DNA of 64,000 nt, taken from positions 64,001 to 128,000 of the IMG/VR virus record IMGVR_UViG_3300030330_004956. One strand, 5' to 3'. Origin of the DNA: a virus (lineage: Duplodnaviria; Caudoviricetes). Positions 1 through 64,000 of the stretch are shown piece after piece. Within the stretch, counting starts at the first letter, position 1, and each line of letters opens with the position of its first letter. The position numbers and the translations under genes are program-made. Under the pieces are notes generated by a model. The model made no database searches. It was not told where the DNA came from and saw nothing but the letters and a program-made list of their open reading frames with translations.

Positions 1-783
1 ATCATGAACGTTGCTACAATGTCTGTACAAGATGCTAACATTGAAATTGCAAACAATGCTAACAAGGCAGATGGAATGGGTTTAACAATTGGTTCTGGTT
101 CTGCTGCACAAACGGTTCGTTTCCAATTATCTGACAGTGCTGCTAACTTGTCTTCTTCTGCTCCTTTGAAAGCTCCGGGTTTCTTGGGTAACGCAACTAC
201 TGCTACTAGTTTAGCAACTGGTAGAGAAATCGGTGGTGTTTCGTTTAATGGTACAGCCGATATCGATCCAAAAGACTTGGATCTTACGGCTCTGACTGCC
301 AACTCATCACATCATGTTCTTATGGCTGCTGGTGCCACTGGTGTCCAGACTATCGGTACTGATAACTTGTTGACTTACAACCCAACCACAAACGTTCTTT
401 CTGCTGGTAAGTTCGATGGTGACGGTTCGTTGTTAACTGGTGTTGCTGCTTCTGGTATCAGCATCAACTCACCGCTCAACGTTGGCGCGACTGTCCAGAA
501 TCTCTCTGGCGCTTCGGGTGTTCACTTGTTCTCCGCTGCTTCTTTGACGGCTGGAACTAACGTAACACTTCACTTGTCTGGTACCACTGCTGGTGCCACC
601 GGATGGGCGAATGGTGCGGAAGTTCGCGTTAAAGCTCCCGGTGAGCTTAGTGGAAGTCACATCGTCATCCGCGCTTCTGGCTCTCAGACGATCGATGGTG
701 TTTCTAGCATTATCTTGGAATCTCCTAACGCTGCTGTTTCGTTAGTTTATTCACAGGTTGCTGGCGAGTGGATGATTTTCTAA
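1..783 (+). CDS. Virion fibre/appendage protein, C-terminal part (frame open from the window edge, likely 5'-truncated)
   Basis: G/S/T/A-rich; GNATTATSL..GREIGGVSFNGTADI fibre-type repeat; C-terminal SQTIDG..IILESPNAAVSLVY..WMIF module. Confidence 0.6.
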   Translation: MMNVATMSVQDANIEIANNANKADGMGLTIGSGSAAQTVRFQLSDSAANLSSSAPLKAPGFLGNATTATSLATGREIGGVSFNGTADIDPKDLDLTALTANSSHHVLMAAGATGVQTIGTDNLLTYNPTTNVLSAGKFDGDGSLLTGVAASGISINSPLNVGATVQNLSGASGVHLFSAASLTAGTNVTLHLSGTTAGATGWANGAEVRVKAPGELSGSHIVIRASGSQTIDGVSSIILESPNAAVSLVYSQVAGEWMIF

Positions 784-816
784 TCATTGCTTCAAGTATA
801 CAAGATTTTTTCTTGG

Positions 817-844
817 AGGGTTGGACGAAAGTCCAACCCTTTTT
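817..844 (+). terminator. Intrinsic terminator
   Basis: AGGGTTGGAC-GAAA-GTCCAACCCT followed by TTTT. Confidence 0.85.
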
Positions 845-851
845 CTATTTA
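845..851 (+). promoter_or_regulatory. Putative late promoter CTATTTA
   Basis: Recurrent CTANTTA upstream of structural genes; directly follows a terminator. Confidence 0.6.
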
Positions 852-871
852 ATCTATAATGGAGGAATAAC

Positions 872-2635
872 ATGTCTTATAAATTTTCAAAAGGGTTTAC
901 AGTCCAAGGAGATATCAAAGCAGAGGACGACACTGAACGCAATACTTTGATTGATTTTGGAGAAGATAAAATTGATTTACAAACCAGCGGCACAGTTAGA
1001 ATTACTATCGACAACGATGGCGTTTATATACCACAGCATATTTCAAATACAACTGTTTTAAAAGTTTCTGGCAATGTTGAGATTGGAAATGGCTCCGATT
1101 TGTGTTTTCAAAAAGGAGCAGATGATATCGCTTTTATTAAATTCAGAGAAGGTACCGATGGAACTTCTTACAACGGGTACCTTGGCTACAGTGCCGCAGA
1201 AGACATTTACATTTCCCCCGGTAGAGGTGCGGACTTTTTTGTCCAATCTAGAACGAACCCCGGTGGCGATCACGGCGGTGATCAAACTTTTCCTTTTATC
1301 ATTATGGATGATGGAACAGTTAAATTCACAAAAGGGCTGACAGATACAGCAGTTAGATCTGCTGATCTGTCATCAGATGTTGCCTTCTATGTCTCCGGAA
1401 CAACAGACGGACAAAACAATGCTGTATTTCAAGGAAATGTTGTGATGTCTGGCGCTGTAACAGCCGAAGACAATCTTATAGTAGATGGCAGGATAGGCAT
1501 TGGAGTTGATAGTCCCAGCTATAAGTTAGAGATTGGCGGTAATATGTCAGTTGGGCAATACATCTACCACAGAAATGATACTGACACATTCATCAATTTT
1601 ACTGATAATAGGATAAGACTTAAAGCTGGCGATGTGGGTATGATTGGGTGCCATAAGAAAAGTTCCGCTCCCCACCAAGTCACGATCAACAATGGGAACA
1701 ACAATGTTGATTTTCATATCAACAGCAACAACAATACCAATGATCCAATATTAATGTCTGATGCCGATACTGCTAGAATAGGAATTGGAACAGACGCTCC
1801 TGATGAAAAACTTACCATCAACACACCAAACGATAGCGATCAAGTTTTTATACAATTTCAAGAAGCAGGGGCTGACAGAGCAAAGATTGGAATTAATGAT
1901 TCAAATAATTTAGTGTTCCATCAGCAGTTCACAAACAAGCATATCGTTTTCAAAGTTAATGATCAAGGTGTTACACGAGAAGGATTAAGAATTGATGGTG
2001 CTGTTCCGGAAGTGGTTGTCAACGAAGGATCATCTTCCTTGGTAGATTTTAGAGTTGAGTCATCTGACAGTACTCATATGCTATTTGTAGACGGCGGAAA
2101 TAATAAAGTTGGAATCGGTACATCAGTCCCAGAGACAACACTGCATATACATTCAGATACAATTAACAATGGCGCCGTCACCATAAGCCAAGCAGATAAT
2201 TCAGGTGATGCGTCTCAACTTGATCTGTCAAAAGCAAGAGGTACTGGGCAATCACCGGCTGCTGTACAAAATAATGATTTCTTGGGGCAAGTTAGGTTTG
2301 TGGCGTATGACGGAAATAGCTATGATAATTTTTCTGATATATTTGTCCAAGCCGCAGGCACTATTAGTACCACTTCTCATCCAACAAAAATGGTTTTCAG
2401 AACAACTAGGCTAAATGCCACCTCTCCGGTTACTGCTATAACAATTGATGAGAATCAGAATTTGATAGCAGAAGGTAATTTAGAGGCGTTTGATACTATA
2501 ACAATCAGAAATCAAAATGCCCCCGCCAGCGCCACCTCCAATGGGTTTAGAGGTGAGATCAGATATGATAGCAATTATATCTATGTATGTGTTGCGGACA
2601 ATACATGGAAAAGAGTTCTGTTGAGCACTTGGTAG
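872..2635 (+). CDS. Tail fibre-like protein
   Basis: Repeated (R/K)(I/V)GIG(T/V)xxP motifs; C-terminal GEIRYDSNYIYVCVADNTWKR module typical of phage fibres; GGAGG RBS. Confidence 0.65.
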   Translation: MSYKFSKGFTVQGDIKAEDDTERNTLIDFGEDKIDLQTSGTVRITIDNDGVYIPQHISNTTVLKVSGNVEIGNGSDLCFQKGADDIAFIKFREGTDGTSYNGYLGYSAAEDIYISPGRGADFFVQSRTNPGGDHGGDQTFPFIIMDDGTVKFTKGLTDTAVRSADLSSDVAFYVSGTTDGQNNAVFQGNVVMSGAVTAEDNLIVDGRIGIGVDSPSYKLEIGGNMSVGQYIYHRNDTDTFINFTDNRIRLKAGDVGMIGCHKKSSAPHQVTINNGNNNVDFHINSNNNTNDPILMSDADTARIGIGTDAPDEKLTINTPNDSDQVFIQFQEAGADRAKIGINDSNNLVFHQQFTNKHIVFKVNDQGVTREGLRIDGAVPEVVVNEGSSSLVDFRVESSDSTHMLFVDGGNNKVGIGTSVPETTLHIHSDTINNGAVTISQADNSGDASQLDLSKARGTGQSPAAVQNNDFLGQVRFVAYDGNSYDNFSDIFVQAAGTISTTSHPTKMVFRTTRLNATSPVTAITIDENQNLIAEGNLEAFDTITIRNQNAPASATSNGFRGEIRYDSNYIYVCVADNTWKRVLLSTW

Positions 2636-2684
2636 TGATGTTGCCTTAAGAATCACAATAATTTTCCTTTTCTTGTCAAGAACA

Positions 2685-2691
2685 CTATTTA
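2685..2691 (+). promoter_or_regulatory. Putative late promoter CTATTTA
   Basis: Intergenic, 35 nt before the scaffold gene. Confidence 0.6.
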
Positions 2692-2725
2692 TTAACGATA
2701 AACGTTTATTTAGGAGTTTTACATA

Positions 2726-3811
2726 ATGTCATTACTGAAACAAGCTATTGTTGATGCTGCCAACTTGAAAGAAGCAGCACTCAAGAACGCAGAGCAATTA
2801 ATTCTTGAGAAGTATTCAAATGAAGTAAAAACTGCCATTGATTCTCTTTTGGAGCAAGAAGAAGCTCCCGCAGCCGGCGCAGAAGCCGCTGCTGGTGAAG
2901 AAACAGAAGCAGAGCCAACTACATTTGAAGAAGAAAACACAATTACACCGTCTTATATGGAAGGTGAAGCCATTACATCTAAAGATGGTAATTTAGAATT
3001 AGAGACTCCTGATGAGGGAGATACGATCGATATTAACATCAGCCCCGAAGAGTTGGCACAGTTCTTGCGTGATGCAGAGCAAAACGATGTTGGACAATAT
3101 GTTGATACAAATTTAGATGATCTTCGTGTCGATGACGACGATGAAGTTGAAGTTGATCTCACTGCTCTCGCAGATTTAGACGACGAAGATGATTATGGAA
3201 TTGAGGATACCGATCAAGATATCGAACTCCCCGATGACTTAGAAGGATTAGAAAGAATGGTTGCAGAAGCCTTAAGTGTGGACTATGAGCCACAACCGCA
3301 CGGTGACGTCGGTGGCGGAAAAGATATTGATTATGAAGCTGCAATCGATATGGCATTGGCTAAAGCAATGTCTGATGAGATGGAAGAAGAAAACGAAGAA
3401 CTTCAAGCTTCTTTGGAAGAATTAGAAGAAGAAGTTAAAAATCTCAAAGAAGAAAATCAAAAATTTAAGAGCGTGACTCTTCAGTTAAAAGATAAATTGG
3501 AAGAATCAATTATCACTAACGCGAAGTTGTTGTACTCTAACCGTGTACTAATCAGTGCCTCCCTGAATGAGCGACAAAAGAATAAAATTGTCGAAGCGTT
3601 GACAAATGCACAAACCGTAGAAGAAGCAAAGACTATCTATGAAACACTTCAAAGCACAGTGAACGGCAACAAGCGTAGCCCTCAAACACTGAGCGAAGCA
3701 GTTAATAGACAAGCTGGGCGTTCATCTACACTTCCGAGACGAACTCCCGAAAGGGAAACTCTCAATGAAGGTGCCTTAACAAGAATGCAAAGACTTGCAG
3801 GCATCAAATAA
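2726..3811 (+). CDS. Prohead scaffold/core protein (T4 gp22-like role)
   Basis: Very acidic, coiled-coil, many LxE sites, immediately upstream of the capsid gene; ends RMQRLAGIK. Confidence 0.75.
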   Translation: MSLLKQAIVDAANLKEAALKNAEQLILEKYSNEVKTAIDSLLEQEEAPAAGAEAAAGEETEAEPTTFEEENTITPSYMEGEAITSKDGNLELETPDEGDTIDINISPEELAQFLRDAEQNDVGQYVDTNLDDLRVDDDDEVEVDLTALADLDDEDDYGIEDTDQDIELPDDLEGLERMVAEALSVDYEPQPHGDVGGGKDIDYEAAIDMALAKAMSDEMEEENEELQASLEELEEEVKNLKEENQKFKSVTLQLKDKLEESIITNAKLLYSNRVLISASLNERQKNKIVEALTNAQTVEEAKTIYETLQSTVNGNKRSPQTLSEAVNRQAGRSSTLPRRTPERETLNEGALTRMQRLAGIK

Positions 3812-3838
3812 GACAATTAATTTTTGGAGGATATAAAA

Positions 3839-5611
3839 ATGTCTATCGTTGAAAAACTTACAGAAGGTATTGTCAGAAGAGATCTCGCTAAGGAAGGTGC
3901 TGCACTATTAAACAAGTGGGAACGCACTGGACTTCTCGAAGGGCTTGATTCTGATTATGCCAAAAACAACATGGCTTCTCTCTTAGAGAACCAAGCCAAG
4001 GAACTTCTCCGCGAAGCTTCCTTGATGAGTGCTGGAGACGTCGAAGGTTTCGCCGCTGTAGCATTCCCAATCGTGCGCCGTGTATTCGGTTCACTTATCG
4101 CTAACGATCTTGTTAGTGTTCAGCCCATGAGCTTGCCTTCTGGACTGATTTTCTTCCTTGACTTCCGTTTTGGATCTGAAGGCTCTAATATGCCACGCGC
4201 TGGTTTTAAAGCAGATGAATCGATCTACGGACAAGGGGTAATTGGTTCGGAGCTTACCGGTGGTGTTGACATGAACAACCTTACTGAAGACAAGCAGCCG
4301 TTTGGACTTCAAGCAGGTTACACGCATGCTTCTGGTAATATTGGCGCTAATACTGCTAACTTGACTAACGTAGCTAATGGTACTATTGGTAACGGTACTG
4401 CTGGTGCAACCGGTGGTGCGGATATCGACAAGCTGGTTCGTTACGATCCTGATCTTGCTAGCGGAACTATCGTTTCTGTTCTCAAGGTTCAGCTTTCGGA
4501 TCTTGATCAAGCAGATGTCACTGAAGAAGGATTGAGACACATTACGATTCAATCTGGTTCAGCACGTCCCGGTTTACTTAGCGCATCGCTGATCACCAAC
4601 TCGGCTGTGAATCAATCGCAAGTTCGTCGTCTTACTAGATTCTCTGGATCTACCAAGACTCACGCACTGCTTTTCTTCACAGGTTCGTCTGCAATTAGTG
4701 GTACCGCAGGTTCTGCTTCTGAAGTAACCAGCGCTAACGCTAAGATTCAATACCGCGCAATGGATGATTTTGTTAGCGGAAGCGGACTTGGTTCGGTTGT
4801 CGGACGTTCCTTCTGGGAGCTTGAAGCGCAAACCGATATCCCTGAGATCGAGATCCAAGTTGACTCGGTAAGCGTCACGGCGCAAACCAAGAAGCTGAAG
4901 GCTAAGTGGAGCCCTGAGTTGGGACAAGATCTTAACGCATACCACAACCTTGACGCTGAAGTTGAGTTGACTTCGATTCTTTCTGAGCAAATTGCTCTTG
5001 AAATCGATCGCGAGATCCTTGCTGATCTTATGGGTGGAGCAACTGCTGCTACCTACTACTGGAGTAGATCTCCCGGCTTGTTCGTGAACAAGGAAACTGG
5101 TGCTGAACTTGGTGCTGCTTCTGCTGCCCCTGACTTCACCGGTACTGTTAGCGAATGGTACGAGACTTTGATCGAAACGATCAATGACGTATCTGCTCAA
5201 ATCCACAGAAAGACTCTTCGTGGCGGCGCCAACTTTGTTGTCTGCGGCCCAGAAGTTGCCAACATCCTTGAGTTCACCTCTGGATTCCGTGCAAATGTCT
5301 CTCATGCGGATGAGAAGGGCACGATCGGTGCTGTTAACGTTGGATCTCTTTCTAAGAAGTTCGATGTTATGGTTGATCCATACTTCCCAAGAAACGTAAT
5401 CTTGGTTGGACGTAAGGGTAACTCTTTCCTCGAAAGTGGATATGTGTACGCTCCTTATGTACCTCTTCAGGTTACTCCTACGATCTTCGGCACCGAAGAC
5501 TTCGTACCACGTAAGGGCGTCATGACTCGCTATGCGAAGAAGATGGTTCGTCCTGACATGTACGGACTCGTTGTCTGTAGAGGACTTCTTGGCGAGGAAG
5601 GTTCTAGCTAA
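3839..5611 (+). CDS. Major capsid protein, T4 gp23-like
   Basis: PIVRRVF..LIANDLVSVQPMSLPSGLIF, KLKAKWSPELGQDLNAYH..DAEVEL, EIDREI, YAPYVPL, PRKGVMTRY; start at ATG 3839 after GGAGG. Confidence 0.95.
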   Translation: MSIVEKLTEGIVRRDLAKEGAALLNKWERTGLLEGLDSDYAKNNMASLLENQAKELLREASLMSAGDVEGFAAVAFPIVRRVFGSLIANDLVSVQPMSLPSGLIFFLDFRFGSEGSNMPRAGFKADESIYGQGVIGSELTGGVDMNNLTEDKQPFGLQAGYTHASGNIGANTANLTNVANGTIGNGTAGATGGADIDKLVRYDPDLASGTIVSVLKVQLSDLDQADVTEEGLRHITIQSGSARPGLLSASLITNSAVNQSQVRRLTRFSGSTKTHALLFFTGSSAISGTAGSASEVTSANAKIQYRAMDDFVSGSGLGSVVGRSFWELEAQTDIPEIEIQVDSVSVTAQTKKLKAKWSPELGQDLNAYHNLDAEVELTSILSEQIALEIDREILADLMGGATAATYYWSRSPGLFVNKETGAELGAASAAPDFTGTVSEWYETLIETINDVSAQIHRKTLRGGANFVVCGPEVANILEFTSGFRANVSHADEKGTIGAVNVGSLSKKFDVMVDPYFPRNVILVGRKGNSFLESGYVYAPYVPLQVTPTIFGTEDFVPRKGVMTRYAKKMVRPDMYGLVVCRGLLGEEGSS

Positions 5612-5640
5612 TCATTAGTTAGCAATCGCTAAAGATAATA

Positions 5641-5677
5641 GGCTCCAATCTCTTTGAGATTGGGGCTTTTCTTTTTT
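5641..5677 (+). terminator. Intrinsic terminator after the capsid gene
   Basis: GGCTCCAATCTC-TTT-GAGATTGGGGCT plus T tract. Confidence 0.85.
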
Positions 5678-5684
5678 CTAGAAA

Positions 5685-5691
5685 CTACTTA
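5685..5691 (+). promoter_or_regulatory. Putative late promoter CTACTTA
   Basis: CTANTTA variant directly after the terminator. Confidence 0.55.
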
Positions 5692-5693
5692 TT

Positions 5694-5798
5694 ATAACTT
5701 GAGTTTATTCTCCTTGGGTGAGGCCACTACCCTAGAAAGAGAGTGTTCCGAAGTGGCTGGAATACGATCATTGACTAAAATCAGGTTATTGCAATAAC
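5694..5798 (+). ncRNA. Candidate structured leader RNA: three-way junction with kissing loops
   Basis: P1 5694-5702/5781-5789; hairpins 5709-5742 and 5743-5765; their loops GGCCACT and AGTGGCT are complementary. Confidence 0.6.
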
Positions 5799-5822
5799 AT
5801 AATTTTAAGGAGGAAATTAATT

Positions 5823-6404
5823 ATGGGAAATCGAAGAATTGGACGTAAAAGACTTTACGGCGTAGAAAAGGCTGGACAAAGAATTAATCTTGATTCCGGC
5901 GCAGGAATGAAAGATAATATTAAAAGTGCTAGTCAGCACAGACAAGGACAGGAGCTTATCACTGAAATCGCTGTTGACTTGCAAGGGTTGACATGTGCGG
6001 CTTCCGATAAGGGTATTATTGGACACGCTTCAAAGCCATCTTATATTACTCAACTCACTGAAGCTAACTATGGTATCGTTACTGAAATCAGAGTTGTGGT
6101 TGCTGAAACAATTACTAACACTGCTGATGATATTGGTGCAGAGGGAGTAGATGTTGAGGTTGGTGACGGCGCAGCCGGTATTGCCAACAACACCGGCGGA
6201 TCCGCTAACGGTGGTGGAACCCGTGTCGCCCTTACCCACGATGTACGTGTCAAAGGGGCAGATGCCAGCGCAACCAAGGATGCAAATGAATTAGCTGACG
6301 GCTATCTTTATGTAGTAAATGCCGAGTCTGCAACCAGTGACACAATGACTGCTGGTAAGCTTCTCATCTACATTCACGGATTTGTAGCACCTGCTGACAT
6401 CTAA
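5823..6404 (+). CDS. Probable virion (head decoration-like) protein, paralog A
   Basis: Follows the capsid gene; N-term MGNRRIGRKRL and C-term AGKLLIYIHGF resemble the next ORF. Confidence 0.5.
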   Translation: MGNRRIGRKRLYGVEKAGQRINLDSGAGMKDNIKSASQHRQGQELITEIAVDLQGLTCAASDKGIIGHASKPSYITQLTEANYGIVTEIRVVVAETITNTADDIGAEGVDVEVGDGAAGIANNTGGSANGGGTRVALTHDVRVKGADASATKDANELADGYLYVVNAESATSDTMTAGKLLIYIHGFVAPADI

Positions 6405-6438
6405 TCAATTAATATTATCATATAAGGAGGAAAATAAA

Positions 6439-7401
6439 ATGGGAATTAGAAGATTAGGAAGAAAAAGATTAGCTGCTATTGAAAGCCATGGTATCAGAAA
6501 AGATATCAGCCCAAGCGCAGCAATGAAGAATGCAATCGTGTCTGCCGATCAACATCGCGAAGGGCATAAGGTTGTCACTGATATTGTTTTAGATCTCGGT
6601 GCCGCCAATGGTGGACTTAAAACTTTGGCTCTTGCAGATAAAGATCCAATTGGAACAACTGCCGCGGCAACTGCGCCATCATATGTTTGTCAGGTTACTG
6701 ATGCTGTATTTGGTACTGTTACATCTGTCGAAGTAATTTGCTTAGAGGCTATCACTGATGGCACTTTAACAGATTATGATGTTATGTTTGGTGATGACGA
6801 TGGATTTCTGGGAAGTGACGCTAGCAATGATACTGCAATCAAGACTGGCGTTGGAGCCAAAGGATATCACGAAATCGCTGAGTATGATGCTGAGAACCTT
6901 AAAAATAAGTATATCTACATCACGGCTGGAGCAGCAACAACACAAGTTGCAACTGCGACAATTTCAACTGCTGATGCCACTATCACAAACATGGTTAGTG
7001 GAAGCACCACAATTAGGCTGAAAGACTCATCCGGCGGCGCCGTCAACTTTGTTGCTGGCGCAGGTAATCATGATCAAGCTGGTGCAGATGGCATTATCAA
7101 GATTGGAGGCATGGTTTCTAAGGCAGATTTAGCCCAAGCTATTTCCAGAGGTATCAATGCTAATGCAGCTTTTAGTACCGATAGTGATAGCCAAGCCGGC
7201 TCATCTGAGACAGTAACTGTTTCACATGCTGCTGTTACGGCAACTAACAACCAGACTAACTTTCTCGTCAATGACGATCCAGAAGCATCTACCGGAATTT
7301 CCGTTGGTGCGTTCACTGGTGGGATTGATGATGGTGTAGCAATTTCTGGCGGTAAACTGCTTTTGAGATTCACAGGCTTTATGGAGCCAGACGATATCTA
7401 G
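6439..7401 (+). CDS. Probable virion protein, paralog B with inserted domain
   Basis: MGIRRLGRKRL...GGKLLLRFTGF; about 125 aa longer than paralog A. Confidence 0.5.
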   Translation: MGIRRLGRKRLAAIESHGIRKDISPSAAMKNAIVSADQHREGHKVVTDIVLDLGAANGGLKTLALADKDPIGTTAAATAPSYVCQVTDAVFGTVTSVEVICLEAITDGTLTDYDVMFGDDDGFLGSDASNDTAIKTGVGAKGYHEIAEYDAENLKNKYIYITAGAATTQVATATISTADATITNMVSGSTTIRLKDSSGGAVNFVAGAGNHDQAGADGIIKIGGMVSKADLAQAISRGINANAAFSTDSDSQAGSSETVTVSHAAVTATNNQTNFLVNDDPEASTGISVGAFTGGIDDGVAISGGKLLLRFTGFMEPDDI

Positions 7402-7426
7402 ATTAATATTTGGATATATCACAATC

Positions 7427-7460
7427 AAAGTCACTACGGAAGTAGTGGCTTTTTTTGTTT
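7427..7460 (+). terminator. Intrinsic terminator
   Basis: AAAGTCACTAC-GGAA-GTAGTGGCTTT plus T tract. Confidence 0.85.
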
Positions 7461-7467
7461 TTGTTGA

Positions 7468-7474
7468 CTATTTA
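7468..7474 (+). promoter_or_regulatory. Putative late promoter CTATTTA
   Basis: After the terminator, before ORF 7510. Confidence 0.6.
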
Positions 7475-7509
7475 CTAAGAACATTTATTAAATAAAGGAG
7501 ACTATTTTT

Positions 7510-7740
7510 ATGTCCGGAAGAAGAAGAATGTTGGCTCTCAAAAGAAAACTGCAAGCCGCTGAATCGGCACAAAGTGCTGCTGAATCTAGAGCAGCCGCCG
7601 CTGAAAAGGCACAAAAAGAGGCAGAAGCCCGCGCAGCAGCAGCCGAAAAGGCACAAGCCGAAGCTGAAGCTGCCAAAGCCAAGCCGGCTCCAAAAAAGAG
7701 AGCACCATCCAGAACTAAAAAGGCATCACGCAAAGATTAA
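7510..7740 (+). CDS. Small basic Ala/Lys/Arg-rich protein
   Basis: AGGAG RBS; RAAAAEKAQ occurs twice; basic termini. Confidence 0.65.
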   Translation: MSGRRRMLALKRKLQAAESAQSAAESRAAAAEKAQKEAEARAAAAEKAQAEAEAAKAKPAPKKRAPSRTKKASRKD

Positions 7741-7759
7741 ACTTTTCTCTTTTGTCTAA

Positions 7760-7766
7760 CTATTTA
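7760..7766 (+). promoter_or_regulatory. Putative late promoter CTATTTA
   Basis: Intergenic, before the neck gene. Confidence 0.6.
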
Positions 7767-7786
7767 TAGTATCGGAGGGATGATGC

Positions 7787-9076
7787 ATGTCGAAGCCTAC
7801 ACTTACACCCAAACAGCAGACGTCAGCTATAGTGCTACCAGCAACGGGCACTGCAACTGACGTCAGTTCTGTATTGCCACTTGGAATTTATGCAGCAGAG
7901 ACAGACTTTTTATCTGGCGCCGCAGATCAAGTTGCCTATACTTATAAAAAATTAGGTGGAGATGTACTAGACATTGAAATAAAAGCTGAAACCATTTACG
8001 CCAACTATGAAGAAGCGGTTTTAGAATATTCTTATATTGTTAACACACACCAAGCAAAGAATGTGCTTTCTGACTTGCTTGGAACTTCAACTGGTTCTTT
8101 TGATTCCGATGGGCAGCTTAAAGCCGGCACCCTGTCGTCTTCTTTATCAGGTACAGGTGTTCAACAAAGATTCCCTCGCTTCGAATTCGCATATGCCCGC
8201 CGTATTGCAGATGGTGTTGGCGTTGATGCTGGTGTTGGTGGTAACGTGACAGTCTATTCTGCATCTTTTACCACAACAGAAGGCGTACAAGATTACGATT
8301 TACAATCGATCATCGAAGCTGCATCTACAGCAGGAACAGATAACGGAACAGGAAATGCAGTAGATTGGGCTGGCTTGGTTGGTAACAAGAAGATTGAAGT
8401 AAGAAAGGTGTATTACAGAACGCCAAACTCAATGTGGCGTTTTTATGGATACTATGGCGGACTTAATACCGTTGGTAACTTGTCTAATTATGGGCAATGG
8501 AGTGATGATTCAACATTTGAGGTTATTCCAACTTGGCAAAACAAGATGCAAGCTACAATGTTTGAAGATGCCATCTATACCAGAAACTCACACTTTTCAT
8601 ATGAGCTAAGGAACAATCAGATAAGATTATTCCCGGCACCAAATAGCGTGACGGCACCGAAGTACTGGATTGAGTTTACAATCCCAACCGCGCCTTACTT
8701 AGATAATGATCCAGATATTGGCATCTTGGGCGTGAACAACATGAATACACTTCCATTTGAAAACATACCATACAAGAACATCAATGCTATAGGTAAGCAG
8801 TGGATTAGAAGATACTCACTTGCACTGTCAAAAGAAACTCTTGGACAAGTACGTTCTAAGTTTGGTAACTCAATTCCAATCCCCGGTGAATCTGTTAGCC
8901 TAAATGGTGACGCTTTGCTATCTCAGGGTAAGGAAGAACAACAGGCTCTAAGAGAAGAGTTGATCAAAGTGTTGGATGAACTTACTTACTCCAAGTTGGC
9001 AGAGGATGATAAGAACTTTGTTGAAAATGCTGGCGCATTACAAAAAGCAATTCCGTTGACAATTTTTGTGGGGTAA
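7787..9076 (+). CDS. Neck/head-tail adaptor, T4 gp13-like
   Basis: KKLGGDVLDIE; WIRRYSLALSKETLGQVRSKF..IPIPGESVSLNG; gene position. Confidence 0.8.
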   Translation: MSKPTLTPKQQTSAIVLPATGTATDVSSVLPLGIYAAETDFLSGAADQVAYTYKKLGGDVLDIEIKAETIYANYEEAVLEYSYIVNTHQAKNVLSDLLGTSTGSFDSDGQLKAGTLSSSLSGTGVQQRFPRFEFAYARRIADGVGVDAGVGGNVTVYSASFTTTEGVQDYDLQSIIEAASTAGTDNGTGNAVDWAGLVGNKKIEVRKVYYRTPNSMWRFYGYYGGLNTVGNLSNYGQWSDDSTFEVIPTWQNKMQATMFEDAIYTRNSHFSYELRNNQIRLFPAPNSVTAPKYWIEFTIPTAPYLDNDPDIGILGVNNMNTLPFENIPYKNINAIGKQWIRRYSLALSKETLGQVRSKFGNSIPIPGESVSLNGDALLSQGKEEQQALREELIKVLDELTYSKLAEDDKNFVENAGALQKAIPLTIFVG

Positions 9077-9080
9077 ATAA

Positions 9081-9578
9081 ATGTCGAAAAAAGATAACAA
9101 ATGGACTCAACCAAATACTCCCCCGCCACCACTCTTTACTGGCAAGAAAGAAAGAGATCTTGTTAAGCAAGTAAATGATGAACTTATAGAAAGAGTGATT
9201 GGGCAAACGGTGGCTTATTACCCAGTTGATTATGATACTACAAAGTTTCACCCTATTTATGGCGAAGCGCTTGAAAAGAATTTTCTGCCGCCAATTAGAG
9301 TTCAAGCTTTAATCGAGTGGCATGGTATTGAGTCGGCATACACAGATAAAATTGGAATCGACAAACAATCCACTATAACAATTCATTTTCACAAAAGGCG
9401 ATTAACAGAGGATCAAAACTTGTTTGTTAGAGAAGGTGATTTTGTTTTGTATGGAGATTTATTTTATCAAGTAGTTAGTTTAATGGAGCCAAAAAGACTT
9501 TTTGGACAAATAGAGCACAGAATGGAAGTTAGTGCCAAGTGCGTTAGAGCAAGAGATGGAGTATTCAATGCCGAGTAA
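9081..9578 (+). CDS. Head closure/neck protein, T4 gp14-like
   Basis: ELIERVIGQTVAYY, HPIYGEA, REGDFVLY; gene position. Confidence 0.7.
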   Translation: MSKKDNKWTQPNTPPPPLFTGKKERDLVKQVNDELIERVIGQTVAYYPVDYDTTKFHPIYGEALEKNFLPPIRVQALIEWHGIESAYTDKIGIDKQSTITIHFHKRRLTEDQNLFVREGDFVLYGDLFYQVVSLMEPKRLFGQIEHRMEVSAKCVRARDGVFNAE

Positions 9579-10491
9579 AGGAGAAATTGGGGTAAACTTT
9601 AAGCCCTCTACTATAGAAACGATCGATTCAGCAATTTTTAAGTTCCTGCAAGACATGAATTTGCACGCCAGAACGAATAAAGGCTTCATCCCGGTGCCAA
9701 TTATTTGGGTTGGCGCAGAAAGAACATACCAAATCAAGAATGATTTAACTTTAAGAGATTCTGAAGGGCTTTTGAAGTTGCCACTTTTAACAATTGAAAG
9801 AAAAGATATTACAAAAGATCCTACCAAATCTCCAATTCCGGCAAATGTGCCTGATTTTGGGGATGGGGGCTTCATTCCGGTACGCAGAAGAATAAATCAA
9901 GAGAAAACTACCGCTTTCAAAGCAGCACAGAATGCTAAAAAATCAGGCGTTGACTTAGATGTTGGCAACACACAAGAAGAGTACCCCAGAAATCGTAAGT
10001 TTCCTAGTAAATTTACTCCTATGTTTGATGTACGCCCACCAAATTTAAGAGAAAAGGTGGTTTATGAGACAACTTACATACCAATTCCTGTCTATGTGAC
10101 TGTAAAATACGAAATCCACATCAGAACAGAGTACCAACAGCAGATGAATCAGTTATTGACTCCGTTTATAGCATCTCATTCAAGAATGGGTAGAAATCAT
10201 AAGTATTTTACAATGAAATATGAAAATCACAGCTTTGAGGGGTTCATAGATCCTAGTTTTTCTAATGATAACAACGCTGCAAAGCTTGAAGAAGAAGAAA
10301 GAATTTTCAATACTGTAGTCAATGTCGATGTGTTAGGCTACTTAGTTGGTGGCGATGCCAATGAAAATTCTAATATAGAGAAAGTTTATGAAAACATTGT
10401 AGAAGTTAAAATTTCTCGCGAAAGGGTTGTACTGGCTGACGAATTTGATCGCTCAAATCCTTCAGGCTCAAACCCTTTCTACAAAGAATAA
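9568..10491 (+). CDS. Tail terminator/sheath stabiliser, T4 gp15-like
   Basis: VPIIW..AER, KLPLLTIER, PVYVTVKYEI.I.TEYQQQMNQL; lies between neck and sheath. Confidence 0.65.
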   Translation: MPSKGEIGVNFKPSTIETIDSAIFKFLQDMNLHARTNKGFIPVPIIWVGAERTYQIKNDLTLRDSEGLLKLPLLTIERKDITKDPTKSPIPANVPDFGDGGFIPVRRRINQEKTTAFKAAQNAKKSGVDLDVGNTQEEYPRNRKFPSKFTPMFDVRPPNLREKVVYETTYIPIPVYVTVKYEIHIRTEYQQQMNQLLTPFIASHSRMGRNHKYFTMKYENHSFEGFIDPSFSNDNNAAKLEEEERIFNTVVNVDVLGYLVGGDANENSNIEKVYENIVEVKISRERVVLADEFDRSNPSGSNPFYKE

Positions 10492-10522
10492 CTTCTTTTA
10501 GTTCTTTTGGAGAAAGGAATAA

Positions 10523-10529
10523 CTATTTA
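10523..10529 (+). promoter_or_regulatory. Putative late promoter CTATTTA
   Basis: Intergenic, before the sheath gene. Confidence 0.65.
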
Positions 10530-10583
10530 TTATGAATGTTTTATGGATAAACCATCGACTGTTTATAAAGGAGAATTAAAGAC

Positions 10584-13514
10584 ATGTCAATTGATAAATT
10601 TAGATTTGTATCTCCGGGTGTACAGGTGGCTGAAATTGATCAGTCACGCCGCGCACGAGACGCTGCGGATCCCGGCCCAGTAATTATTGGACGTTTCGAA
10701 CGAGGGCCTACAATGCAGCCCACCAAGGTAGATTCTCTCAACGAGTTAGAGGAAATTTTTGGTAGAACTATTACTGGTAGAGAGTCAGGCGATATCTCTC
10801 GTAATGGTAACTTTTCTGCTCCTTCGTATGCAGCTTTTGCAGTTAATGCATGGCTAGCAAACAATGGCGGCGCAACTATTATGAGGCTTGTAGGTAAGCA
10901 ATCCAGTAATGCCGAAGTTGGCTCTGGAGAGGCTGGATGGACTAGAAGCACCACTGGATCCGCAGGATCTGGTAGAGGTGGTGCATGGGGGCTCTGGGTT
11001 ATTCCTTCGGCTTCAACCTTTCAAGGATTGACTGGTACACTCGGTGCTGTTTTCTATTGCGCTGCTGACACAGGAATTGTTCTATCTGGCACTCATTTAG
11101 TAACAGGCGGCTCCACTAAGAATGGACAAGCTGCCGCATCACTCATGAGATTCGATGACGGAAACATTAGAGCTAAGGTTATAAAGGGCATTTCCGATCA
11201 GACTTCTTCTGTTGGCGGTTCTGAGGACGAAGATGTACTTTTCAACTTCAACCCTGCTTCTAGACAGTTCATTAGAAAGGTTTTCAATACCACGCCTCAC
11301 AACACTAATAGTGATGTCGTCGCATCTTCGCACGCAAATTATAAAACTTACTGGCTTGGTGAAAGTTTCGAAGATAGAGTTGCACAGTTGGATTCACAAA
11401 CTGACGGCACCTCCGCACTATTATGTTTCACAGCGCCTCTGGTTTCTGGAACTGTTAACTATGCAGATCACGCCTATGATGCGCAGCCAAGTAAGACTGG
11501 TTGGGTTATCTCTCAGGACGTTTCACTGGATTCTGGTTCATACTCTCCAGCAAACATGCAGAAACTTTTCCGCTTTGTTTCTCTGGAAGAAGGTGAATGG
11601 ACTCAAAGAAACTTGAAGATCTCTATCAGAAATATCAGACTTCCGAATGCAGCATCTGATGCTGATGCATACGGCTCTTTCGATGTTCAACTTAGGGCAA
11701 TTCAAGATACCGACGCTGCACCAGAAGCTGTTGAAACATACACTAATGTCAACTTGAACCCAGCATCTCCAAACTACATTGGAGTTAGAATTGGTGATCA
11801 AAGAGCAGTATGGAACGATGCCGAGAAAAGATATCGCTACTTTGGAGCTTATCCAAACATGTCGAAATATATTCGCGTAGAAATTGCATCAGAAGTCGAT
11901 GAAGGCGCTATCACACAAGAACTGGTGCCATTTGGATTCTATGGTATTCCACGCCCACCAATAGTCACGCTTGAGGGCTCTGGTTCCGCCGGCACCGGCG
12001 ATCAGGCTTTCATTCAAGATGCCATCTCAAGTGCCTTCACGGTTGATGGCGTAAACGTCGAATCTGTTAATTGTTTCGTCAATGTTTCTGGAACCGCTGG
12101 TTCCGGTGCCAAAGCTATCACTGCTTCTCTTGAGTGGCCGACTCACAAGCTTGTTGGCTCTGCCTCTCTGGCTTCATTAGCAGATCCAACAGATCGTTAC
12201 TTCGGTGTTGACTTTACTAGATACAACAGCGATACTTTGTTCGATCCCTCGGTATATGATCTTTCTAGAGCCAGAGTTTCTAACTTATCTTCAGATTCTT
12301 GGGATAAATCAGGAAACATGGTAGATTCATTCATCTTCTCGTTGGATGATGTATCTGGCTCTGCAAACAACGCTGCAAACGGATTCGTATACGTATCAGG
12401 CTCTAGAGCCGCCACTGATGGATCAAGCTCTTGGACTGCTGTTAGCGGTACCGAAGCTATCCTTGACGCTGGTTACGATAAGTTTACTATGCCACTTTAT
12501 GGTGGATTCGACGGACTCGATGCTACACAAATGGAGCCTCTGATCAACAATGGACTAATCAATGGGAAAACCACTACTAACTGCTATGAGAAGTACACTC
12601 TTATAAGAGCCATCGACACAGTTGCAGATGCTGAGTTGGTTGATATGAACTTGCTGGCACTCCCCGGTATCACCGATCATGGTGTCACCGATCACATGAT
12701 CAATACATGTGAACGCAGAAGAGATGCCATGGCACTTGTCGATATCAAGTTTGCATACACTCCGCGCCACGAAAGCAACGAGCCTTCCGAAGCTGTGAGA
12801 AACGCTGCAACTGGTAACAACAAGGTTTCTACCGCTGTCACCACTGTCAAGCAGAAGGGTTACAACTCTTCTTACGCGGCATGCTACTACCCATGGGTTC
12901 AGGTTAGCGCTCCAGTAACTGGATTGCCTACTTGGGTTCCACCTTCGGTTGTAGCCCTAGGCGCAATGTCTTACAGTGAAGCAACTCAGGCAGTTTGGTT
13001 TGCTCCTGCTGGATTCACCCGCGGTGGATTAAGTGAAGGACGTGGTGGACTTCCAGTATTGGCAGTGTCTCAGAGACTTTCTTCGAAAGAGAGAGACAGC
13101 CTTTATGAAGTCAACATTAACCCAATTGCTCAGTTCCCAGCAGAAGGTATTGTAATCTTTGGACAAAAGACACTTCAAGCCACGCCATCAGCGTTGGATA
13201 GAATTAACGTAAGAAGACTTCTTATCTTCATCAAGAAGAGAATTTCTAGAATTGCTTCTACCCTGTTGTTCGATCCAAACGTTTCGCAAACTTGGAACAG
13301 ATTTATATCAGAAGTTGCACCGTTCCTTGATGGAGTTAAGTCGGGATTTGGACTGGACGATTTCAAGATTGTCTTGGACAGTTCAACAACGACTGCCGAT
13401 CTAATCGATAGAAACACAATGTACGCTAAGATCTTTGTCAAGCCTACAAAAGCTATCGAATTCATCGCAATTGACTTCATCATTACGAACTCTGGAGCAT
13501 CGTTTGATGATTAA
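10584..13514 (+). CDS. Contractile tail sheath protein (gp18-like, with large insertions)
   Basis: FVSPGVQVAEID N-term; WFAPAGFTRG, INPI, GQKTLQ, DRINVRRL, KPTKAIEFI C-term. Confidence 0.95.
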   Translation: MSIDKFRFVSPGVQVAEIDQSRRARDAADPGPVIIGRFERGPTMQPTKVDSLNELEEIFGRTITGRESGDISRNGNFSAPSYAAFAVNAWLANNGGATIMRLVGKQSSNAEVGSGEAGWTRSTTGSAGSGRGGAWGLWVIPSASTFQGLTGTLGAVFYCAADTGIVLSGTHLVTGGSTKNGQAAASLMRFDDGNIRAKVIKGISDQTSSVGGSEDEDVLFNFNPASRQFIRKVFNTTPHNTNSDVVASSHANYKTYWLGESFEDRVAQLDSQTDGTSALLCFTAPLVSGTVNYADHAYDAQPSKTGWVISQDVSLDSGSYSPANMQKLFRFVSLEEGEWTQRNLKISIRNIRLPNAASDADAYGSFDVQLRAIQDTDAAPEAVETYTNVNLNPASPNYIGVRIGDQRAVWNDAEKRYRYFGAYPNMSKYIRVEIASEVDEGAITQELVPFGFYGIPRPPIVTLEGSGSAGTGDQAFIQDAISSAFTVDGVNVESVNCFVNVSGTAGSGAKAITASLEWPTHKLVGSASLASLADPTDRYFGVDFTRYNSDTLFDPSVYDLSRARVSNLSSDSWDKSGNMVDSFIFSLDDVSGSANNAANGFVYVSGSRAATDGSSSWTAVSGTEAILDAGYDKFTMPLYGGFDGLDATQMEPLINNGLINGKTTTNCYEKYTLIRAIDTVADAELVDMNLLALPGITDHGVTDHMINTCERRRDAMALVDIKFAYTPRHESNEPSEAVRNAATGNNKVSTAVTTVKQKGYNSSYAACYYPWVQVSAPVTGLPTWVPPSVVALGAMSYSEATQAVWFAPAGFTRGGLSEGRGGLPVLAVSQRLSSKERDSLYEVNINPIAQFPAEGIVIFGQKTLQATPSALDRINVRRLLIFIKKRISRIASTLLFDPNVSQTWNRFISEVAPFLDGVKSGFGLDDFKIVLDSSTTTADLIDRNTMYAKIFVKPTKAIEFIAIDFIITNSGASFDD

Positions 13515-13524
13515 TAGTAAATTT

Positions 13525-13564
13525 GTGAGAGTATTGGGCTGAATACTGATGCTCTCACTATTTA
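13525..13564 (+). promoter_or_regulatory. Hairpin abutting a putative late promoter CTATTTA
   Basis: GTGAGAGTAT...ATGCTCTCAC stem, then CTATTTA at 13558-13564. Confidence 0.55.
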
Positions 13565-13597
13565 CTTTGAATAAACATTTATTTGGAGGATTTATAA

Positions 13598-14248
13598 ATG
13601 GCTCAATTTTGGAATAATAGCATACTCGAACCGAAAAGAAAGTTTAGATGGCTTTTGCAGGTTAACGGGATACCATACTGGACAATTAAGAAAGTACAAC
13701 GTCCGCAGTATACTGTCGGTGAAGCAGAGCACAAATACATCAACCACACTTTCTACTTTCCCGGTAGAGTTACTTACAATGAGATTGACTTTACCATTGT
13801 AGATAGTGCTGATCCTGATGCCGCTGAAACCTTAAGACAAATCTTGGGAGCGTCTGGTTACAGACTGCCTAAGAGCGAAGATATTGCAACCCAATCAATC
13901 ACTAAACACGCCGCAGTCCGTGCCCTTGGTACAGTGCAGTTAGTTATGATGACTGGTGGTGGTAACGCATCTTCTACTGGTGGCGATGGTACCGTTGCAA
14001 ACAATCAGAAGGCTGGTACTTTAGTTGAACAGTGGAACTTGCATAACGCTTGGGTTAAAGACATTTCATTTTCGGAATTAGATTATGATGGTGATGATCT
14101 CACTGAGATTACTGTCAAGCTTCGCTACGACTACGCTGAACTTAATAACAGTTCTAACTTCCCATCCGGCTTCGGTAGCCTTGATGTTGAAAACCCAGAT
14201 CTGTCTTACGGCGTATCCGCAGGTTCTGATCCTGACAGACAAGACTAA
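13598..14248 (+). CDS. Tail tube protein (gp19-like)
   Basis: EPKRKFRW, FPGRVTY, EQWNLHNAW, LDY, ITVKLRYDYA; follows the sheath. Confidence 0.9.
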   Translation: MAQFWNNSILEPKRKFRWLLQVNGIPYWTIKKVQRPQYTVGEAEHKYINHTFYFPGRVTYNEIDFTIVDSADPDAAETLRQILGASGYRLPKSEDIATQSITKHAAVRALGTVQLVMMTGGGNASSTGGDGTVANNQKAGTLVEQWNLHNAWVKDISFSELDYDGDDLTEITVKLRYDYAELNNSSNFPSGFGSLDVENPDLSYGVSAGSDPDRQD

Positions 14249-14277
14249 AAAAATATTCTCTATACTTTGGAGGTTAA

Positions 14278-15147
14278 ATGAGAAACAATGATGAGAGAAC
14301 GGGCGCTGTCCAACAACCGGACAGCCCCGCCCCTGCTCAAGCACAAAAGGGGCTAAACTTAAACTTTGTTGCACCAACAGAGTTTGTCGAAATTCCCTCA
14401 AGAGGCAAATTTTATCCACAGGGGCATCCCCTGCATAATAAGCACACTGTAGAGATCAAGCATATGACTGCTAGAGAAGAGGATATTCTTACTAGCCAGA
14501 CTTTGCTTAAACAGGGTGTCGCACTGGATAGATTCTTGCAATCTGTATTGTTGGATAAGGCAATCGACATTAATACTTTGTTAGTTGGCGACAAAAACGC
14601 TTTGATTGTTGCAGCTAGATGCACAGGCTACGGCGATGATTATGAAACTACTCTAACTTGCCCATCATGCATGGCGCAAGTAAAAGAGACTCTAGACTTA
14701 TCAGAGTGTAGAGAGATGGTTCATGGGTATAACGAACAGGATGCAGAAGAGCCACTGCCTAATGTTGTCGGCCCATCAGCCGCTGGGACATATATGATCA
14801 CATTGCCTACGACAAACGCTGTTTTCGAAGTCAAGCTAATGAATGGGCGAGATGAAAAAGCATTCGCCAAAAGAATGGAAACCAGAAAGAAGAAGAAACA
14901 AGGCGAAGCTCTTATGACTGATCAGTTTAAGACTTTCACAGTTTCTATTAACGGTGTAGACATTCCGCGGCAAATGTATTCTTTTATCGATAATTTGCCC
15001 GTAAAGGACTCTAGATTCCTTCGAACGGCTTATAACGCCCTCACGCCTGCTGTAAATCTTAAGCACGATTTTGCGTGTACTGAGTGTGCTTATGAGCAGG
15101 AGGTAGAAGTGCCTATTACGGCGCAGTTTTTTTGGCCTGACGCATGA
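14278..15147 (+). CDS. Tail/baseplate hub assembly chaperone (T4 gp26-like)
   Basis: IPSRGKFYP, MTAREEDIL, GDKNAL..AR..GYG, two CxxC motifs, ends FFWP. Confidence 0.75.
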   Translation: MRNNDERTGAVQQPDSPAPAQAQKGLNLNFVAPTEFVEIPSRGKFYPQGHPLHNKHTVEIKHMTAREEDILTSQTLLKQGVALDRFLQSVLLDKAIDINTLLVGDKNALIVAARCTGYGDDYETTLTCPSCMAQVKETLDLSECREMVHGYNEQDAEEPLPNVVGPSAAGTYMITLPTTNAVFEVKLMNGRDEKAFAKRMETRKKKKQGEALMTDQFKTFTVSINGVDIPRQMYSFIDNLPVKDSRFLRTAYNALTPAVNLKHDFACTECAYEQEVEVPITAQFFWPDA

Positions 15148-15151
15148 GTAT

Positions 15152-15328
15152 ATGGAGGGAGTTTATGAACAATTCTTCCTCCTTAAATATCATGGCGGTT
15201 GGAGTTTCATGGAAGCATACAACCTGCCAGTTGGACTGAGAACATGGTTCCTAAGACGACTATCAAAACAGCTAAACGATGAAGCAGAAGCAAATCGTAA
15301 AGCAATGAATAAAGCTAAAAGAAGGTAA
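15152..15328 (+). CDS. Small tail assembly protein (T4 gp51-like), possibly made as a frameshift fusion to the upstream ORF
   Basis: Not in the ORF track: MEGVYEQFFLLKYHGGWSFMEAYNLPVGLRTWFLRRL...; frame is open back through the T7 run at 15127-15133. Confidence 0.7.
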   Translation: MEGVYEQFFLLKYHGGWSFMEAYNLPVGLRTWFLRRLSKQLNDEAEANRKAMNKAKRR

Positions 15329-15361
15329 AGCAGTTGGAAACAACTGCTTTCTTTCTATTTA
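15327..15361 (+). terminator. Terminator followed by a CTATTTA promoter
   Basis: AAAGCAGTTG-GAAA-CAACTGCTTT-CTTT, then CTATTTA at 15355-15361. Confidence 0.75.
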
Positions 15362-15393
15362 CACTAATTATATTTGTATTCTGGTGACTTTAA

Positions 15394-15723
15394 ATGAAAA
15401 CAATTGAAATTGACTTCTCTAAGCTAAGGGCTTTGGACGAGAACATACGAAAAGGCTTCATAGGCACTTTCGGTATTACGCTGAAAGATCTTCTGCAAAA
15501 GATGTTTGGTGGGCAAAAAATACCTCTTATTGTGAAAGGCACTCCCAAAGAAGTGCGCGCATTCGCCAAAGCACTAGTTAAAGAGAAGGATTACTACAGG
15601 TTTTATAAGCAATATGGCTTGAATGATCCTAGAACATATAGATCAAAGTTTGCACTGAAGGCTGCAATTAGAGAGTTTGAGAGAAAAACTGGAGTCAAGT
15701 GGCCGTTACAGTTTCGTAGGTAA
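15394..15723 (+). CDS. Hypothetical protein, basic
   Basis: 109-aa ORF between a late-type promoter and the tape measure gene. Confidence 0.6.
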   Translation: MKTIEIDFSKLRALDENIRKGFIGTFGITLKDLLQKMFGGQKIPLIVKGTPKEVRAFAKALVKEKDYYRFYKQYGLNDPRTYRSKFALKAAIREFERKTGVKWPLQFRR

Positions 15724-15730
15724 ATAATTT

Positions 15731-18700
15731 ATGGCAAAGTCGTTTAAAGAACTATTAATAGAATTTAGAAAAAACGCTGCGTTGAGCCCAGATGATGCAA
15801 CGTCATTAGATAATATTATCAAAGAAGTTGGCGATAAGTCAATGGCTGGCGCAGCCAAGGTACGAACTGCCTCGCAAGAACTGACAGCAATGTTGGGCGA
15901 TGTAGCTAAAACGACTGAAGAGCATGCAGCCACCTATCTGAGTAGTACTGATGAGATGATCTTGAAAGCCATCGAGATGGCTGAAGCTACTCTTGCCAAC
16001 AAAGATGCAACTGAAAGTCAAATAACCTCTGCACAAGCAGTGGTTAGCATGTATAAAGAACAGGCTAATGCAATCAACATTGCAACCAAATCAGCCTCCA
16101 AGATGACTACTGAGATTGATAGGTTCGCCCGGGCAAAAGGGCTTGCAAAATCAGCTTCAGATTCATTCTTTGGAAACTTAATGAACTCCGGCCCACTGGG
16201 CTTTGCAATGCTGAAAGATCAAATGAAGCAATACGCTTCAATACAGAATATTGCGAATGTTTCAATGTTCCAGTTTCAGAAACAGACACTTGAGTTAGCA
16301 CAAGCATTTGACGGCTCACAGGCTGAATTGTCAAAGGCTACGGGTACCACGGGCGAATATAATGACTTGTTATATGACGCACAAGAACAAAATAAAGCAT
16401 TTGGCGTCGGAATAGAAGAAGTTCAAAAAGCTATTTCTAACTTACATAATGAATTAGCAGTATTCAATCAGATGAGTTCTGAAAGCCAAATGATGCTTAC
16501 GGAGACTACGGCTAGAATGGAGCGCTTAGGTGTTGAAGCCGGCGTTGGTGCAGAGCAATTTGATAACCTTATAATGGGTATGGGAATGGGCGCCGTACAA
16601 GCCAATAATGCCTCTTTAGAGCTTGTTGCTCTAGGTGACGCAGTAGGTATGGCAGCAGGTGTCATATCGAAGGAATTTAACGCCGCAGCAAGCGAATTAG
16701 CCAAGTACGGCCCACAAGCAACACAGGTGTTTAAGGGCATGGCAGCAGCCGCCAAGGCAACTGGTATAGAAATTGGAAACTTGATGAGTATCACAAAACA
16801 ATTTGATACTTTTGAAGGTGCCGCAGTAGCTGCTGGAAAGTTAAATGCTATTTTAGGTGGCGGAGTGATGAACTCCATGGAACTTTTAAATGCCACCGAA
16901 GAAGAACGAATCAGATTGATGATCCAAGGAATGCAAGCATCTGGCAAAAACTTCGCTTCTTTGAACCGGTTTGAAAAGCAAGCCATCGCTAGCGCCGCTG
17001 GTATTCAAGATATGACTGAAGCTAATAAGATTTTCGGCATGTCCTTGAGTGCTTATGATCAGATGCAAAATAAGGCAAGTGCAGCCGCAGCCGCAAATGC
17101 AAAAATGGAAGAGCGAGCAGCAGCCGCAACGAAAATGTCAGAAAAATTTAAGTTAATCATGCAAGGCTTCGCCGTTGCATTCATGCCAGTATTAGATGTT
17201 CTACATGCAGGTGCAAATCTTATATTGCAATTAAACGATGCAACCGGCGGATTCTTGATTCCAGTTCTCGGTGCAGCTTCTATAGCATTCATGATGTATG
17301 CAAAATCAGTTGGAGCAGGCAATGCAGCCACAGGGGCTAGTATAGCCTTGAAACAAGCCGCCTTCGCCATAGGAAATACAGAATTTATGCTAAAAATCCG
17401 CTTGGCTATGATGGACAAGCAGGAAGTGGCAATGAAGGGAATAAAAAATGCCCTGTCCAGCAAAGAAAACTTCCTCGGAGCGATGAGGAACGTTCAGGAT
17501 GCGGCATCAGTGAAATTACAAGCAGCCAAGAATGCCGTGATGGCACCCGGTGTCACATTGAAAAAAATCGGATTCGCTATATCGAATAGTGAACTGGGAA
17601 TCAGGGTTCAATTATTTGCAATTGATGCAAAAGATTTTGTACTTCAAAAAGCTAAAATTGCACAACAAGGTATTAGCAATTCCATGATGGCTGTAAGAAC
17701 TACTCTTGGAAAGTCAGATCTTCTAGTGAGATCAAAGGGTGTAATTGTTAGTGGTTATCAGTTGGCGATGTCTAAAATGAAAAACCTCTCTATGAAAGAA
17801 GGGGTTCTGCTTCAGATGAAAGAAAATATTGCGACAAAAGGTGGATTAGTGTTCACTAAAATCAAAACACTTTTAACTGGTGGACTGGCATTGGCAACTA
17901 AATCAAAAGCAGCGGCAGATGCAGCCTCTGTCGGCCCTCAAGCCGCCGCAACAGGCGGTTTAGCCGGCTTTATCTCCGTAGGTATGTCAGGGTTACCAGT
18001 CTTACTGGCAGTAGCACAAGCAGCCCTAGGCATCGGTATGGCATTCTTAGGAATAGGATTGGCGATCGCCGCACCATTTATTGCAATTGCCATGATTGTC
18101 ACAGCATTCAAAGATCTGTTTATCGCAATGATGCAAATGTCTTCGAAGATTGCAGAGGCTGCTGGAGGACTAATCTTATTTGGAGCCGCAGCAGCAACAG
18201 CCATGGTAATGATAGGAATTGCACTAATTCCGTTTTCGATTGCTCTTGCAATTGCCACGCCGTTCTTGGTTGTAGGCGCAATTGGTATTGCAGCGATCGG
18301 AGTAGCGATGTTGCTAGCAGCACCCGGCTTCTTGATCTTTGGAAAAGCTATGGAAGCAATGAGTTCAGGACTTGGAAAATTCCTAAAACTTAAATTTTCT
18401 AAGCTGGTTGCGGCACTGGGTAACTTTGCCCTCTTTATTACAGGCTTGGTACTTATGTCGCCACTTGTTCTTGCGGCAGGTATCTTAACAGGAATTCCTT
18501 TATTGATTATTGGAATGGGGCTTGGCAAATTCTCTAAATCTTTGAAATTGTTTATGAAAACTGGAAGAAAAAGTATGGTAGGAGCCGTAGCTAATCTATT
18601 GATCTTTAGTTTGGGACTTCTTGCTGCATCTCCATTTATTCTAGCTGCTGGTATTTTGGCTGGTATTCCATTATTGATTATCGGACTTGGATTACTGAAC

Positions 18701-19696
18701 TTTGCCAAAGGAATACTTAAATTCCAAAAAATTGGAAAACAAGGAATGTTTGGAGCGATCGCAAATCTTATGTTCTTCTCTGTTGCTATGCTTGCCATGT
18801 CGCCACTGCTTTTGGCTATAGCGATCTTAGCAGGAATTCCAATGTTAATCATTGCAACTGGATTGCTTAAGTTCTCTAAAGCCTTGAGAAAATTTTCTAG
18901 ATTAGGTAAAAAAGATATCGACGGTGCCATCGGTAATTTAGCGTACTTCACGCTAAGTATGATTTTTCTTTCTGTCCCGCTCGCTGCTATCGGTGTTCTT
19001 GTAGGAATCCCACTGATGTTGTTGGGTATGGGATTGATGGGATTTGCTAAGGCAATGAGGCAATTTGGGAAAATAGCAAACTCCGATATTCCTGCCGCTG
19101 TGGACATGCTATCGTACTTCGTGGGGCAAATGTTGCTTCTTTCTATTCCCTTGATGCTACTTAGCGTCTTAGCGCCATTCATGATCGCCGGAATTATTGT
19201 GATTGCAGCCGGCTTGGCAGCGCTTGGCGCCGCACTTGCTCTTATACAAGATAATATGGGCGGTATCATGGCTCTAGATTTCCTATTCCAGTCATTGTCT
19301 AGTACGGCTCAAGGTATAGCTGCCGTAGCAGGAGTTATGGCTGCTTCGATCTTTGGAATTGCCATGGCGCTGATGTTTATTCCGGAGAAAAAGACTCTTG
19401 CATTCGGAATTGCAATGGAAGGATATGGTGCCGCAATGCATGCTGTTGCTCAACTAACGCCAGAATCGGTTGAAGCGGCAGATCAGATAGTTGAGGCTGC
19501 TGGTAGATATGTTGAATTACAAGCAGAAATGAGATTGCCAGATCAGGACTCTTTTGTGCAAGCTATGAGGCAAGTTCTCGGCGGTGGAGACTCTGAAGGC
19601 GGCGGACAAGATATCATTCTTGAGCTTAACGGTAGAGAGTTTGGTAGAGCAGTAGACGCAGCCCTCAATAGCCGTCATTCTCTGAGCATTGACTAA
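15731..19696 (+). CDS. Tape measure protein
   Basis: 1321 aa, A/G/M-rich helical, hydrophobic C-terminal half, ends IILELNGREFGRAV; follows the tube and chaperone genes. Confidence 0.85.
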   Translation: MAKSFKELLIEFRKNAALSPDDATSLDNIIKEVGDKSMAGAAKVRTASQELTAMLGDVAKTTEEHAATYLSSTDEMILKAIEMAEATLANKDATESQITSAQAVVSMYKEQANAINIATKSASKMTTEIDRFARAKGLAKSASDSFFGNLMNSGPLGFAMLKDQMKQYASIQNIANVSMFQFQKQTLELAQAFDGSQAELSKATGTTGEYNDLLYDAQEQNKAFGVGIEEVQKAISNLHNELAVFNQMSSESQMMLTETTARMERLGVEAGVGAEQFDNLIMGMGMGAVQANNASLELVALGDAVGMAAGVISKEFNAAASELAKYGPQATQVFKGMAAAAKATGIEIGNLMSITKQFDTFEGAAVAAGKLNAILGGGVMNSMELLNATEEERIRLMIQGMQASGKNFASLNRFEKQAIASAAGIQDMTEANKIFGMSLSAYDQMQNKASAAAAANAKMEERAAAATKMSEKFKLIMQGFAVAFMPVLDVLHAGANLILQLNDATGGFLIPVLGAASIAFMMYAKSVGAGNAATGASIALKQAAFAIGNTEFMLKIRLAMMDKQEVAMKGIKNALSSKENFLGAMRNVQDAASVKLQAAKNAVMAPGVTLKKIGFAISNSELGIRVQLFAIDAKDFVLQKAKIAQQGISNSMMAVRTTLGKSDLLVRSKGVIVSGYQLAMSKMKNLSMKEGVLLQMKENIATKGGLVFTKIKTLLTGGLALATKSKAAADAASVGPQAAATGGLAGFISVGMSGLPVLLAVAQAALGIGMAFLGIGLAIAAPFIAIAMIVTAFKDLFIAMMQMSSKIAEAAGGLILFGAAAATAMVMIGIALIPFSIALAIATPFLVVGAIGIAAIGVAMLLAAPGFLIFGKAMEAMSSGLGKFLKLKFSKLVAALGNFALFITGLVLMSPLVLAAGILTGIPLLIIGMGLGKFSKSLKLFMKTGRKSMVGAVANLLIFSLGLLAASPFILAAGILAGIPLLIIGLGLLNFAKGILKFQKIGKQGMFGAIANLMFFSVAMLAMSPLLLAIAILAGIPMLIIATGLLKFSKALRKFSRLGKKDIDGAIGNLAYFTLSMIFLSVPLAAIGVLVGIPLMLLGMGLMGFAKAMRQFGKIANSDIPAAVDMLSYFVGQMLLLSIPLMLLSVLAPFMIAGIIVIAAGLAALGAALALIQDNMGGIMALDFLFQSLSSTAQGIAAVAGVMAASIFGIAMALMFIPEKKTLAFGIAMEGYGAAMHAVAQLTPESVEAADQIVEAAGRYVELQAEMRLPDQDSFVQAMRQVLGGGDSEGGGQDIILELNGREFGRAVDAALNSRHSLSID
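18370..19200 (+). repeat. 57-aa (171-nt) degenerate tandem repeat within the tape measure gene
   Basis: GIP codons at 18491, 18662, 18833 and 19004, exactly 171 nt apart. Confidence 0.85.
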
Positions 19697-19699
19697 TTA
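19693..19699 (+). promoter_or_regulatory. Putative late promoter CTAATTA overlapping the tape measure stop codon
   Basis: CTANTTA variant. Confidence 0.5.
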
Positions 19700-19719
19700 G
19701 TATATAGGAGGATTGCAAA

Positions 19720-20583
19720 ATGGCTAGAGAGGTATACGGATATACATCAGAAAACGGGCGTGATAAAACCCAAATGAACTCTGATGAAAGAGCCGCGATC
19801 AACGCAGATCCGGCAACTCAATTGGCGATTAATCGCGGACAAGAGTTACAAATTTACCACATTCCTTCTGGAAAGTTGTTGAAGTTCAAAGCATACGTCG
19901 AAGACTACCAAGACAAATACACTACTGAGTGGACAAATGCAGATGTTTATGGTAGAATGGACTCGATTCATCAATATCAGGGCACAAAAAGGATTATTAC
20001 ACTTGATTGGGTTCTTCCGGCAGCGTCTGTTGCAGAAGCTAGATGGAATCATGAAAAGCTAGCTCTTCTTTTTTCCATGTTATACCCGCACTATGATGCT
20101 GTCGGCCCTAGTAATCCCTCCAGTGCAACGCAAATTAGTACAGCCCCAATTTTTAAAATAAAATTCGGCAATCTGATACAAGATCCAAGATTTGGAGAAT
20201 CTTCTGGCGATGCTGATGAGGGCGGATTGGTGGGCGCCATCGACGGTTTCATTTACGCTCCAGACTTTGAACAGGGATTTGTTGACGATATGTCTGCTGG
20301 CGCTTTCGGCATACCGTCGCCAAATGGAACACCTCGTAGTGGTGGTGGTGCTGGCGGTGCTGGAGTAGACGGGCATGGTGTTATGTATCCCAAGCTTTCA
20401 AAGTTATCAATGGAATTGACAATATTTCATACCTTTCCTCTGGGCTGGGAAGGCTCTAGCAAAAGGACGCCTTCTTTCCCATACGGTTTATTACCCGGCG
20501 CAGCTGGCGGCGCCGGCGGAGTGGGCGCAGGAACTACAGACGAAGCCGACGAAGAAGCCGAAAACTCAACATTAGATCCATAG
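19720..20583 (+). CDS. Baseplate tube-initiator-like protein
   Basis: FKAYV..YQD...W....YGRMD....YQGTKR.I.L.W, SMLYP.Y, PIFKIKFGNL; follows the tape measure gene. Confidence 0.6.
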   Translation: MAREVYGYTSENGRDKTQMNSDERAAINADPATQLAINRGQELQIYHIPSGKLLKFKAYVEDYQDKYTTEWTNADVYGRMDSIHQYQGTKRIITLDWVLPAASVAEARWNHEKLALLFSMLYPHYDAVGPSNPSSATQISTAPIFKIKFGNLIQDPRFGESSGDADEGGLVGAIDGFIYAPDFEQGFVDDMSAGAFGIPSPNGTPRSGGGAGGAGVDGHGVMYPKLSKLSMELTIFHTFPLGWEGSSKRTPSFPYGLLPGAAGGAGGVGAGTTDEADEEAENSTLDP

Positions 20584-20600
20584 AATAGGAGAAACAGAAA

Positions 20601-20939
20601 GTGTCTAGATTTACAAACAGAAGAATATTTCGCAATAAAAACGAACTGTATGAAGAAATGCTTGAGGAAAGAGAAGCAAAGTATTTCAGACAATACGTGA
20701 CTCCTGATTTTACTTATCCAACAGTAGAGCAGATGAAAGAAATTAAAAGACTTAAGCATCGATGGAAAAGGGGAGATAGATTTTATAAATTAGCTTTTGA
20801 GCATTACGGAGATCCGAATTTGTGGTGGGTTATAGCTTGGTTTAACAAGACACCCACAGAATCTCATGTCGCAATTGGTTCTATCGTACTAGTTCCTAAG
20901 CCACTTGAAAAGGTACTTAAATATTTGGGGAATAGATAA
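20601..20939 (+). CDS. LysM-type baseplate protein (gp53/gpX-like)
   Basis: GDRFYKLAFEHYGDPNLWWVIAWFN. Confidence 0.8.
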   Translation: MSRFTNRRIFRNKNELYEEMLEEREAKYFRQYVTPDFTYPTVEQMKEIKRLKHRWKRGDRFYKLAFEHYGDPNLWWVIAWFNKTPTESHVAIGSIVLVPKPLEKVLKYLGNR

Positions 20940-23515
20940 TGGCTTTTGGAGACGTAATAGAAGGCGAAACAGAAGACGGACAAGAAAAACCATTTGCTAA
21001 ATTCAGCGATGCATGTTTTTTGATGGACTATATTGATGTAATTGCTAAGAAAGGAATTCAGGCAAATCCAAATGGATTTAAGAATTTTAAGGTAGTAGAT
21101 GCTAACTCCGATCGTGGCGGTGGCGCTCACTATATTATTGCGAAATTAACTTCTAGAACTGGGCTGGAAAAGTTTATCGATATAGCCCCAGCGGCTCTCT
21201 CTGCGCTCCAGCCACGAGTTAGATTGTATAAGTTAATTTATGAAAACGGGCCGGGCGCTGCCCCAACATCAAAAGAATTCATATTTCATGATTTTTATAG
21301 CCAAGACAAAGTTGAAGCAATTTTAGATGGAAACTCTAAAAGAATTGGTGGGGTAGGCTTGAAAGAGTGCTCTTGGATCCTTGACGGAACAAACCCAGCA
21401 GAAGCAGAAAAAGTAATTAAAGTCAGCATGGGATTTGAATTCCAATCTGCCGCAGATCTACTGGGTGAAAGGTTTAATCCAAATGATGGATCTATTTTGT
21501 CTCCAGAAGACAATCCTGCACTAGAAAATCAGGCGAACATGATCGATCTCATTTTACATCCACCTAAGAGACAAGATGCAGAAGGTACAAATGCTAATTT
21601 GAACGCTTCAGAGGGAAAATATGTTCCCACGTTCTACAGAATAAAATTAGAAATTGGGTGGGCAACTCCAAACTTAGACGAAGGTAGGCTACCCGGGCTA
21701 ACCACCGAAGAGACGATCGATCTTACAACAGAACTCAGAAAGCAAAGAATGTCTTTGATATTGAACTTGGTTGATCATACGCTAGATATCAAAGAAAATG
21801 GTGCTGTATCTTTGACTGTGGAATATGTTGGCGCCTTAGAAGAGACTATTAACGGAAATGCTGCCAATATTCTTAATTTGATTGATCGGGCAAAAGCCAC
21901 GCCCGCAGCAGAAAACTTGGCAGAAGAAATAGAACTTAAAAAGAGGCAAATTGCAGATATCGAACAACAAATTGAATGCCTAAATTTGGTTAACCCCAAC
22001 GGATCGGCAACTGCTGAAGATTTACAAGATGATATCGAAGATCTGCGCGAAGATGTGGCAGATTTCGAAGAAGAGATGCACGAATTCACGTCGGGTGTCA
22101 AGGGGCAGGTTTATAAACAATTTTTAACTAGATTGTTTGAACAAAGAGGAATATACGGGTTTGACATTGACGAAGGACAAATCGAAAATTGGCTAGAAAG
22201 TGTCGAACCCGGCAAAACACGCCCAGCTTTTTCAGACGTCGCCGGCGATATAGAGAGAAGTGAAGCCCCAGACTCCGCAGAAGAAGCAGTTGAGGCTATC
22301 GAGGATGCTGCCAATGAAACCGCTGATGCAGAACCTGCCGAGCAACAAAATGCAGTAGAAGAAGAAACAGCAGGTGTCATCGAAGATGCTAAAGACGCAG
22401 CCACTGATCCGGACAAGGGTAGAATAAACTTTTTATTCTTTGGAGATATTTTGGAAACTGCATGCGAAGTTATGTCCACCGGCGGCGGGAACCCACACCT
22501 AGACAACATGAGAATCCTTACCGGCCCAGTCGTGATCAACCACCCCAGAGGCAGTAAATTGCATTTTAACTTGGCAGACTTGCCAATACCATTTCATGAT
22601 TTTCAGCAATTTTTCTTTGAAGTTGTTGTCAGGAAACAACTGTCTTCTTATCCTTTGAGGCAATTTGTCAAAGATGTTATAGAGAGGTTAGTCAAGAAAG
22701 TACTTCAGCCATCTGAGTGTTTTCCCGGCGATAAAGAAGGTAGGGCAATTAATATAAGTGTCAATAATTTTCCAATCTCCGAAGGCACTGCCACCAATGC
22801 TGGTATTGGGGGGAACGGTGGAGGTAATTGCCAAGGAAGGCTTGTGATGGACGCCTTCCCCAATGCGTCCATTGAGCCATTAGGAGAAGATGCACGCCCA
22901 ATGAATTGTATGTTGTTCTACATGAACTCCTACAAGGCAGCAGAACTAAAAGCCAACGATATTGATGATAGAAACAAAGGTATATACCACTACTATATTG
23001 GGCTAGATAGGGGGCTAATAAAATCAATCAATTTCTCAAAAGCAGATCAACAAGGACTTCGAGAAGCACGCCAAGGCGAAGACGGTAATTTAGGACAAAT
23101 CAGGGACGTATATAACGCTAAAGTTAAAATGGTTGGAAACAACTTATACTACCCGGGAATGAAACTGTTCTTAAACCCACCAATTGGATTTGGACGCCCA
23201 GAAGTCGATGCTTTTGGCGGCGGATATGGCACATTAGCTAATTTGTTGGGCATAGGCGGATATTATGATGTAATTACTGTGGACTCTGTAATTAATAGGG
23301 GTGGACAGTATGAGACTGAGTTGGACTGCGTGTTTGCACAATCTGGAGGAAAGAGGGACAGCATTGAAGCTAGGTGCGACAGTGTGATCACCTCTTTGGC
23401 TGCTCAAATGGCAGCAGACGAGAACAACAGTTTTGCTGGACAAGCTGCCCAGTATGTTGGGGCAGATCCGGCAACACCATCCGGCACAGAAGCGGATCTT
23501 AGGAGTGGAGAATAA
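20939..23515 (+). CDS. Baseplate hub-like protein
   Basis: KLEIGW; C-terminal YNAKVKMVGNNLYYPGM..GGYY.V..V..YETEL; follows the LysM gene. Confidence 0.55.
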   Translation: MAFGDVIEGETEDGQEKPFAKFSDACFLMDYIDVIAKKGIQANPNGFKNFKVVDANSDRGGGAHYIIAKLTSRTGLEKFIDIAPAALSALQPRVRLYKLIYENGPGAAPTSKEFIFHDFYSQDKVEAILDGNSKRIGGVGLKECSWILDGTNPAEAEKVIKVSMGFEFQSAADLLGERFNPNDGSILSPEDNPALENQANMIDLILHPPKRQDAEGTNANLNASEGKYVPTFYRIKLEIGWATPNLDEGRLPGLTTEETIDLTTELRKQRMSLILNLVDHTLDIKENGAVSLTVEYVGALEETINGNAANILNLIDRAKATPAAENLAEEIELKKRQIADIEQQIECLNLVNPNGSATAEDLQDDIEDLREDVADFEEEMHEFTSGVKGQVYKQFLTRLFEQRGIYGFDIDEGQIENWLESVEPGKTRPAFSDVAGDIERSEAPDSAEEAVEAIEDAANETADAEPAEQQNAVEEETAGVIEDAKDAATDPDKGRINFLFFGDILETACEVMSTGGGNPHLDNMRILTGPVVINHPRGSKLHFNLADLPIPFHDFQQFFFEVVVRKQLSSYPLRQFVKDVIERLVKKVLQPSECFPGDKEGRAINISVNNFPISEGTATNAGIGGNGGGNCQGRLVMDAFPNASIEPLGEDARPMNCMLFYMNSYKAAELKANDIDDRNKGIYHYYIGLDRGLIKSINFSKADQQGLREARQGEDGNLGQIRDVYNAKVKMVGNNLYYPGMKLFLNPPIGFGRPEVDAFGGGYGTLANLLGIGGYYDVITVDSVINRGGQYETELDCVFAQSGGKRDSIEARCDSVITSLAAQMAADENNSFAGQAAQYVGADPATPSGTEADLRSGE

Positions 23516-25059
23516 TGGCAGGTAGAAGAAAGAGCAGAAGAAGAAGAGCAGTAGACTATAACAAGCCTATGAGAAATAGGCATAACAAGAAAAGATACGA
23601 ACTCAAAGAAAAGATACTAAATCAGGTTGATAAGAAGTTCGAAGAATCATTAGATAATCCAGTCACGCTATCAGAAGAACAAATAGACAACATTGTTGAG
23701 GCAATCGTCCGCACAGGACAGGCAACAGACACTAATGAGCCTTTTGTAAAAGACATCATTCCTTTGGGATCTAATAACGATAAGTCGAAAAAGCTTTTTC
23801 ATCGTAGAAAGTACTATAAAGACTACGCATGGCCGAAGCCAGCACAATCTCAAAACATCATGGATGAAGACATTCCAGATGATAACTCAAAATATCAAGG
23901 AAACGCTCGCAAAATTTTTGCGCCATTTCAATTTGAAGATTTGATGTATAATAAGACATTTTATGGCAGACTAGATACAAATAACTATTCTGTATATCCA
24001 ATAAACAAGTTTTTGAAAGGAGTCAGGGGCACAGAAGACAAAGTTATGCTGCTTGATTTTGTTGCGGATGCTGCAAATGGAATGATTAGGAAAATTGAAA
24101 CCTTAAAAGAGACTGGCAAGATGTCAAACACTAGTACATATTATGAATTTAAGGTTAAAAGAGGATTTACTGATTTTGTTAGCGATCATCACACTACTAT
24201 GAAAGCTTTTTTCGACACATTTGTTATAACTTGGGCAAATGATCCAAGAAGGTTCACTAGAATAATTGATTTTGATTCTTTTTGTAGAGAATTCACTTAT
24301 TTTTTAGGCTTGGTGCTTCCAAAGTTTCCCCTGAGCAGAACAAATTTACTTCTCAGAAAAACAACCTCTCCTATGACAACCGGAATTATGTTTGAAATTT
24401 CAAAGGCAAAGCACGATCAAGATAAAAAGAAGTATAATAACTTTATCTTAGACGATCACTTTTTGCAAATACAGAGCATAGCAAACGGCTTTGGGTTTAT
24501 GGTTGACAAGAACGCGCCATGGCGATTTATAGCTGATTTGGAGTCTATTCCGATGAAAAAAAGAATGGAAAATTATGGATTCATGAATTTGCAGCAAATG
24601 TTTGACAGAAGATTTTACAAATGCCATCTTTATGAAGCTAACTCTATTAGAGAGTACTTCTTGTCATTTTACGACTCTTTTGTTGAGGCGTACCCATACT
24701 ATACCAAAGTAGAGAGATGTACAGATCACACTTCAAAAGCAAAGCTTCTATATAGGACGCAAAGACAGAGAAATCCATTTACCGACAGAAAACTTTTAGA
24801 ATATTATTATTTTCTTAGAGCCAAAGAGGCGAGAATGGACTGGCAGCAGGAAACTTTTGATATTGAGGTTCAAACAGCCCAAAGTATTTTTAACGAGTAT
24901 GGGTTTATTGCCGCCTTAAATTATGTAAATGATAAAACTAGCTTGATCGTCGGAAGAGGCGCCAATTTTGGAAATAAAATAAAAAATCAAGATGGAAAAC
25001 GAATAATTTACAACCATCAGCCGTCTTATAAGAGAAGTAATTTTACTATGACGTTCTAG
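23515..25059 (+). CDS. Hypothetical protein
   Basis: 514-aa ORF coupled by a TAATG overlap; basic N-term. Confidence 0.6.
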   Translation: MAGRRKSRRRRAVDYNKPMRNRHNKKRYELKEKILNQVDKKFEESLDNPVTLSEEQIDNIVEAIVRTGQATDTNEPFVKDIIPLGSNNDKSKKLFHRRKYYKDYAWPKPAQSQNIMDEDIPDDNSKYQGNARKIFAPFQFEDLMYNKTFYGRLDTNNYSVYPINKFLKGVRGTEDKVMLLDFVADAANGMIRKIETLKETGKMSNTSTYYEFKVKRGFTDFVSDHHTTMKAFFDTFVITWANDPRRFTRIIDFDSFCREFTYFLGLVLPKFPLSRTNLLLRKTTSPMTTGIMFEISKAKHDQDKKKYNNFILDDHFLQIQSIANGFGFMVDKNAPWRFIADLESIPMKKRMENYGFMNLQQMFDRRFYKCHLYEANSIREYFLSFYDSFVEAYPYYTKVERCTDHTSKAKLLYRTQRQRNPFTDRKLLEYYYFLRAKEARMDWQQETFDIEVQTAQSIFNEYGFIAALNYVNDKTSLIVGRGANFGNKIKNQDGKRIIYNHQPSYKRSNFTMTF

Positions 25060-25067
25060 GAGGTTGG

Positions 25068-26249
25068 ATGATTTTTCAAGCACTTGATGATAAATCTGAG
25101 TGTGTTGGTATATACTGCGATGGCAACTTGTCGTTTGATGAAATACCCAGTAATTTGACTAAAACATGGAATTATTCTAATTTTTTATCAGAATACGACA
25201 TTGAATATGCTAGTATATATTGCCATGGCAAAAGTTTGGAAGAAGTTTGTCCTTCCCACCTTGTTGACAGGTGGGAATTTATATCTAACAGACTCAGAGC
25301 TTTTGTGAGGGCTAATCAAATAGCAAAAGTTAGTCTAGACGACAACTGCTTTTTTGACGTCACACCCGCACGATTCATGAAAGAATTTTGCCAAATGAAG
25401 AATGAAATCTGTGAATGGGTTTTTTCTAAGTACGATCGCCCTGACAATTACGATCATTTGGTAAATGTACAGAAAGTTCTGTCTGAAATGAAATATCAAA
25501 AGTTAAATATTGATGTGAAGCCACTTCGTGCGTACTGGACGGACAGGAGAGCCAAAATTTTGTATAAAAAATATGAAAGCAGAGCCGCATACTGCGATTA
25601 CAACTTATTTGGCTCAGTGACAGGGCGCCTTTCTACAAATAAAAACTCTTTCCCTCTTCTTAATCTTAAGAAAGAGTATAGAGAAATAATCAAACCAAAT
25701 AATGACTTTTTCATAGAATTAGATTACAACGCAGCAGAGGCAAGAGTTGTGCTTTCCTTGTTGGGACTTGAGCAGCCTGATATGGATATTCACGAGTATC
25801 ACGCAAAAAGCCTTTACAGGTGCTCTAGAGACGATGCCAAGAAGAGGTTTTTTGCATGGCTGTACAATCCTAATTCTGAAGATAAAATCTCTAGTGGGCA
25901 ATATGATAGAGATTTGTTGTTGAGCAGATACAGATGTAACGATTCGATTGAAACAATATTCAAAAGAAAAATTAAATGTGACGATTTTCATGCTTTTAAC
26001 TACCTTATTCAAAGTACATGCGCTGATATGGTTCTTGACAGACTAGTGGCTATACACAACATTCTTAAGGGCAAAAAGAGTTGTGTTGCATTCACTTTGC
26101 ATGATAGCGTAATCTTAGATTTTTCTTCAGATGATAAAGAACTAATAAAATTAATTGTAGAAGAATATAAAAATACAGAATTAGGTAATTTTAAAACTAC
26201 AGTTTCAGCAGGTAAAGATTTATATAATCTAAAATTAATTAATATATAA
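25068..26249 (+). CDS. Compact family A DNA polymerase-like protein
   Basis: TGRLS; motif A LDYNAAEAR; motif B RDDAKKRFFAWLY; NYLIQSTCAD; motif C LHDS. Confidence 0.8.
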   Translation: MIFQALDDKSECVGIYCDGNLSFDEIPSNLTKTWNYSNFLSEYDIEYASIYCHGKSLEEVCPSHLVDRWEFISNRLRAFVRANQIAKVSLDDNCFFDVTPARFMKEFCQMKNEICEWVFSKYDRPDNYDHLVNVQKVLSEMKYQKLNIDVKPLRAYWTDRRAKILYKKYESRAAYCDYNLFGSVTGRLSTNKNSFPLLNLKKEYREIIKPNNDFFIELDYNAAEARVVLSLLGLEQPDMDIHEYHAKSLYRCSRDDAKKRFFAWLYNPNSEDKISSGQYDRDLLLSRYRCNDSIETIFKRKIKCDDFHAFNYLIQSTCADMVLDRLVAIHNILKGKKSCVAFTLHDSVILDFSSDDKELIKLIVEEYKNTELGNFKTTVSAGKDLYNLKLINI

Positions 26250-26259
26250 GAGGTATAAG

Positions 26260-27111
26260 ATGAATATTATAGGTTTAGGAAAAGCGGGGTGTAATATTGC
26301 AGAACTATTCAAGCAGTATCCTCAATATACTGTCTTCAAGATCGATTCAGATGAAAAGCTGAAAAGAAAAAAGAACTGTATGTACATTCCAAAACAATCC
26401 TCAGTGGAATTATATGACGCCAACCCAGTCGATCTTAAGAGACTATTAAAGAATTTAGACGAAGACGAAGAATGTTTTCTGATAGTGTGTGGATCTGGAA
26501 AAATCTCTGGTTGTGCATTGTGGACTTTGAGGCAACTAAAAGAAGCTGGACAAGATATAAGAATAATTTACATAAAGCCAGAATTAAGCACCCTAGACAA
26601 CATAGCTAAATTGAGAAATAGAGCACATTTCCACATTCTCCAAGAATACACCAGATCTGGTGTTTTTAGTAAAATTTTCTTAATTGATAATGCCAAGATG
26701 CCAGAAATTGTCGGAAAAGCACCCGTAATTAACTATTATAGCAAGACAAACGAGTTTATCGTATCAACCATACATTGGTACAACATATACAGAAACACAG
26801 ATCCTGTATTTGATACCTTTCGTGATGAATATGTAAGTTCTAGAATCTGTGCATTTTCTTATATCGACATAGAGGAACAAAAAGAGACAAAAACTTTTTC
26901 TATAGAAAATTGTAACCAAATTAAATATTTTTATGGCATCAATCGTATAACAATAGAAGATGACGAAACTTTGCTTGATAGACTAACAGCCATCAGCTTA
27001 GGAGAAGGGAACTCTCCAGCATCTATTTCTCATGGAATATATTCTACAGATTTAGAGACTGGATATTCGTTTGCAGTGCATTCATCATCAGATATTCAAG
27101 AACAGGAATAA
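26260..27111 (+). CDS. FtsZ/tubulin-like (PhuZ/TubZ-type) protein, divergent
   Basis: IIGLGKAGCNIA N-term; degenerate signature CGSGKISG; IYIKP; LIDN. Confidence 0.65.
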   Translation: MNIIGLGKAGCNIAELFKQYPQYTVFKIDSDEKLKRKKNCMYIPKQSSVELYDANPVDLKRLLKNLDEDEECFLIVCGSGKISGCALWTLRQLKEAGQDIRIIYIKPELSTLDNIAKLRNRAHFHILQEYTRSGVFSKIFLIDNAKMPEIVGKAPVINYYSKTNEFIVSTIHWYNIYRNTDPVFDTFRDEYVSSRICAFSYIDIEEQKETKTFSIENCNQIKYFYGINRITIEDDETLLDRLTAISLGEGNSPASISHGIYSTDLETGYSFAVHSSSDIQEQE

Positions 27112-27112
27112 A

Positions 27113-27634
27113 ATGTCAAAATTCAAAACAGTTTTATTAGATCCGCCATGGAACGAACGTGGCGGTGGCAAGATAAAGAGAGGCGCCGACAAGCACTATG
27201 AATTGCTTAAAACGCCTGATATCATTAGAGTCATTCTTCAATCAGAATGCTGGAATGAATTAGAAGACAACGCGCACATGTACTTGTGGGCTACTAACAA
27301 CCACCTAGAAGATGCTTTGTATGTGATGAAGTCATTAGGATTTCGATATGTAACAAACATTGTGTGGGTAAAAGACAGAATTGGGCTTGGGCAATATGCT
27401 AGAGGCAAGCATGAACTTTTATTGTTTGGCACCAGAGGCACTAAGCATACCACAGTTAAAAAAGAAAACAACACTTTAGCTTCTGTTATCGAAGCAAAGC
27501 GTGATAAGCATTCTAAGAAGCCAGAAGCTTCATTTGAATGGATTGAAAATAGATCTCACGGGCCGTACCTAGAAATGTTCTCCAGAGACGAAAGAGAAGG
27601 ATGGACAGTTTGGGGAAAAGAAGTGAATAAATAA
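27113..27634 (+). CDS. MT-A70 family N6-adenine methyltransferase
   Basis: DPPW, YLWAT, GFRYVTNIVWVK, GLGQYARGKHE, HSKKP, LEMFSR..REGWTVWG. Confidence 0.9.
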   Translation: MSKFKTVLLDPPWNERGGGKIKRGADKHYELLKTPDIIRVILQSECWNELEDNAHMYLWATNNHLEDALYVMKSLGFRYVTNIVWVKDRIGLGQYARGKHELLLFGTRGTKHTTVKKENNTLASVIEAKRDKHSKKPEASFEWIENRSHGPYLEMFSRDEREGWTVWGKEVNK

Positions 27635-27649
27635 GCGTCGTCAGACGTA
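27624..27649 (+). promoter_or_regulatory. ECF-like promoter TGAATA-N16-CGTA
   Basis: One of 15 copies with conserved spacing. Confidence 0.8.
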
Positions 27650-27679
27650 TTAATAATAACCATAAAAAAGGAGTAAACA

Positions 27680-27952
27680 ATGGGGAATATTAAATATTAT
27701 CGTGGAACTTTCACGAAAGCAAATGGTGAACTTCGGACTATGTTTTTTGTCCGAGCAGGCGATCTGCCTGATACGTTTATCACAACCAACACAAAGGGTA
27801 CTGGGCGTACTCGCAATCTCAAGGAAGGTTTGGAGACTGTTTGGGATCTTCAAAGTAAGTCTTGGCGTACTTTCAACTGGCGAACTTCTAATCCAGAGGA
27901 AACCACTATTTTTGAAGCAGACGAAAATATTCTGAATAATTTTGGAAACTGA
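27680..27952 (+). CDS. WYL_2/SH3-like (DUF2693-like) protein
   Basis: FTKANGELRTM...VWDLQSKSWRTF. Confidence 0.7.
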   Translation: MGNIKYYRGTFTKANGELRTMFFVRAGDLPDTFITTNTKGTGRTRNLKEGLETVWDLQSKSWRTFNWRTSNPEETTIFEADENILNNFGN

Positions 27953-27958
27953 GACGTA
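27933..27958 (+). promoter_or_regulatory. ECF-like promoter TGAATA-N16-CGTA (SSB)
   Basis: Motif copy. Confidence 0.8.
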
Positions 27959-28031
27959 CTATGGATAGCGGCAAAGCAGATCAGCTTTGTTGACTATAGA
28001 CAACAGTCAAATAACAATAAGGAGAAATATT

Positions 28032-28790
28032 ATGGCTATTGATTTTGCAAAAATGAAAGCGAAACTTGATGCACTTCAAGGTAACGGCTCTTCCAAGAGT
28101 AATATCTTTTGGAAACCGCAGGACGGTGATCAAACTGTTCGAATTGTTCCAACAGCGGATGGAGATCCGTTTAAGGAAATGTGGTTCCACTACAATGTAG
28201 GTAAGAACCCCGGCTTCCTTTGCCCCAAGAAGAATCACGGAGACGATTGCGCTGTGTGTAACTTTGCGTGGCATATCATGAAGGAGGCAAAGCAAAATGA
28301 TGATGCAGAAACTTTGAAACTTTCAAAGTCACTGCTTCCGAAGCAACGCTTCTTCTCGCCAGTGGTAGTACGCGGCGAAGAGGAATCTGGCACCCGACTT
28401 TGGGGATATGGAAAGATGGCGTATCAGGAACTTATTCAATTGGTTCTTAATCCAGACTATGGCGATATCACTGATGTTGATGGCGGTACTGATCTTGTTA
28501 TCAACTATGGTAAGCCTCCCGGCGCCTCTTTCCCAGTGACGAAGATTCATCCTCGTCGCCGCCCATCTGCCCTTGCAGAGTCTAAGGAAGATGTTCAGAA
28601 TTTCTTGGATGGCATTCCATCTTTCAAGGAAAACTTCAATGTCAAGTCTAGCACTGAGATTGAGGAAATGCTTTCCAACTTCCTTTCGGGAGAATCTACC
28701 GACGATTCCGGAGGATCAGAGACTACGAAGTATCAAAACAACGAAACCTCTGATGTAGATGAAGCATTCAAAGAGTTGCTAGGAAATTAG
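28032..28790 (+). CDS. ssDNA-binding protein, T4 gp32-like
   Basis: FWKP..G..TVRIVP; H..CP....DCAVC zinc site; YGDITD..GTDL; acidic tail. Confidence 0.85.
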   Translation: MAIDFAKMKAKLDALQGNGSSKSNIFWKPQDGDQTVRIVPTADGDPFKEMWFHYNVGKNPGFLCPKKNHGDDCAVCNFAWHIMKEAKQNDDAETLKLSKSLLPKQRFFSPVVVRGEEESGTRLWGYGKMAYQELIQLVLNPDYGDITDVDGGTDLVINYGKPPGASFPVTKIHPRRRPSALAESKEDVQNFLDGIPSFKENFNVKSSTEIEEMLSNFLSGESTDDSGGSETTKYQNNETSDVDEAFKELLGN

Positions 28791-28857
28791 ACATAATGTT
28801 CTAAACCGCAGGTAGGCATGGGTTACAGATGCCTTATTTTTCAAACAAAGGTGACAA

Positions 28858-29994
28858 ATGGCTAGAAAATTAAAGAAAGTACAAAGCAAAGGTAAGTTGA
28901 GCCGCAAAGATAAGCTTAAAATGATCAACAAATTGGCAGGTAATGACGTAGCTCATGATCTGACACAAGAAAACCCAACAGATGTATATGATTGGATTCC
29001 CACTTCTTCCACATGGCTTGACTCTATTGTGTGTCGAGGTAAGTTGGCTGGAATCCCTGTTGGTAGAATTACAGAATTGGCAGGACTGAGTGGCACAGGA
29101 AAGTCTTATATGGCTGCTCAGATTTCTGGAAACGCCCAACGAAAGGGCTATAACGTTTATTATTTCGATTCAGAATCGGCAATTAGTTCTGATTTTTTGG
29201 AAAAGTGTGGGTGTATCATTGAGGATCCCGGTGCAGACGATGGAGATTTTGTCTATATTCAGGCTCAAAATGTTGAGTTTGTTCTGGAGACAATTGAAGC
29301 TATTTTAGCATCTGGAGAGGAAAACAATCTCTTCGTTTGGGACTCTTTGGCACTAACACCAGCAATTGCTGATTTGGAATCGGATTTTAATCCTCAAAGT
29401 ACAATGGCTGTAAAGCCACGTATTTTGTCGAAGGGATTGGCTAAACTTCTCCAGCCAATCTCAAATTCCAACTCCGCTCTACTGGTACTAAATCAGTTGA
29501 AGGATAACATCACGAGATCCCCCGCCGAAGCGATGACGACTCCCTATTTCACTCCCGGTGGTAAAGCGCTAATATATTCATATTCCCTCCGAATTTGGCT
29601 AACTGGGAGAAAAGCCAAAGCCTCTTTCGTCTATGACGATAAGGGCTATAGAGTCGGTTCAGAAGTAAAATGCAAATTAGAAAAATCACGCTTCGGAACA
29701 CACGGCAGGACATGCAACTTCAAAATCTTGTGGGGCGACGAGGTAGGTATTCAAGACGAGGAATCTTGGTTTGATGCTATCTCACCTTCTGATTGTATCA
29801 GTAGTAGCGGAGCTTGGTTCACTCTTGCGCGAAATGGCTATGAAAAGCGGTTTCAGAAGTCTAAATTTGCACAAATGGCAAGAGAAGATCAGGAATTTAG
29901 AAAACAAGTTTTAGAAATTATTGATGAAGAAGTCATCATGAAGTTTGATAAAAGATTGGGTGAGGCATCCCAATATTATGATGAAGAGTCATAG
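28858..29994 (+). CDS. recA: RecA/UvsX recombinase
   Basis: GIPVGRITELAGLSGTGKS, FDSE, VWDSL, LNQLK, TPGGKAL, KSRFG, SGAWF. Confidence 0.92.
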   Translation: MARKLKKVQSKGKLSRKDKLKMINKLAGNDVAHDLTQENPTDVYDWIPTSSTWLDSIVCRGKLAGIPVGRITELAGLSGTGKSYMAAQISGNAQRKGYNVYYFDSESAISSDFLEKCGCIIEDPGADDGDFVYIQAQNVEFVLETIEAILASGEENNLFVWDSLALTPAIADLESDFNPQSTMAVKPRILSKGLAKLLQPISNSNSALLVLNQLKDNITRSPAEAMTTPYFTPGGKALIYSYSLRIWLTGRKAKASFVYDDKGYRVGSEVKCKLEKSRFGTHGRTCNFKILWGDEVGIQDEESWFDAISPSDCISSSGAWFTLARNGYEKRFQKSKFAQMAREDQEFRKQVLEIIDEEVIMKFDKRLGEASQYYDEES

Positions 29995-30022
29995 TATAAA
30001 AGTCTCCTTTGTTTGTTTGGTT

Positions 30023-30054
30023 AACTCCCGCCATTAATTTGGCGGGAGTTTTTT
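30023..30054 (+). terminator. Intrinsic terminator
   Basis: AACTCCCGCCA-TTAATT-TGGCGGGAGTT-TTTT. Confidence 0.85.
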
Positions 30055-30079
30055 GAATAAACAAGGTGTGTTGATCGTA
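30054..30079 (+). promoter_or_regulatory. ECF-like promoter TGAATA-N16-CGTA
   Basis: Motif copy fused to the terminator T tract. Confidence 0.8.
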
Positions 30080-30098
30080 TAATATTTCAGAGGGACTT

Positions 30099-31070
30099 AT
30101 GAAAAAAATATTGATTATTGATGCATTGAACATGTTTTTTCGATGCTATGCTAGGGATCCTAGTATTAATTTACAAGGGCATCCATCTGGAGGTTGCGTA
30201 GGCTTTTTAAAGAGCTTACAAAAGTCTATTCGTCTTACAAAGCCAGATGATGTTGTGATAGTTTGGGACGGCGGTGGAGGCTCACGAAAGCGCCGCCTCA
30301 TAAACAAAGACTACAAATCAGGAAGAAAGGTGGTTCATTTACCAAAAGATATGAACTACAATTTTACACACGAAGAAGAGGCATCTAACAAGGCATGGCA
30401 GCAAACTAGATTGTTTGAATATTTAGATAATTTGCCAATTTGTCAGTTTATGTATGAAGACGTCGAAGCAGATGATGTCATCGCCGCGATTACTCAATCA
30501 AAAGTTCTCAAAGATTGGCATAAGGTGATCTTATCAAATGATAAAGACTTCATGCAATTGTGTGACGATAAGACGATTTTGTGCCGCCCTGCGAAGAAGC
30601 CATGGGAAATATTAAACACAAATAGGATTGTAGAAGATCTAAATGTTCATCCCATCAACATGGCACTCGCCAGAGCAATTGTGGGGGATAAATCTGATAA
30701 TTTGCCGGGAGTCCCTAATGTCGGCTTCGGTAGGGTAAATAAATTTTTCCCTTTCTTAAAAGATGAGGACGAGTACAGCGTTAAGGATCTAATTAAAATA
30801 ACCGAAGAGTTGGCTACCGAAAACAACAGCAAGTTTCTTACATCAATTCTAGAACACGAAAGTGTCATTGAAGAGAACTACAGGATAATGCAACTATATC
30901 AGCCATCACTTTCGTACCAAAGGAGAAATGCAGTAGAAAACTGCTTAGATGACAGAGAAAAACACTTTAATATGACTAATTTTAGACTTTTGTTAGCAGA
31001 AGATGGGTTTATGTCTTTAAGGTGGGACACGATGGAGCAATGTATGAAAAGAATTATTAATTTTGAATAA
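30099..31070 (+). CDS. 5'-3' exonuclease / flap endonuclease (T4 RNase H-like)
   Basis: IIDALN, VWDG, YKSGR, EADD, SNDKDFMQL, GDKSDNLPGV. Confidence 0.92.
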   Translation: MKKILIIDALNMFFRCYARDPSINLQGHPSGGCVGFLKSLQKSIRLTKPDDVVIVWDGGGGSRKRRLINKDYKSGRKVVHLPKDMNYNFTHEEEASNKAWQQTRLFEYLDNLPICQFMYEDVEADDVIAAITQSKVLKDWHKVILSNDKDFMQLCDDKTILCRPAKKPWEILNTNRIVEDLNVHPINMALARAIVGDKSDNLPGVPNVGFGRVNKFFPFLKDEDEYSVKDLIKITEELATENNSKFLTSILEHESVIEENYRIMQLYQPSLSYQRRNAVENCLDDREKHFNMTNFRLLLAEDGFMSLRWDTMEQCMKRIINFE

Positions 31071-31089
31071 AAAAGGACAAACAAGCGTA
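31064..31089 (+). promoter_or_regulatory. ECF-like promoter TGAATA-N16-CGTA (helicase)
   Basis: Motif copy overlapping a GAA-TAA stop. Confidence 0.8.
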
Positions 31090-31109
31090 TTACTAAAGCG
31101 GGAGGGAAT

Positions 31110-32474
31110 ATGAACATGAGAAAGTCTAATGAAGATTTCTCTAGGTTTGGCAAGCACTTTCAAGAATCAATGGTACAGTTGATGTTGGAAGATCGAGCCT
31201 ATTGCGATCAAATCACTGAAGTGCTAGACGTCAGCTTTTTTGAGTTGTCGTACCTACAAGTTTTTGTGGGCAAGTTGCTAGATTACAGAAAGAAATATAA
31301 AGTACACCCAACTTACAAAGCAATGATCACAATTTTGCGCACTGAGTTGGAATCTGAGAATGAAGCATTGCAGATGCAAGTGAAGGACTTTTTCTCTAGA
31401 ATTCATACGGCTGAAATTACCGATCGTGAGTTCATAAAAGATACCAGTCTAGATTTCTGCCGAAAACAAAAGTTGAAAGCAGCCCTTATGAAGACAATTG
31501 GGCTCATGAAGTCTTCTTCGTATGATGAAATAAGCAAGGTTATTAACGATGCCCTAACTTTGGGCATGGGCAATGAGGCAGGGTACGAATACCTTACAGA
31601 CTTCGAAGAAAGATATCAATTAAAAGCCCGCAATCCACAAACTACGGGCTGGGATGAGATTGACAGTATTACCGCCGGCGGACTTGGGCAAAGCGAGCTA
31701 GGAGTCGTTGTCGCCCCTACTGGTGCTGGTAAATCAATGGTTTTGACTTGTCTTGGGGCGAAAGCGATACAACAAGGAAAAACAGTGGTGCATTATACAT
31801 TCGAATTATGTGATAAAGTCATTGGCAGACGCTATGATTCTTGTATCACACAAATTCCATTGGGTGATTTGAACAGTTTTAAGGAACAAGTTTACGAAGA
31901 AATTAGTGAATTAACTGGTTCGCTTATAATTAAAGAATACCCCACAAAGTCTGCATCAACTCAGACTTTGAAAACCCACCTAGAGAAACTTAAGAAAAGA
32001 GGCGTTGAACCCGATATGATCATTGTAGACTACGCCGATTTGCTCAAACCAGTAAACATGACAAGGGAGAAAAGACATGATTTGGAAAATATTTATGAAG
32101 AACTACGAGGCATTGCGCAAGAAAATGAATGTCCATTATGGACGGCATCACAAACGAATCGTTCTGGACTCAACGCTGAAGTAGTGACTATGGAAGCTAT
32201 TTCAGAAGCTTTTAACAAGTGCTTTGTGGCAGACTTTATTTGCTCAGTTTCTAGGACTGCCCAAGACAAAGTAAACAATACAGGCAGAATGTTTGTAGCA
32301 AAAAACAGAAACGGGCCGGATGGTATGGTATATCCGCTAGTTATTGACTGGAAAAATGTCAAGATGCAGGTTTTACCAGAATCATCAGAAACCATGCTAG
32401 AGATCGAAGAGAAATCTTTGTCAGAACACAAAGCAGACTTATACAAGAGATACAAGAACAACAAGGAGAAATGA
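31110..32474 (+). CDS. dnaB: Replicative DnaB-like helicase
   Basis: TGW..D...GG, APTGAGKS, IVDYADL, WTASQTNR, KNRNG. Confidence 0.92.
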   Translation: MNMRKSNEDFSRFGKHFQESMVQLMLEDRAYCDQITEVLDVSFFELSYLQVFVGKLLDYRKKYKVHPTYKAMITILRTELESENEALQMQVKDFFSRIHTAEITDREFIKDTSLDFCRKQKLKAALMKTIGLMKSSSYDEISKVINDALTLGMGNEAGYEYLTDFEERYQLKARNPQTTGWDEIDSITAGGLGQSELGVVVAPTGAGKSMVLTCLGAKAIQQGKTVVHYTFELCDKVIGRRYDSCITQIPLGDLNSFKEQVYEEISELTGSLIIKEYPTKSASTQTLKTHLEKLKKRGVEPDMIIVDYADLLKPVNMTREKRHDLENIYEELRGIAQENECPLWTASQTNRSGLNAEVVTMEAISEAFNKCFVADFICSVSRTAQDKVNNTGRMFVAKNRNGPDGMVYPLVIDWKNVKMQVLPESSETMLEIEEKSLSEHKADLYKRYKNNKEK

Positions 32475-32478
32475 AAAC

Positions 32479-34338
32479 ATGGAAGTCTCAAACAAAATTT
32501 TATCAGATATTACGGTACACATGAAGTACGCTAGGTACCTAGAAAACAAACAGCGCCGAGAGAACTGGACAGAACTTGTCACTAGAAATATGGAAATGCA
32601 TATTAAGAAATATCCTCAACTAGAGGGTGAAATCAGGGAAAACTATAAGTTTATCTTTGATAAGAAAATATTGCCATCAATGCGCTCAATGCAATTTGCT
32701 GGTAAGCCAATTGAGGTTTCTCCGAATCGTATCTTTAATTGTGCATATATGCCAATGGACGATTTGCGTTCATTTTCAGAGGCTATGTTTCTTTTACTTG
32801 GTGGCACCGGTGTAGGATTTTCTGTTCAGCAGCACCATGTCGATAAACTTCCAGAGATTCACAAGCCCAATGCTAGCCGCACCCGTCGTTTTTTGATTAG
32901 CGACTCTATAGAGGGATGGGCAGACGCAGTGAAGGCACTAATCATGTCTTATTTCAAAGGTACTTCCAAGTTACGTTTTGACTTTTCAGATATCCGTGCA
33001 AAAGGAGCCAAACTGGTAACATCTGGCGGTAAAGCCCCCGGCCCACAGCCTCTGCGAGAGTGCTTGGTGAAAGTGGAGGGTATTTTACAGCAGAAAGAAG
33101 ATGGCGAAAAGCTTTCTACAATTGAGGTTCACGATATGGTTTGCCACATTGCCGATGCTGTTCTGGCGGGTGGTATCCGCCGCGCCGCTCTGATTTCTCT
33201 GTTTTCAGCCGATGATATGGAAATGATATCAGCAAAATCAGGAAAATGGTGGGAGCAAAACCCACAACGTGGACGAGCGAATAATTCAGTAGTGCTTCTT
33301 AGACACCGAATCGAAAGAGACTTTTTCATGAACTTGTGGGAGCGTGTCAAAGCCTCCGGAGCAGGCGAACCCGGCTTTTACTTCTCAAATGACAAAGATT
33401 GGGGCACCAACCCGTGCTGTGAAATCGCACTTCGCCCATATCAATTCTGCAACCTTACTGAAGTCAACGTTTCCGATATCACAACACAAGAAGAATACGA
33501 GAATAGAGTCCGTGCCGCTGCCTTTTTAGGCACTTTGCAGGCTGGTTATACTGATTTTCACTATTTACGCCCTGTTTGGCAGCGTCACACCGAAAAAGAT
33601 GCTCTAGTTGGAGTCTCCATGACAGGAATTGCGTCTGGTGGCGTTCTGGCTCTTGATATGAGGGCAGGGGCAAAAATTGTTAAAGAAGAGAATGCTAGAG
33701 TAGCAGATATTATCGGCATTAACGCAGCCGCACGAACAACTTGCGTAAAACCCGCAGGAACCACCTCTTTAACGCTTGGAACTTCCAGCGGAATCCACGC
33801 ATGGCACAATGATTACTATATTCGCAGAATTAGGGTGGGCAAGAATGAATCGATTTATAACTACCTAGCAGAAAACCACCCAGAGTTGGTTGAAGATGAA
33901 TTCTTCTCACCACACGACACCGCAGTTATTTCGGCTCCACAAAAGTCTCCAGCAAACGCAATTACAAGATCTGAAACTGCAATTGACTTATTAGAGAGAG
34001 TCAAGAAAGTAAGTTCAGAGTGGGTTAAGGGCGGACATGGAAAGGGGCAGAATACACATAACGTTTCTGCTACCATTACAATCAAGCCTGATGAGTGGGA
34101 AACTGTAGGTGAATGGATGTGGGAAAACCGCAAACACTACAATGGATTATCGGTATTGCCATATAGCGAGCACAGCTACAAACAGGCACCTTTTGAGGAT
34201 TGTGACGAAGAAACTTATGAAAATATGCTAAAAAGTTTAAAAAGCGTTAATTTGGAACTAATTAATGAGGAAGAAGATAACACAGATCTGAAAGGCGAGA
34301 TAGCATGTGCAGGTGGAGCTTGTGAATTGCCATTTTGA
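32479..34338 (+). CDS. nrdJ: Class II (B12-dependent) ribonucleotide reductase, RTPR type
   Basis: FNC, GTGVGFS, AGGIRRAA, GEPG, TNPCCEI, CNLTE, KPAGT, YKQAPFE, C-terminal CAGGAC. Confidence 0.9.
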   Translation: MEVSNKILSDITVHMKYARYLENKQRRENWTELVTRNMEMHIKKYPQLEGEIRENYKFIFDKKILPSMRSMQFAGKPIEVSPNRIFNCAYMPMDDLRSFSEAMFLLLGGTGVGFSVQQHHVDKLPEIHKPNASRTRRFLISDSIEGWADAVKALIMSYFKGTSKLRFDFSDIRAKGAKLVTSGGKAPGPQPLRECLVKVEGILQQKEDGEKLSTIEVHDMVCHIADAVLAGGIRRAALISLFSADDMEMISAKSGKWWEQNPQRGRANNSVVLLRHRIERDFFMNLWERVKASGAGEPGFYFSNDKDWGTNPCCEIALRPYQFCNLTEVNVSDITTQEEYENRVRAAAFLGTLQAGYTDFHYLRPVWQRHTEKDALVGVSMTGIASGGVLALDMRAGAKIVKEENARVADIIGINAAARTTCVKPAGTTSLTLGTSSGIHAWHNDYYIRRIRVGKNESIYNYLAENHPELVEDEFFSPHDTAVISAPQKSPANAITRSETAIDLLERVKKVSSEWVKGGHGKGQNTHNVSATITIKPDEWETVGEWMWENRKHYNGLSVLPYSEHSYKQAPFEDCDEETYENMLKSLKSVNLELINEEEDNTDLKGEIACAGGACELPF

Positions 34339-34360
34339 ATAATTTAGACTTTCAGTCGTA
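34336..34360 (+). promoter_or_regulatory. ECF-like promoter TGAATA-N15-CGTA
   Basis: Motif copy using the nrdJ TGA stop. Confidence 0.75.
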
Positions 34361-34381
34361 TAACTATTAGGGAATAATATA

Positions 34382-35239
34382 ATGAAAAAACTTTTTGAAA
34401 ACTGGAGAAAATATGTTCTAGTTGAAATGTCAACACCATTGACGAAATATCGAAGACTAATGGGTATGTTCCAAGGTGATGTGGAAAGTGTGGATCAGGT
34501 TGTCATGATGACACCAGAAAATCCACACGCTCGTTCTACGTCTGATGAGATCAACGCTAAACGAACAGAGCTTTTCAGAGAAGATATGAAAACTGCTGGG
34601 TATGGGTACCGCCCTGTTGAGGGTATGTACGGCGGCCCAGAAGACTCTTATGCAATCCCACATATGTCTAGAGAAGATGCTGCAAGGTATTCTTATAAGT
34701 ATGGGCAAGAGTCCTTTGTGTATTCTGTTCGTCAAGAGGGCGCCGATGCCAAGATGATTCACGAAATGGTTATGATTGACTACGCAGGAGCCCAACAGGA
34801 TGGCAGATATCCTCCAGAATTGTTCGGAGAGATTTACATCATGCCAGAGTCAGTTAATACGACAATTGATGCAGAAACCACAGAAATGCTGAACAGTCAA
34901 GATTTGGCTAGCGCAGAGGATTATTATTCTAATATTCCCGGCGCACCAGAGAGGGGTAGGCTGTCAATGGACTTCTACGGAGGAAAGCCTGTGGACAAGG
35001 GGCAGCAAGTCGGCGCTCCGGCAAATCCCAGATATGTTCGGGAAAGCACCTATATTGCGATCAGAGAGTCAGACGTACCATCTACTACAGAGGCACAAGC
35101 ACTGGCTAAAAAGATCAAGGATCGTAGTAGCAAGATAAACGAAAGCGATCGCCTTGGATCTTCAAAATATCATCATAGAAAGATGATGCTAGCAGAGAAG
35201 CAAGAATTGTTGAATATCATTAAAGAATTGGAGGAATAG
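34382..35239 (+). CDS. ENWR-leader protein with DUF3293-like domain
   Basis: MKKLFENWRKYVLVE; MTPENP..N..R...G.Y...EDSY...KYGQES. Confidence 0.55.
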   Translation: MKKLFENWRKYVLVEMSTPLTKYRRLMGMFQGDVESVDQVVMMTPENPHARSTSDEINAKRTELFREDMKTAGYGYRPVEGMYGGPEDSYAIPHMSREDAARYSYKYGQESFVYSVRQEGADAKMIHEMVMIDYAGAQQDGRYPPELFGEIYIMPESVNTTIDAETTEMLNSQDLASAEDYYSNIPGAPERGRLSMDFYGGKPVDKGQQVGAPANPRYVRESTYIAIRESDVPSTTEAQALAKKIKDRSSKINESDRLGSSKYHHRKMMLAEKQELLNIIKELEE

Positions 35240-35526
35240 TGAAGCCAGTAAATCGTAATTTGCTTATAGAGATAGAAAGAGAAAAGCCAGAGGAAACACA
35301 TTCATCAGCCTTTCTTTTGCCAGAAGACTACAAGAAGAAAGATGTAGAAAGATACAGTGTGGTAAAAATTTTACAACGCGCCGATGACTGCGAAAAGATA
35401 CGGGACATTCTAAGGCATGATAGGTGCGTCGTAGAGACTTCCATGATCAACGAAGTAAAAGTTGGCGGGAAAGTGTACAATATTGTTGGTGAGAACTATG
35501 TAGTTCTTATATTGGGGGATGAATGA
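35239..35526 (+). CDS. GroES-like co-chaperonin
   Basis: MKPVNRNLLIE, mobile-loop-like SAFLLP, EVKVGGKVYNIV.E; 95 aa. Confidence 0.6.
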   Translation: MKPVNRNLLIEIEREKPEETHSSAFLLPEDYKKKDVERYSVVKILQRADDCEKIRDILRHDRCVVETSMINEVKVGGKVYNIVGENYVVLILGDE

Positions 35527-36269
35527 TTGAGAAGAAGACTATTCATATTTACAATGACGGTATTGGCTCTGTCAGTCTCGTTGATAGCATGGGCTCAGAT
35601 CTCACTGTTGTTAACTCTGCTAGAGTATCGTTTGGGGTAGAAAAGGAAGAATTAAATGAAAGAGACAAGAAACTCATCAACTACCTTATACGGCACAGAC
35701 ACACTTCAACTTTGGAGCATAATCTTATTACTTTCAAGTTTTGTGTTCCTCTCTTCGTTCGCTCTCAGCACCATCGTCATCGGACATGGAGCTATAATGA
35801 GATCTCTCGGCGGTACACCGATAAAGACATACAATTTTATGTTCCCGAAAAGTTCCGCCCACAACACCCAACCAACAGACAAGCCTCAAGACACGACTAC
35901 GTTATAAATCCAGTTGTATATCCTCACGGCGCCTTTCATGATCTGCACAAATATTACTTTAGCGGAAAAAACACAACAGAATTAATGCAGATTCATACTG
36001 ATTCTTCTTTGAGTTTGTTTGAAGATATGATAGCTGCGGGGGTTTGTAGAGAGCAAGCCAGAATGGTACTGCCGCAAAGCATGTACACAGAATATTATGG
36101 AACAGTGAATCTTAACAATTTGCTTAAATTTGTTGATTTGCGCACACATGAAGGTGCCCAGTGGGAAATTAAAAAGGTTGCAGAAGCATGCTTGGACATA
36201 GCAACTGAATTATTTCCAGTGACGGTAGAATCATATAGGCGCATCAAAGATGAAAAAGAGTCCACATAG
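35523..36269 (+). CDS. thyX: Flavin-dependent thymidylate synthase
   Basis: ARVS, RHRTWSYNEISRRY, EQARMVLP, LR..AQWEI. Confidence 0.95.
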   Translation: MIEKKTIHIYNDGIGSVSLVDSMGSDLTVVNSARVSFGVEKEELNERDKKLINYLIRHRHTSTLEHNLITFKFCVPLFVRSQHHRHRTWSYNEISRRYTDKDIQFYVPEKFRPQHPTNRQASRHDYVINPVVYPHGAFHDLHKYYFSGKNTTELMQIHTDSSLSLFEDMIAAGVCREQARMVLPQSMYTEYYGTVNLNNLLKFVDLRTHEGAQWEIKKVAEACLDIATELFPVTVESYRRIKDEKEST

Positions 36270-37077
36270 AGAAACAAACTTATCATATGATAATGTGATA
36301 TTGGGAAGTTCGGTGCATGCTATGGTGGCAGCATACGTACATCAGGTACCCATATTTGGAAACATTACGCACCGTCCTATACCTTACTACTTTATTGAAG
36401 AGGGGGTAGATCTATCTTCGATAGGTGTAGACAACAAAACAAATACGTACACCAATCTTTCTGGTACAGAGCAAAGTTTCGGCATGCAACAAATCGAACT
36501 TTGGAATATTATGATGCACAGATTGTCTATAATGGGGCTAGCTCCAATGTTTGGTGATTATTATTATGACTATTTCACTGAACTGACAGAGATAGTGAAA
36601 ATGAAGTCACAACGCAATTTTAGCCTATCAGTAAAAAGTAAAATAGTGAATATACAGGCAGAGAACATCATAATTTTCGATTACCCCAGTTTTTACAATG
36701 GCTCTGCCACGTTTATGGTGAATGATCATGTTCGACTTAGAAACGCCAAAAACTTGAAAGCCGACATCATTAATGAGGTTGTGCCTGTTCCGCAATTCAT
36801 GGACACTTCGTGCTACCAGTCGATTGTGTACAAAGAGGGCAAGTATACTAATTGTTGCGTTAAGTCTATAGTTAGCGAAGACAATATGTCAAGCTTTGAC
36901 ACTAGTGAAACATCAATCAGATTAAAAACAGAAGCGTCTTTTTACTGGAATGTTGACAAAAAAATAAAAGTAGATTCTTTGTATCGAGAAAAGAGCCCAG
37001 TTCTTAAGCCAATGTACACTGATTTGGAAGAATTGGTATTAATGGATATATTTGCGCAAGAGTTGGTGTATCGATGA
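36250..37077 (+). CDS. Hypothetical protein with degenerate Rossmann-like N-terminus
   Basis: YDNVILGSS near the N-terminus. Confidence 0.45.
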   Translation: MKKSPHRETNLSYDNVILGSSVHAMVAAYVHQVPIFGNITHRPIPYYFIEEGVDLSSIGVDNKTNTYTNLSGTEQSFGMQQIELWNIMMHRLSIMGLAPMFGDYYYDYFTELTEIVKMKSQRNFSLSVKSKIVNIQAENIIIFDYPSFYNGSATFMVNDHVRLRNAKNLKADIINEVVPVPQFMDTSCYQSIVYKEGKYTNCCVKSIVSEDNMSSFDTSETSIRLKTEASFYWNVDKKIKVDSLYREKSPVLKPMYTDLEELVLMDIFAQELVYR

Positions 37078-37967
37078 GCAATTTTCATTTAGCTGGGATT
37101 ATACCGGTATCGAGCATAAAGTTAAATTATAATTTGCCATATCACCCATGTTTACTGCCAATCGAGGAAGATTTCTTGTTAATACACAGATCAATATTAG
37201 AATGTGCGTGGGCGGGCTGTGAAACAATATGGATTGTCATGGATCCAGACATAACTCCCATTTTTCGAAAAGTTGTGGGCGACTATGTTTACGATCCTGT
37301 AAACTATTATCGAGCACACGATATTGACAAAACCGCCAAGAGGACAATGATACCAATATATTTTACCACGGTTGACGTAAGGAACAGAGGCAAAAGAGAT
37401 TGTTATGGCTGGAGCATCATTGAAGGCGCTTATATGGCTTACAGGGTTTCAAATCAGCTATCCAAGTGGATAATACCAGACAAATATTATGTTTCTTTTC
37501 CTTGGGCAATATACCCTCCAGAAATAGTAAGAGAACATAGAAAGTTAATTTCTAGCACCAATAATCCAAACTTCATGATAACAAATAATAATGAAGGAGT
37601 CAAAGGTGACAAGTATCTGGGATTCACATTTGAACAAGAAGACTTCATAAATTGCCGCGCATTCGTTAGGGAGAATGGTACCGGTAGATATGTTCCCGGC
37701 GGAAAAAAGAATGAGGATGGCATCCCTAGAGAGCTTTTACCAATAGAGAAGCGATGGAGCGCCCGTAATTTTAAAATGTCAGAGGTTTTTTGTAAATTAC
37801 CAGATGATGTACACAAGATAGAATTGGATTATTATTATGATGTTACTTCGTGGAATGGATATCGTGAGTTTATGTCCTCGGATCTGGCAATAGAAAAGCC
37901 ACGCGTTAAAGAATGGTTATCAAAATCTAGATATAAAAAAGATTTACTAGATTTTCAAGACTTATAA
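37074..37967 (+). CDS. Sugar-nucleotidyltransferase-like protein, degenerate
   Basis: AGIIPV, PCLLPI, LIHRSILECAWAGCETIWIV, YYDVTSW; lacks the GxGTR loop. Confidence 0.55.
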   Translation: MSNFHLAGIIPVSSIKLNYNLPYHPCLLPIEEDFLLIHRSILECAWAGCETIWIVMDPDITPIFRKVVGDYVYDPVNYYRAHDIDKTAKRTMIPIYFTTVDVRNRGKRDCYGWSIIEGAYMAYRVSNQLSKWIIPDKYYVSFPWAIYPPEIVREHRKLISSTNNPNFMITNNNEGVKGDKYLGFTFEQEDFINCRAFVRENGTGRYVPGGKKNEDGIPRELLPIEKRWSARNFKMSEVFCKLPDDVHKIELDYYYDVTSWNGYREFMSSDLAIEKPRVKEWLSKSRYKKDLLDFQDL

Positions 37968-37968
37968 C

Positions 37969-37975
37969 CTATTTA
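37969..37975 (+). promoter_or_regulatory. Putative late promoter CTATTTA
   Basis: Heads the 37994-40117 gene run. Confidence 0.6.
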
Positions 37976-37993
37976 GATACGAAGGTTATCGAC

Positions 37994-38341
37994 ATGAAAT
38001 TGCCCATTTTTATAGAAAATAGTAAAGTACCGGTATGGCTTTCTAAGATAGCTCCAATTGAGATTGGTGCAATTAGCTTTGGCATTTGGGTTTGGGATCG
38101 CGGTATTTCTTCTGAAAGAAGGAAGAGACATGAAACGATCCACTATAAACAACAATTAGAGCTTTTGTTTGTTTTCCAATGGATACTTTATGGGCTGTTC
38201 TGGTTAATTGGGAGAGTTAAATTTAGAGATGGTACATTGGCATATTACCAAAATCCATTTGAGATAGAAGCCTATGAAAATGATGAAGATCCAGACTACC
38301 TGTCGAACAGAAAGCCGTATAATTGGAGAAATTACCTGTGA
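37994..38341 (+). CDS. Small HExxH zincin-like protein
   Basis: RHETIH..Q...AYYQNPFEIEAY. Confidence 0.65.
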   Translation: MKLPIFIENSKVPVWLSKIAPIEIGAISFGIWVWDRGISSERRKRHETIHYKQQLELLFVFQWILYGLFWLIGRVKFRDGTLAYYQNPFEIEAYENDEDPDYLSNRKPYNWRNYL

Positions 38342-38505
38342 GAAATAGACAATACATTTTAAGCGTATTCTTGATGGCTGTCGTGGCTTTTATGTCGGTG
38401 TCATGCAAAAAAAAAGTGAAGACGGAGCCCCTAGTTCCTAGAACTTATGATGATTTACCGCCTTGGGATGAAGATGATGACGAACTACCAGAGGACATAA
38501 AATGA
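38338..38505 (+). CDS. Small lipoprotein
   Basis: GTG start after GGAG; hydrophobic stretch then SVSC lipobox; acidic tail. Confidence 0.55.
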   Translation: MRNRQYILSVFLMAVVAFMSVSCKKKVKTEPLVPRTYDDLPPWDEDDDELPEDIK

Positions 38506-39398
38506 AACTCTTAATGGAAAACTGGCGAAAGTTTATTATCAAAGAAGATATTGGATACTTTGGAAAGAAGTTTGTTCAATTTAAAGAAATGGTAGACGCA
38601 GGACACCACCCACTAAAGGTGGCAAAATTATATTTAACTTATGTCGGAAAAGGATCAACTAGAATGGTTTTCGGATTCAAAGACAACGACACTCATCTTT
38701 TGAAAGTGATAAATGTAGAATTAATTGACAACGAAGAGGCTTTTGATGAAGACTATGTGAATCCGTTTACCGGATTTACCAGAAAGCACAAAACAGTCTC
38801 AAATGAAAATGAAGCAGACTTAATGATGCAGCAAAGATATCCAAATGTATTCCCTAGAACATATGAATACGCAGAAGACTACAGTTGGATTTTGGTTGAA
38901 AAGGTAGATCCGATAACTAGCCAAGAATTGGCAGCACAACTTGGAATTCCAGAAGATCTGCCAACGCCAGAAAACAAAAACGCTTACATGGTTTTGTTGG
39001 ATTTGGTGATAGAAAAAGCAAGAGGCGGCTTCCAAATGAATGAAATCGAAGACACCGCAGTAATGTCTCCCAGACGAGTACCTGCACCACCTCCTGAGCA
39101 GCCACAGGAACAGACTTTTGGAGATACTGGATACACTCTATCAGGATTAGAAGATATGGCGACAGAGATTGTAAAAGATCGTCACCTTAAGAAACTTTTT
39201 AAGGCGGTTAGTGAATTAGGTATACCACCAAGAGAAATACAGCCTAAAAACTTGGGCATATCAAAATTCGGTGGCGATCACTTGGTTATTTTAGATGCTA
39301 GTCTTTGGGAATACGATCATGATGGAGGATCTATCAGCAAACAGATGGGCGCCGCCAGAGATCAAGCACCCCCCAGCCAAGATACTTTTAGATTATAA
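38502..39398 (+). CDS. ENWR-leader protein with protein-kinase-like fold
   Basis: MKLLMENWRKF; GKGSTRMVF, LLKV, NENE, ILVEKV, REIQPKNLG, VILDAS. Confidence 0.65.
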   Translation: MKLLMENWRKFIIKEDIGYFGKKFVQFKEMVDAGHHPLKVAKLYLTYVGKGSTRMVFGFKDNDTHLLKVINVELIDNEEAFDEDYVNPFTGFTRKHKTVSNENEADLMMQQRYPNVFPRTYEYAEDYSWILVEKVDPITSQELAAQLGIPEDLPTPENKNAYMVLLDLVIEKARGGFQMNEIEDTAVMSPRRVPAPPPEQPQEQTFGDTGYTLSGLEDMATEIVKDRHLKKLFKAVSELGIPPREIQPKNLGISKFGGDHLVILDASLWEYDHDGGSISKQMGAARDQAPPSQDTFRL

Positions 39399-39409
39399 GG
39401 AGAAATACA

Positions 39410-40117
39410 ATGAAAAGAATTATGGAAAATTGGAGAAGATTTAATCAACAGCCCTCTGGCTTGGTATTGACTGAAGAGAGGCTAGATGAAATTTTTGGCT
39501 TACAAAGAGGCGGTGTCGCACTGTCTGATCCAGAGAACTTACCAGCACCTGAATATCAAGAAAAGGCTGCACAAGCATATGAGTATTTAGAAAGATATCA
39601 AGACGAGATCTCTGCCGCTGCTAGCCGACAGGGTGTAGATCCAGAGCTTTTGTTGGGAATCCTTATGGACGAATACATTAGAATGTATCCCCGTGGATTT
39701 GGAGATCTTTTGGGATATTTTGGACTTATAAATGCATCAATGGGCGTTGCACAAGTTAAGGGCGATGTTGCCAGAAAACTTTCAGAAGAAGGGTATTATA
39801 CCCCACCCGGATATAAGCCTGATATGAGTCGCAAAGAATTGCAAAGAATGATAGCTGATAATCCTGAAGTTTCCATCAATTATGCCGCAGCATTTGTCAA
39901 ATACGTTGACGAAGCTTGGGGAGAAGAAGTTTGGGAACAAGTTCCACCAGAGGAAAAGAATGCTATCTTGGCAACTTTGTATTCTTTGGAAAGAGAGCCA
40001 CGAAAACCCGGTTCACCTGAGTGGGAAGAGCGTGGCGCACCTAAGCCCAGCGCCCGTGGCACACAGATCGCCGCGGCCGGCAAAAAAATATCACAAAGAG
40101 CACGGCACGATGTTTAG
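39410..40117 (+). CDS. ENWR-leader protein with lytic transglycosylase/lysozyme-like domain
   Basis: MKRIMENWRRF; ISAAASRQGVDPELLLGILMDE, SMGVAQV, NPEVSINYAAAF. Confidence 0.65.
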   Translation: MKRIMENWRRFNQQPSGLVLTEERLDEIFGLQRGGVALSDPENLPAPEYQEKAAQAYEYLERYQDEISAAASRQGVDPELLLGILMDEYIRMYPRGFGDLLGYFGLINASMGVAQVKGDVARKLSEEGYYTPPGYKPDMSRKELQRMIADNPEVSINYAAAFVKYVDEAWGEEVWEQVPPEEKNAILATLYSLEREPRKPGSPEWEERGAPKPSARGTQIAAAGKKISQRARHDV

Positions 40118-40124
40118 TAAAGAA

Positions 40125-40131
40125 CTATTTA
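40125..40131 (+). promoter_or_regulatory. Putative late promoter CTATTTA
   Basis: Intergenic, before ORF 40166. Confidence 0.6.
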
Positions 40132-40165
40132 GTCATGTGTAATTCGTATTTAAGGAGAATTAATA

Positions 40166-40498
40166 ATGAAAATAACAAGAAGTAAGCTTATAAGCATAAT
40201 CAAAGAAGAGGTTGAGGCGTATAGGCAAGAGCTATCAGAAATGGGAACATACAATAGAGGTGCCGCCATGGCAGATCCTTCTCGCGACATAAGTAGTCTT
40301 ATTGCTGATGCTATACGAGACATTATGAAAACCATGCCCCCAGCAGAAGCTAGAGCTAAAATACTTTCTATGTCTGTTGGAGAAATTATGGACATGGCAG
40401 GTATAGAAATGGATTCAGCCATGGATGCTCAAGCTGCCTCAACCGCACTTGGTAGACAACAGAGAGCCGTGCGGTACGCAGAGAGTAAAAAAAAGTAA
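40166..40498 (+). CDS. Hypothetical probable head-internal protein
   Basis: MKITRSKLISIIKEE leader; late-type promoter. Confidence 0.5.
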   Translation: MKITRSKLISIIKEEVEAYRQELSEMGTYNRGAAMADPSRDISSLIADAIRDIMKTMPPAEARAKILSMSVGEIMDMAGIEMDSAMDAQAASTALGRQQRAVRYAESKKK

Positions 40499-40500
40499 GT

Positions 40501-40525
40501 TGAATAATATAGCCCTTCAGTCGTA
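40501..40525 (+). promoter_or_regulatory. ECF-like promoter TGAATA-N15-CGTA (dnaE)
   Basis: Motif copy. Confidence 0.8.
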
Positions 40526-40562
40526 TTATACATGTAAATAAGCAATTTGAGGGAGTTATTTT

Positions 40563-43500
40563 ATGGATATCAAGAATATCAATTTTGTGAACCTGCACGC
40601 GCATTCTGGTGTAGGTTCGCCTTTCGATGGCTTCGGCTATCCACAGGATCACATGGAGTACGCATACTCCAACGGCTGCAAGGCTCTGGCACTTACTGAT
40701 CACGGTAACATGAACGGTTTTGCATACCAAGTGCTACATGCCAAGAAGATGAAAGAAGAGGGCAAGGACTTCAAACCTATCTTTGGCGTCGAGGCATACT
40801 TTATCGAAGATGTGGTAGACTGGAAAGAGAAGTACGAGCAAGCCAAACTAGACAAGAAGAAGGCTCGACAACTGGATAACAGCAAGTCTGGAATTAACAT
40901 TGAGGCTGCTGGCGAGTCCAAGTCTCAAGGGCGATCTGAATTGAATCGCTCACGCCACATTGTGCTTGTCGCTATGAACCAGACTGGCTTGAACAATATT
41001 TTCAAGATGGTTACAGAGTCGCACAAGGGTGACTACTTCTACCGCAAACCGCGCATTGACTTCGCACTACTTGAGAAGTACGGCGAGGGCGTTATTGCTG
41101 CTTCTGCGTGTCTTGGCGGTATCTATGCCGGCGCTTACTGGAGCAAGCAGGAAGAGGGCGAAGAGGCTGTCCTAGCTGAAATGCGCCGCCTTACCAAGCG
41201 CTTCCAATCTATTCTCGGTGATCGTTGGTATGGCGAGCTACAGTGGAACCGAGTGCCACAACAACACGCCCTTAACAACTATGTCATCAAGATGCACAAA
41301 GAGTTTGGTATCAAGCTTATCTCTACTGCCGACTCTCACTATCCAACGCCTGATGCTTGGAAGGATCGCGAGTTGTACAAGCGCCTAGGCTGGCTTGGGC
41401 GTTCTAAGCCCGAGTGGCTAGACATGGAACTTCCAACTGAGATTCAAGAGTTGGAGTGCGAATTATACCCAAAGAATGCAGAGCAGATGTGGGAGTCTTA
41501 CCAACGCTTCTCCGAAGAATGTGGCGTTGAGTATGATGATGACATTGTGCTGCAATCTATCAAGGAGACTGAGACTATCGGATTCGAGCGTATCGAAGAC
41601 TTCTTGCCAGATAATACAGTACGTCTACCAGACTTTGTTGTCCCAGCCGGCTATACTGCTGATGAATACTTGGAACACCTCACACATAAGAAGATGGCAC
41701 ATGCCGGTGATAACATCTTTAAAAATCAGGAGTATCGTGACAGATTGGATCAAGAACTCAAGGTTATCTCTGATCGTGGCTTTTCAAAGTACTTCTTGAC
41801 TATGGCTGCAATCTCAGGCAAGGCTAACGAAATGATGTTGTCCGGCCCGGGACGTGGTTCCGCCGCCGGCTCATTGGTTGCTTATCTTCTTGGTATTACA
41901 CAGGTTGATCCTATCAAGTACGGACTTCTGTTCTCTCGTTTCTTGCGAGCAGACGCTAAAGATTATCCAGATATCGATTATGATGTGGCTTCGCCTATGG
42001 AACTCAAGGACTTGCTTATCAATGAGTGGGGCGAGAACTCTGTTGCGCCTATCTCCAACTGGAACACTTTGCAATTGAAGTCTCTGATCAAGGACGTATC
42101 TAAGTTCTACAAGGTTGAGTTCAAAGAAGTCAACGCAGTTACCAGTCGTATGATCTCAGAAGCTACAGCACCAGCCAAGAAGAAGCATGGCATCAAAGCA
42201 GGTATGTATATTCCGACTTGGGAAGAGGTTCTAGAGTTCTCTGATACACTCAAGGCTTTCCTTAAGAAGTATCCCGACATCGAGAATCACGTCAAGGCTA
42301 TGGTTGGGCAGTATCGTTCTTGCTCTCGTCATGCCGGCGGTGTTGTGATCGCAGAGGATCTTGACAAGCACATGCCTCTTATCAACTCCGGTGGTGTCAT
42401 CCAGACTCCATGGAGTGAAGGGCAGAACGTCCGACAACTAGAGCCCATGGGCTTCATCAAGTTTGATATCTTGGGGCTTACGACTCTTCGCATGATTGAA
42501 GGCTGCATCGAGCGGATTCTATGTAAGGGTGGCAACTGTAGTCCTACATACAAGGACATTCAAGATTTCTACAATGAGCACTTGCATCCAGACGTTATGG
42601 ACTTTGACGATCAAACAGTTTATGAGAATGTCTTTCATCAAGGCAAGTGGGCAGGCATCTTTCAGTTCACAGAGTCTGGAGCGCAGAACTTCTGCAAACG
42701 CGCCCAGCCCACGTCTATCGTTGATATCTCAGCCATCACTTCCATCTTCCGCCCCGGCCCACTGTCTGCTGGCGTAGACAAGGATTATGTCAAGGCTAAG
42801 GAATATCCAGAAGATGTATGGTACGAGAACGAGATAGTTCGTGAAGTCACACAAGAGACATATGGCTTCTTGATCTTTCAAGAGCAGATTGCTATGCTTG
42901 CTCACAAGTTGGGCAAGGACATTTCTCTGGATGAGGGTAACTTGCTGCGCAAGCTGCTTACCAAGAAGGGCACCGGCAAGGGCGCCAAGCAGAAGAATTC
43001 TATCCGAGATCGCTTTGTGCAAGGCTGCATCGAAAAGGGCATGAAGCGCAATGACGCTCTGCATATGTGGCAGAACTTCGAATACTTCTCAGGGTACGGC
43101 TTCAACAAGTCGCATGCGGTTTGCTATTCTATGATTTCGTATCAGTGCGCATGGCTCATGACTTACCATGAAGGTGAGTGGATGGCTTCTTATCTTGACA
43201 AGGTTTCGGATAAGAAGAAAGAATCTGCCATCGCAACAGCCAAGACACTTGGATACAATATCTCTCAGTTGGACATCAACAAGTCTGGCAGAGAGTGGGA
43301 GTATGAAGAGGCGACAAACTCTCTTCTTCAGCCTCTCACGACAATCAAGGGCTTGGGTGCCTCTGCGATGGATCAGGTTGTGGAGCATCGCCCGTTCAAT
43401 ACTGTGGAAGACTTCTTGTTTCACCCTGATGTGAAATACAGTAAGCTAAACAAGAAGGCACTAGATGTTCTCGTCCGTGCAGGCGCCTGCAACGACTTGA

Positions 43501-44018
43501 TTGATGATCGCTTCAATGGCGCCAAGCATTTTTGGAGTGCCGCAGTTGTCGATCGCCCCAAGAACAAGAAGAAGTTTGGGGAGAACATTGAGCTATACAA
43601 GAATGAGGGCGACTTTGACAAGAATGAACTTATCTCTTTCAAGTCAGAACTTACAGGAATTTTTCCCTTTGACTTGGTTATGTCAGATACAATCCGCGTC
43701 AAGCTAGAGAAGTTGCCTGTAGTTCCAATCTCGGAATATGAAATGGCTATGTCGGTAGATGCTGGGCGAGAAGACGATCAGTTGTTGGTTTGGTTTGTTC
43801 CCCGCAAGCTGACACGGAAGAAGACAGCACGCGGCAGTGAATATTGGATCTTGGACGTTGTAGACTCTAACAATGCCATGGTTAGTATCAAGTGTTGGAA
43901 CCCACGCTCTAGTGACACCATCTTTGTGAACCAGCCGTACATGGCTCGTCTTGATCACTCAGATCAGTGGGGCTTCAGCACTCGTTCTATCAAGCATAAC
44001 TTTAGGCTGTTGGGGTAA
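40563..44018 (+). CDS. dnaE: DNA polymerase III alpha subunit (family C)
   Basis: PHP domain NLHAHS..LTDHG; GPGRGSAAGSLVAY; PDIDYD; HAGGVVI; KFDILGL; YGFNKSHA. Confidence 0.97.
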   Translation: MDIKNINFVNLHAHSGVGSPFDGFGYPQDHMEYAYSNGCKALALTDHGNMNGFAYQVLHAKKMKEEGKDFKPIFGVEAYFIEDVVDWKEKYEQAKLDKKKARQLDNSKSGINIEAAGESKSQGRSELNRSRHIVLVAMNQTGLNNIFKMVTESHKGDYFYRKPRIDFALLEKYGEGVIAASACLGGIYAGAYWSKQEEGEEAVLAEMRRLTKRFQSILGDRWYGELQWNRVPQQHALNNYVIKMHKEFGIKLISTADSHYPTPDAWKDRELYKRLGWLGRSKPEWLDMELPTEIQELECELYPKNAEQMWESYQRFSEECGVEYDDDIVLQSIKETETIGFERIEDFLPDNTVRLPDFVVPAGYTADEYLEHLTHKKMAHAGDNIFKNQEYRDRLDQELKVISDRGFSKYFLTMAAISGKANEMMLSGPGRGSAAGSLVAYLLGITQVDPIKYGLLFSRFLRADAKDYPDIDYDVASPMELKDLLINEWGENSVAPISNWNTLQLKSLIKDVSKFYKVEFKEVNAVTSRMISEATAPAKKKHGIKAGMYIPTWEEVLEFSDTLKAFLKKYPDIENHVKAMVGQYRSCSRHAGGVVIAEDLDKHMPLINSGGVIQTPWSEGQNVRQLEPMGFIKFDILGLTTLRMIEGCIERILCKGGNCSPTYKDIQDFYNEHLHPDVMDFDDQTVYENVFHQGKWAGIFQFTESGAQNFCKRAQPTSIVDISAITSIFRPGPLSAGVDKDYVKAKEYPEDVWYENEIVREVTQETYGFLIFQEQIAMLAHKLGKDISLDEGNLLRKLLTKKGTGKGAKQKNSIRDRFVQGCIEKGMKRNDALHMWQNFEYFSGYGFNKSHAVCYSMISYQCAWLMTYHEGEWMASYLDKVSDKKKESAIATAKTLGYNISQLDINKSGREWEYEEATNSLLQPLTTIKGLGASAMDQVVEHRPFNTVEDFLFHPDVKYSKLNKKALDVLVRAGACNDLIDDRFNGAKHFWSAAVVDRPKNKKKFGENIELYKNEGDFDKNELISFKSELTGIFPFDLVMSDTIRVKLEKLPVVPISEYEMAMSVDAGREDDQLLVWFVPRKLTRKKTARGSEYWILDVVDSNNAMVSIKCWNPRSSDTIFVNQPYMARLDHSDQWGFSTRSIKHNFRLLG

Positions 44019-44020
44019 TT

Positions 44021-44185
44021 ATGAAAAAGATTAAATTTCGTCCTTGGGGTGCTAGCAAGGAGTCAGCACAAGAGGGTTACTTGGTATCAGAAACAGATGC
44101 TAAATTTATTGTCACCACTGGTAGGGTAGGCATTGAAATGCATTTTCCAAAATCAATGTACCAGTTTGAATATGTTGATGAATAA
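44021..44185 (+). CDS. Small hypothetical protein (54 aa)
   Basis: Not in the ORF track: MKKIKFRPWG...YVDE*; fills the intergenic gap. Confidence 0.55.
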   Translation: MKKIKFRPWGASKESAQEGYLVSETDAKFIVTTGRVGIEMHFPKSMYQFEYVDE

Positions 44186-44204
44186 AACTACAATGCCATT
44201 CGTA
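44179..44204 (+). promoter_or_regulatory. ECF-like promoter TGAATA-N16-CGTA
   Basis: Motif copy overlapping a GAA-TAA stop. Confidence 0.8.
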
Positions 44205-44222
44205 TAATATTAGGGTGATGAT

Positions 44223-44426
44223 ATGGATATAGAGATAGCAAGAGAAAAACTTAAAGAAATGTGTCAGATTGAAGAAAGGCTTTTTGCCATGATGACAGAT
44301 AACAAATTGATCTTGCACGAAGAAGATCTGAAAATCATAACAAAAAAGATTTTTGAAGTATCATCAATGATATTGCAACTTACTGCAATAGTTGAAGAAG
44401 CAAAAAAGAGAGGAAACGATGAATGA
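44223..44426 (+). CDS. Small helical hypothetical protein
   Basis: ORF directly after a promoter. Confidence 0.55.
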   Translation: MDIEIAREKLKEMCQIEERLFAMMTDNKLILHEEDLKIITKKIFEVSSMILQLTAIVEEAKKRGNDE

Positions 44427-45345
44427 AATAATTTTAGGAAACTGTATTGATGAAATAAATAACCTTGATGACGAATCTGTGGATGCGTTTATCACATCAC
44501 CACCATATGATAACTTACGAGACTACAATGGCTACTCGTTTCCATTCGAGGACATTGCCAGAGTCATGTATCAAAAGTTAGCCAAAGGCGGCGTGATTGT
44601 GTGGGTTGTGGGTGATGCAGTGCTGAAAGGTTCGGAGACAGGCTCATCTTTTAGGCAAGCAATCTTCTTTCAAGAGTTGGGATTAAACATTCACGATACA
44701 ATGATTTACGAAAAGAATGGCTCATCGTTCCCTGCCCGCCGTTCGGGTAATAGATACTCTCAGGTATTTGAGTATATGTTTGTGTTCAGTAAGGGCAAGC
44801 CAAAGACAGCCAATCTTATTTGCGACAAGAAGAATAAGTGGAGCGGCTGGACGACGTTTGGCAAGGGCACGAACCGCGACAAGGACGGGCGCCTCGTTGA
44901 AGGAAAAGGGCGAAAGCCTACGCCGAATTTTTCCCCCCGTCACAATGTATGGAAGTACAACACGGGAAAATCCTATACAACAAAGGATACATTCGCGTTT
45001 GCGCATCCAGCAATGTTCCCAGAATCTCTTGCGGAAGATCACATCATGACTTGGACTAACCCGGGAGACTTAATAGTAGATCCATTTGTAGGGGCAGGCA
45101 CTACCACCAAAATGGCGGCAATCAATGGCAGGAATTGGATTGGTATTGATATATCGGAAGAATACGTCGGTATTGCTAGGCAACGTATGGAAGTTGCGGA
45201 GCGAATGATTTGGGATGGATACGAAAAAGATTACGCGCCCGAAGCTTGCACGAAAAAAAGCGGCGTACTAACACACAAGGAGATATCTTCACTGAAGAAG
45301 AAAGAGCTTGTAGAATTAGTATTGAAGCTACAGGAGAAGAAATGA
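44419..45345 (+). CDS. Amino (N4-C/N6-A) DNA methyltransferase, beta class
   Basis: TSPPY, HPAMFP, DPFVGAGTT, GIDISEEY. Confidence 0.92.
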   Translation: MNEIILGNCIDEINNLDDESVDAFITSPPYDNLRDYNGYSFPFEDIARVMYQKLAKGGVIVWVVGDAVLKGSETGSSFRQAIFFQELGLNIHDTMIYEKNGSSFPARRSGNRYSQVFEYMFVFSKGKPKTANLICDKKNKWSGWTTFGKGTNRDKDGRLVEGKGRKPTPNFSPRHNVWKYNTGKSYTTKDTFAFAHPAMFPESLAEDHIMTWTNPGDLIVDPFVGAGTTTKMAAINGRNWIGIDISEEYVGIARQRMEVAERMIWDGYEKDYAPEACTKKSGVLTHKEISSLKKKELVELVLKLQEKK

Positions 45346-45527
45346 AATTTATAAGAGATTTTCTACACAATAGAGAGGTTAGCAAGATCAGAAAGCGAAT
45401 CAGTAAACTTCAAGAGAAAGCGCTTCATTGGCAGCGCAACGGAAATTTGCGCGAATACGCTGTGGTTGTTAGCCAACTGGAAGAGCTTACAGACTACTTG
45501 GTAGAGAAAATACGGGAGAAAGAATGA
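45342..45527 (+). CDS. Small protein, DUF6435/Lacal_2735-like
   Basis: KLQEKALHWQRNGNLREYA. Confidence 0.55.
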   Translation: MKFIRDFLHNREVSKIRKRISKLQEKALHWQRNGNLREYAVVVSQLEELTDYLVEKIREKE

Positions 45528-45688
45528 AATTTTTAGCAAGCAAAGAACTATCGCTATTTTGCTTTGCTGTCAACTGCTTGTTTGCAGGAGCAGCCTTGCT
45601 AGCAAAAGACGCGACATGGTTTTTAATCAGCACATGCCTTGCAGCAGTGTGCTACCACAACTATCGAACCGCACTGGAAAGAGAATGA
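45524..45688 (+). CDS. Small membrane protein (54 aa)
   Basis: Not in the ORF track; ATGA overlap; two hydrophobic segments. Confidence 0.5.
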   Translation: MKFLASKELSLFCFAVNCLFAGAALLAKDATWFLISTCLAAVCYHNYRTALERE

Positions 45689-45752
45689 TTAAATTTATAA
45701 TTGACATTGGAGCAGGCAGTAGCCTACCTACCATTAATAAAAAGGAGAAAAA

Positions 45753-46031
45753 ATGGAAGTAACCAACGAACACCAGCAAGATACCGCTGGGCTGACTCAA
45801 GGAGATCTAGCTATGGCAGCTTTTGCGCTAGCAGAGGTTTTTAACTCATATCTGGAAAAATACCAAGAAGATGATTATGGAGAATTGACAAAAGATCAGA
45901 TGGAGCACTCGATGCATTCGCTTCGAATTGCTTTCACAAAGTTCGATAGTTTGTTGAAAGTTGTAAATCCAGAAATCGCTGAAGCAGAGCCTGAGAGTTT
46001 AGGGGAGCAAAGTGACGAGCAAGTTGAGTAG
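45753..46031 (+). CDS. Hypothetical protein
   Basis: AGGAG RBS; acidic. Confidence 0.6.
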   Translation: MEVTNEHQQDTAGLTQGDLAMAAFALAEVFNSYLEKYQEDDYGELTKDQMEHSMHSLRIAFTKFDSLLKVVNPEIAEAEPESLGEQSDEQVE

Positions 46032-46416
46032 CTATCTAAGGATGGAGTTTAGGTACTTAGTAAACTCGCCTGATCTTAACGCACACGGCTCTCTTCATGG
46101 GGGTGTCCTCATGAGGTGGATCGACGAAGCAGCAGGTATGCATGCCATGAGGGTAAGCGGATTAGTCTGTGCAACAAGACACATTGGCAGAATGGACTTT
46201 ATCTCCGGAGTTAAAAACGGAGAGATAGTCAGAATAGAGACAATCGTATCAGATTGTGGCGATACTAGTTTTATCTTTAGGATATTAGTCAAAGAAGATT
46301 CAACAAACAGGCAGATAGCCAGTGTAGACAATATGGTGTTTGTTACAATTGATGAGGACGGTAATCCAAAAAAACACGGGATAACAACAAATCATATTTA
46401 TGAAAAATGTTTTTAA
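46012..46416 (+). CDS. Hotdog-fold acyl-CoA thioesterase (YciA-like)
   Basis: DLNAHGSLHGGVLMRWIDEAAG; G.TS; MVFVTIDEDGNP. Confidence 0.85.
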   Translation: MTSKLSSYLRMEFRYLVNSPDLNAHGSLHGGVLMRWIDEAAGMHAMRVSGLVCATRHIGRMDFISGVKNGEIVRIETIVSDCGDTSFIFRILVKEDSTNRQIASVDNMVFVTIDEDGNPKKHGITTNHIYEKCF

Positions 46417-46529
46417 AGGAGGAAGCATGACTGGAATATGCTTACCTGTGATGATCATATCACTTTCAATAACCCTATTTTGGGTATTTTTACATGACAA
46501 ATTAACATAATCTAACAAAGGAGAAAAAA

Positions 46530-46757
46530 ATGAGATTTATCAGTATTGAAGAGAATAATAGTACCGAAAAGGTATTAGTTAATGTTGCACAAATTAGCAG
46601 CATCACGTCGGTTCCACTGGGATCCGCGATGGGACACCAGCGCGTTGTCTGTATATGCCTGTCTGGCGGCACAAGTGTTTCAACAAAGTTCACTAGCGTT
46701 GAGCATGCTGTTGATTACATTCAGCGCGCACCAAGTGTCTCAATGGGAGGTGGATAG
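46530..46757 (+). CDS. Small hypothetical protein
   Basis: AGGAG RBS; VLVNVAQISSI. Confidence 0.55.
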   Translation: MRFISIEENNSTEKVLVNVAQISSITSVPLGSAMGHQRVVCICLSGGTSVSTKFTSVEHAVDYIQRAPSVSMGGG

Positions 46758-46987
46758 TGAGTCCATGGATAAAGTCAGGCTTGATCGAGTTTATCAAGAT
46801 CATGGCATTGTTTGGCTTGATTGTATTCTGTTATAGTCTTGTGCTGATCATATGTCAGGATTTGGGTGTCGATCCAATTTGGGGATACATAACAGTTTTT
46901 GTTGCAGCTATGTTTTCAATAGCACTCGGCACAGAAAAATTCAAATACGAATTGCAAAGAATATCAAACAAAAAGGAGAAAGAATGA
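46757..46987 (+). CDS. Small 2-TM membrane protein
   Basis: GGAGG RBS; two hydrophobic helices and a basic tail. Confidence 0.55.
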   Translation: MSPWIKSGLIEFIKIMALFGLIVFCYSLVLIICQDLGVDPIWGYITVFVAAMFSIALGTEKFKYELQRISNKKEKE

Positions 46988-47505
46988 TTTTAGAATATTG
47001 CATGACACATTTTGCGGTTAACCCGCCAACTAGAGCAAACCCTTCGGACGCAGGGCTTGACATTTACTATTCGCCAAAGTCTAGACAAGTTAAGACTATT
47101 GAGCCCGGTGAGTCTGTACTCTTGGAGACAGGCTTGCGATTTGGAGTACCACATGGATATATGTTGGAGGTGAAGAACCGTTCATCAGTGGCATCAAAGC
47201 GAAGCCTTTTGGTTGGTGCTTGCGTTATCGACTCAGGATACGATGGAGAAGTGTTTGTGAATCTACATAACGTCGGCAAAAACACTCAATTACTTGAGCC
47301 CGGACAGAAGATCGCACAAGTTGTCATGGTGCCAGTGGTGCCCTTTAGGGCTTACTGTCGTCACGAAGGTAATTTGTATGATTACCCAATCACCATGAGT
47401 GAGCGCGGAGAAGGAGCGCTAGGAAGCACAGACGAGACTAGTCAGATGACTTTGCCATTCGAGGAAGAAGCAGCTATTGATCCGTTTGATAATCACTTAG
47501 ATTGA
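46984..47505 (+). CDS. dut: Trimeric dUTPase
   Basis: DAGLD, RSS, VIDSGYDGE, IAQ, RGEGALGST. Confidence 0.95.
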   Translation: MILEYCMTHFAVNPPTRANPSDAGLDIYYSPKSRQVKTIEPGESVLLETGLRFGVPHGYMLEVKNRSSVASKRSLLVGACVIDSGYDGEVFVNLHNVGKNTQLLEPGQKIAQVVMVPVVPFRAYCRHEGNLYDYPITMSERGEGALGSTDETSQMTLPFEEEAAIDPFDNHLD

Positions 47506-47539
47506 CTAGTTACAGGCGGAGCACAACTAATGGGAGGAA

Positions 47540-47878
47540 TTGCTTGTGAAGGGTATCAAAAAAAACAAACAAATATTATTTCTGGAAACGGAAAAGCGTC
47601 ACGCTGATTTAAAAGTTAAGTTAAAAACTTATGGAATAACACAGTCTGAGTTTATTAGGGGCTGTATTTCTGGACTTATAAACGATGATGAGCAATTCCT
47701 CCCATACTTCTTCAAGCTTTTAGAAGAAAAATCTTATATAAAGTCTTCAAAAAACAGAAATAAAAACAAAGAAATGATCACTAAAGGACTAAATACATTA
47801 AAAGAAGATTTTACACTCGCTGACAACGAAATTGAGAATATATTTGATATAATTGAAAAAGATCACCCAGATTTGTGA
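47540..47878 (+). CDS. Hypothetical protein, possibly DNA-binding
   Basis: HADLKVKL..YGITQSEFIR, ribbon-helix-helix-like; GGAGG RBS. Confidence 0.45.
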   Translation: MLVKGIKKNKQILFLETEKRHADLKVKLKTYGITQSEFIRGCISGLINDDEQFLPYFFKLLEEKSYIKSSKNRNKNKEMITKGLNTLKEDFTLADNEIENIFDIIEKDHPDL

Positions 47879-47896
47879 TGTTTGTGTGGTAAAATA

Positions 47897-47903
47897 CTAT
47901 TTA
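47897..47903 (+). promoter_or_regulatory. Putative late promoter CTATTTA
   Basis: Intergenic, before the acidic ORF 47948. Confidence 0.6.
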
Positions 47904-47947
47904 TTTCGAAAGCACATTATGTTCTAACATAAAGGAGAAATTTTAAA

Positions 47948-48529
47948 ATGGCTAAAAAGAAATTATTACTAAACGAGAGCGTGACTCGTAGATTCATGAA
48001 GCTTGCTACGATCAAGCCAACGTATGTCTCGAATTTTATTACAGAGGCAGAGGAAGAGGATGAGCTTGCCCTTGATGGTGACGAGCCTGCCCCGCCCGCC
48101 GATGAACCCGCTCTTGACGCCGATCCCCCCGAAGATCCCATGATGGATCCCGGCTTAGAAACTGAAGATGAATTGGATGATCCAGTAGGAGACGCTGGAG
48201 GCGCAGAAGATCTAGTTATGGATTTACTAGCCAAAGTTCAAGAGTTCGCCAAGGAAAATGGCGTTAGCATGGAACTCGAAGGTGATGATGACGAAGATGA
48301 ATTGGATGAGCCCGATGCAGATGGTATGGAAGCAGAGTTAGATGATGCGGAACCGGAAGGAGGTGATTTACCGGGAGAAGCCGACGAGCCTGCGCCAGCA
48401 CTTGACGCTCCAGAAGAGGGCGGAGAAGAGTTGGCTCTTCAAGAGAATGTCGATCAAGATGCAATCGTTGCTGAAGTCACAAAGAGAGTTGCCAGACGTC
48501 TTCTCAAAGAGTCAGCAAAAAGAAAATAA
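47948..48529 (+). CDS. Highly acidic scaffold-like/internal head protein
   Basis: LLNESVTRRFMKLA resembles the scaffold C-terminus; D/E/P-rich; LxE sites. Confidence 0.55.
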   Translation: MAKKKLLLNESVTRRFMKLATIKPTYVSNFITEAEEEDELALDGDEPAPPADEPALDADPPEDPMMDPGLETEDELDDPVGDAGGAEDLVMDLLAKVQEFAKENGVSMELEGDDDEDELDEPDADGMEAELDDAEPEGGDLPGEADEPAPALDAPEEGGEELALQENVDQDAIVAEVTKRVARRLLKESAKRK

Positions 48530-48538
48530 CAATATTTT

Positions 48539-48564
48539 CGAATAATTTGCATAACATAGACGTA
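48539..48564 (+). promoter_or_regulatory. ECF-like promoter CGAATA-N16-CGTA (clpP)
   Basis: Motif copy with one mismatch. Confidence 0.7.
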
Positions 48565-48568
48565 TTAT

Positions 48569-48601
48569 AAGGGCAAACTTTTATAAGTTTTGCCCTTTTT
48601 T
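48569..48601 (+). terminator. Terminator-like hairpin
   Basis: AAGGGCAAA...TTTGCCCTT plus T run. Confidence 0.6.
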
Positions 48602-48619
48602 ATTCATAAAGGAGTTTAA

Positions 48620-49378
48620 ATGAGTGAAGATAGTAGCGTAGATAAAACTGAAGAGAACGAAGAAACTGTAGAGCAGCCCGACTGCGATGATTCTCCCCAA
48701 GAAGAAAAAGAAGAAGCAAGCGATTGCGATGGAACAGAGCCCCAAGAAGAGCCAGAAGAAGGGCAAATGTCCTTAGAGGACTTGGTAACTATGTTGGCAG
48801 AAAAAGAGGATAGCAAGCCATCTTTGGATTCTATGAGAACTGTGGGACTCTACGGTGATGTGGAAGAAGAGAAGATAGCTGAAGTCATAGCTGGCTTACT
48901 TTCTTTACATCACCTTGGGAAGCCAAAGTCAACAGATGAAGGCGAAGAGCCATCCTTGGGCAAGCCAATTGAACTTTATGTTTCGACATATGGTGGATCC
49001 GCAGATGATATGGCAGCACTAGTTGACATTATGAACATGGTTAAAAAAGACTGCCCGATCAAAACTATTGGTATTGGTAAAGTCATGTCTGCCGGCGTCT
49101 TAATTTTAGCATCAGGGACAAAGGGTGAAAGATGCATTGGCAAAAACTGCCGAGTCATGATCCATTCAGTGATCGCCGGCTCAAGCGGCGCCCTACACAA
49201 TCTAGAGAATGAATTAGCTGAAGTAAAGAAAATGCAAGAAGTTTACTTAGATTCTTTGGTAGAAGTGACAAATCTTACAAAAAAACAGCTAAAATCTTTC
49301 ATGAGAAGGAAAACAAACGTCTATTTAACAGCAGAGGAAGCAATTAAGCACGGTATTGCAGATAAGATATTGGAGTAA
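48620..49378 (+). CDS. clpP: ClpP-like protease subunit with acidic N-terminal extension
   Basis: LYVSTYGGS, GKVMSAG, GTKGER, RVMIH, YLTAEEAIKHGIAD. Confidence 0.88.
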   Translation: MSEDSSVDKTEENEETVEQPDCDDSPQEEKEEASDCDGTEPQEEPEEGQMSLEDLVTMLAEKEDSKPSLDSMRTVGLYGDVEEEKIAEVIAGLLSLHHLGKPKSTDEGEEPSLGKPIELYVSTYGGSADDMAALVDIMNMVKKDCPIKTIGIGKVMSAGVLILASGTKGERCIGKNCRVMIHSVIAGSSGALHNLENELAEVKKMQEVYLDSLVEVTNLTKKQLKSFMRRKTNVYLTAEEAIKHGIADKILE

Positions 49379-49384
49379 ATTAAT

Positions 49385-50284
49385 ATGGCTATAAACAAAG
49401 TTTTTTATAACGAAGCCTCGGCAGCTAAACTGGGATGGGATCCAACTTGGTTTGGCTGTGATTCTTATGATGAGAAATTGGTTCGTGAAATTAAGAAGTG
49501 GCAAAGAGCCCATGGGCTGACTGCCGATGGGTTGTGCGGCGAAAACACTTTCAGAGTTCTTTTCAACGAACGACAGGCTAACATTTCAGATTATGTTTCG
49601 CCAAACTACGATAACGATGGTTTGGCACGCATTATATACAATGGCAATGAGTTCCCAATCGAGTGGGACAAGACGGTGCTTTGGACAGACAAGGGCGGAC
49701 ACATGGCTAAACTTGGAAACTATAAGAGCATGGCTGGAAAGCGAATCAGAAAGCCAACACAGTTTGTAAATCATTGGGACGTATGTTTGAATTCTAGAAC
49801 ATGCCAACGTGTCTTGGACAGGAGGGGTATCAGTGTACACTTCCTCATCGATAATGACGGCACAATCTACCAAACCATGGATTTGCAACATATCGGATGG
49901 CATGCCGGCTCAAGCAAGATTAACGCAAAGTCAATCGGAGTCGAGATAAGTTGCGCTTTCGATCTTAAGTGGCAAAGCTGGTACAGAAAGCACGGCTTTG
50001 GAGAACGCCCAATCCTTAAGAGTTCTTATGTTCATGGCAAAAGACTACGCCCCCACCTAGGCTTCTATCCTGTGCAATTAGAGGCTCTACAAGCCTTATG
50101 GAAGGCTGTTCACTTGGCATGTGGCATACCACTAGAGACGCCAACTGGAGCCGCAAAAAATGCATACACAGCAGAAGTTTCAAGTGGCAGATTCAAGGGC
50201 TTTGTTTCGCACTATCACATTACAAAGCGCAAGATTGACTGTGGCGGCTTGGATATCGAAAAGTTATTGGAGGACTTGAAATGA
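49385..50284 (+). CDS. Endolysin: peptidoglycan-binding domain plus Amidase_2
   Basis: WQRAHGLTADGLCG; VNHWD, SVHFLIDNDG, WHAG, SIGVEI, SHYH..KIDC. Confidence 0.88.
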   Translation: MAINKVFYNEASAAKLGWDPTWFGCDSYDEKLVREIKKWQRAHGLTADGLCGENTFRVLFNERQANISDYVSPNYDNDGLARIIYNGNEFPIEWDKTVLWTDKGGHMAKLGNYKSMAGKRIRKPTQFVNHWDVCLNSRTCQRVLDRRGISVHFLIDNDGTIYQTMDLQHIGWHAGSSKINAKSIGVEISCAFDLKWQSWYRKHGFGERPILKSSYVHGKRLRPHLGFYPVQLEALQALWKAVHLACGIPLETPTGAAKNAYTAEVSSGRFKGFVSHYHITKRKIDCGGLDIEKLLEDLK

Positions 50285-51735
50285 AAAATTTAGAACATTG
50301 GAAAATGATGCTTGAGGCTTTGAACAATCTGCAAGAAAGGGTTGAAATGAGTGAACCCGTACAAACTGATACCGATAATCCAGAAAACACTGGCAAGTAT
50401 TTCTTGCCGACAATTAAAATTACAGAGGATTGGGGCAGGATCGGATCGAAAGACAGGCAGATCATTGAGAAGTTCACAAGAAACATTGGTGGCACCACAC
50501 TAGCCGAAAAAATTGCAAACATTAATAGTGTTATCACCGACAGAGAAGCAACTACAATTCCAAAAATTCTAGGTTCTATGGTAGTTATCGAGATTCTTAA
50601 TGCCGTGCTCAGAGAGTTTACAGAGTCAGCCGGCGGCTTCATCTTTGAAGGCTTCTTGGCTGGACTGTTCGGTGGCGAAGCTGTGCAGATTACAGATGTT
50701 GGCGATCAGGCAGCAGCAGGCGAGGCAACAGAGGCAGCAGGAAAACCAATCACGGACGTTGTACTAGGCGGCAGAGAGTATTCATTGAAGTTGCTTGGGC
50801 AGACTACGGCAGTGAAAGGCTCATTCAAGAATATGGTTGAGCACTTCCGCGTCAAAGATCATATTGTCTATCTCGATGCAAGACGCACACAGGCAGACGG
50901 AGAGCTTAGTGGCTTAGAGTTTGGAGAGTTCACCATCACCAGAGAAAACTTCATGCAAGTATTCATGGATCCATTCTTGAAAGATGTTACAGCAAAATCA
51001 TCCGAGCCCATTGAGTCAGCAAGTGCATTGAGAACTGCTATGCAAAAACTAGAAACCACAAACAATCCTTTGAAAAAATTAGCATGGACTGGCGGCTGGA
51101 AGCCCGAAGGCGCCACTAGAAGTGTTGGTACGAGCATACAGTATGGAAAGCCAAGGGGCGCCCCAGAGGGTGAACTAAACGAGAAAATATATTATGGTGA
51201 AGACTTTGCCACTGCAATACAGTCTTTCATGAACATGACAGATGAAGAACTGGACAGATATGCACCCTTTACTCTTTCTTGGGCGGACAAGAAGTTCGAA
51301 GGAACAAAAGCAGAAAAACTGTTTGGAAGTTTTACACTAGCATCCGCAATCAAAGATGCAAGTGAATCAGGTGATACCACAAAGCTTTTTGAACTATTGG
51401 AGACAACCCCGGGCTATACTGAATCACTACAGTTTGACTTTACAAGAGGACAAGCAGAATCAATTGTTAACTTTGAAGAGATTGGGACTCTCAACATCAG
51501 TGAGGGTACCTTGAAGGATACATGGCTAGCATATGGGGAAGTACTATCGCAAACCGTTGAGCCAATTTACAAATCTCTTAATGAGTTTACAGAGAACATC
51601 AACTCTTTCCTTACCGAAGAACAAAATCAAGACGGTAACAGAAAACAGTATGGCTTGGCTGCTGGCACCAGCGCCAAAGATCTAAAAACCGCAACAGACA
51701 AGGCAGTGCAAGATATGACTGCCGATGCTGAATAA
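50281..51735 (+). CDS. Leader-bearing protein with PD-(D/E)xK-like nuclease motif
   Basis: MKNLEHWKMMLE; GFIFEGFLAGLFGG...ITDV...YSLKL. Confidence 0.45.
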   Translation: MKNLEHWKMMLEALNNLQERVEMSEPVQTDTDNPENTGKYFLPTIKITEDWGRIGSKDRQIIEKFTRNIGGTTLAEKIANINSVITDREATTIPKILGSMVVIEILNAVLREFTESAGGFIFEGFLAGLFGGEAVQITDVGDQAAAGEATEAAGKPITDVVLGGREYSLKLLGQTTAVKGSFKNMVEHFRVKDHIVYLDARRTQADGELSGLEFGEFTITRENFMQVFMDPFLKDVTAKSSEPIESASALRTAMQKLETTNNPLKKLAWTGGWKPEGATRSVGTSIQYGKPRGAPEGELNEKIYYGEDFATAIQSFMNMTDEELDRYAPFTLSWADKKFEGTKAEKLFGSFTLASAIKDASESGDTTKLFELLETTPGYTESLQFDFTRGQAESIVNFEEIGTLNISEGTLKDTWLAYGEVLSQTVEPIYKSLNEFTENINSFLTEEQNQDGNRKQYGLAAGTSAKDLKTATDKAVQDMTADAE

Positions 51736-51754
51736 AAATAACATGTCAATCGTA
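51729..51754 (+). promoter_or_regulatory. ECF-like promoter TGAATA-N16-CGTA (groEL)
   Basis: Motif copy overlapping a GAA-TAA stop. Confidence 0.8.
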
Positions 51755-51773
51755 TAACTATTATGGAGGAACA

Positions 51774-53363
51774 GTGAAGAAATATTCTAACACTAGCGAA
51801 CTAAGACAATCAATCGTTGATGGAATCAACATTCTAGCGGACAATGTAGCCGCTACGTTAGGGCCGAAAGGGCAGAACGTAATTATTCAAAGAAAAGATA
51901 ATCTACCATTTGTAACAAAAGACGGTGTAACCGTAGCAAAGTTTGTTAACTTAGAAGATCCGTTTCAAAATGCTGCTGTAGAAATTCTAAAGCAAGCCAG
52001 CCTGCAAACCAATGCAGAGGCTGGCGATGGAACGACAACTTCCACTGTAATCGCCAGAGCTATCATTAACGAGGCACAAAAGTATATTGTGTCTGGCGTT
52101 TCGCCTATTGAACTAAAGAGAGGAATGGATAAGACATGTGACGCCCTAGTTGATAACCTAATCGACTCAGCCCGTCCTATCCGTTCGCTTGAAGATATCC
52201 AGCACATTGCTAAGATTTCTGCCAACAATGATAAAATGATTGGTGATGTCGTAGCACGCGCTGTGGATCTTGCCGGTAAAGACGGCACAGTTATTATCGA
52301 AGAAGCAAGATCCAATAAAACCTCTTTAAACCTTATTGAAGGTTTTAAGATTGATTCAGGCTTTGCAGCCGGTGCCTTTGTGACTGATGAACGTCGAGGC
52401 ATATGTTATTACGACAATCCACTCATCCTCGTTACGGACGAGCGACTAGAGAGTGTTGATGAGATGCTTCCGTTACTTGAACAAGTGGCTAGAGATGGAC
52501 GTCCTCTCGTCATTGTTGCGGAGGAAATCGTCGAACAGGCACTGGCTGCTCTTATTATGAATGCCATTCGTGGAACAATGCGAATTGTTGGCATCAAAGC
52601 TCCCCGCTACGGAGAAGAGCGCAAGAACATTCTAAAGGATCTTGCAATTTCCGTTGGAGCAACTTACATTTCTAGGGAGTCTAATGTCCTTATGAGGGAC
52701 GTCAAGATTGAACACCTAGGTACCTGCAAATCTATCGAAGCAGGAACATCTAAGACTACCTTTGTTGGCGGCAAAGGAGAGGGCGAGGCTGTCGAAAAGA
52801 GGATTGAGGCTGTTAAGGCATTGCTAAAGCAGTCCGAATCGACGCACGAACAAAAGACATTGAATGAGCGCATCACACGACTCGCATCAGGAGTGTCGGT
52901 TATTCGTGTTGGGGGTGCCACGCAAGTGGAAATGACAGAGACTAAGCACAGAGTTGAAGATGCCCTAGAAGCCATCAGATCCGCCCAGAAGGACGGAATT
53001 ACAACTGGTGGTGGTACTGCTCTTCTTAGTGCCAGAAGTGGCTTAGAAGAGGATCTAACGTTCGAAAACGCAGATCAGAGACTGGGCGCAGAAATCCTTC
53101 TTAGAGCATGTGAATCGCCATTCCGCCAACTCTGCCGCAATGCTGGGGTTTCGGAAGATATCATATTGAGTCAGATTGAGTCATCGCAGCAAGAAAATGC
53201 TGGATATGATTTTCGTAATCTTAAAGAATGTGATATGTATACTACAGGTATAATAGATCCTGTAAAAGTAACCAAGACTGCACTTATCAATGCTGTGTCG
53301 GTTGCTTCAACTTTGCTAAACACAAATCATGCAATTGTTCAGATTGATAGCAAAGAATCATAA
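51774..53363 (+). CDS. groEL: Chaperonin GroEL
   Basis: TLGPKG, TKDGVTVAK, AGDGTTT, KAPRYG, IRVGGAT, GGGTAL, GIIDPVKV. Confidence 0.97.
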   Translation: MKKYSNTSELRQSIVDGINILADNVAATLGPKGQNVIIQRKDNLPFVTKDGVTVAKFVNLEDPFQNAAVEILKQASLQTNAEAGDGTTTSTVIARAIINEAQKYIVSGVSPIELKRGMDKTCDALVDNLIDSARPIRSLEDIQHIAKISANNDKMIGDVVARAVDLAGKDGTVIIEEARSNKTSLNLIEGFKIDSGFAAGAFVTDERRGICYYDNPLILVTDERLESVDEMLPLLEQVARDGRPLVIVAEEIVEQALAALIMNAIRGTMRIVGIKAPRYGEERKNILKDLAISVGATYISRESNVLMRDVKIEHLGTCKSIEAGTSKTTFVGGKGEGEAVEKRIEAVKALLKQSESTHEQKTLNERITRLASGVSVIRVGGATQVEMTETKHRVEDALEAIRSAQKDGITTGGGTALLSARSGLEEDLTFENADQRLGAEILLRACESPFRQLCRNAGVSEDIILSQIESSQQENAGYDFRNLKECDMYTTGIIDPVKVTKTALINAVSVASTLLNTNHAIVQIDSKES

Positions 53364-53374
53364 GGGAGAATGCA

Positions 53375-53671
53375 GTGAGAATTACAATTCAAAAAACAAT
53401 AGATGTAGGAGAAGTGCCTATTGAAATCAATGAAGCTTACAGAAACGCAATCAATAGGGTTAGAGATACTTTGAGCCTGCTACAGTCAGCACAGGAACTG
53501 GCAGGCGAAGGAAAATATGTTGACTCGTCATCATGCGCCGAGAAAGCAAGATTGTCATTGACACTACTTGACAAGAACATCGAAGAAGCCCAGTCGCTTT
53601 GTTTGTCATATGAGAGGCTTAGGATTGAAGAGCAGATGCCGACACCAAGAGAGGTGCCTGATGATGAATAG
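53375..53671 (+). CDS. Hypothetical protein
   Basis: GGAG RBS; GTG start. Confidence 0.55.
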   Translation: MRITIQKTIDVGEVPIEINEAYRNAINRVRDTLSLLQSAQELAGEGKYVDSSSCAEKARLSLTLLDKNIEEAQSLCLSYERLRIEEQMPTPREVPDDE

Positions 53672-53963
53672 CGGATCTCTAGTATATCAAAAAGGTGATC
53701 TGGTTACGATGAAGCAAGCCTCTCTGGTTTGCCAAATAGAAAAAGATCTGGATGGAACCCTAAAAAGATCCTTCCGAAGATTATCAGATCCCCTTAGTGG
53801 AGTCTTCTTGGGCTTCTTAGACAAGCGACTGGTAGAAGATAACGATGATCTTGATTATCTAAACAGATCCGCAGCAATGAAAACGCCTTGCAGGATCGCA
53901 GTCGGAAAAAGCATATATTATGTTGACGAGAAATCGTTTTTCTTTCACATTCAAAGGAGTTAA
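53661..53963 (+). CDS. Hypothetical protein (SH3/KOW-like start KGDLV)
   Basis: GAGG RBS; overlaps the upstream ORF. Confidence 0.5.
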   Translation: MMNSGSLVYQKGDLVTMKQASLVCQIEKDLDGTLKRSFRRLSDPLSGVFLGFLDKRLVEDNDDLDYLNRSAAMKTPCRIAVGKSIYYVDEKSFFFHIQRS

Positions 53964-53965
53964 AA

Positions 53966-54250
53966 GTGAGAAAGTTAGTAGAAGTAGTACAAAATAGCGC
54001 AACAAGCAAAACATATAGCCTTAGAGAAGTATTTGTAAATCCAGAATTTGTCATATCTTTAGTGCCAGATTCAAACACAAAGAGGCTTTTGACAGAGGGC
54101 AGGCTTCCGGAAGGGCTAGATAACAATATAGAATTCACTAGAGTTACTGTGCATAAAGGAGCCTCTGGGTTAGAAATGGTTGTTGTAGGCAATACATCAG
54201 ATATCAAAACAAAGTTGTTTGCCGGCACCGGTAAACTTCTAAAGGGGTAG
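53966..54250 (+). CDS. Hypothetical protein
   Basis: AGGAG RBS; LREVFVNPEFV. Confidence 0.55.
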   Translation: MRKLVEVVQNSATSKTYSLREVFVNPEFVISLVPDSNTKRLLTEGRLPEGLDNNIEFTRVTVHKGASGLEMVVVGNTSDIKTKLFAGTGKLLKG

Positions 54251-54252
54251 CT

Positions 54253-54516
54253 GTGTTAGATTACTTTATAATTTATGCTAAAGTTGATTGTGGATTCTGT
54301 GTCAGAGTCATCAATAAAATGAATGAGCACGGCTTTGATCACGTCTTGTGTTTGGTGGATAGGGCACCAGACTTCTACGAGGACAAGAAAAAAGAACACG
54401 AACACACAACGGTGCCTATGATTGTGAAAGTTAATAAAATTTCCAAAGAAGAACAGTTCATAGGTGGCTGTGATGACTTTATGTCTTGGCTAGGAACTCA
54501 GGGTTACGAATGCTAG
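54253..54516 (+). CDS. Glutaredoxin
   Basis: CGFC, TVPMI, FIGGCDD. Confidence 0.9.
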   Translation: MLDYFIIYAKVDCGFCVRVINKMNEHGFDHVLCLVDRAPDFYEDKKKEHEHTTVPMIVKVNKISKEEQFIGGCDDFMSWLGTQGYEC

Positions 54517-54941
54517 ACTATGAATATGATGATGTTATATATTACCGATGGATTCAGAGAGTAGCAGACTTTGCAAAGATAAATTATCAAGCAGAGGTTG
54601 ACTTGGTTTCTGAAGAGAGCGCATTCATATATGAATACAAAAGTAAGAAAGTTAGTGTAAAGGGCGATACCCCATCGCGTGACAAACTTTATGTGCTGCT
54701 ACATGAGATCGGGCACCTGACTAGAATGATTGACAACAGTGAAGATCCAACTTTCTTTATGGATCGCGCTGGTTCAGGAAACATCAGAGAAAAGGTAATG
54801 ACATTCATAGAAGAAGTTCTGGCTTGGAAGAAAGGAGAAGAGATTGCCATTCACTTAGGCATCCCCTTAGAGGAAGCAGCTTGGAGAAGAATGGTAGATG
54901 GTAGTCTAAGAAAATATGTTGACTGGCTAAAAGGAGAATAA
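54510..54941 (+). CDS. HExxH metallopeptidase-like protein (ImmA/IrrE-like)
   Basis: LLHEIGH...EEVLAW. Confidence 0.65.
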   Translation: MLDYEYDDVIYYRWIQRVADFAKINYQAEVDLVSEESAFIYEYKSKKVSVKGDTPSRDKLYVLLHEIGHLTRMIDNSEDPTFFMDRAGSGNIREKVMTFIEEVLAWKKGEEIAIHLGIPLEEAAWRRMVDGSLRKYVDWLKGE

Positions 54942-54942
54942 A

Positions 54943-55311
54943 ATGAAAGTAGTTAATAAGCCATGGGGCTCAGAAATTTGGTGGGCTCACGCTGAAGGTA
55001 AATATATGGGGAAGATTCTGAATATAACAAAGGGCAATAGACTCTCTTTGCAGTATCACGATGTGAAAGATGAAACAGTCTATGTATTGAAAGGTACTTT
55101 GACTTTAGAAACCGCTAGCTCACCTGACACCGCGCTGCTGGTTGGTACCGAGAGTAAAACTCTTCACGTCGGAGAGGTATTTAGGGTTCTCCCAAAGACA
55201 GTGCATCGTTTTTGTGCAAACATAAGCGACGTAACATTATTGGAAGTCAGCACAGATCATCCGGATGATGTGGTGAGAGTACAAGACGACTATGATAGGG
55301 AGGATAAGTGA
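54943..55311 (+). CDS. Cupin (mannose-6-phosphate isomerase type II-like)
   Basis: KPWG, RLSLQYH..KDE, HRF, EVST, DDVVRVQDDY. Confidence 0.85.
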   Translation: MKVVNKPWGSEIWWAHAEGKYMGKILNITKGNRLSLQYHDVKDETVYVLKGTLTLETASSPDTALLVGTESKTLHVGEVFRVLPKTVHRFCANISDVTLLEVSTDHPDDVVRVQDDYDREDK

Positions 55312-55658
55312 ATTATAAATTATTATCTTTTTACTTTCTGATTATTGTGGCAGCACAGTTTGTTGCTTGGTACCAATCCAATTCTTTATTACTGTGGGAT
55401 TGGCTAAAGAACAATTATATTCCAGTGGTTGTCTGCACCTCTCCAGTTGTGGGGCTGTGCTTTGCTTATGGCACCAAGGTGGGGCATGATGTAATGGGTT
55501 CCCTGTGGGCTGTGCGATTCTCTGCGTTTGCGATAGGTTATCTAGTGTTTATTTTCTTGGCTTGGTATCATTTGGGCGAAAGCCCGTTTTCGCCAAAGAA
55601 CATTGTGACTTCTTTGCTTTGTTTTTCACTGCTGGGCGTACAGGTATTTTGGAAATAG
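55308..55658 (+). CDS. 4-TM DMT/SMR-like membrane protein
   Basis: Four hydrophobic helices; LGESP..KN. Confidence 0.55.
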   Translation: MNYKLLSFYFLIIVAAQFVAWYQSNSLLLWDWLKNNYIPVVVCTSPVVGLCFAYGTKVGHDVMGSLWAVRFSAFAIGYLVFIFLAWYHLGESPFSPKNIVTSLLCFSLLGVQVFWK

Positions 55659-55659
55659 T

Positions 55660-55684
55660 TGAATAATATTATTATCCATTCGTA
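55660..55684 (+). promoter_or_regulatory. ECF-like promoter TGAATA-N15-CGTA (tRNA-Leu)
   Basis: Motif copy ending 12 nt before the tRNA. Confidence 0.8.
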
Positions 55685-55696
55685 TTATATATGTCT

Positions 55697-55782
55697 GCTC
55701 CGGTGGTGAAATAGGTAAACACACGAGACTTAAAATCTCGCGCCCTTTGGGCTTGCCGGTTCGATTCCGGCTCGGAGTACCA
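55697..55782 (+). tRNA. tRNA-Leu(TAA)
   Basis: GCTCCGG/TCGGAGT acceptor; CGAGA-CT-TAA-AA-TCTCG; long variable arm; A73; CCA encoded. Confidence 0.95.
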
Positions 55783-55815
55783 ATGACAAAAAGCAACAAT
55801 TAAAAGGAGTAGAAA

Positions 55816-56328
55816 ATGAAAAATGTAGTATATGGAACAGTGTTGGCTTTATCTGCGGTGGGGTGCTCGAAGAAACAGGCTCCACCACCAACAGTGATCG
55901 ATGGAGAAAAGGTGCCAGAATGGATGATTAATCCGCACTTAGGCTGCGCAGCGGGAGTTTACCAGACGAGAGGTAATGTTTCTATGGCAGTTGATATGGC
56001 ACAGATCAGAGCAACAGCAAACCTTGGCAGACAACTGCAAGTATATGTGAACTCGTTGGTTCAGCAGTATATCGAAGAGGGTGAACAAAATGAAGACATT
56101 TACACAGAAGATCTGGCAAGAAATATATCTGAGGTTTCCACAAAGGTTTCTATGAGTGGCGCCATCCCAAAGAAGATGGCTGTGCATGGCAAGAACTATT
56201 ACAGCTTGGTGTGCATGGAGCCAGAGATCTTCATTAGTGCTTTTGATCAGATGGATCAGCTTGACGAGAAAGTTCGCAAAGGGCTTCGCAAGAGAGCAGA
56301 GAGAGCTTTCCAAGCTTTAGAAGATTAA
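55816..56328 (+). CDS. LPP20-like lipoprotein
   Basis: Lipobox AVGC; PEWM..P; A..RA.ANL..QL...V. Confidence 0.65.
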   Translation: MKNVVYGTVLALSAVGCSKKQAPPPTVIDGEKVPEWMINPHLGCAAGVYQTRGNVSMAVDMAQIRATANLGRQLQVYVNSLVQQYIEEGEQNEDIYTEDLARNISEVSTKVSMSGAIPKKMAVHGKNYYSLVCMEPEIFISAFDQMDQLDEKVRKGLRKRAERAFQALED

Positions 56329-56331
56329 GTT

Positions 56332-56357
56332 TGAATAAAAGTGTGAGAGTAGTCGTA
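56332..56357 (+). promoter_or_regulatory. ECF-like promoter TGAATA-N16-CGTA (uvsE)
   Basis: Motif copy. Confidence 0.8.
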
Positions 56358-56379
56358 TTATAAAACACGGGGGTTAGTT

Positions 56380-57294
56380 ATGACAATCAATCTAGGATAT
56401 GCATGTATCAACATGGAACTTCAAAAACAAAAGGTTTGCTCCAACAGGGGCATGATCAAGCGTACATTCAAAGCTAAGGGCATTCCCTATGCATCGGAGT
56501 TGGCACTCATCAATGTCAAGGCAATGCGCCGTATCATTCAGTGGAACAACGACAACAACATCAACGTATATCGTATGACTTCGTGTCTGTTCCCTTGGTT
56601 CTCAGAGTATGATATCTTTGATCTTCCAGACATTGACGAGATTGCAGAAGTCATGGCTGACGCTGGCAAGATTGCAATGGATGCCGGACAACGTTTATCG
56701 TTTCACCCCGGCCCATTCAACTGCCTAGGCTCGCACAAAGACGAGGTTGTGCAAAAGACTATTCACGAACTCAACGCACACTCAGAGCAGATGGATCTTA
56801 TGGGGCTACCTAGTAGCCCTATGGCTAAGATCAACATTCACATCGGTGGTGCATATGGAGAGCATGACAAGACTATGGCACGTTTCTGCAAGAACTTCGA
56901 TCGCCTCGCTCCGTCAACACAGGATAGGCTTACAGTGGAGAATGATGACAGGGCATCCCTGTTCTCAACCAAGATGTTGTATCACGGAGTATCGCGACAC
57001 ATTGACATACCTATTGTGTTTGACTCGCATCATCATGAGTTGGGCAAGCAAGATGCTACATACCGCGAGGCTTTCTATATGGCTAGAGAGACTTGGCAAC
57101 GTCGCAATGCAAAGCAACAGTGTCACCACTCCAACTCCAAAAAAGACTACGAGGACAGCACTGTCAAAGTCACAGCACATTCTGACTGGTACTATACTCC
57201 ATTCGAGAACTTTGATGAAGAAGTTGATGTGGTACTGGAGTGTAAAAAGAAAGAGCAGGCTCTAATTAAGTATAGGCAAGACTTCGGGGTTTAG
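56380..57294 (+). CDS. uvsE: UV-damage endonuclease
   Basis: LGYACIN, YRMTS, RLSFHPG, NIHIGG, VENDD, VFDSHHH, AHSD, LECK.KE. Confidence 0.93.
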   Translation: MTINLGYACINMELQKQKVCSNRGMIKRTFKAKGIPYASELALINVKAMRRIIQWNNDNNINVYRMTSCLFPWFSEYDIFDLPDIDEIAEVMADAGKIAMDAGQRLSFHPGPFNCLGSHKDEVVQKTIHELNAHSEQMDLMGLPSSPMAKINIHIGGAYGEHDKTMARFCKNFDRLAPSTQDRLTVENDDRASLFSTKMLYHGVSRHIDIPIVFDSHHHELGKQDATYREAFYMARETWQRRNAKQQCHHSNSKKDYEDSTVKVTAHSDWYYTPFENFDEEVDVVLECKKKEQALIKYRQDFGV

Positions 57295-57295
57295 T

Positions 57296-57511
57296 ATGTG
57301 GAAGGTTTACAAATACAATGGGACATATATTCAAGGTGATCTGATCAGCCAACACAAGACTGAATCTGCGGCTTTGAAGAAAGCCAAAAAAGAAATCAAC
57401 TTTACTCATGCTGTCAAAGACAGCAGAAAAGATGAAAAGTTAATTTGGCTAGACGCAGAAGATCACACCCCAGTAGGAATTATTGTCAAAAAAACTAAAG
57501 GAGGGACTTAG
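57296..57511 (+). CDS. Hypothetical protein
   Basis: 71-aa ORF coupled to uvsE. Confidence 0.55.
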   Translation: MWKVYKYNGTYIQGDLISQHKTESAALKKAKKEINFTHAVKDSRKDEKLIWLDAEDHTPVGIIVKKTKGGT

Positions 57512-57513
57512 TT

Positions 57514-57567
57514 ATGAAATGTAAATGCTGTGAGTGCTGCGCGTGTGAATGTGAAAAGTGCTGTTAA
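57514..57567 (+). CDS. 17-aa cysteine-rich micropeptide MKCKCCECCACECEKCC (metallothionein-like)
   Basis: GGAGG RBS upstream; 9 of 17 residues Cys; mixed TGT/TGC codons; fills the gap before tmRNA. Confidence 0.65.
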   Translation: MKCKCCECCACECEKCC

Positions 57568-57572
57568 TTAAT

Positions 57573-57912
57573 GGGGGCGTAATGGCTTCGACAGGGTAGA
57601 ACTCGGAGGACAAGTGCAAGTAGGATTGAGCATCCTTGATCGTTCAAAAACAATAGTTGCAAATAACAACAATCACTTTGACTCTGTTCGCCTAGCGGCT
57701 TAGTCAGGTGGCTGTCTGGAGCCATCTATCCAATCTAGACTTTAGCAGTGGGATCTGCCAAGAAATAATTGTCCCACCTGTCCAATACTCGATCACGGAG
57801 TGGCTAAATTACAGTGATTATCCTGTTAATCGGAGAAATGATTAACTATGCTTGTGAATGACTTTAATCTTGGCTACTGTGGACGGGGGTTCGACTCCCC
57901 CCGCCTCCACCA
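57573..57912 (+). ncRNA. ssrA: tmRNA
   Basis: GGGGGCG/CGCCTCC-A-CCA acceptor with G3:U; TTCGAC near the 5' end; T-arm GGGGG-TTCGACT-CCCCC; tag ANNNNHFDSVRLAA* at 57659-57703. Confidence 0.95.
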
Positions 57913-57925
57913 TCTTTGAAATTGC

Positions 57926-58023
57926 TGGGGAGTGGCGGAATTGGCAGACGCACCTGACTGTTTCTCAGGCGGTGATCAGGCGATAAGCCCACCTTGGAGG
58001 TTCGAATCCTTCCTCTCCAGCCA
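57926..58023 (+). tRNA. Atypical class II-shaped tRNA, anticodon GTT, 26-nt variable arm
   Basis: TGGGGAG/CTCTCCA-G-CCA; Leu-like D arm; CCTGA-CT-GTT-TC-TCAGG; T-arm GGAGG-TTCGAAT-CCTTC. Confidence 0.8.
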
Positions 58024-58027
58024 TTTA

Positions 58028-58104
58028 GGGCACTTAGTTCAGTTGGTTAGAGCACCCCGCTCATAACGGGATAGTCCTCGGTTCAAGTCCGAGAGTGCCC
58101 ACCA
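58028..58104 (+). tRNA. tRNA with CAT anticodon, probably Ile2 (lysidine type); Met not excluded
   Basis: GGGCACT/AGTGCCC-A-CCA; CT-CAT-AA loop; lacks the initiator C1:A72 mismatch. Confidence 0.85.
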
Positions 58105-58122
58105 TTTATAAAAGGAGAGAGA

Positions 58123-58293
58123 ATGATTGACTATACTATTATGGAATACGATATCGAAACTAGAAAATACACACCGATCGGAATTGCTGAAGGCATTGAT
58201 GGAAAACATGCCAAAAGGAATTATATAAAGAGACACGGCTGGAATGAACGTGAAGGTGTACATCTATTTGCAAAGCCGCCGCTTTGTAGATAA
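58123..58293 (+). CDS. Small hypothetical protein inside the tRNA cluster (56 aa)
   Basis: AGGAG RBS; MIDYTIMEYD...KPPLCR*. Confidence 0.55.
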   Translation: MIDYTIMEYDIETRKYTPIGIAEGIDGKHAKRNYIKRHGWNEREGVHLFAKPPLCR

Positions 58294-58300
58294 CAAACAA

Positions 58301-58374
58301 TGCCCCTTAGCTCAGATGGTTAGAGCAGCGGACTGTTAATCCGCGTGTCCTCGGTTCAAGTCCGAGAGGGGCAG
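58301..58374 (+). tRNA. tRNA-Asn(GTT), canonical, CCA not encoded
   Basis: TGCCCCT/AGGGGCA-G; GCGGA-CT-GTT-AA-TCCGC. Confidence 0.93.
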
Positions 58375-58377
58375 CAT

Positions 58378-58453
58378 GGGTTGTTAGCTCAATAGGTAGA
58401 GCATCGGGCTTTTAACCCGCAGGTTCCGAGTTCGAGTCTCGGACAACCCACCA
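58378..58453 (+). tRNA. tRNA-Lys(TTT)
   Basis: GGGTTGT/ACAACCC-A-CCA; CT-TTT-AA loop. Confidence 0.93.
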
Positions 58454-58457
58454 TTTT

Positions 58458-58490
58458 TGAATAAAACATATCTTTGAATCGTACTATTTA
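58458..58490 (+). promoter_or_regulatory. Tandem ECF-like (58458-58483) and CTATTTA (58484-58490) promoters
   Basis: The two motifs abut before the TlpA-like gene. Confidence 0.7.
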
Positions 58491-58506
58491 TATAAAAAGG
58501 TGATTT

Positions 58507-58977
58507 ATGAGAAGTATTTTATTTATGTTGGCTCTGGCTTGTGTAACCCCACCAGCCGCCGCAAACAGTTCTTTTTTGACTAGAGATATAAACGGAAAAG
58601 TTGTAAATCTAGACGAACACAAAGACGAAATAGTTATGCTAAACTTTTGGGCTACTTGGTGCGCCCCATGCAAAGTTGAAATGCCGCAACTACAAAAGCT
58701 AAAAGAAAAGTATGGTGACAAACTAACGATTGTTTCCGTCAGTGTTGACGAAGCAAGAGATAAAAGCAAAATCAAGCCTCTCATAAGAAGAGGTAACTAT
58801 GATTTTATTGTGGTGCATGATGACGATAGGAGCATAATGTCTTTCTACAATCCGTCAATGGATCTGCCGTATAATGTGATCATGGGTTACGGGGGAGATA
58901 TAGTTTGGCAGGGCGCAGGCTATTCACCGGGGAAAGAAAAGGTTTTTGAAAAGATTATTGATAGTATTATCAAATGA
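58507..58977 (+). CDS. TlpA/thioredoxin-like disulfide reductase, exported
   Basis: LNFWATWCAPC..EMP; N-terminal signal/lipobox LALAC. Confidence 0.9.
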   Translation: MRSILFMLALACVTPPAAANSSFLTRDINGKVVNLDEHKDEIVMLNFWATWCAPCKVEMPQLQKLKEKYGDKLTIVSVSVDEARDKSKIKPLIRRGNYDFIVVHDDDRSIMSFYNPSMDLPYNVIMGYGGDIVWQGAGYSPGKEKVFEKIIDSIIK

Positions 58978-58981
58978 TTTA

Positions 58982-59009
58982 TTGACATCAGAGATCTGGT
59001 GTCTATAAT
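58982..59009 (+). promoter_or_regulatory. Sigma70-consensus promoter TTGACA-N16-TATAAT
   Basis: Both hexamers perfect; upstream of the Hsp20 gene. Confidence 0.75.
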
Positions 59010-59073
59010 AAAGTAAGATCGCTCATTTGAGGATCTTCAAAGTCATACTTTGCTTAATAAGGAGGATATAAAT

Positions 59074-59499
59074 ATGACACAACTACAACTAGCAATCCCA
59101 TCACTAATGGGTAGAAACGTATGGAGTGATTTCTTCGACGATTTCTTATCAAATCCGACGAAAGTCGTAAAACAAACTACAACAGGCTATCCAGTCACAG
59201 ACATTTTCAGAGACGTAGAAGAAAATCAAGTTATCGAAATGGCACTGGCTGGGTTTACAAAAGAGTCAATCACTGTCGAAACACAATCTAATCAGATTAC
59301 GATTAGATCAGAGGGCATCGAAAATCGTCCCTCGGATAATCATGGCGGTATTGCACGCAGAGCCTTCAAGAAAACTTTCATTGATTATAACAATGAGTTA
59401 GAACTTTCCGATGCAAAAGTAACTTTTGTACAAGGATTGTTGCGCGTTGTTATTCCGATGAAAGAGGCGGCATACCCTAGGCAGATAACGATTGAATAA
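59074..59499 (+). CDS. Small heat-shock protein (Hsp20/IbpA-like)
   Basis: GYPVTDI, IEMALAGF, GGIARRAF, GLLRV, RQITIE. Confidence 0.9.
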   Translation: MTQLQLAIPSLMGRNVWSDFFDDFLSNPTKVVKQTTTGYPVTDIFRDVEENQVIEMALAGFTKESITVETQSNQITIRSEGIENRPSDNHGGIARRAFKKTFIDYNNELELSDAKVTFVQGLLRVVIPMKEAAYPRQITIE

Positions 59500-59518
59500 A
59501 AACAGTAGTTCAATCGTA
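59493..59518 (+). promoter_or_regulatory. ECF-like promoter TGAATA-N16-CGTA
   Basis: Motif copy overlapping a GAA-TAA stop. Confidence 0.8.
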
Positions 59519-59533
59519 CTATAACTATGGTAA

Positions 59534-59568
59534 GGGTTGTTACTCTTATTTGGGTAACAACCTATTTA
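59534..59568 (+). promoter_or_regulatory. Hairpin abutting a CTATTTA promoter
   Basis: GGGTTGTTACTC-TTATTT-GGGTAACAACCT; CTATTTA at 59562-59568. Confidence 0.55.
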
Positions 59569-59590
59569 CTATGCCAAGGAGGCACATTAT

Positions 59591-60043
59591 ATGAATAAAA
59601 GAAAATGGTACAACTATGTCTTTGAAACACAGGACGATACATATAAGCAAAAGCTCTACAAAGTGCCCATGCGATTCAAAGTAAGAAAAAAGGATGGCGG
59701 GAACAAGTCCGAAACAGAGGACGATTTACGGGCAGTGCCTCAAATAACAGCACTTTCTCTTCCTAGAGATAGGAAGTCAGACAGTGAGAGTTGGTATATG
59801 ACTTACGATTTAAAATTTGCATTACCGATAGGTGGCTCACCGCAAGATCATGTTAGGAATGACATGGTGCCAGCGGTAAACGCCGTCAAGGGATTGGAAA
59901 TACTTTCTTATGGAGAGGCTTTTCAAGTGTATGACGCTCAGGACGATACAATAGGAGATCCCGATAAGGATCGCTCCAAGGTTTTTGGTGGCGATGACAG
60001 GAGGCAATCCAAGAGCGACACCGACATAGAGGGAGGGGAGTAA
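59591..60043 (+). CDS. Hypothetical protein, probable late/virion
   Basis: MNKRKWYNYVFE leader; late-type promoter. Confidence 0.55.
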   Translation: MNKRKWYNYVFETQDDTYKQKLYKVPMRFKVRKKDGGNKSETEDDLRAVPQITALSLPRDRKSDSESWYMTYDLKFALPIGGSPQDHVRNDMVPAVNAVKGLEILSYGEAFQVYDAQDDTIGDPDKDRSKVFGGDDRRQSKSDTDIEGGE

Positions 60044-60396
60044 TGTCAATAGAAGAAGCAAAAGAAGATGGCTTAGACAATCTAAAACCTAAGCCACCAC
60101 CGAAACTTGCGCCAAGAGGCATCAGAACATTTACCGTATGTAGAAACTACGACGAGACTGGTGTGTCTGGCGAGGGCGTTGTTATTGAGGGGGTGACTAT
60201 GGCTAGTGGGCATTGTATGATCCACTGGCTTTATCCACCACCTAGGGGCGGTATAGCTATATTTGACTCTATCGAAGATTTTTTGAAAGTTCATGTGCTA
60301 CCGCACCCTACGAATAAAACAGTCATCACATTTGATGATGGGGAGCAACATAAGTATGGACAAGGATGGGAAGAAGAAATACAGGGTGAAGATTAA
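60043..60396 (+). CDS. Hypothetical protein
   Basis: R..DETGVSGEGVVIEG; coupled by TAATG. Confidence 0.6.
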   Translation: MSIEEAKEDGLDNLKPKPPPKLAPRGIRTFTVCRNYDETGVSGEGVVIEGVTMASGHCMIHWLYPPPRGGIAIFDSIEDFLKVHVLPHPTNKTVITFDDGEQHKYGQGWEEEIQGED

Positions 60397-61135
60397 TACT
60401 GGCTATAAACGCCTGATTATGTTTGATTTCGATGACACTCTGGCTCAAACAGAAGAGGCTACTCTAATCAGAGATAAAAAATCAAACAGAATTGTACATC
60501 ACCTACACGGACAGTCAGAGTTTGACAACTATGAACTGAACGACAAGAAGCATTATTTTGATTTCTCAGAGTTTCTACAGGTTTCAAAATACGCCAGTCC
60601 AATTTTACCTACCTTGGGGCTAATGAAGAAGTATCTAAAAGACACGGATACTAAAGTAATAATCCTCACAGCCAGACAGCAAGCCGCTGCTCCAGCGATC
60701 GAAGCCTATTTAGAAAGTTTAGGAGTAGACACCTCTAGAGTAACTTTCTATGGCTGTGATGGTTCAAAGAACAAGCACCGGTATATGAAGTCTGCCATCA
60801 GGCATTTCAAGATCACAAACGAGGTTGTGGTATTCGAAGATAGCGTGAACAACATAAAAGACTTACTACAATTGGAATATGATTTTCCTGACATATCTTT
60901 TGATTTTGTTCAAGTGATAGATCCACAAAATACTGACGAGGATCTGGATGAAGCAAGAAAACACAGTTACCCACAGGGCGAAACTGGCACTGAGCCATAT
61001 CAAAGATTGCTCAAGAGAATACACCCTGCCAAGAAAAGAAGATTGCTCGGACTAGGCGCTAATGACTATTTAGTTAAGGGAACGAAGAAAGTCAAAGACT
61101 ATAAGCGTTCTAAATCGGCACCGCCAAGTGGGTAA
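60386..61135 (+). CDS. HAD-superfamily phosphatase (PNKP/RNA-repair-like) with basic C-terminal tail
   Basis: FDFDDTL, ILTAR, K, FEDS..N. Confidence 0.8.
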   Translation: MKINTGYKRLIMFDFDDTLAQTEEATLIRDKKSNRIVHHLHGQSEFDNYELNDKKHYFDFSEFLQVSKYASPILPTLGLMKKYLKDTDTKVIILTARQQAAAPAIEAYLESLGVDTSRVTFYGCDGSKNKHRYMKSAIRHFKITNEVVVFEDSVNNIKDLLQLEYDFPDISFDFVQVIDPQNTDEDLDEARKHSYPQGETGTEPYQRLLKRIHPAKKRRLLGLGANDYLVKGTKKVKDYKRSKSAPPSG

Positions 61136-61140
61136 TTATA

Positions 61141-61893
61141 GTGGGAAACAACAAGAAAACAGTAAAATGTAGCTTTTGTAACAGGTTGGGGCACAACCGA
61201 GTTACTTGCCCCAAACTAAAAGAAGCCATAGATTCAATAGAAGAAAACTATGGCTCCACACACCCAGATGTGGTTGAGCATAAAGATTATTTAGAATCTT
61301 ACAGCAAGAAATCTAAAAAAAATGCTAACAGGAATAGATTTTGTTCTTATTGCAGAGAGGAATCGCACAATGTTCGAACCTGCAAGGAGCGATCTAAAGA
61401 TGTTTCAAAGATTAAAAAGTTAAATTTCAGGTGGAGAGCTAAGATAAAAAAAGATCTATTTGATAGAGGAATTGGGGTGGGAGCGATCATATCCACTGCC
61501 AACCACATAAGCAGCATAGAGAATAAAAATTCACCTTGGACTATTGTTTCTATTGATTGGGATAGGATAAATTGGATAACCGACAATGCCCGCGTATTCA
61601 AGATCATTCTAATGTCAAACCCTGCGATACAAAGAGAACTGACATTAGAGCAAATAATGAACCAGTCTGAATCGTATTATCATAGGTGGACTGTCATTTC
61701 AAAATGCAGCAGTCTTGATATACCAGAAGGCTGGGACACCATATCAGATCCCGCTTTCGATGAAAAGTGTGTAGAGATATTCCAAGGGATAACAAAGGCT
61801 CAATTCGATACCATTTTTATGGAAATGAACGCAGATCCTTCATGGCTAAAGTCGCAATTCTACGAAGAACAAGGAGAAATTAATGATGTCTAG
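61141..61893 (+). CDS. Twin CCHC zinc-knuckle protein
   Basis: CSFCNRLGHNRVTC and CSYCREESHNVRTC. Confidence 0.75.
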   Translation: MGNNKKTVKCSFCNRLGHNRVTCPKLKEAIDSIEENYGSTHPDVVEHKDYLESYSKKSKKNANRNRFCSYCREESHNVRTCKERSKDVSKIKKLNFRWRAKIKKDLFDRGIGVGAIISTANHISSIENKNSPWTIVSIDWDRINWITDNARVFKIILMSNPAIQRELTLEQIMNQSESYYHRWTVISKCSSLDIPEGWDTISDPAFDEKCVEIFQGITKAQFDTIFMEMNADPSWLKSQFYEEQGEINDV

Positions 61894-62134
61894 AGAGAAA
61901 CACCTAAAAGATTTACCAATACAAAAGCAATTACGAAAGATAAAAGAACAAAGAGAAAAGTTTCAAGTGCTCATGGCATATAATGACTTGGTAGAAAGCA
62001 TGATAGAGACAGACAAGATGATAGAAGATATGCCAGAGGGGGAAGAGAAGCAGCAAAAATTAGAACAGCAAGAACTAGCGTGGGAGTTGATGATGGCTGA
62101 AGATATGATTTCATTGATAAAGATAGAGAATTGA
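61883..62134 (+). CDS. Small coiled-coil hypothetical protein
   Basis: AGGAG RBS. Confidence 0.55.
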   Translation: MMSREKHLKDLPIQKQLRKIKEQREKFQVLMAYNDLVESMIETDKMIEDMPEGEEKQQKLEQQELAWELMMAEDMISLIKIEN

Positions 62135-62135
62135 T

Positions 62136-62459
62136 ATGGCAGATTTTATAAGAGTAGGGATGCTAAATGCAGAGCAGCTTTTTTCTGACGGGAAGCTAGA
62201 GAAAGGTACTCTTGTAAAATATAGGGCTCAAACCCACACTATGACAACGTATACTCATTCCACGATGACTCCAAAAGATTATTACTGGCAATATGGAATA
62301 ATCTCTGAAGTTCTCTGGTACGCTCGGACGCCAAGGATAGGAACCGTTTACACTACAGACTATCCCATAGTATATGACTTGACAGTACACAACATTCAAG
62401 AGGGAAAGAAAGACTTTTTAGACTTCAACAACTTTGAAATCATGATTTTAGTTGAATAA
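62136..62459 (+). CDS. Hypothetical protein (KGTLV, SH3-like)
   Basis: Coupled ORF ending GAA-TAA. Confidence 0.5.
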   Translation: MADFIRVGMLNAEQLFSDGKLEKGTLVKYRAQTHTMTTYTHSTMTPKDYYWQYGIISEVLWYARTPRIGTVYTTDYPIVYDLTVHNIQEGKKDFLDFNNFEIMILVE

Positions 62460-62478
62460 AAGTGCCCGCTGGTTCGTA
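62453..62478 (+). promoter_or_regulatory. ECF-like promoter TGAATA-N16-CGTA
   Basis: Motif copy overlapping a GAA-TAA stop. Confidence 0.8.
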
Positions 62479-62512
62479 TTATGTATATGATTTCTTACAC
62501 ACGGGAGGAAAA

Positions 62513-63238
62513 ATGAGTGTTGTTGACGGTATTCTATCAACAATGCGAACTAAAAAGTTTGCATTGGAAGTTTTGTCCATGGTTGAAGAGGTGGCAGGAC
62601 ACCACTTCTATTCTTTGTACCACTTGGGCGGCGCTAATACTATCCGAGAATGGGGCGAGTTGGCAGAAGATGATCCTTCACAGCGCACCTCTCAGATCAC
62701 CGTGCGTATCTGTCACGACTTTGAGTATGCAATCGCCAAAGTCCTAAAAGATAAGTATGGATACGAGATTGTTCCAAAGTCAGGGACAAACGACATTGTA
62801 GGAAACTTTGATGTTGCTGTAAAGAGTGGGGAAACGATCCTCGCCTTTGAAGTAAAGACTACTCAGGCGAAAGACTGGACAGGCTCAACGCATAGTCATA
62901 ACTGTGGCAAGGTTCCATTCTACGCCCTTATACAATACGACTTGGACTTGGACATACCCTTGGGCAAAAACTCGCTTCACGGGCTGTTTAAGGCGTGCCA
63001 CTTCTCTGTTACCTCACCTCTTGGTGACGGCAGCGCAATCATTGAATGGAGTGGCAAAGCAACAAATAGCAACTCGCGCACCACTGGCAAAATCAGAAAA
63101 GGCAACGCAGAAAAGTATCAGCCTATGATTTGCTTGGGGCGTACTTCTATAATGCGCGCAAGAAAGTGGACTAAAATAATCAAAGAGGATCTGACGCCTT
63201 ACCGCGGTATCTTCGGCAATCCAAAGAAAATCAGATAA
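62513..63238 (+). CDS. PD-(D/E)xK restriction-endonuclease-like protein
   Basis: HDFE helix...FDVAV......AFEVKTT; ATG after GGAGG. Confidence 0.6.
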   Translation: MSVVDGILSTMRTKKFALEVLSMVEEVAGHHFYSLYHLGGANTIREWGELAEDDPSQRTSQITVRICHDFEYAIAKVLKDKYGYEIVPKSGTNDIVGNFDVAVKSGETILAFEVKTTQAKDWTGSTHSHNCGKVPFYALIQYDLDLDIPLGKNSLHGLFKACHFSVTSPLGDGSAIIEWSGKATNSNSRTTGKIRKGNAEKYQPMICLGRTSIMRARKWTKIIKEDLTPYRGIFGNPKKIR

Positions 63239-63243
63239 AAGTT

Positions 63244-63269
63244 TGAATAAAGAGCGATACTCAGTCGTA
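63244..63269 (+). promoter_or_regulatory. ECF-like promoter TGAATA-N16-CGTA
   Basis: Motif copy. Confidence 0.8.
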
Positions 63270-63307
63270 CTATAGTTGAACAAACAAAGCGTGACTAGGA
63301 GGGAAAC

Positions 63308-64000: not shown

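Follow-up and report, generated by a model that had tools for sequence, protein, structure and literature searches.

The stretch of DNA analysed here (the window, 64,000 nucleotides) corresponds to bases 64001-128000 of an IMG/VR record of 184,889 bp, which is 98% complete and has a G+C content of 40%. The genes of this phage include those for a myovirus-type head and sheath and for a DnaE-type polymerase, and no close cultured relative of it was found. On the + strand of the window, between 57573 and 58453, ARAGORN identified an array of RNA genes that begins with a tmRNA and ends with a tRNA-Lys (Table 1). Between these genes lie a tRNA(CAU), a canonical tRNA-Asn(GUU) and a second tRNA with the anticodon GUU, hereafter the odd tRNA, whose architecture is of class II type. 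A scan for promoters and terminators around the array gave no signal above chance.

Table 1. Genes of the RNA array and structural elements of the odd tRNA (positions in the window).
Feature	Position	Strand	Description
Phage tmRNA	57573..57912	+	Ends 13 nt upstream of the odd tRNA; ARAGORN; Rfam tmRNA 115.5 bits
Odd tRNA(GUU)	57926..58023	+	98 nt including the encoded CCA; class II-type five-arm cloverleaf; ARAGORN
Acceptor stem, 7 bp	57926..57932 with 58013-58019	+	U1-A72, G4.U69 (read from the sequence)
D arm	57935..57951	+	3-bp stem, 11-nt loop, tRNA-Leu type; GCG-GAAUUGGCAGA-CGC
Anticodon arm	57953..57969	+	5 bp CCUGA/UCAGG, loop CUGUUUC; GUU at 57960-57962, U37 at 57963
Variable region, 26 nt	57970..57995	+	Hairpin: 4-bp stem, 4-nt bulge, 3-bp stem, 5-nt loop
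T arm	57996..58012	+	GGAGG-UUCGAAU-CCUUC, canonical loop
3' end of the odd tRNA	G73 at 58020; encoded CCA 58021-58023	+	
tRNA(CAU)	58028..58104	+	Starts 4 nt downstream of the odd tRNA; ARAGORN; Rfam 63.1 bits
56-codon ORF			Between tRNA(CAU) and the canonical tRNA-Asn
Canonical class I tRNA-Asn(GUU)	58301..58375	+	Loop CUGUUAA, U1-A72, G73; ARAGORN; Rfam 66.4 bits
tRNA-Lys(UUU)	58378..58453	+	Final gene of the array; ARAGORN; Rfam 73.1 bits

The tmRNA is a one-piece molecule with the tag ANNNNHFDSVRLAA, and tmRNAs with different tags adjoin members of the odd tRNA family in the unrelated viral contigs L026, L028, L039, and L116. The T arm and its flanking bases are identical in tRNA(CAU) and in the canonical tRNA-Asn, which suggests a duplication or a gene conversion inside the array. 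Given that the codon ATA is common in this phage (18 per 1000 codons), tRNA(CAU) could be a candidate Ile2-type tRNA. The tRNA set of the phage (Leu-UAA, Lys-UUU, Arg-UCU, and Asn-GUU) fits the A/T-rich codons that it favours; AAT and AAC are used at 32.9 and 24.2 per 1000 codons, respectively.

The odd tRNA scores 44.2 bits against the Rfam tRNA model (gathering score 29, E = 2.8e-7), and the geometry of its acceptor/T branch is 7/5. Its anticodon loop contains U33, the anticodon G34 U35 U36, then U37 and C38, and the pairs G2-C71 and C11-G24 are also present. A first-pass annotation of this DNA had described a 7/5 cloverleaf with U1-A72, G73, an encoded CCA, the loop CUGUUUC and a 26-nt variable arm, and each of these descriptive statements is correct. 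Likewise, the bulged hairpin drawn for the extra arm was reproduced exactly when the arm was folded alone (-8.7 kcal/mol, z -2.3), and the canonical tRNA-Asn, which had been placed about 280 nt downstream, starts 278 nt downstream. The D arm had been called Leu-like: nt 5-28 are indeed 100% identical to annotated tRNA-Leu genes, and tRNA-Leu(UAA) molecules are the next-best scorers on the family model described below. The minimum free-energy structure of the whole window copy is not the cloverleaf, and that of its ortholog in L047 is; covariation among relatives supports the cloverleaf fold of the odd tRNA.

The anticodon and G73 serve both AsnRS and ND-AspRS and suffice to transplant Asn identity (PMC9976931), and the pair U1-A72 is a determinant for GatCAB (PMC1635274). 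This complete bacterial Asn identity set (U1-A72, G73, and G34-U35-U36) is found in the odd tRNA, and the canonical tRNA-Asn of the window has the same acceptor end. In addition, LeuRS and TyrRS are kept off by G73, which is an antideterminant for both (PMC9976931, table). Since Asn marks stand at both the acceptor and the anticodon, the molecule carries Asn identity on a Leu-like body and is not a Ser or Leu tRNA with an Asn anticodon. The initial description of a chimera, with an Asn anticodon on a Leu/Ser-type body, therefore holds for the class II architecture but not for the acceptor end, which is also that of Asn. More generally, the anatomy given there is right and the tRNA is conserved and under selection, but the full identity set and the tie of the family to an AsnRS-like gene had been missed. 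At position 37, the odd tRNA differs from a normal tRNA-Asn: bacterial t6A requires 36-UAA-38 (PMC13276492), and the odd tRNA reads 36-UUC-38, so that t6A37 is not possible on it.

Homologs of the odd tRNA occur on about 80 viral contigs. A search pattern that combined the D loop and the anticodon loop yielded one and then 83 viral contigs; six chance matches were removed, and 78 loci (49 distinct sequences) were aligned over all arms except the variable region, with only about 70 positions alignable across the family. Among the 49 distinct members, 99.9% of the 977 stem cells are standard pairs and compensatory changes are seen at 16 of 20 stem pairs; by arm, they affect 7/7 pairs of the acceptor stem, 5/5 of the anticodon stem, and 3/5 of the T stem. 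The alignment has a covariation score of 0.73; shuffles give 0.18, and controls with slid partners no more than 0.125. G73 is invariant (49/49), the 1-72 pair is U-A in 37 members, A-U in 12 and G-C in none, and the 2-71 pair is C-G in 20/49. The variable region is between 7 and 41 nt long and measures only 7 nt in three members. The D-loop letters are invariant in this alignment (A2), in part because the search pattern fixed them. Conserved and covarying relatives, for which the first-pass annotation had proposed to search, are thus present. This covariation rules out a pseudogene or a chance cloverleaf and indicates that the odd tRNA is a conserved, selected phage tRNA rather than a one-off.

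The initial tRNA patterns fixed UGUUU and were circular with respect to U37; the family was therefore re-sampled via the neighbouring AsnRS-like gene. In this enzyme-anchored sample of 80 loci, a tRNA directly follows the gene in 75. The anticodon is GUU in all 75, and position 37 is U in 57, A in 13 and C in 5, never G; the canonical Asn loop CUGUUAA sits on the same odd body in 13 of the 75. U37 is thereby ruled out as an invariant hallmark and, given an arm length of 7-41 nt, the family is not defined by U37 or by the long arm.

On a family model (R1), the window tRNA scores 82.4 bits, a value obtained with this copy in the training set, and independent family members score 70-93 bits, compared with at most 64 bits for other tRNAs: 52-64 for tRNA-Leu(UAA), 53-58 for phage tRNA-Gln, and at most 44 for canonical tRNA-Asn. 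The copies of the cultured Prochlorococcus phages P-SSM2 and P-SSM7, neither of which was in the training set, reach 79.5 and 71.5 bits, respectively. A blastn search of the tRNA against GenBank phages gave partial matches only, and the cultured carriers were found through protein search.

Several variants of the family were encountered. In L163, an A37 version is the sole Asn tRNA in a Met-Trp-Asn-Phe array. A relative in L109 (248-342, - strand) has the loop CUGUCCC, and hence the Asp anticodon GUC with C37 and C38; U1-A72 and G73 are present, and the extra arm is 25 nt long. Its score on the family model is 78 bits, and no AsnRS-like gene was found in more than 6 kb upstream. At L030:2555-2660, the 5' half of the family (acceptor strand, D arm and the first part of the anticodon arm, UUGUUUU) gives way to sequence of no relation to it, which may represent an interrupted or intron-bearing copy.

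In most carriers, the tRNA is associated with an enzyme-like gene. At 65 of the 78 family loci, the tRNA is preceded, at a median distance of 7 nt, by the end of a same-strand gene for an AsnRS-like protein of 270-300 aa (roughly 275 aa), and 8 of the 13 loci without it merely lack upstream sequence. A profile built from 19 representatives and searched against PDB and families matched class IIb catalytic domains, namely AsnRS (1e-11), AspRS, LysRS and, weakly, archaeal AsnA, with all matches far below the family cut-offs. The AsnRS match starts near residue 138 of the 435-aa enzyme, and the profile comparison found no OB-fold anticodon-binding domain in the AsnRS-like protein. This protein is widespread, with at least 8000 protein clusters in the protein search and at least 575 viral contigs. 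It is also encoded by the cultured phages P-SSM2, P-SSM5, and P-SSM7, where its GenBank label is 'tRNA ligase' (T4-GC 194), and in P-SSM7 the homolog of the odd tRNA is annotated beside it as tRNA-Asn. In most contigs, as in P-SSM2 and P-SSM7, the tRNA follows the core by 5-10 nt. In the literature searched, the enzyme is mentioned only once, as the entry 'tRNA ligase' in a table (PMC3037559). The same core also occurs in the huge uncultured phages LR756501, LR756503, and LR756508 (484-735 kb), with 45-49% identity.

The window phage belongs to a group of six carriers in which this arrangement is broken. The group comprises the window, L026, L047, L063, L067, and a 14-kb contig in a Flavobacteriales MAG. 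Upstream of the odd tRNA of the window stands the tmRNA and not an AsnRS-like gene, and L026, L047, L063, and L067 have ample upstream sequence, yet no enzyme; outside this sub-clade, the AsnRS-like core is present wherever the upstream sequence exceeds 370 nt. In the window genome (98% complete), a tblastn-type protein search found no AsnRS-like enzyme, there was no match to PF00152 (controls positive 14/14), and a six-frame search with the family HMM and filters off gave a best E value of 1.8. These searches thus revealed no hidden partner enzyme in this genome. Nor were matches found there to PF00587 (the SerRS-type core), AsnA, or GatB, in searches whose positive controls worked. The enzyme is also absent from G002, the 161.7-kb record of L047 (89% complete), where the positive control scored 483 bits. 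No recurrent protein neighbour was found that replaces the enzyme at the enzyme-less loci.

The four viral copies of the sub-clade share 81-88% core identity with that of the window, compared with at most 79% for other family members, and the MAG copy groups with them in alignment A3. Across the six copies, 100% of 144 stem cells pair, with compensatory changes at 9/24 pairs, and 2/4 pairs of the outer stem of the extra arm covary. The loop is constant as YUGUUUC, and U1-A72 occurs in all six. This pattern indicates purifying selection on the tRNA in a sub-clade that has no AsnRS-like enzyme, a combination that is new here. Because the loop is common to six independent assemblies, it is not an assembly error, a possibility that the first-pass annotation had considered. 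At five of the six loci, a canonical tRNA-Asn(GUU) lies close by. However, the five tRNAs of G002 include no other tRNA(GUU): beside the odd tRNA, they are Ile-UAU, Arg-UCU, Thr-UGU, and Gln-UUG. The earlier view that this copy is not needed as Asn donor, which rested on the canonical gene downstream, therefore does not hold in general. In the same genome (L333:1402-1574), the odd tRNA is followed after 1 nt by the tRNA-Gln(UUG), such that tRNAs for two amide amino acids are adjacent; phage tRNA-Gln genes in L127 and L165 have the same D arm, U1-A72 and G73.

The distribution of the gene is patchy. When 185,579 species genomes were scanned with the family pattern, one true match emerged, the phage-like 14-kb contig of the Flavobacteriales MAG, and a cellular origin of the tRNA was accordingly rejected. 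This MAG contains a normal asnS (573 bits), and no mini-enzyme was found in it; this one contig provides a weak hint that Flavobacteriales are the host. The carrier phages of the sub-clade are only partly related to one another. Furthermore, in 20 relatives of the window phage, recognized by a UvdE about 75% identical, the odd tRNA is absent near UvdE, which indicates that it is dispensable. Taken with the partial relatedness of the carriers, this points to an accessory, mobile gene that has long been kept functional without the enzyme.

On the basis of what was observed (the fold and the selection on it, membership of the family, the marks of Asn identity, and a genome without the enzyme), we infer, with a probability of about one half, that the odd tRNA is a working Asn tRNA, charged by the host and used on the ribosome to decode AAU and AAC as asparagine. 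Transcription would be shared with the rest of the array, tmRNA included, and processing would yield a tRNA that ends in CCA. As the phage encodes no synthetase or amidotransferase, charging must fall to host enzymes, either AsnRS or ND-AspRS, which would recognize G34-U35-U36 and G73; if the indirect route is used, GatCAB would read U1-A72. The Leu-like D arm, the long extra arm and U37 would be peculiarities handed down within a lineage of viral tRNAs; in the majority of phages, this lineage goes with its own AsnRS-like enzyme, which lacks an anticodon-binding domain. The sub-clade would have escaped this pairing and joined ordinary codon-supply tRNA arrays. U37 would perhaps make the tRNA independent of host modification or of anticodon-loop nucleases.

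A role in translation fits the codon-supply arrays, the match to codon usage, the position of the odd tRNA as sole tRNA(GUU) in G002, the array of L163 and the asnS gene of the MAG. It is also favoured by the canonical T loop and arm geometry and by the AsnRS-like nature of the partner where one is present. Other features speak against a decoder. With U37, decoding of codons that start with A may be weak, and the canonical tRNA-Asn beside the odd one at 5/6 sub-clade loci hints that the two are not equivalent. Nearly all decoding tRNAs have a purine at position 37, and the U/A/C variation in the family looks like relaxed constraint rather than the normal constraint of decoding. Class II synthetases approach the tRNA from the side of the variable arm, and the 26-nt arm might hinder the host AsnRS or AspRS.

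The same U37, the U/A/C variation at this position and the canonical copies at 5/6 sub-clade loci keep in play two other functions, a non-ribosomal donor and a decoy, which the first-pass annotation had also named. In one, which we consider rather unlikely, the tRNA would be charged by the host via GUU and G73 and would pass Asn or Asp non-ribosomally to a metabolic or transfer enzyme, with U37 and the odd body blocking use by the ribosome; the recipient would be the AsnRS-like protein in most phages and another phage or host enzyme here. The tight linkage of the tRNA to the AsnRS-like core (median 7 nt in 65/78 loci; 75/80 enzyme loci) suits such a hand-over, as do a residue 37 that varies in a manner unusual for a decoder and the canonical tRNA-Asn that accompanies the tRNA at 5/6 sub-clade loci. 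In addition, the enzyme has no anticodon-binding domain and GUU is nevertheless invariant, which implies that something else reads the anticodon. However, the sub-clade, with two near-complete genomes, retains the tRNA under purifying selection in the absence of the enzyme, and neither a recurrent protein neighbour in its place nor a mini-enzyme in the Flavobacteriales MAG was found. The T arm also lacks the changes typical of non-ribosomal tRNAs, and the gene sits in ordinary codon-supply arrays, being the only tRNA(GUU) in G002 and L163. Less probable still would be a role in defence, as a hardened back-up or decoy in which U37 and the altered body resist or sponge a host factor directed at tRNA-Asn during infection, either a nuclease of the anticodon loop or a t6A-dependent one, while the canonical copy serves normal decoding. 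Phage tRNAs do evade tRNA-cutting defence effectors (PMC11555353). Consistent with such a role, positions 37 and 38 are the only ones at which the odd loop departs from the canonical Asn loop, t6A37 is not possible on the odd tRNA (PMC13276492), and odd and canonical copies are paired at 5/6 sub-clade loci. On the other hand, no nuclease targeting tRNA-Asn is known for the hosts of the carriers, and 17% of family members have A37. The long arm and the Leu-like D arm are left unexplained by defence, and the conserved acceptor identity marks and the encoded CCA would be superfluous in a pure decoy.

Charging with serine was the first function suggested for this tRNA: SerRS would recognize the long arm and G73, and serine would be inserted at Asn codons. 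SerRS does read these two features while ignoring the anticodon (PMC7609411), and the window copy has both of them, together with G2-C71 and C11-G24. Across the family, however, the arm varies from 7 to 41 nt and is only 7 nt in three members, 20/49 members have C-G at 2-71, a SerRS antideterminant in E. coli tRNA-Leu (PMC9976931, table), and the D loop is of Leu type; SerRS recognition thus cannot be the conserved function. The window copy itself lacks the Ser-type D loop, the G1-C72 pair (it has U-A) and the anticodon of a tRNA-Ser. Furthermore, the complete Asn identity set is conserved, the partner in the family is AsnRS-like and not SerRS-like, and no SerRS-type core was found in the window phage. 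Mistranslation of Asn codons as serine is therefore unsupported at the level of the family and very improbable. Decay is, in our view, as poor a candidate or a slightly poorer one: the odd tRNA would be a functionless leftover, brought into the phage with part of the enzyme-tRNA module. The window genome does lack the gene that normally accompanies the tRNA, relatives of the window phage lack the tRNA, and the minimum free-energy structure of the window copy alone is not the cloverleaf. A remnant would hardly be expected, however, to survive as six enzyme-less copies in different phages with 81-88% core identity, 100% pairing and nine compensatory pairs. The GUU-U37 loop is unchanged in the sub-clade, the CCA is encoded, and the spacing to the flanking RNA genes is tight.

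Beyond host-charged decoding as the preferred reading, a broader proposal can be made tentatively, one that we hold possible but would not call likely: the long-arm tRNA(GUU) may be a natural, self-sufficient alternative Asn adaptor, without t6A37 and with a class II body, served either by a private synthetase or by host enzymes alone. If so, it would be a near-orthogonal tRNA that insulates the Asn supply of the phage from host control or defence, whether for translation or for an undescribed tRNA-dependent pathway.

In bacteria, long extra arms are confined to the tRNAs for Leu, Ser, Tyr, and Sec, and tRNAs almost universally have a purine at position 37 (2020 review, PMC7609411, and textbooks). 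Against this textbook confinement, the family places the full Asn identity on a class II body, mostly with U37. Such tRNA-Asn molecules of class II architecture, most of them with a pyrimidine at 37, are present in published cyanophage genomes yet unstudied in the literature searched; a full-text search found no description of the family. The family is abundant in ocean viruses and has gone unremarked in P-SSM2 since publication of that genome. A tRNA under selection without its synthetase-like partner bears on whether such a molecule is the captive cofactor of an enzyme or an adaptor in its own right. More generally, the enzyme-tRNA pair and its orphan form offer material for the study of tRNA identity evolution and t6A-free translation, and for orthogonal pairs in genetic-code engineering.

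Other unusual tRNAs were met in the course of the searches. A second abundant viral tRNA-like family (L085, L090, L092, L099, L108 with two copies, L112, L131, L166 with two copies, and about 50 more loci) has nearly invariant 5' and 3' acceptor strands, D arm and T arm, with A1-U72, A73 and no CCA. Its middle of 40-75 nt is wholly different between contigs and contains no evident anticodon arm, and its members come mostly from samples numbered outside the range of the apparently marine ones. In Streptomyces sp. CA-251387, L201 and L223 lie about 2.8 kb apart on one contig and are tRNA-Leu-like (G1-C72, A73, CCA, long arm), with an anticodon arm that can be read in two ways, as the loop UGUUUUG on a stem of 6 bp or as a 9-nt loop on a stem of 5 bp. 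Finally, the annotated tRNA-His of the Brevibacillus phages Jenst and SecTim467 (H55-H57) matches nt 7-73 of a family member with 79% identity, and may be another tRNA outside Leu, Ser and Tyr on a class II-like body.

Among known systems, the allo-tRNAs (Mukai et al., 2017, PMC5389517; PMC7609411) are similar in being natural, in some cases phage-borne, and in combining a long arm with an unexpected anticodon. However, they have 8/4 or 9/3 branches and a Ser or Ala identity that ignores the anticodon, whereas the odd tRNA is 7/5, with both acceptor and anticodon of Asn type. Phage tRNAs that escape nucleases (PMC11555353) are likewise phage isoacceptors that duplicate a host or canonical tRNA with an altered anticodon loop, but there both the nuclease and its target have been identified, and the body is ordinary; in the odd tRNA, the whole body is remodelled and no nuclease is known. 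Bacterial class II tRNA-Leu shares the identical D arm and the long extra arm, and differs by A73, a Leu anticodon and G1-C72 (the last as in the tRNA-Leu of the window), in place of which the odd tRNA has G73, GUU, and U1-A72. The tRNAs of P-SSM2 and P-SSM7 belong to the same family, with U1-A72, G73, an extra arm, and the loop CUGUUUA; in the modules of P-SSM2, P-SSM5, and P-SSM7, the tRNA stands 5-10 nt after the AsnRS-like core, a gene that is absent from the window genome and from G002. With canonical bacterial tRNA-Asn(GUU), the odd tRNA shares GUU, U33, G73, U1-A72, the 7/5 geometry and the canonical T loop. The canonical molecule is of class I: its variable loop has 5 nt, its D stem 4 bp, and its anticodon loop, CUGUUAA, offers A37 as t6A site, whereas the odd tRNA has a 26-nt extra arm folded as a hairpin, a 3-bp D stem, an 11-nt loop of Leu type, and U37-C38.
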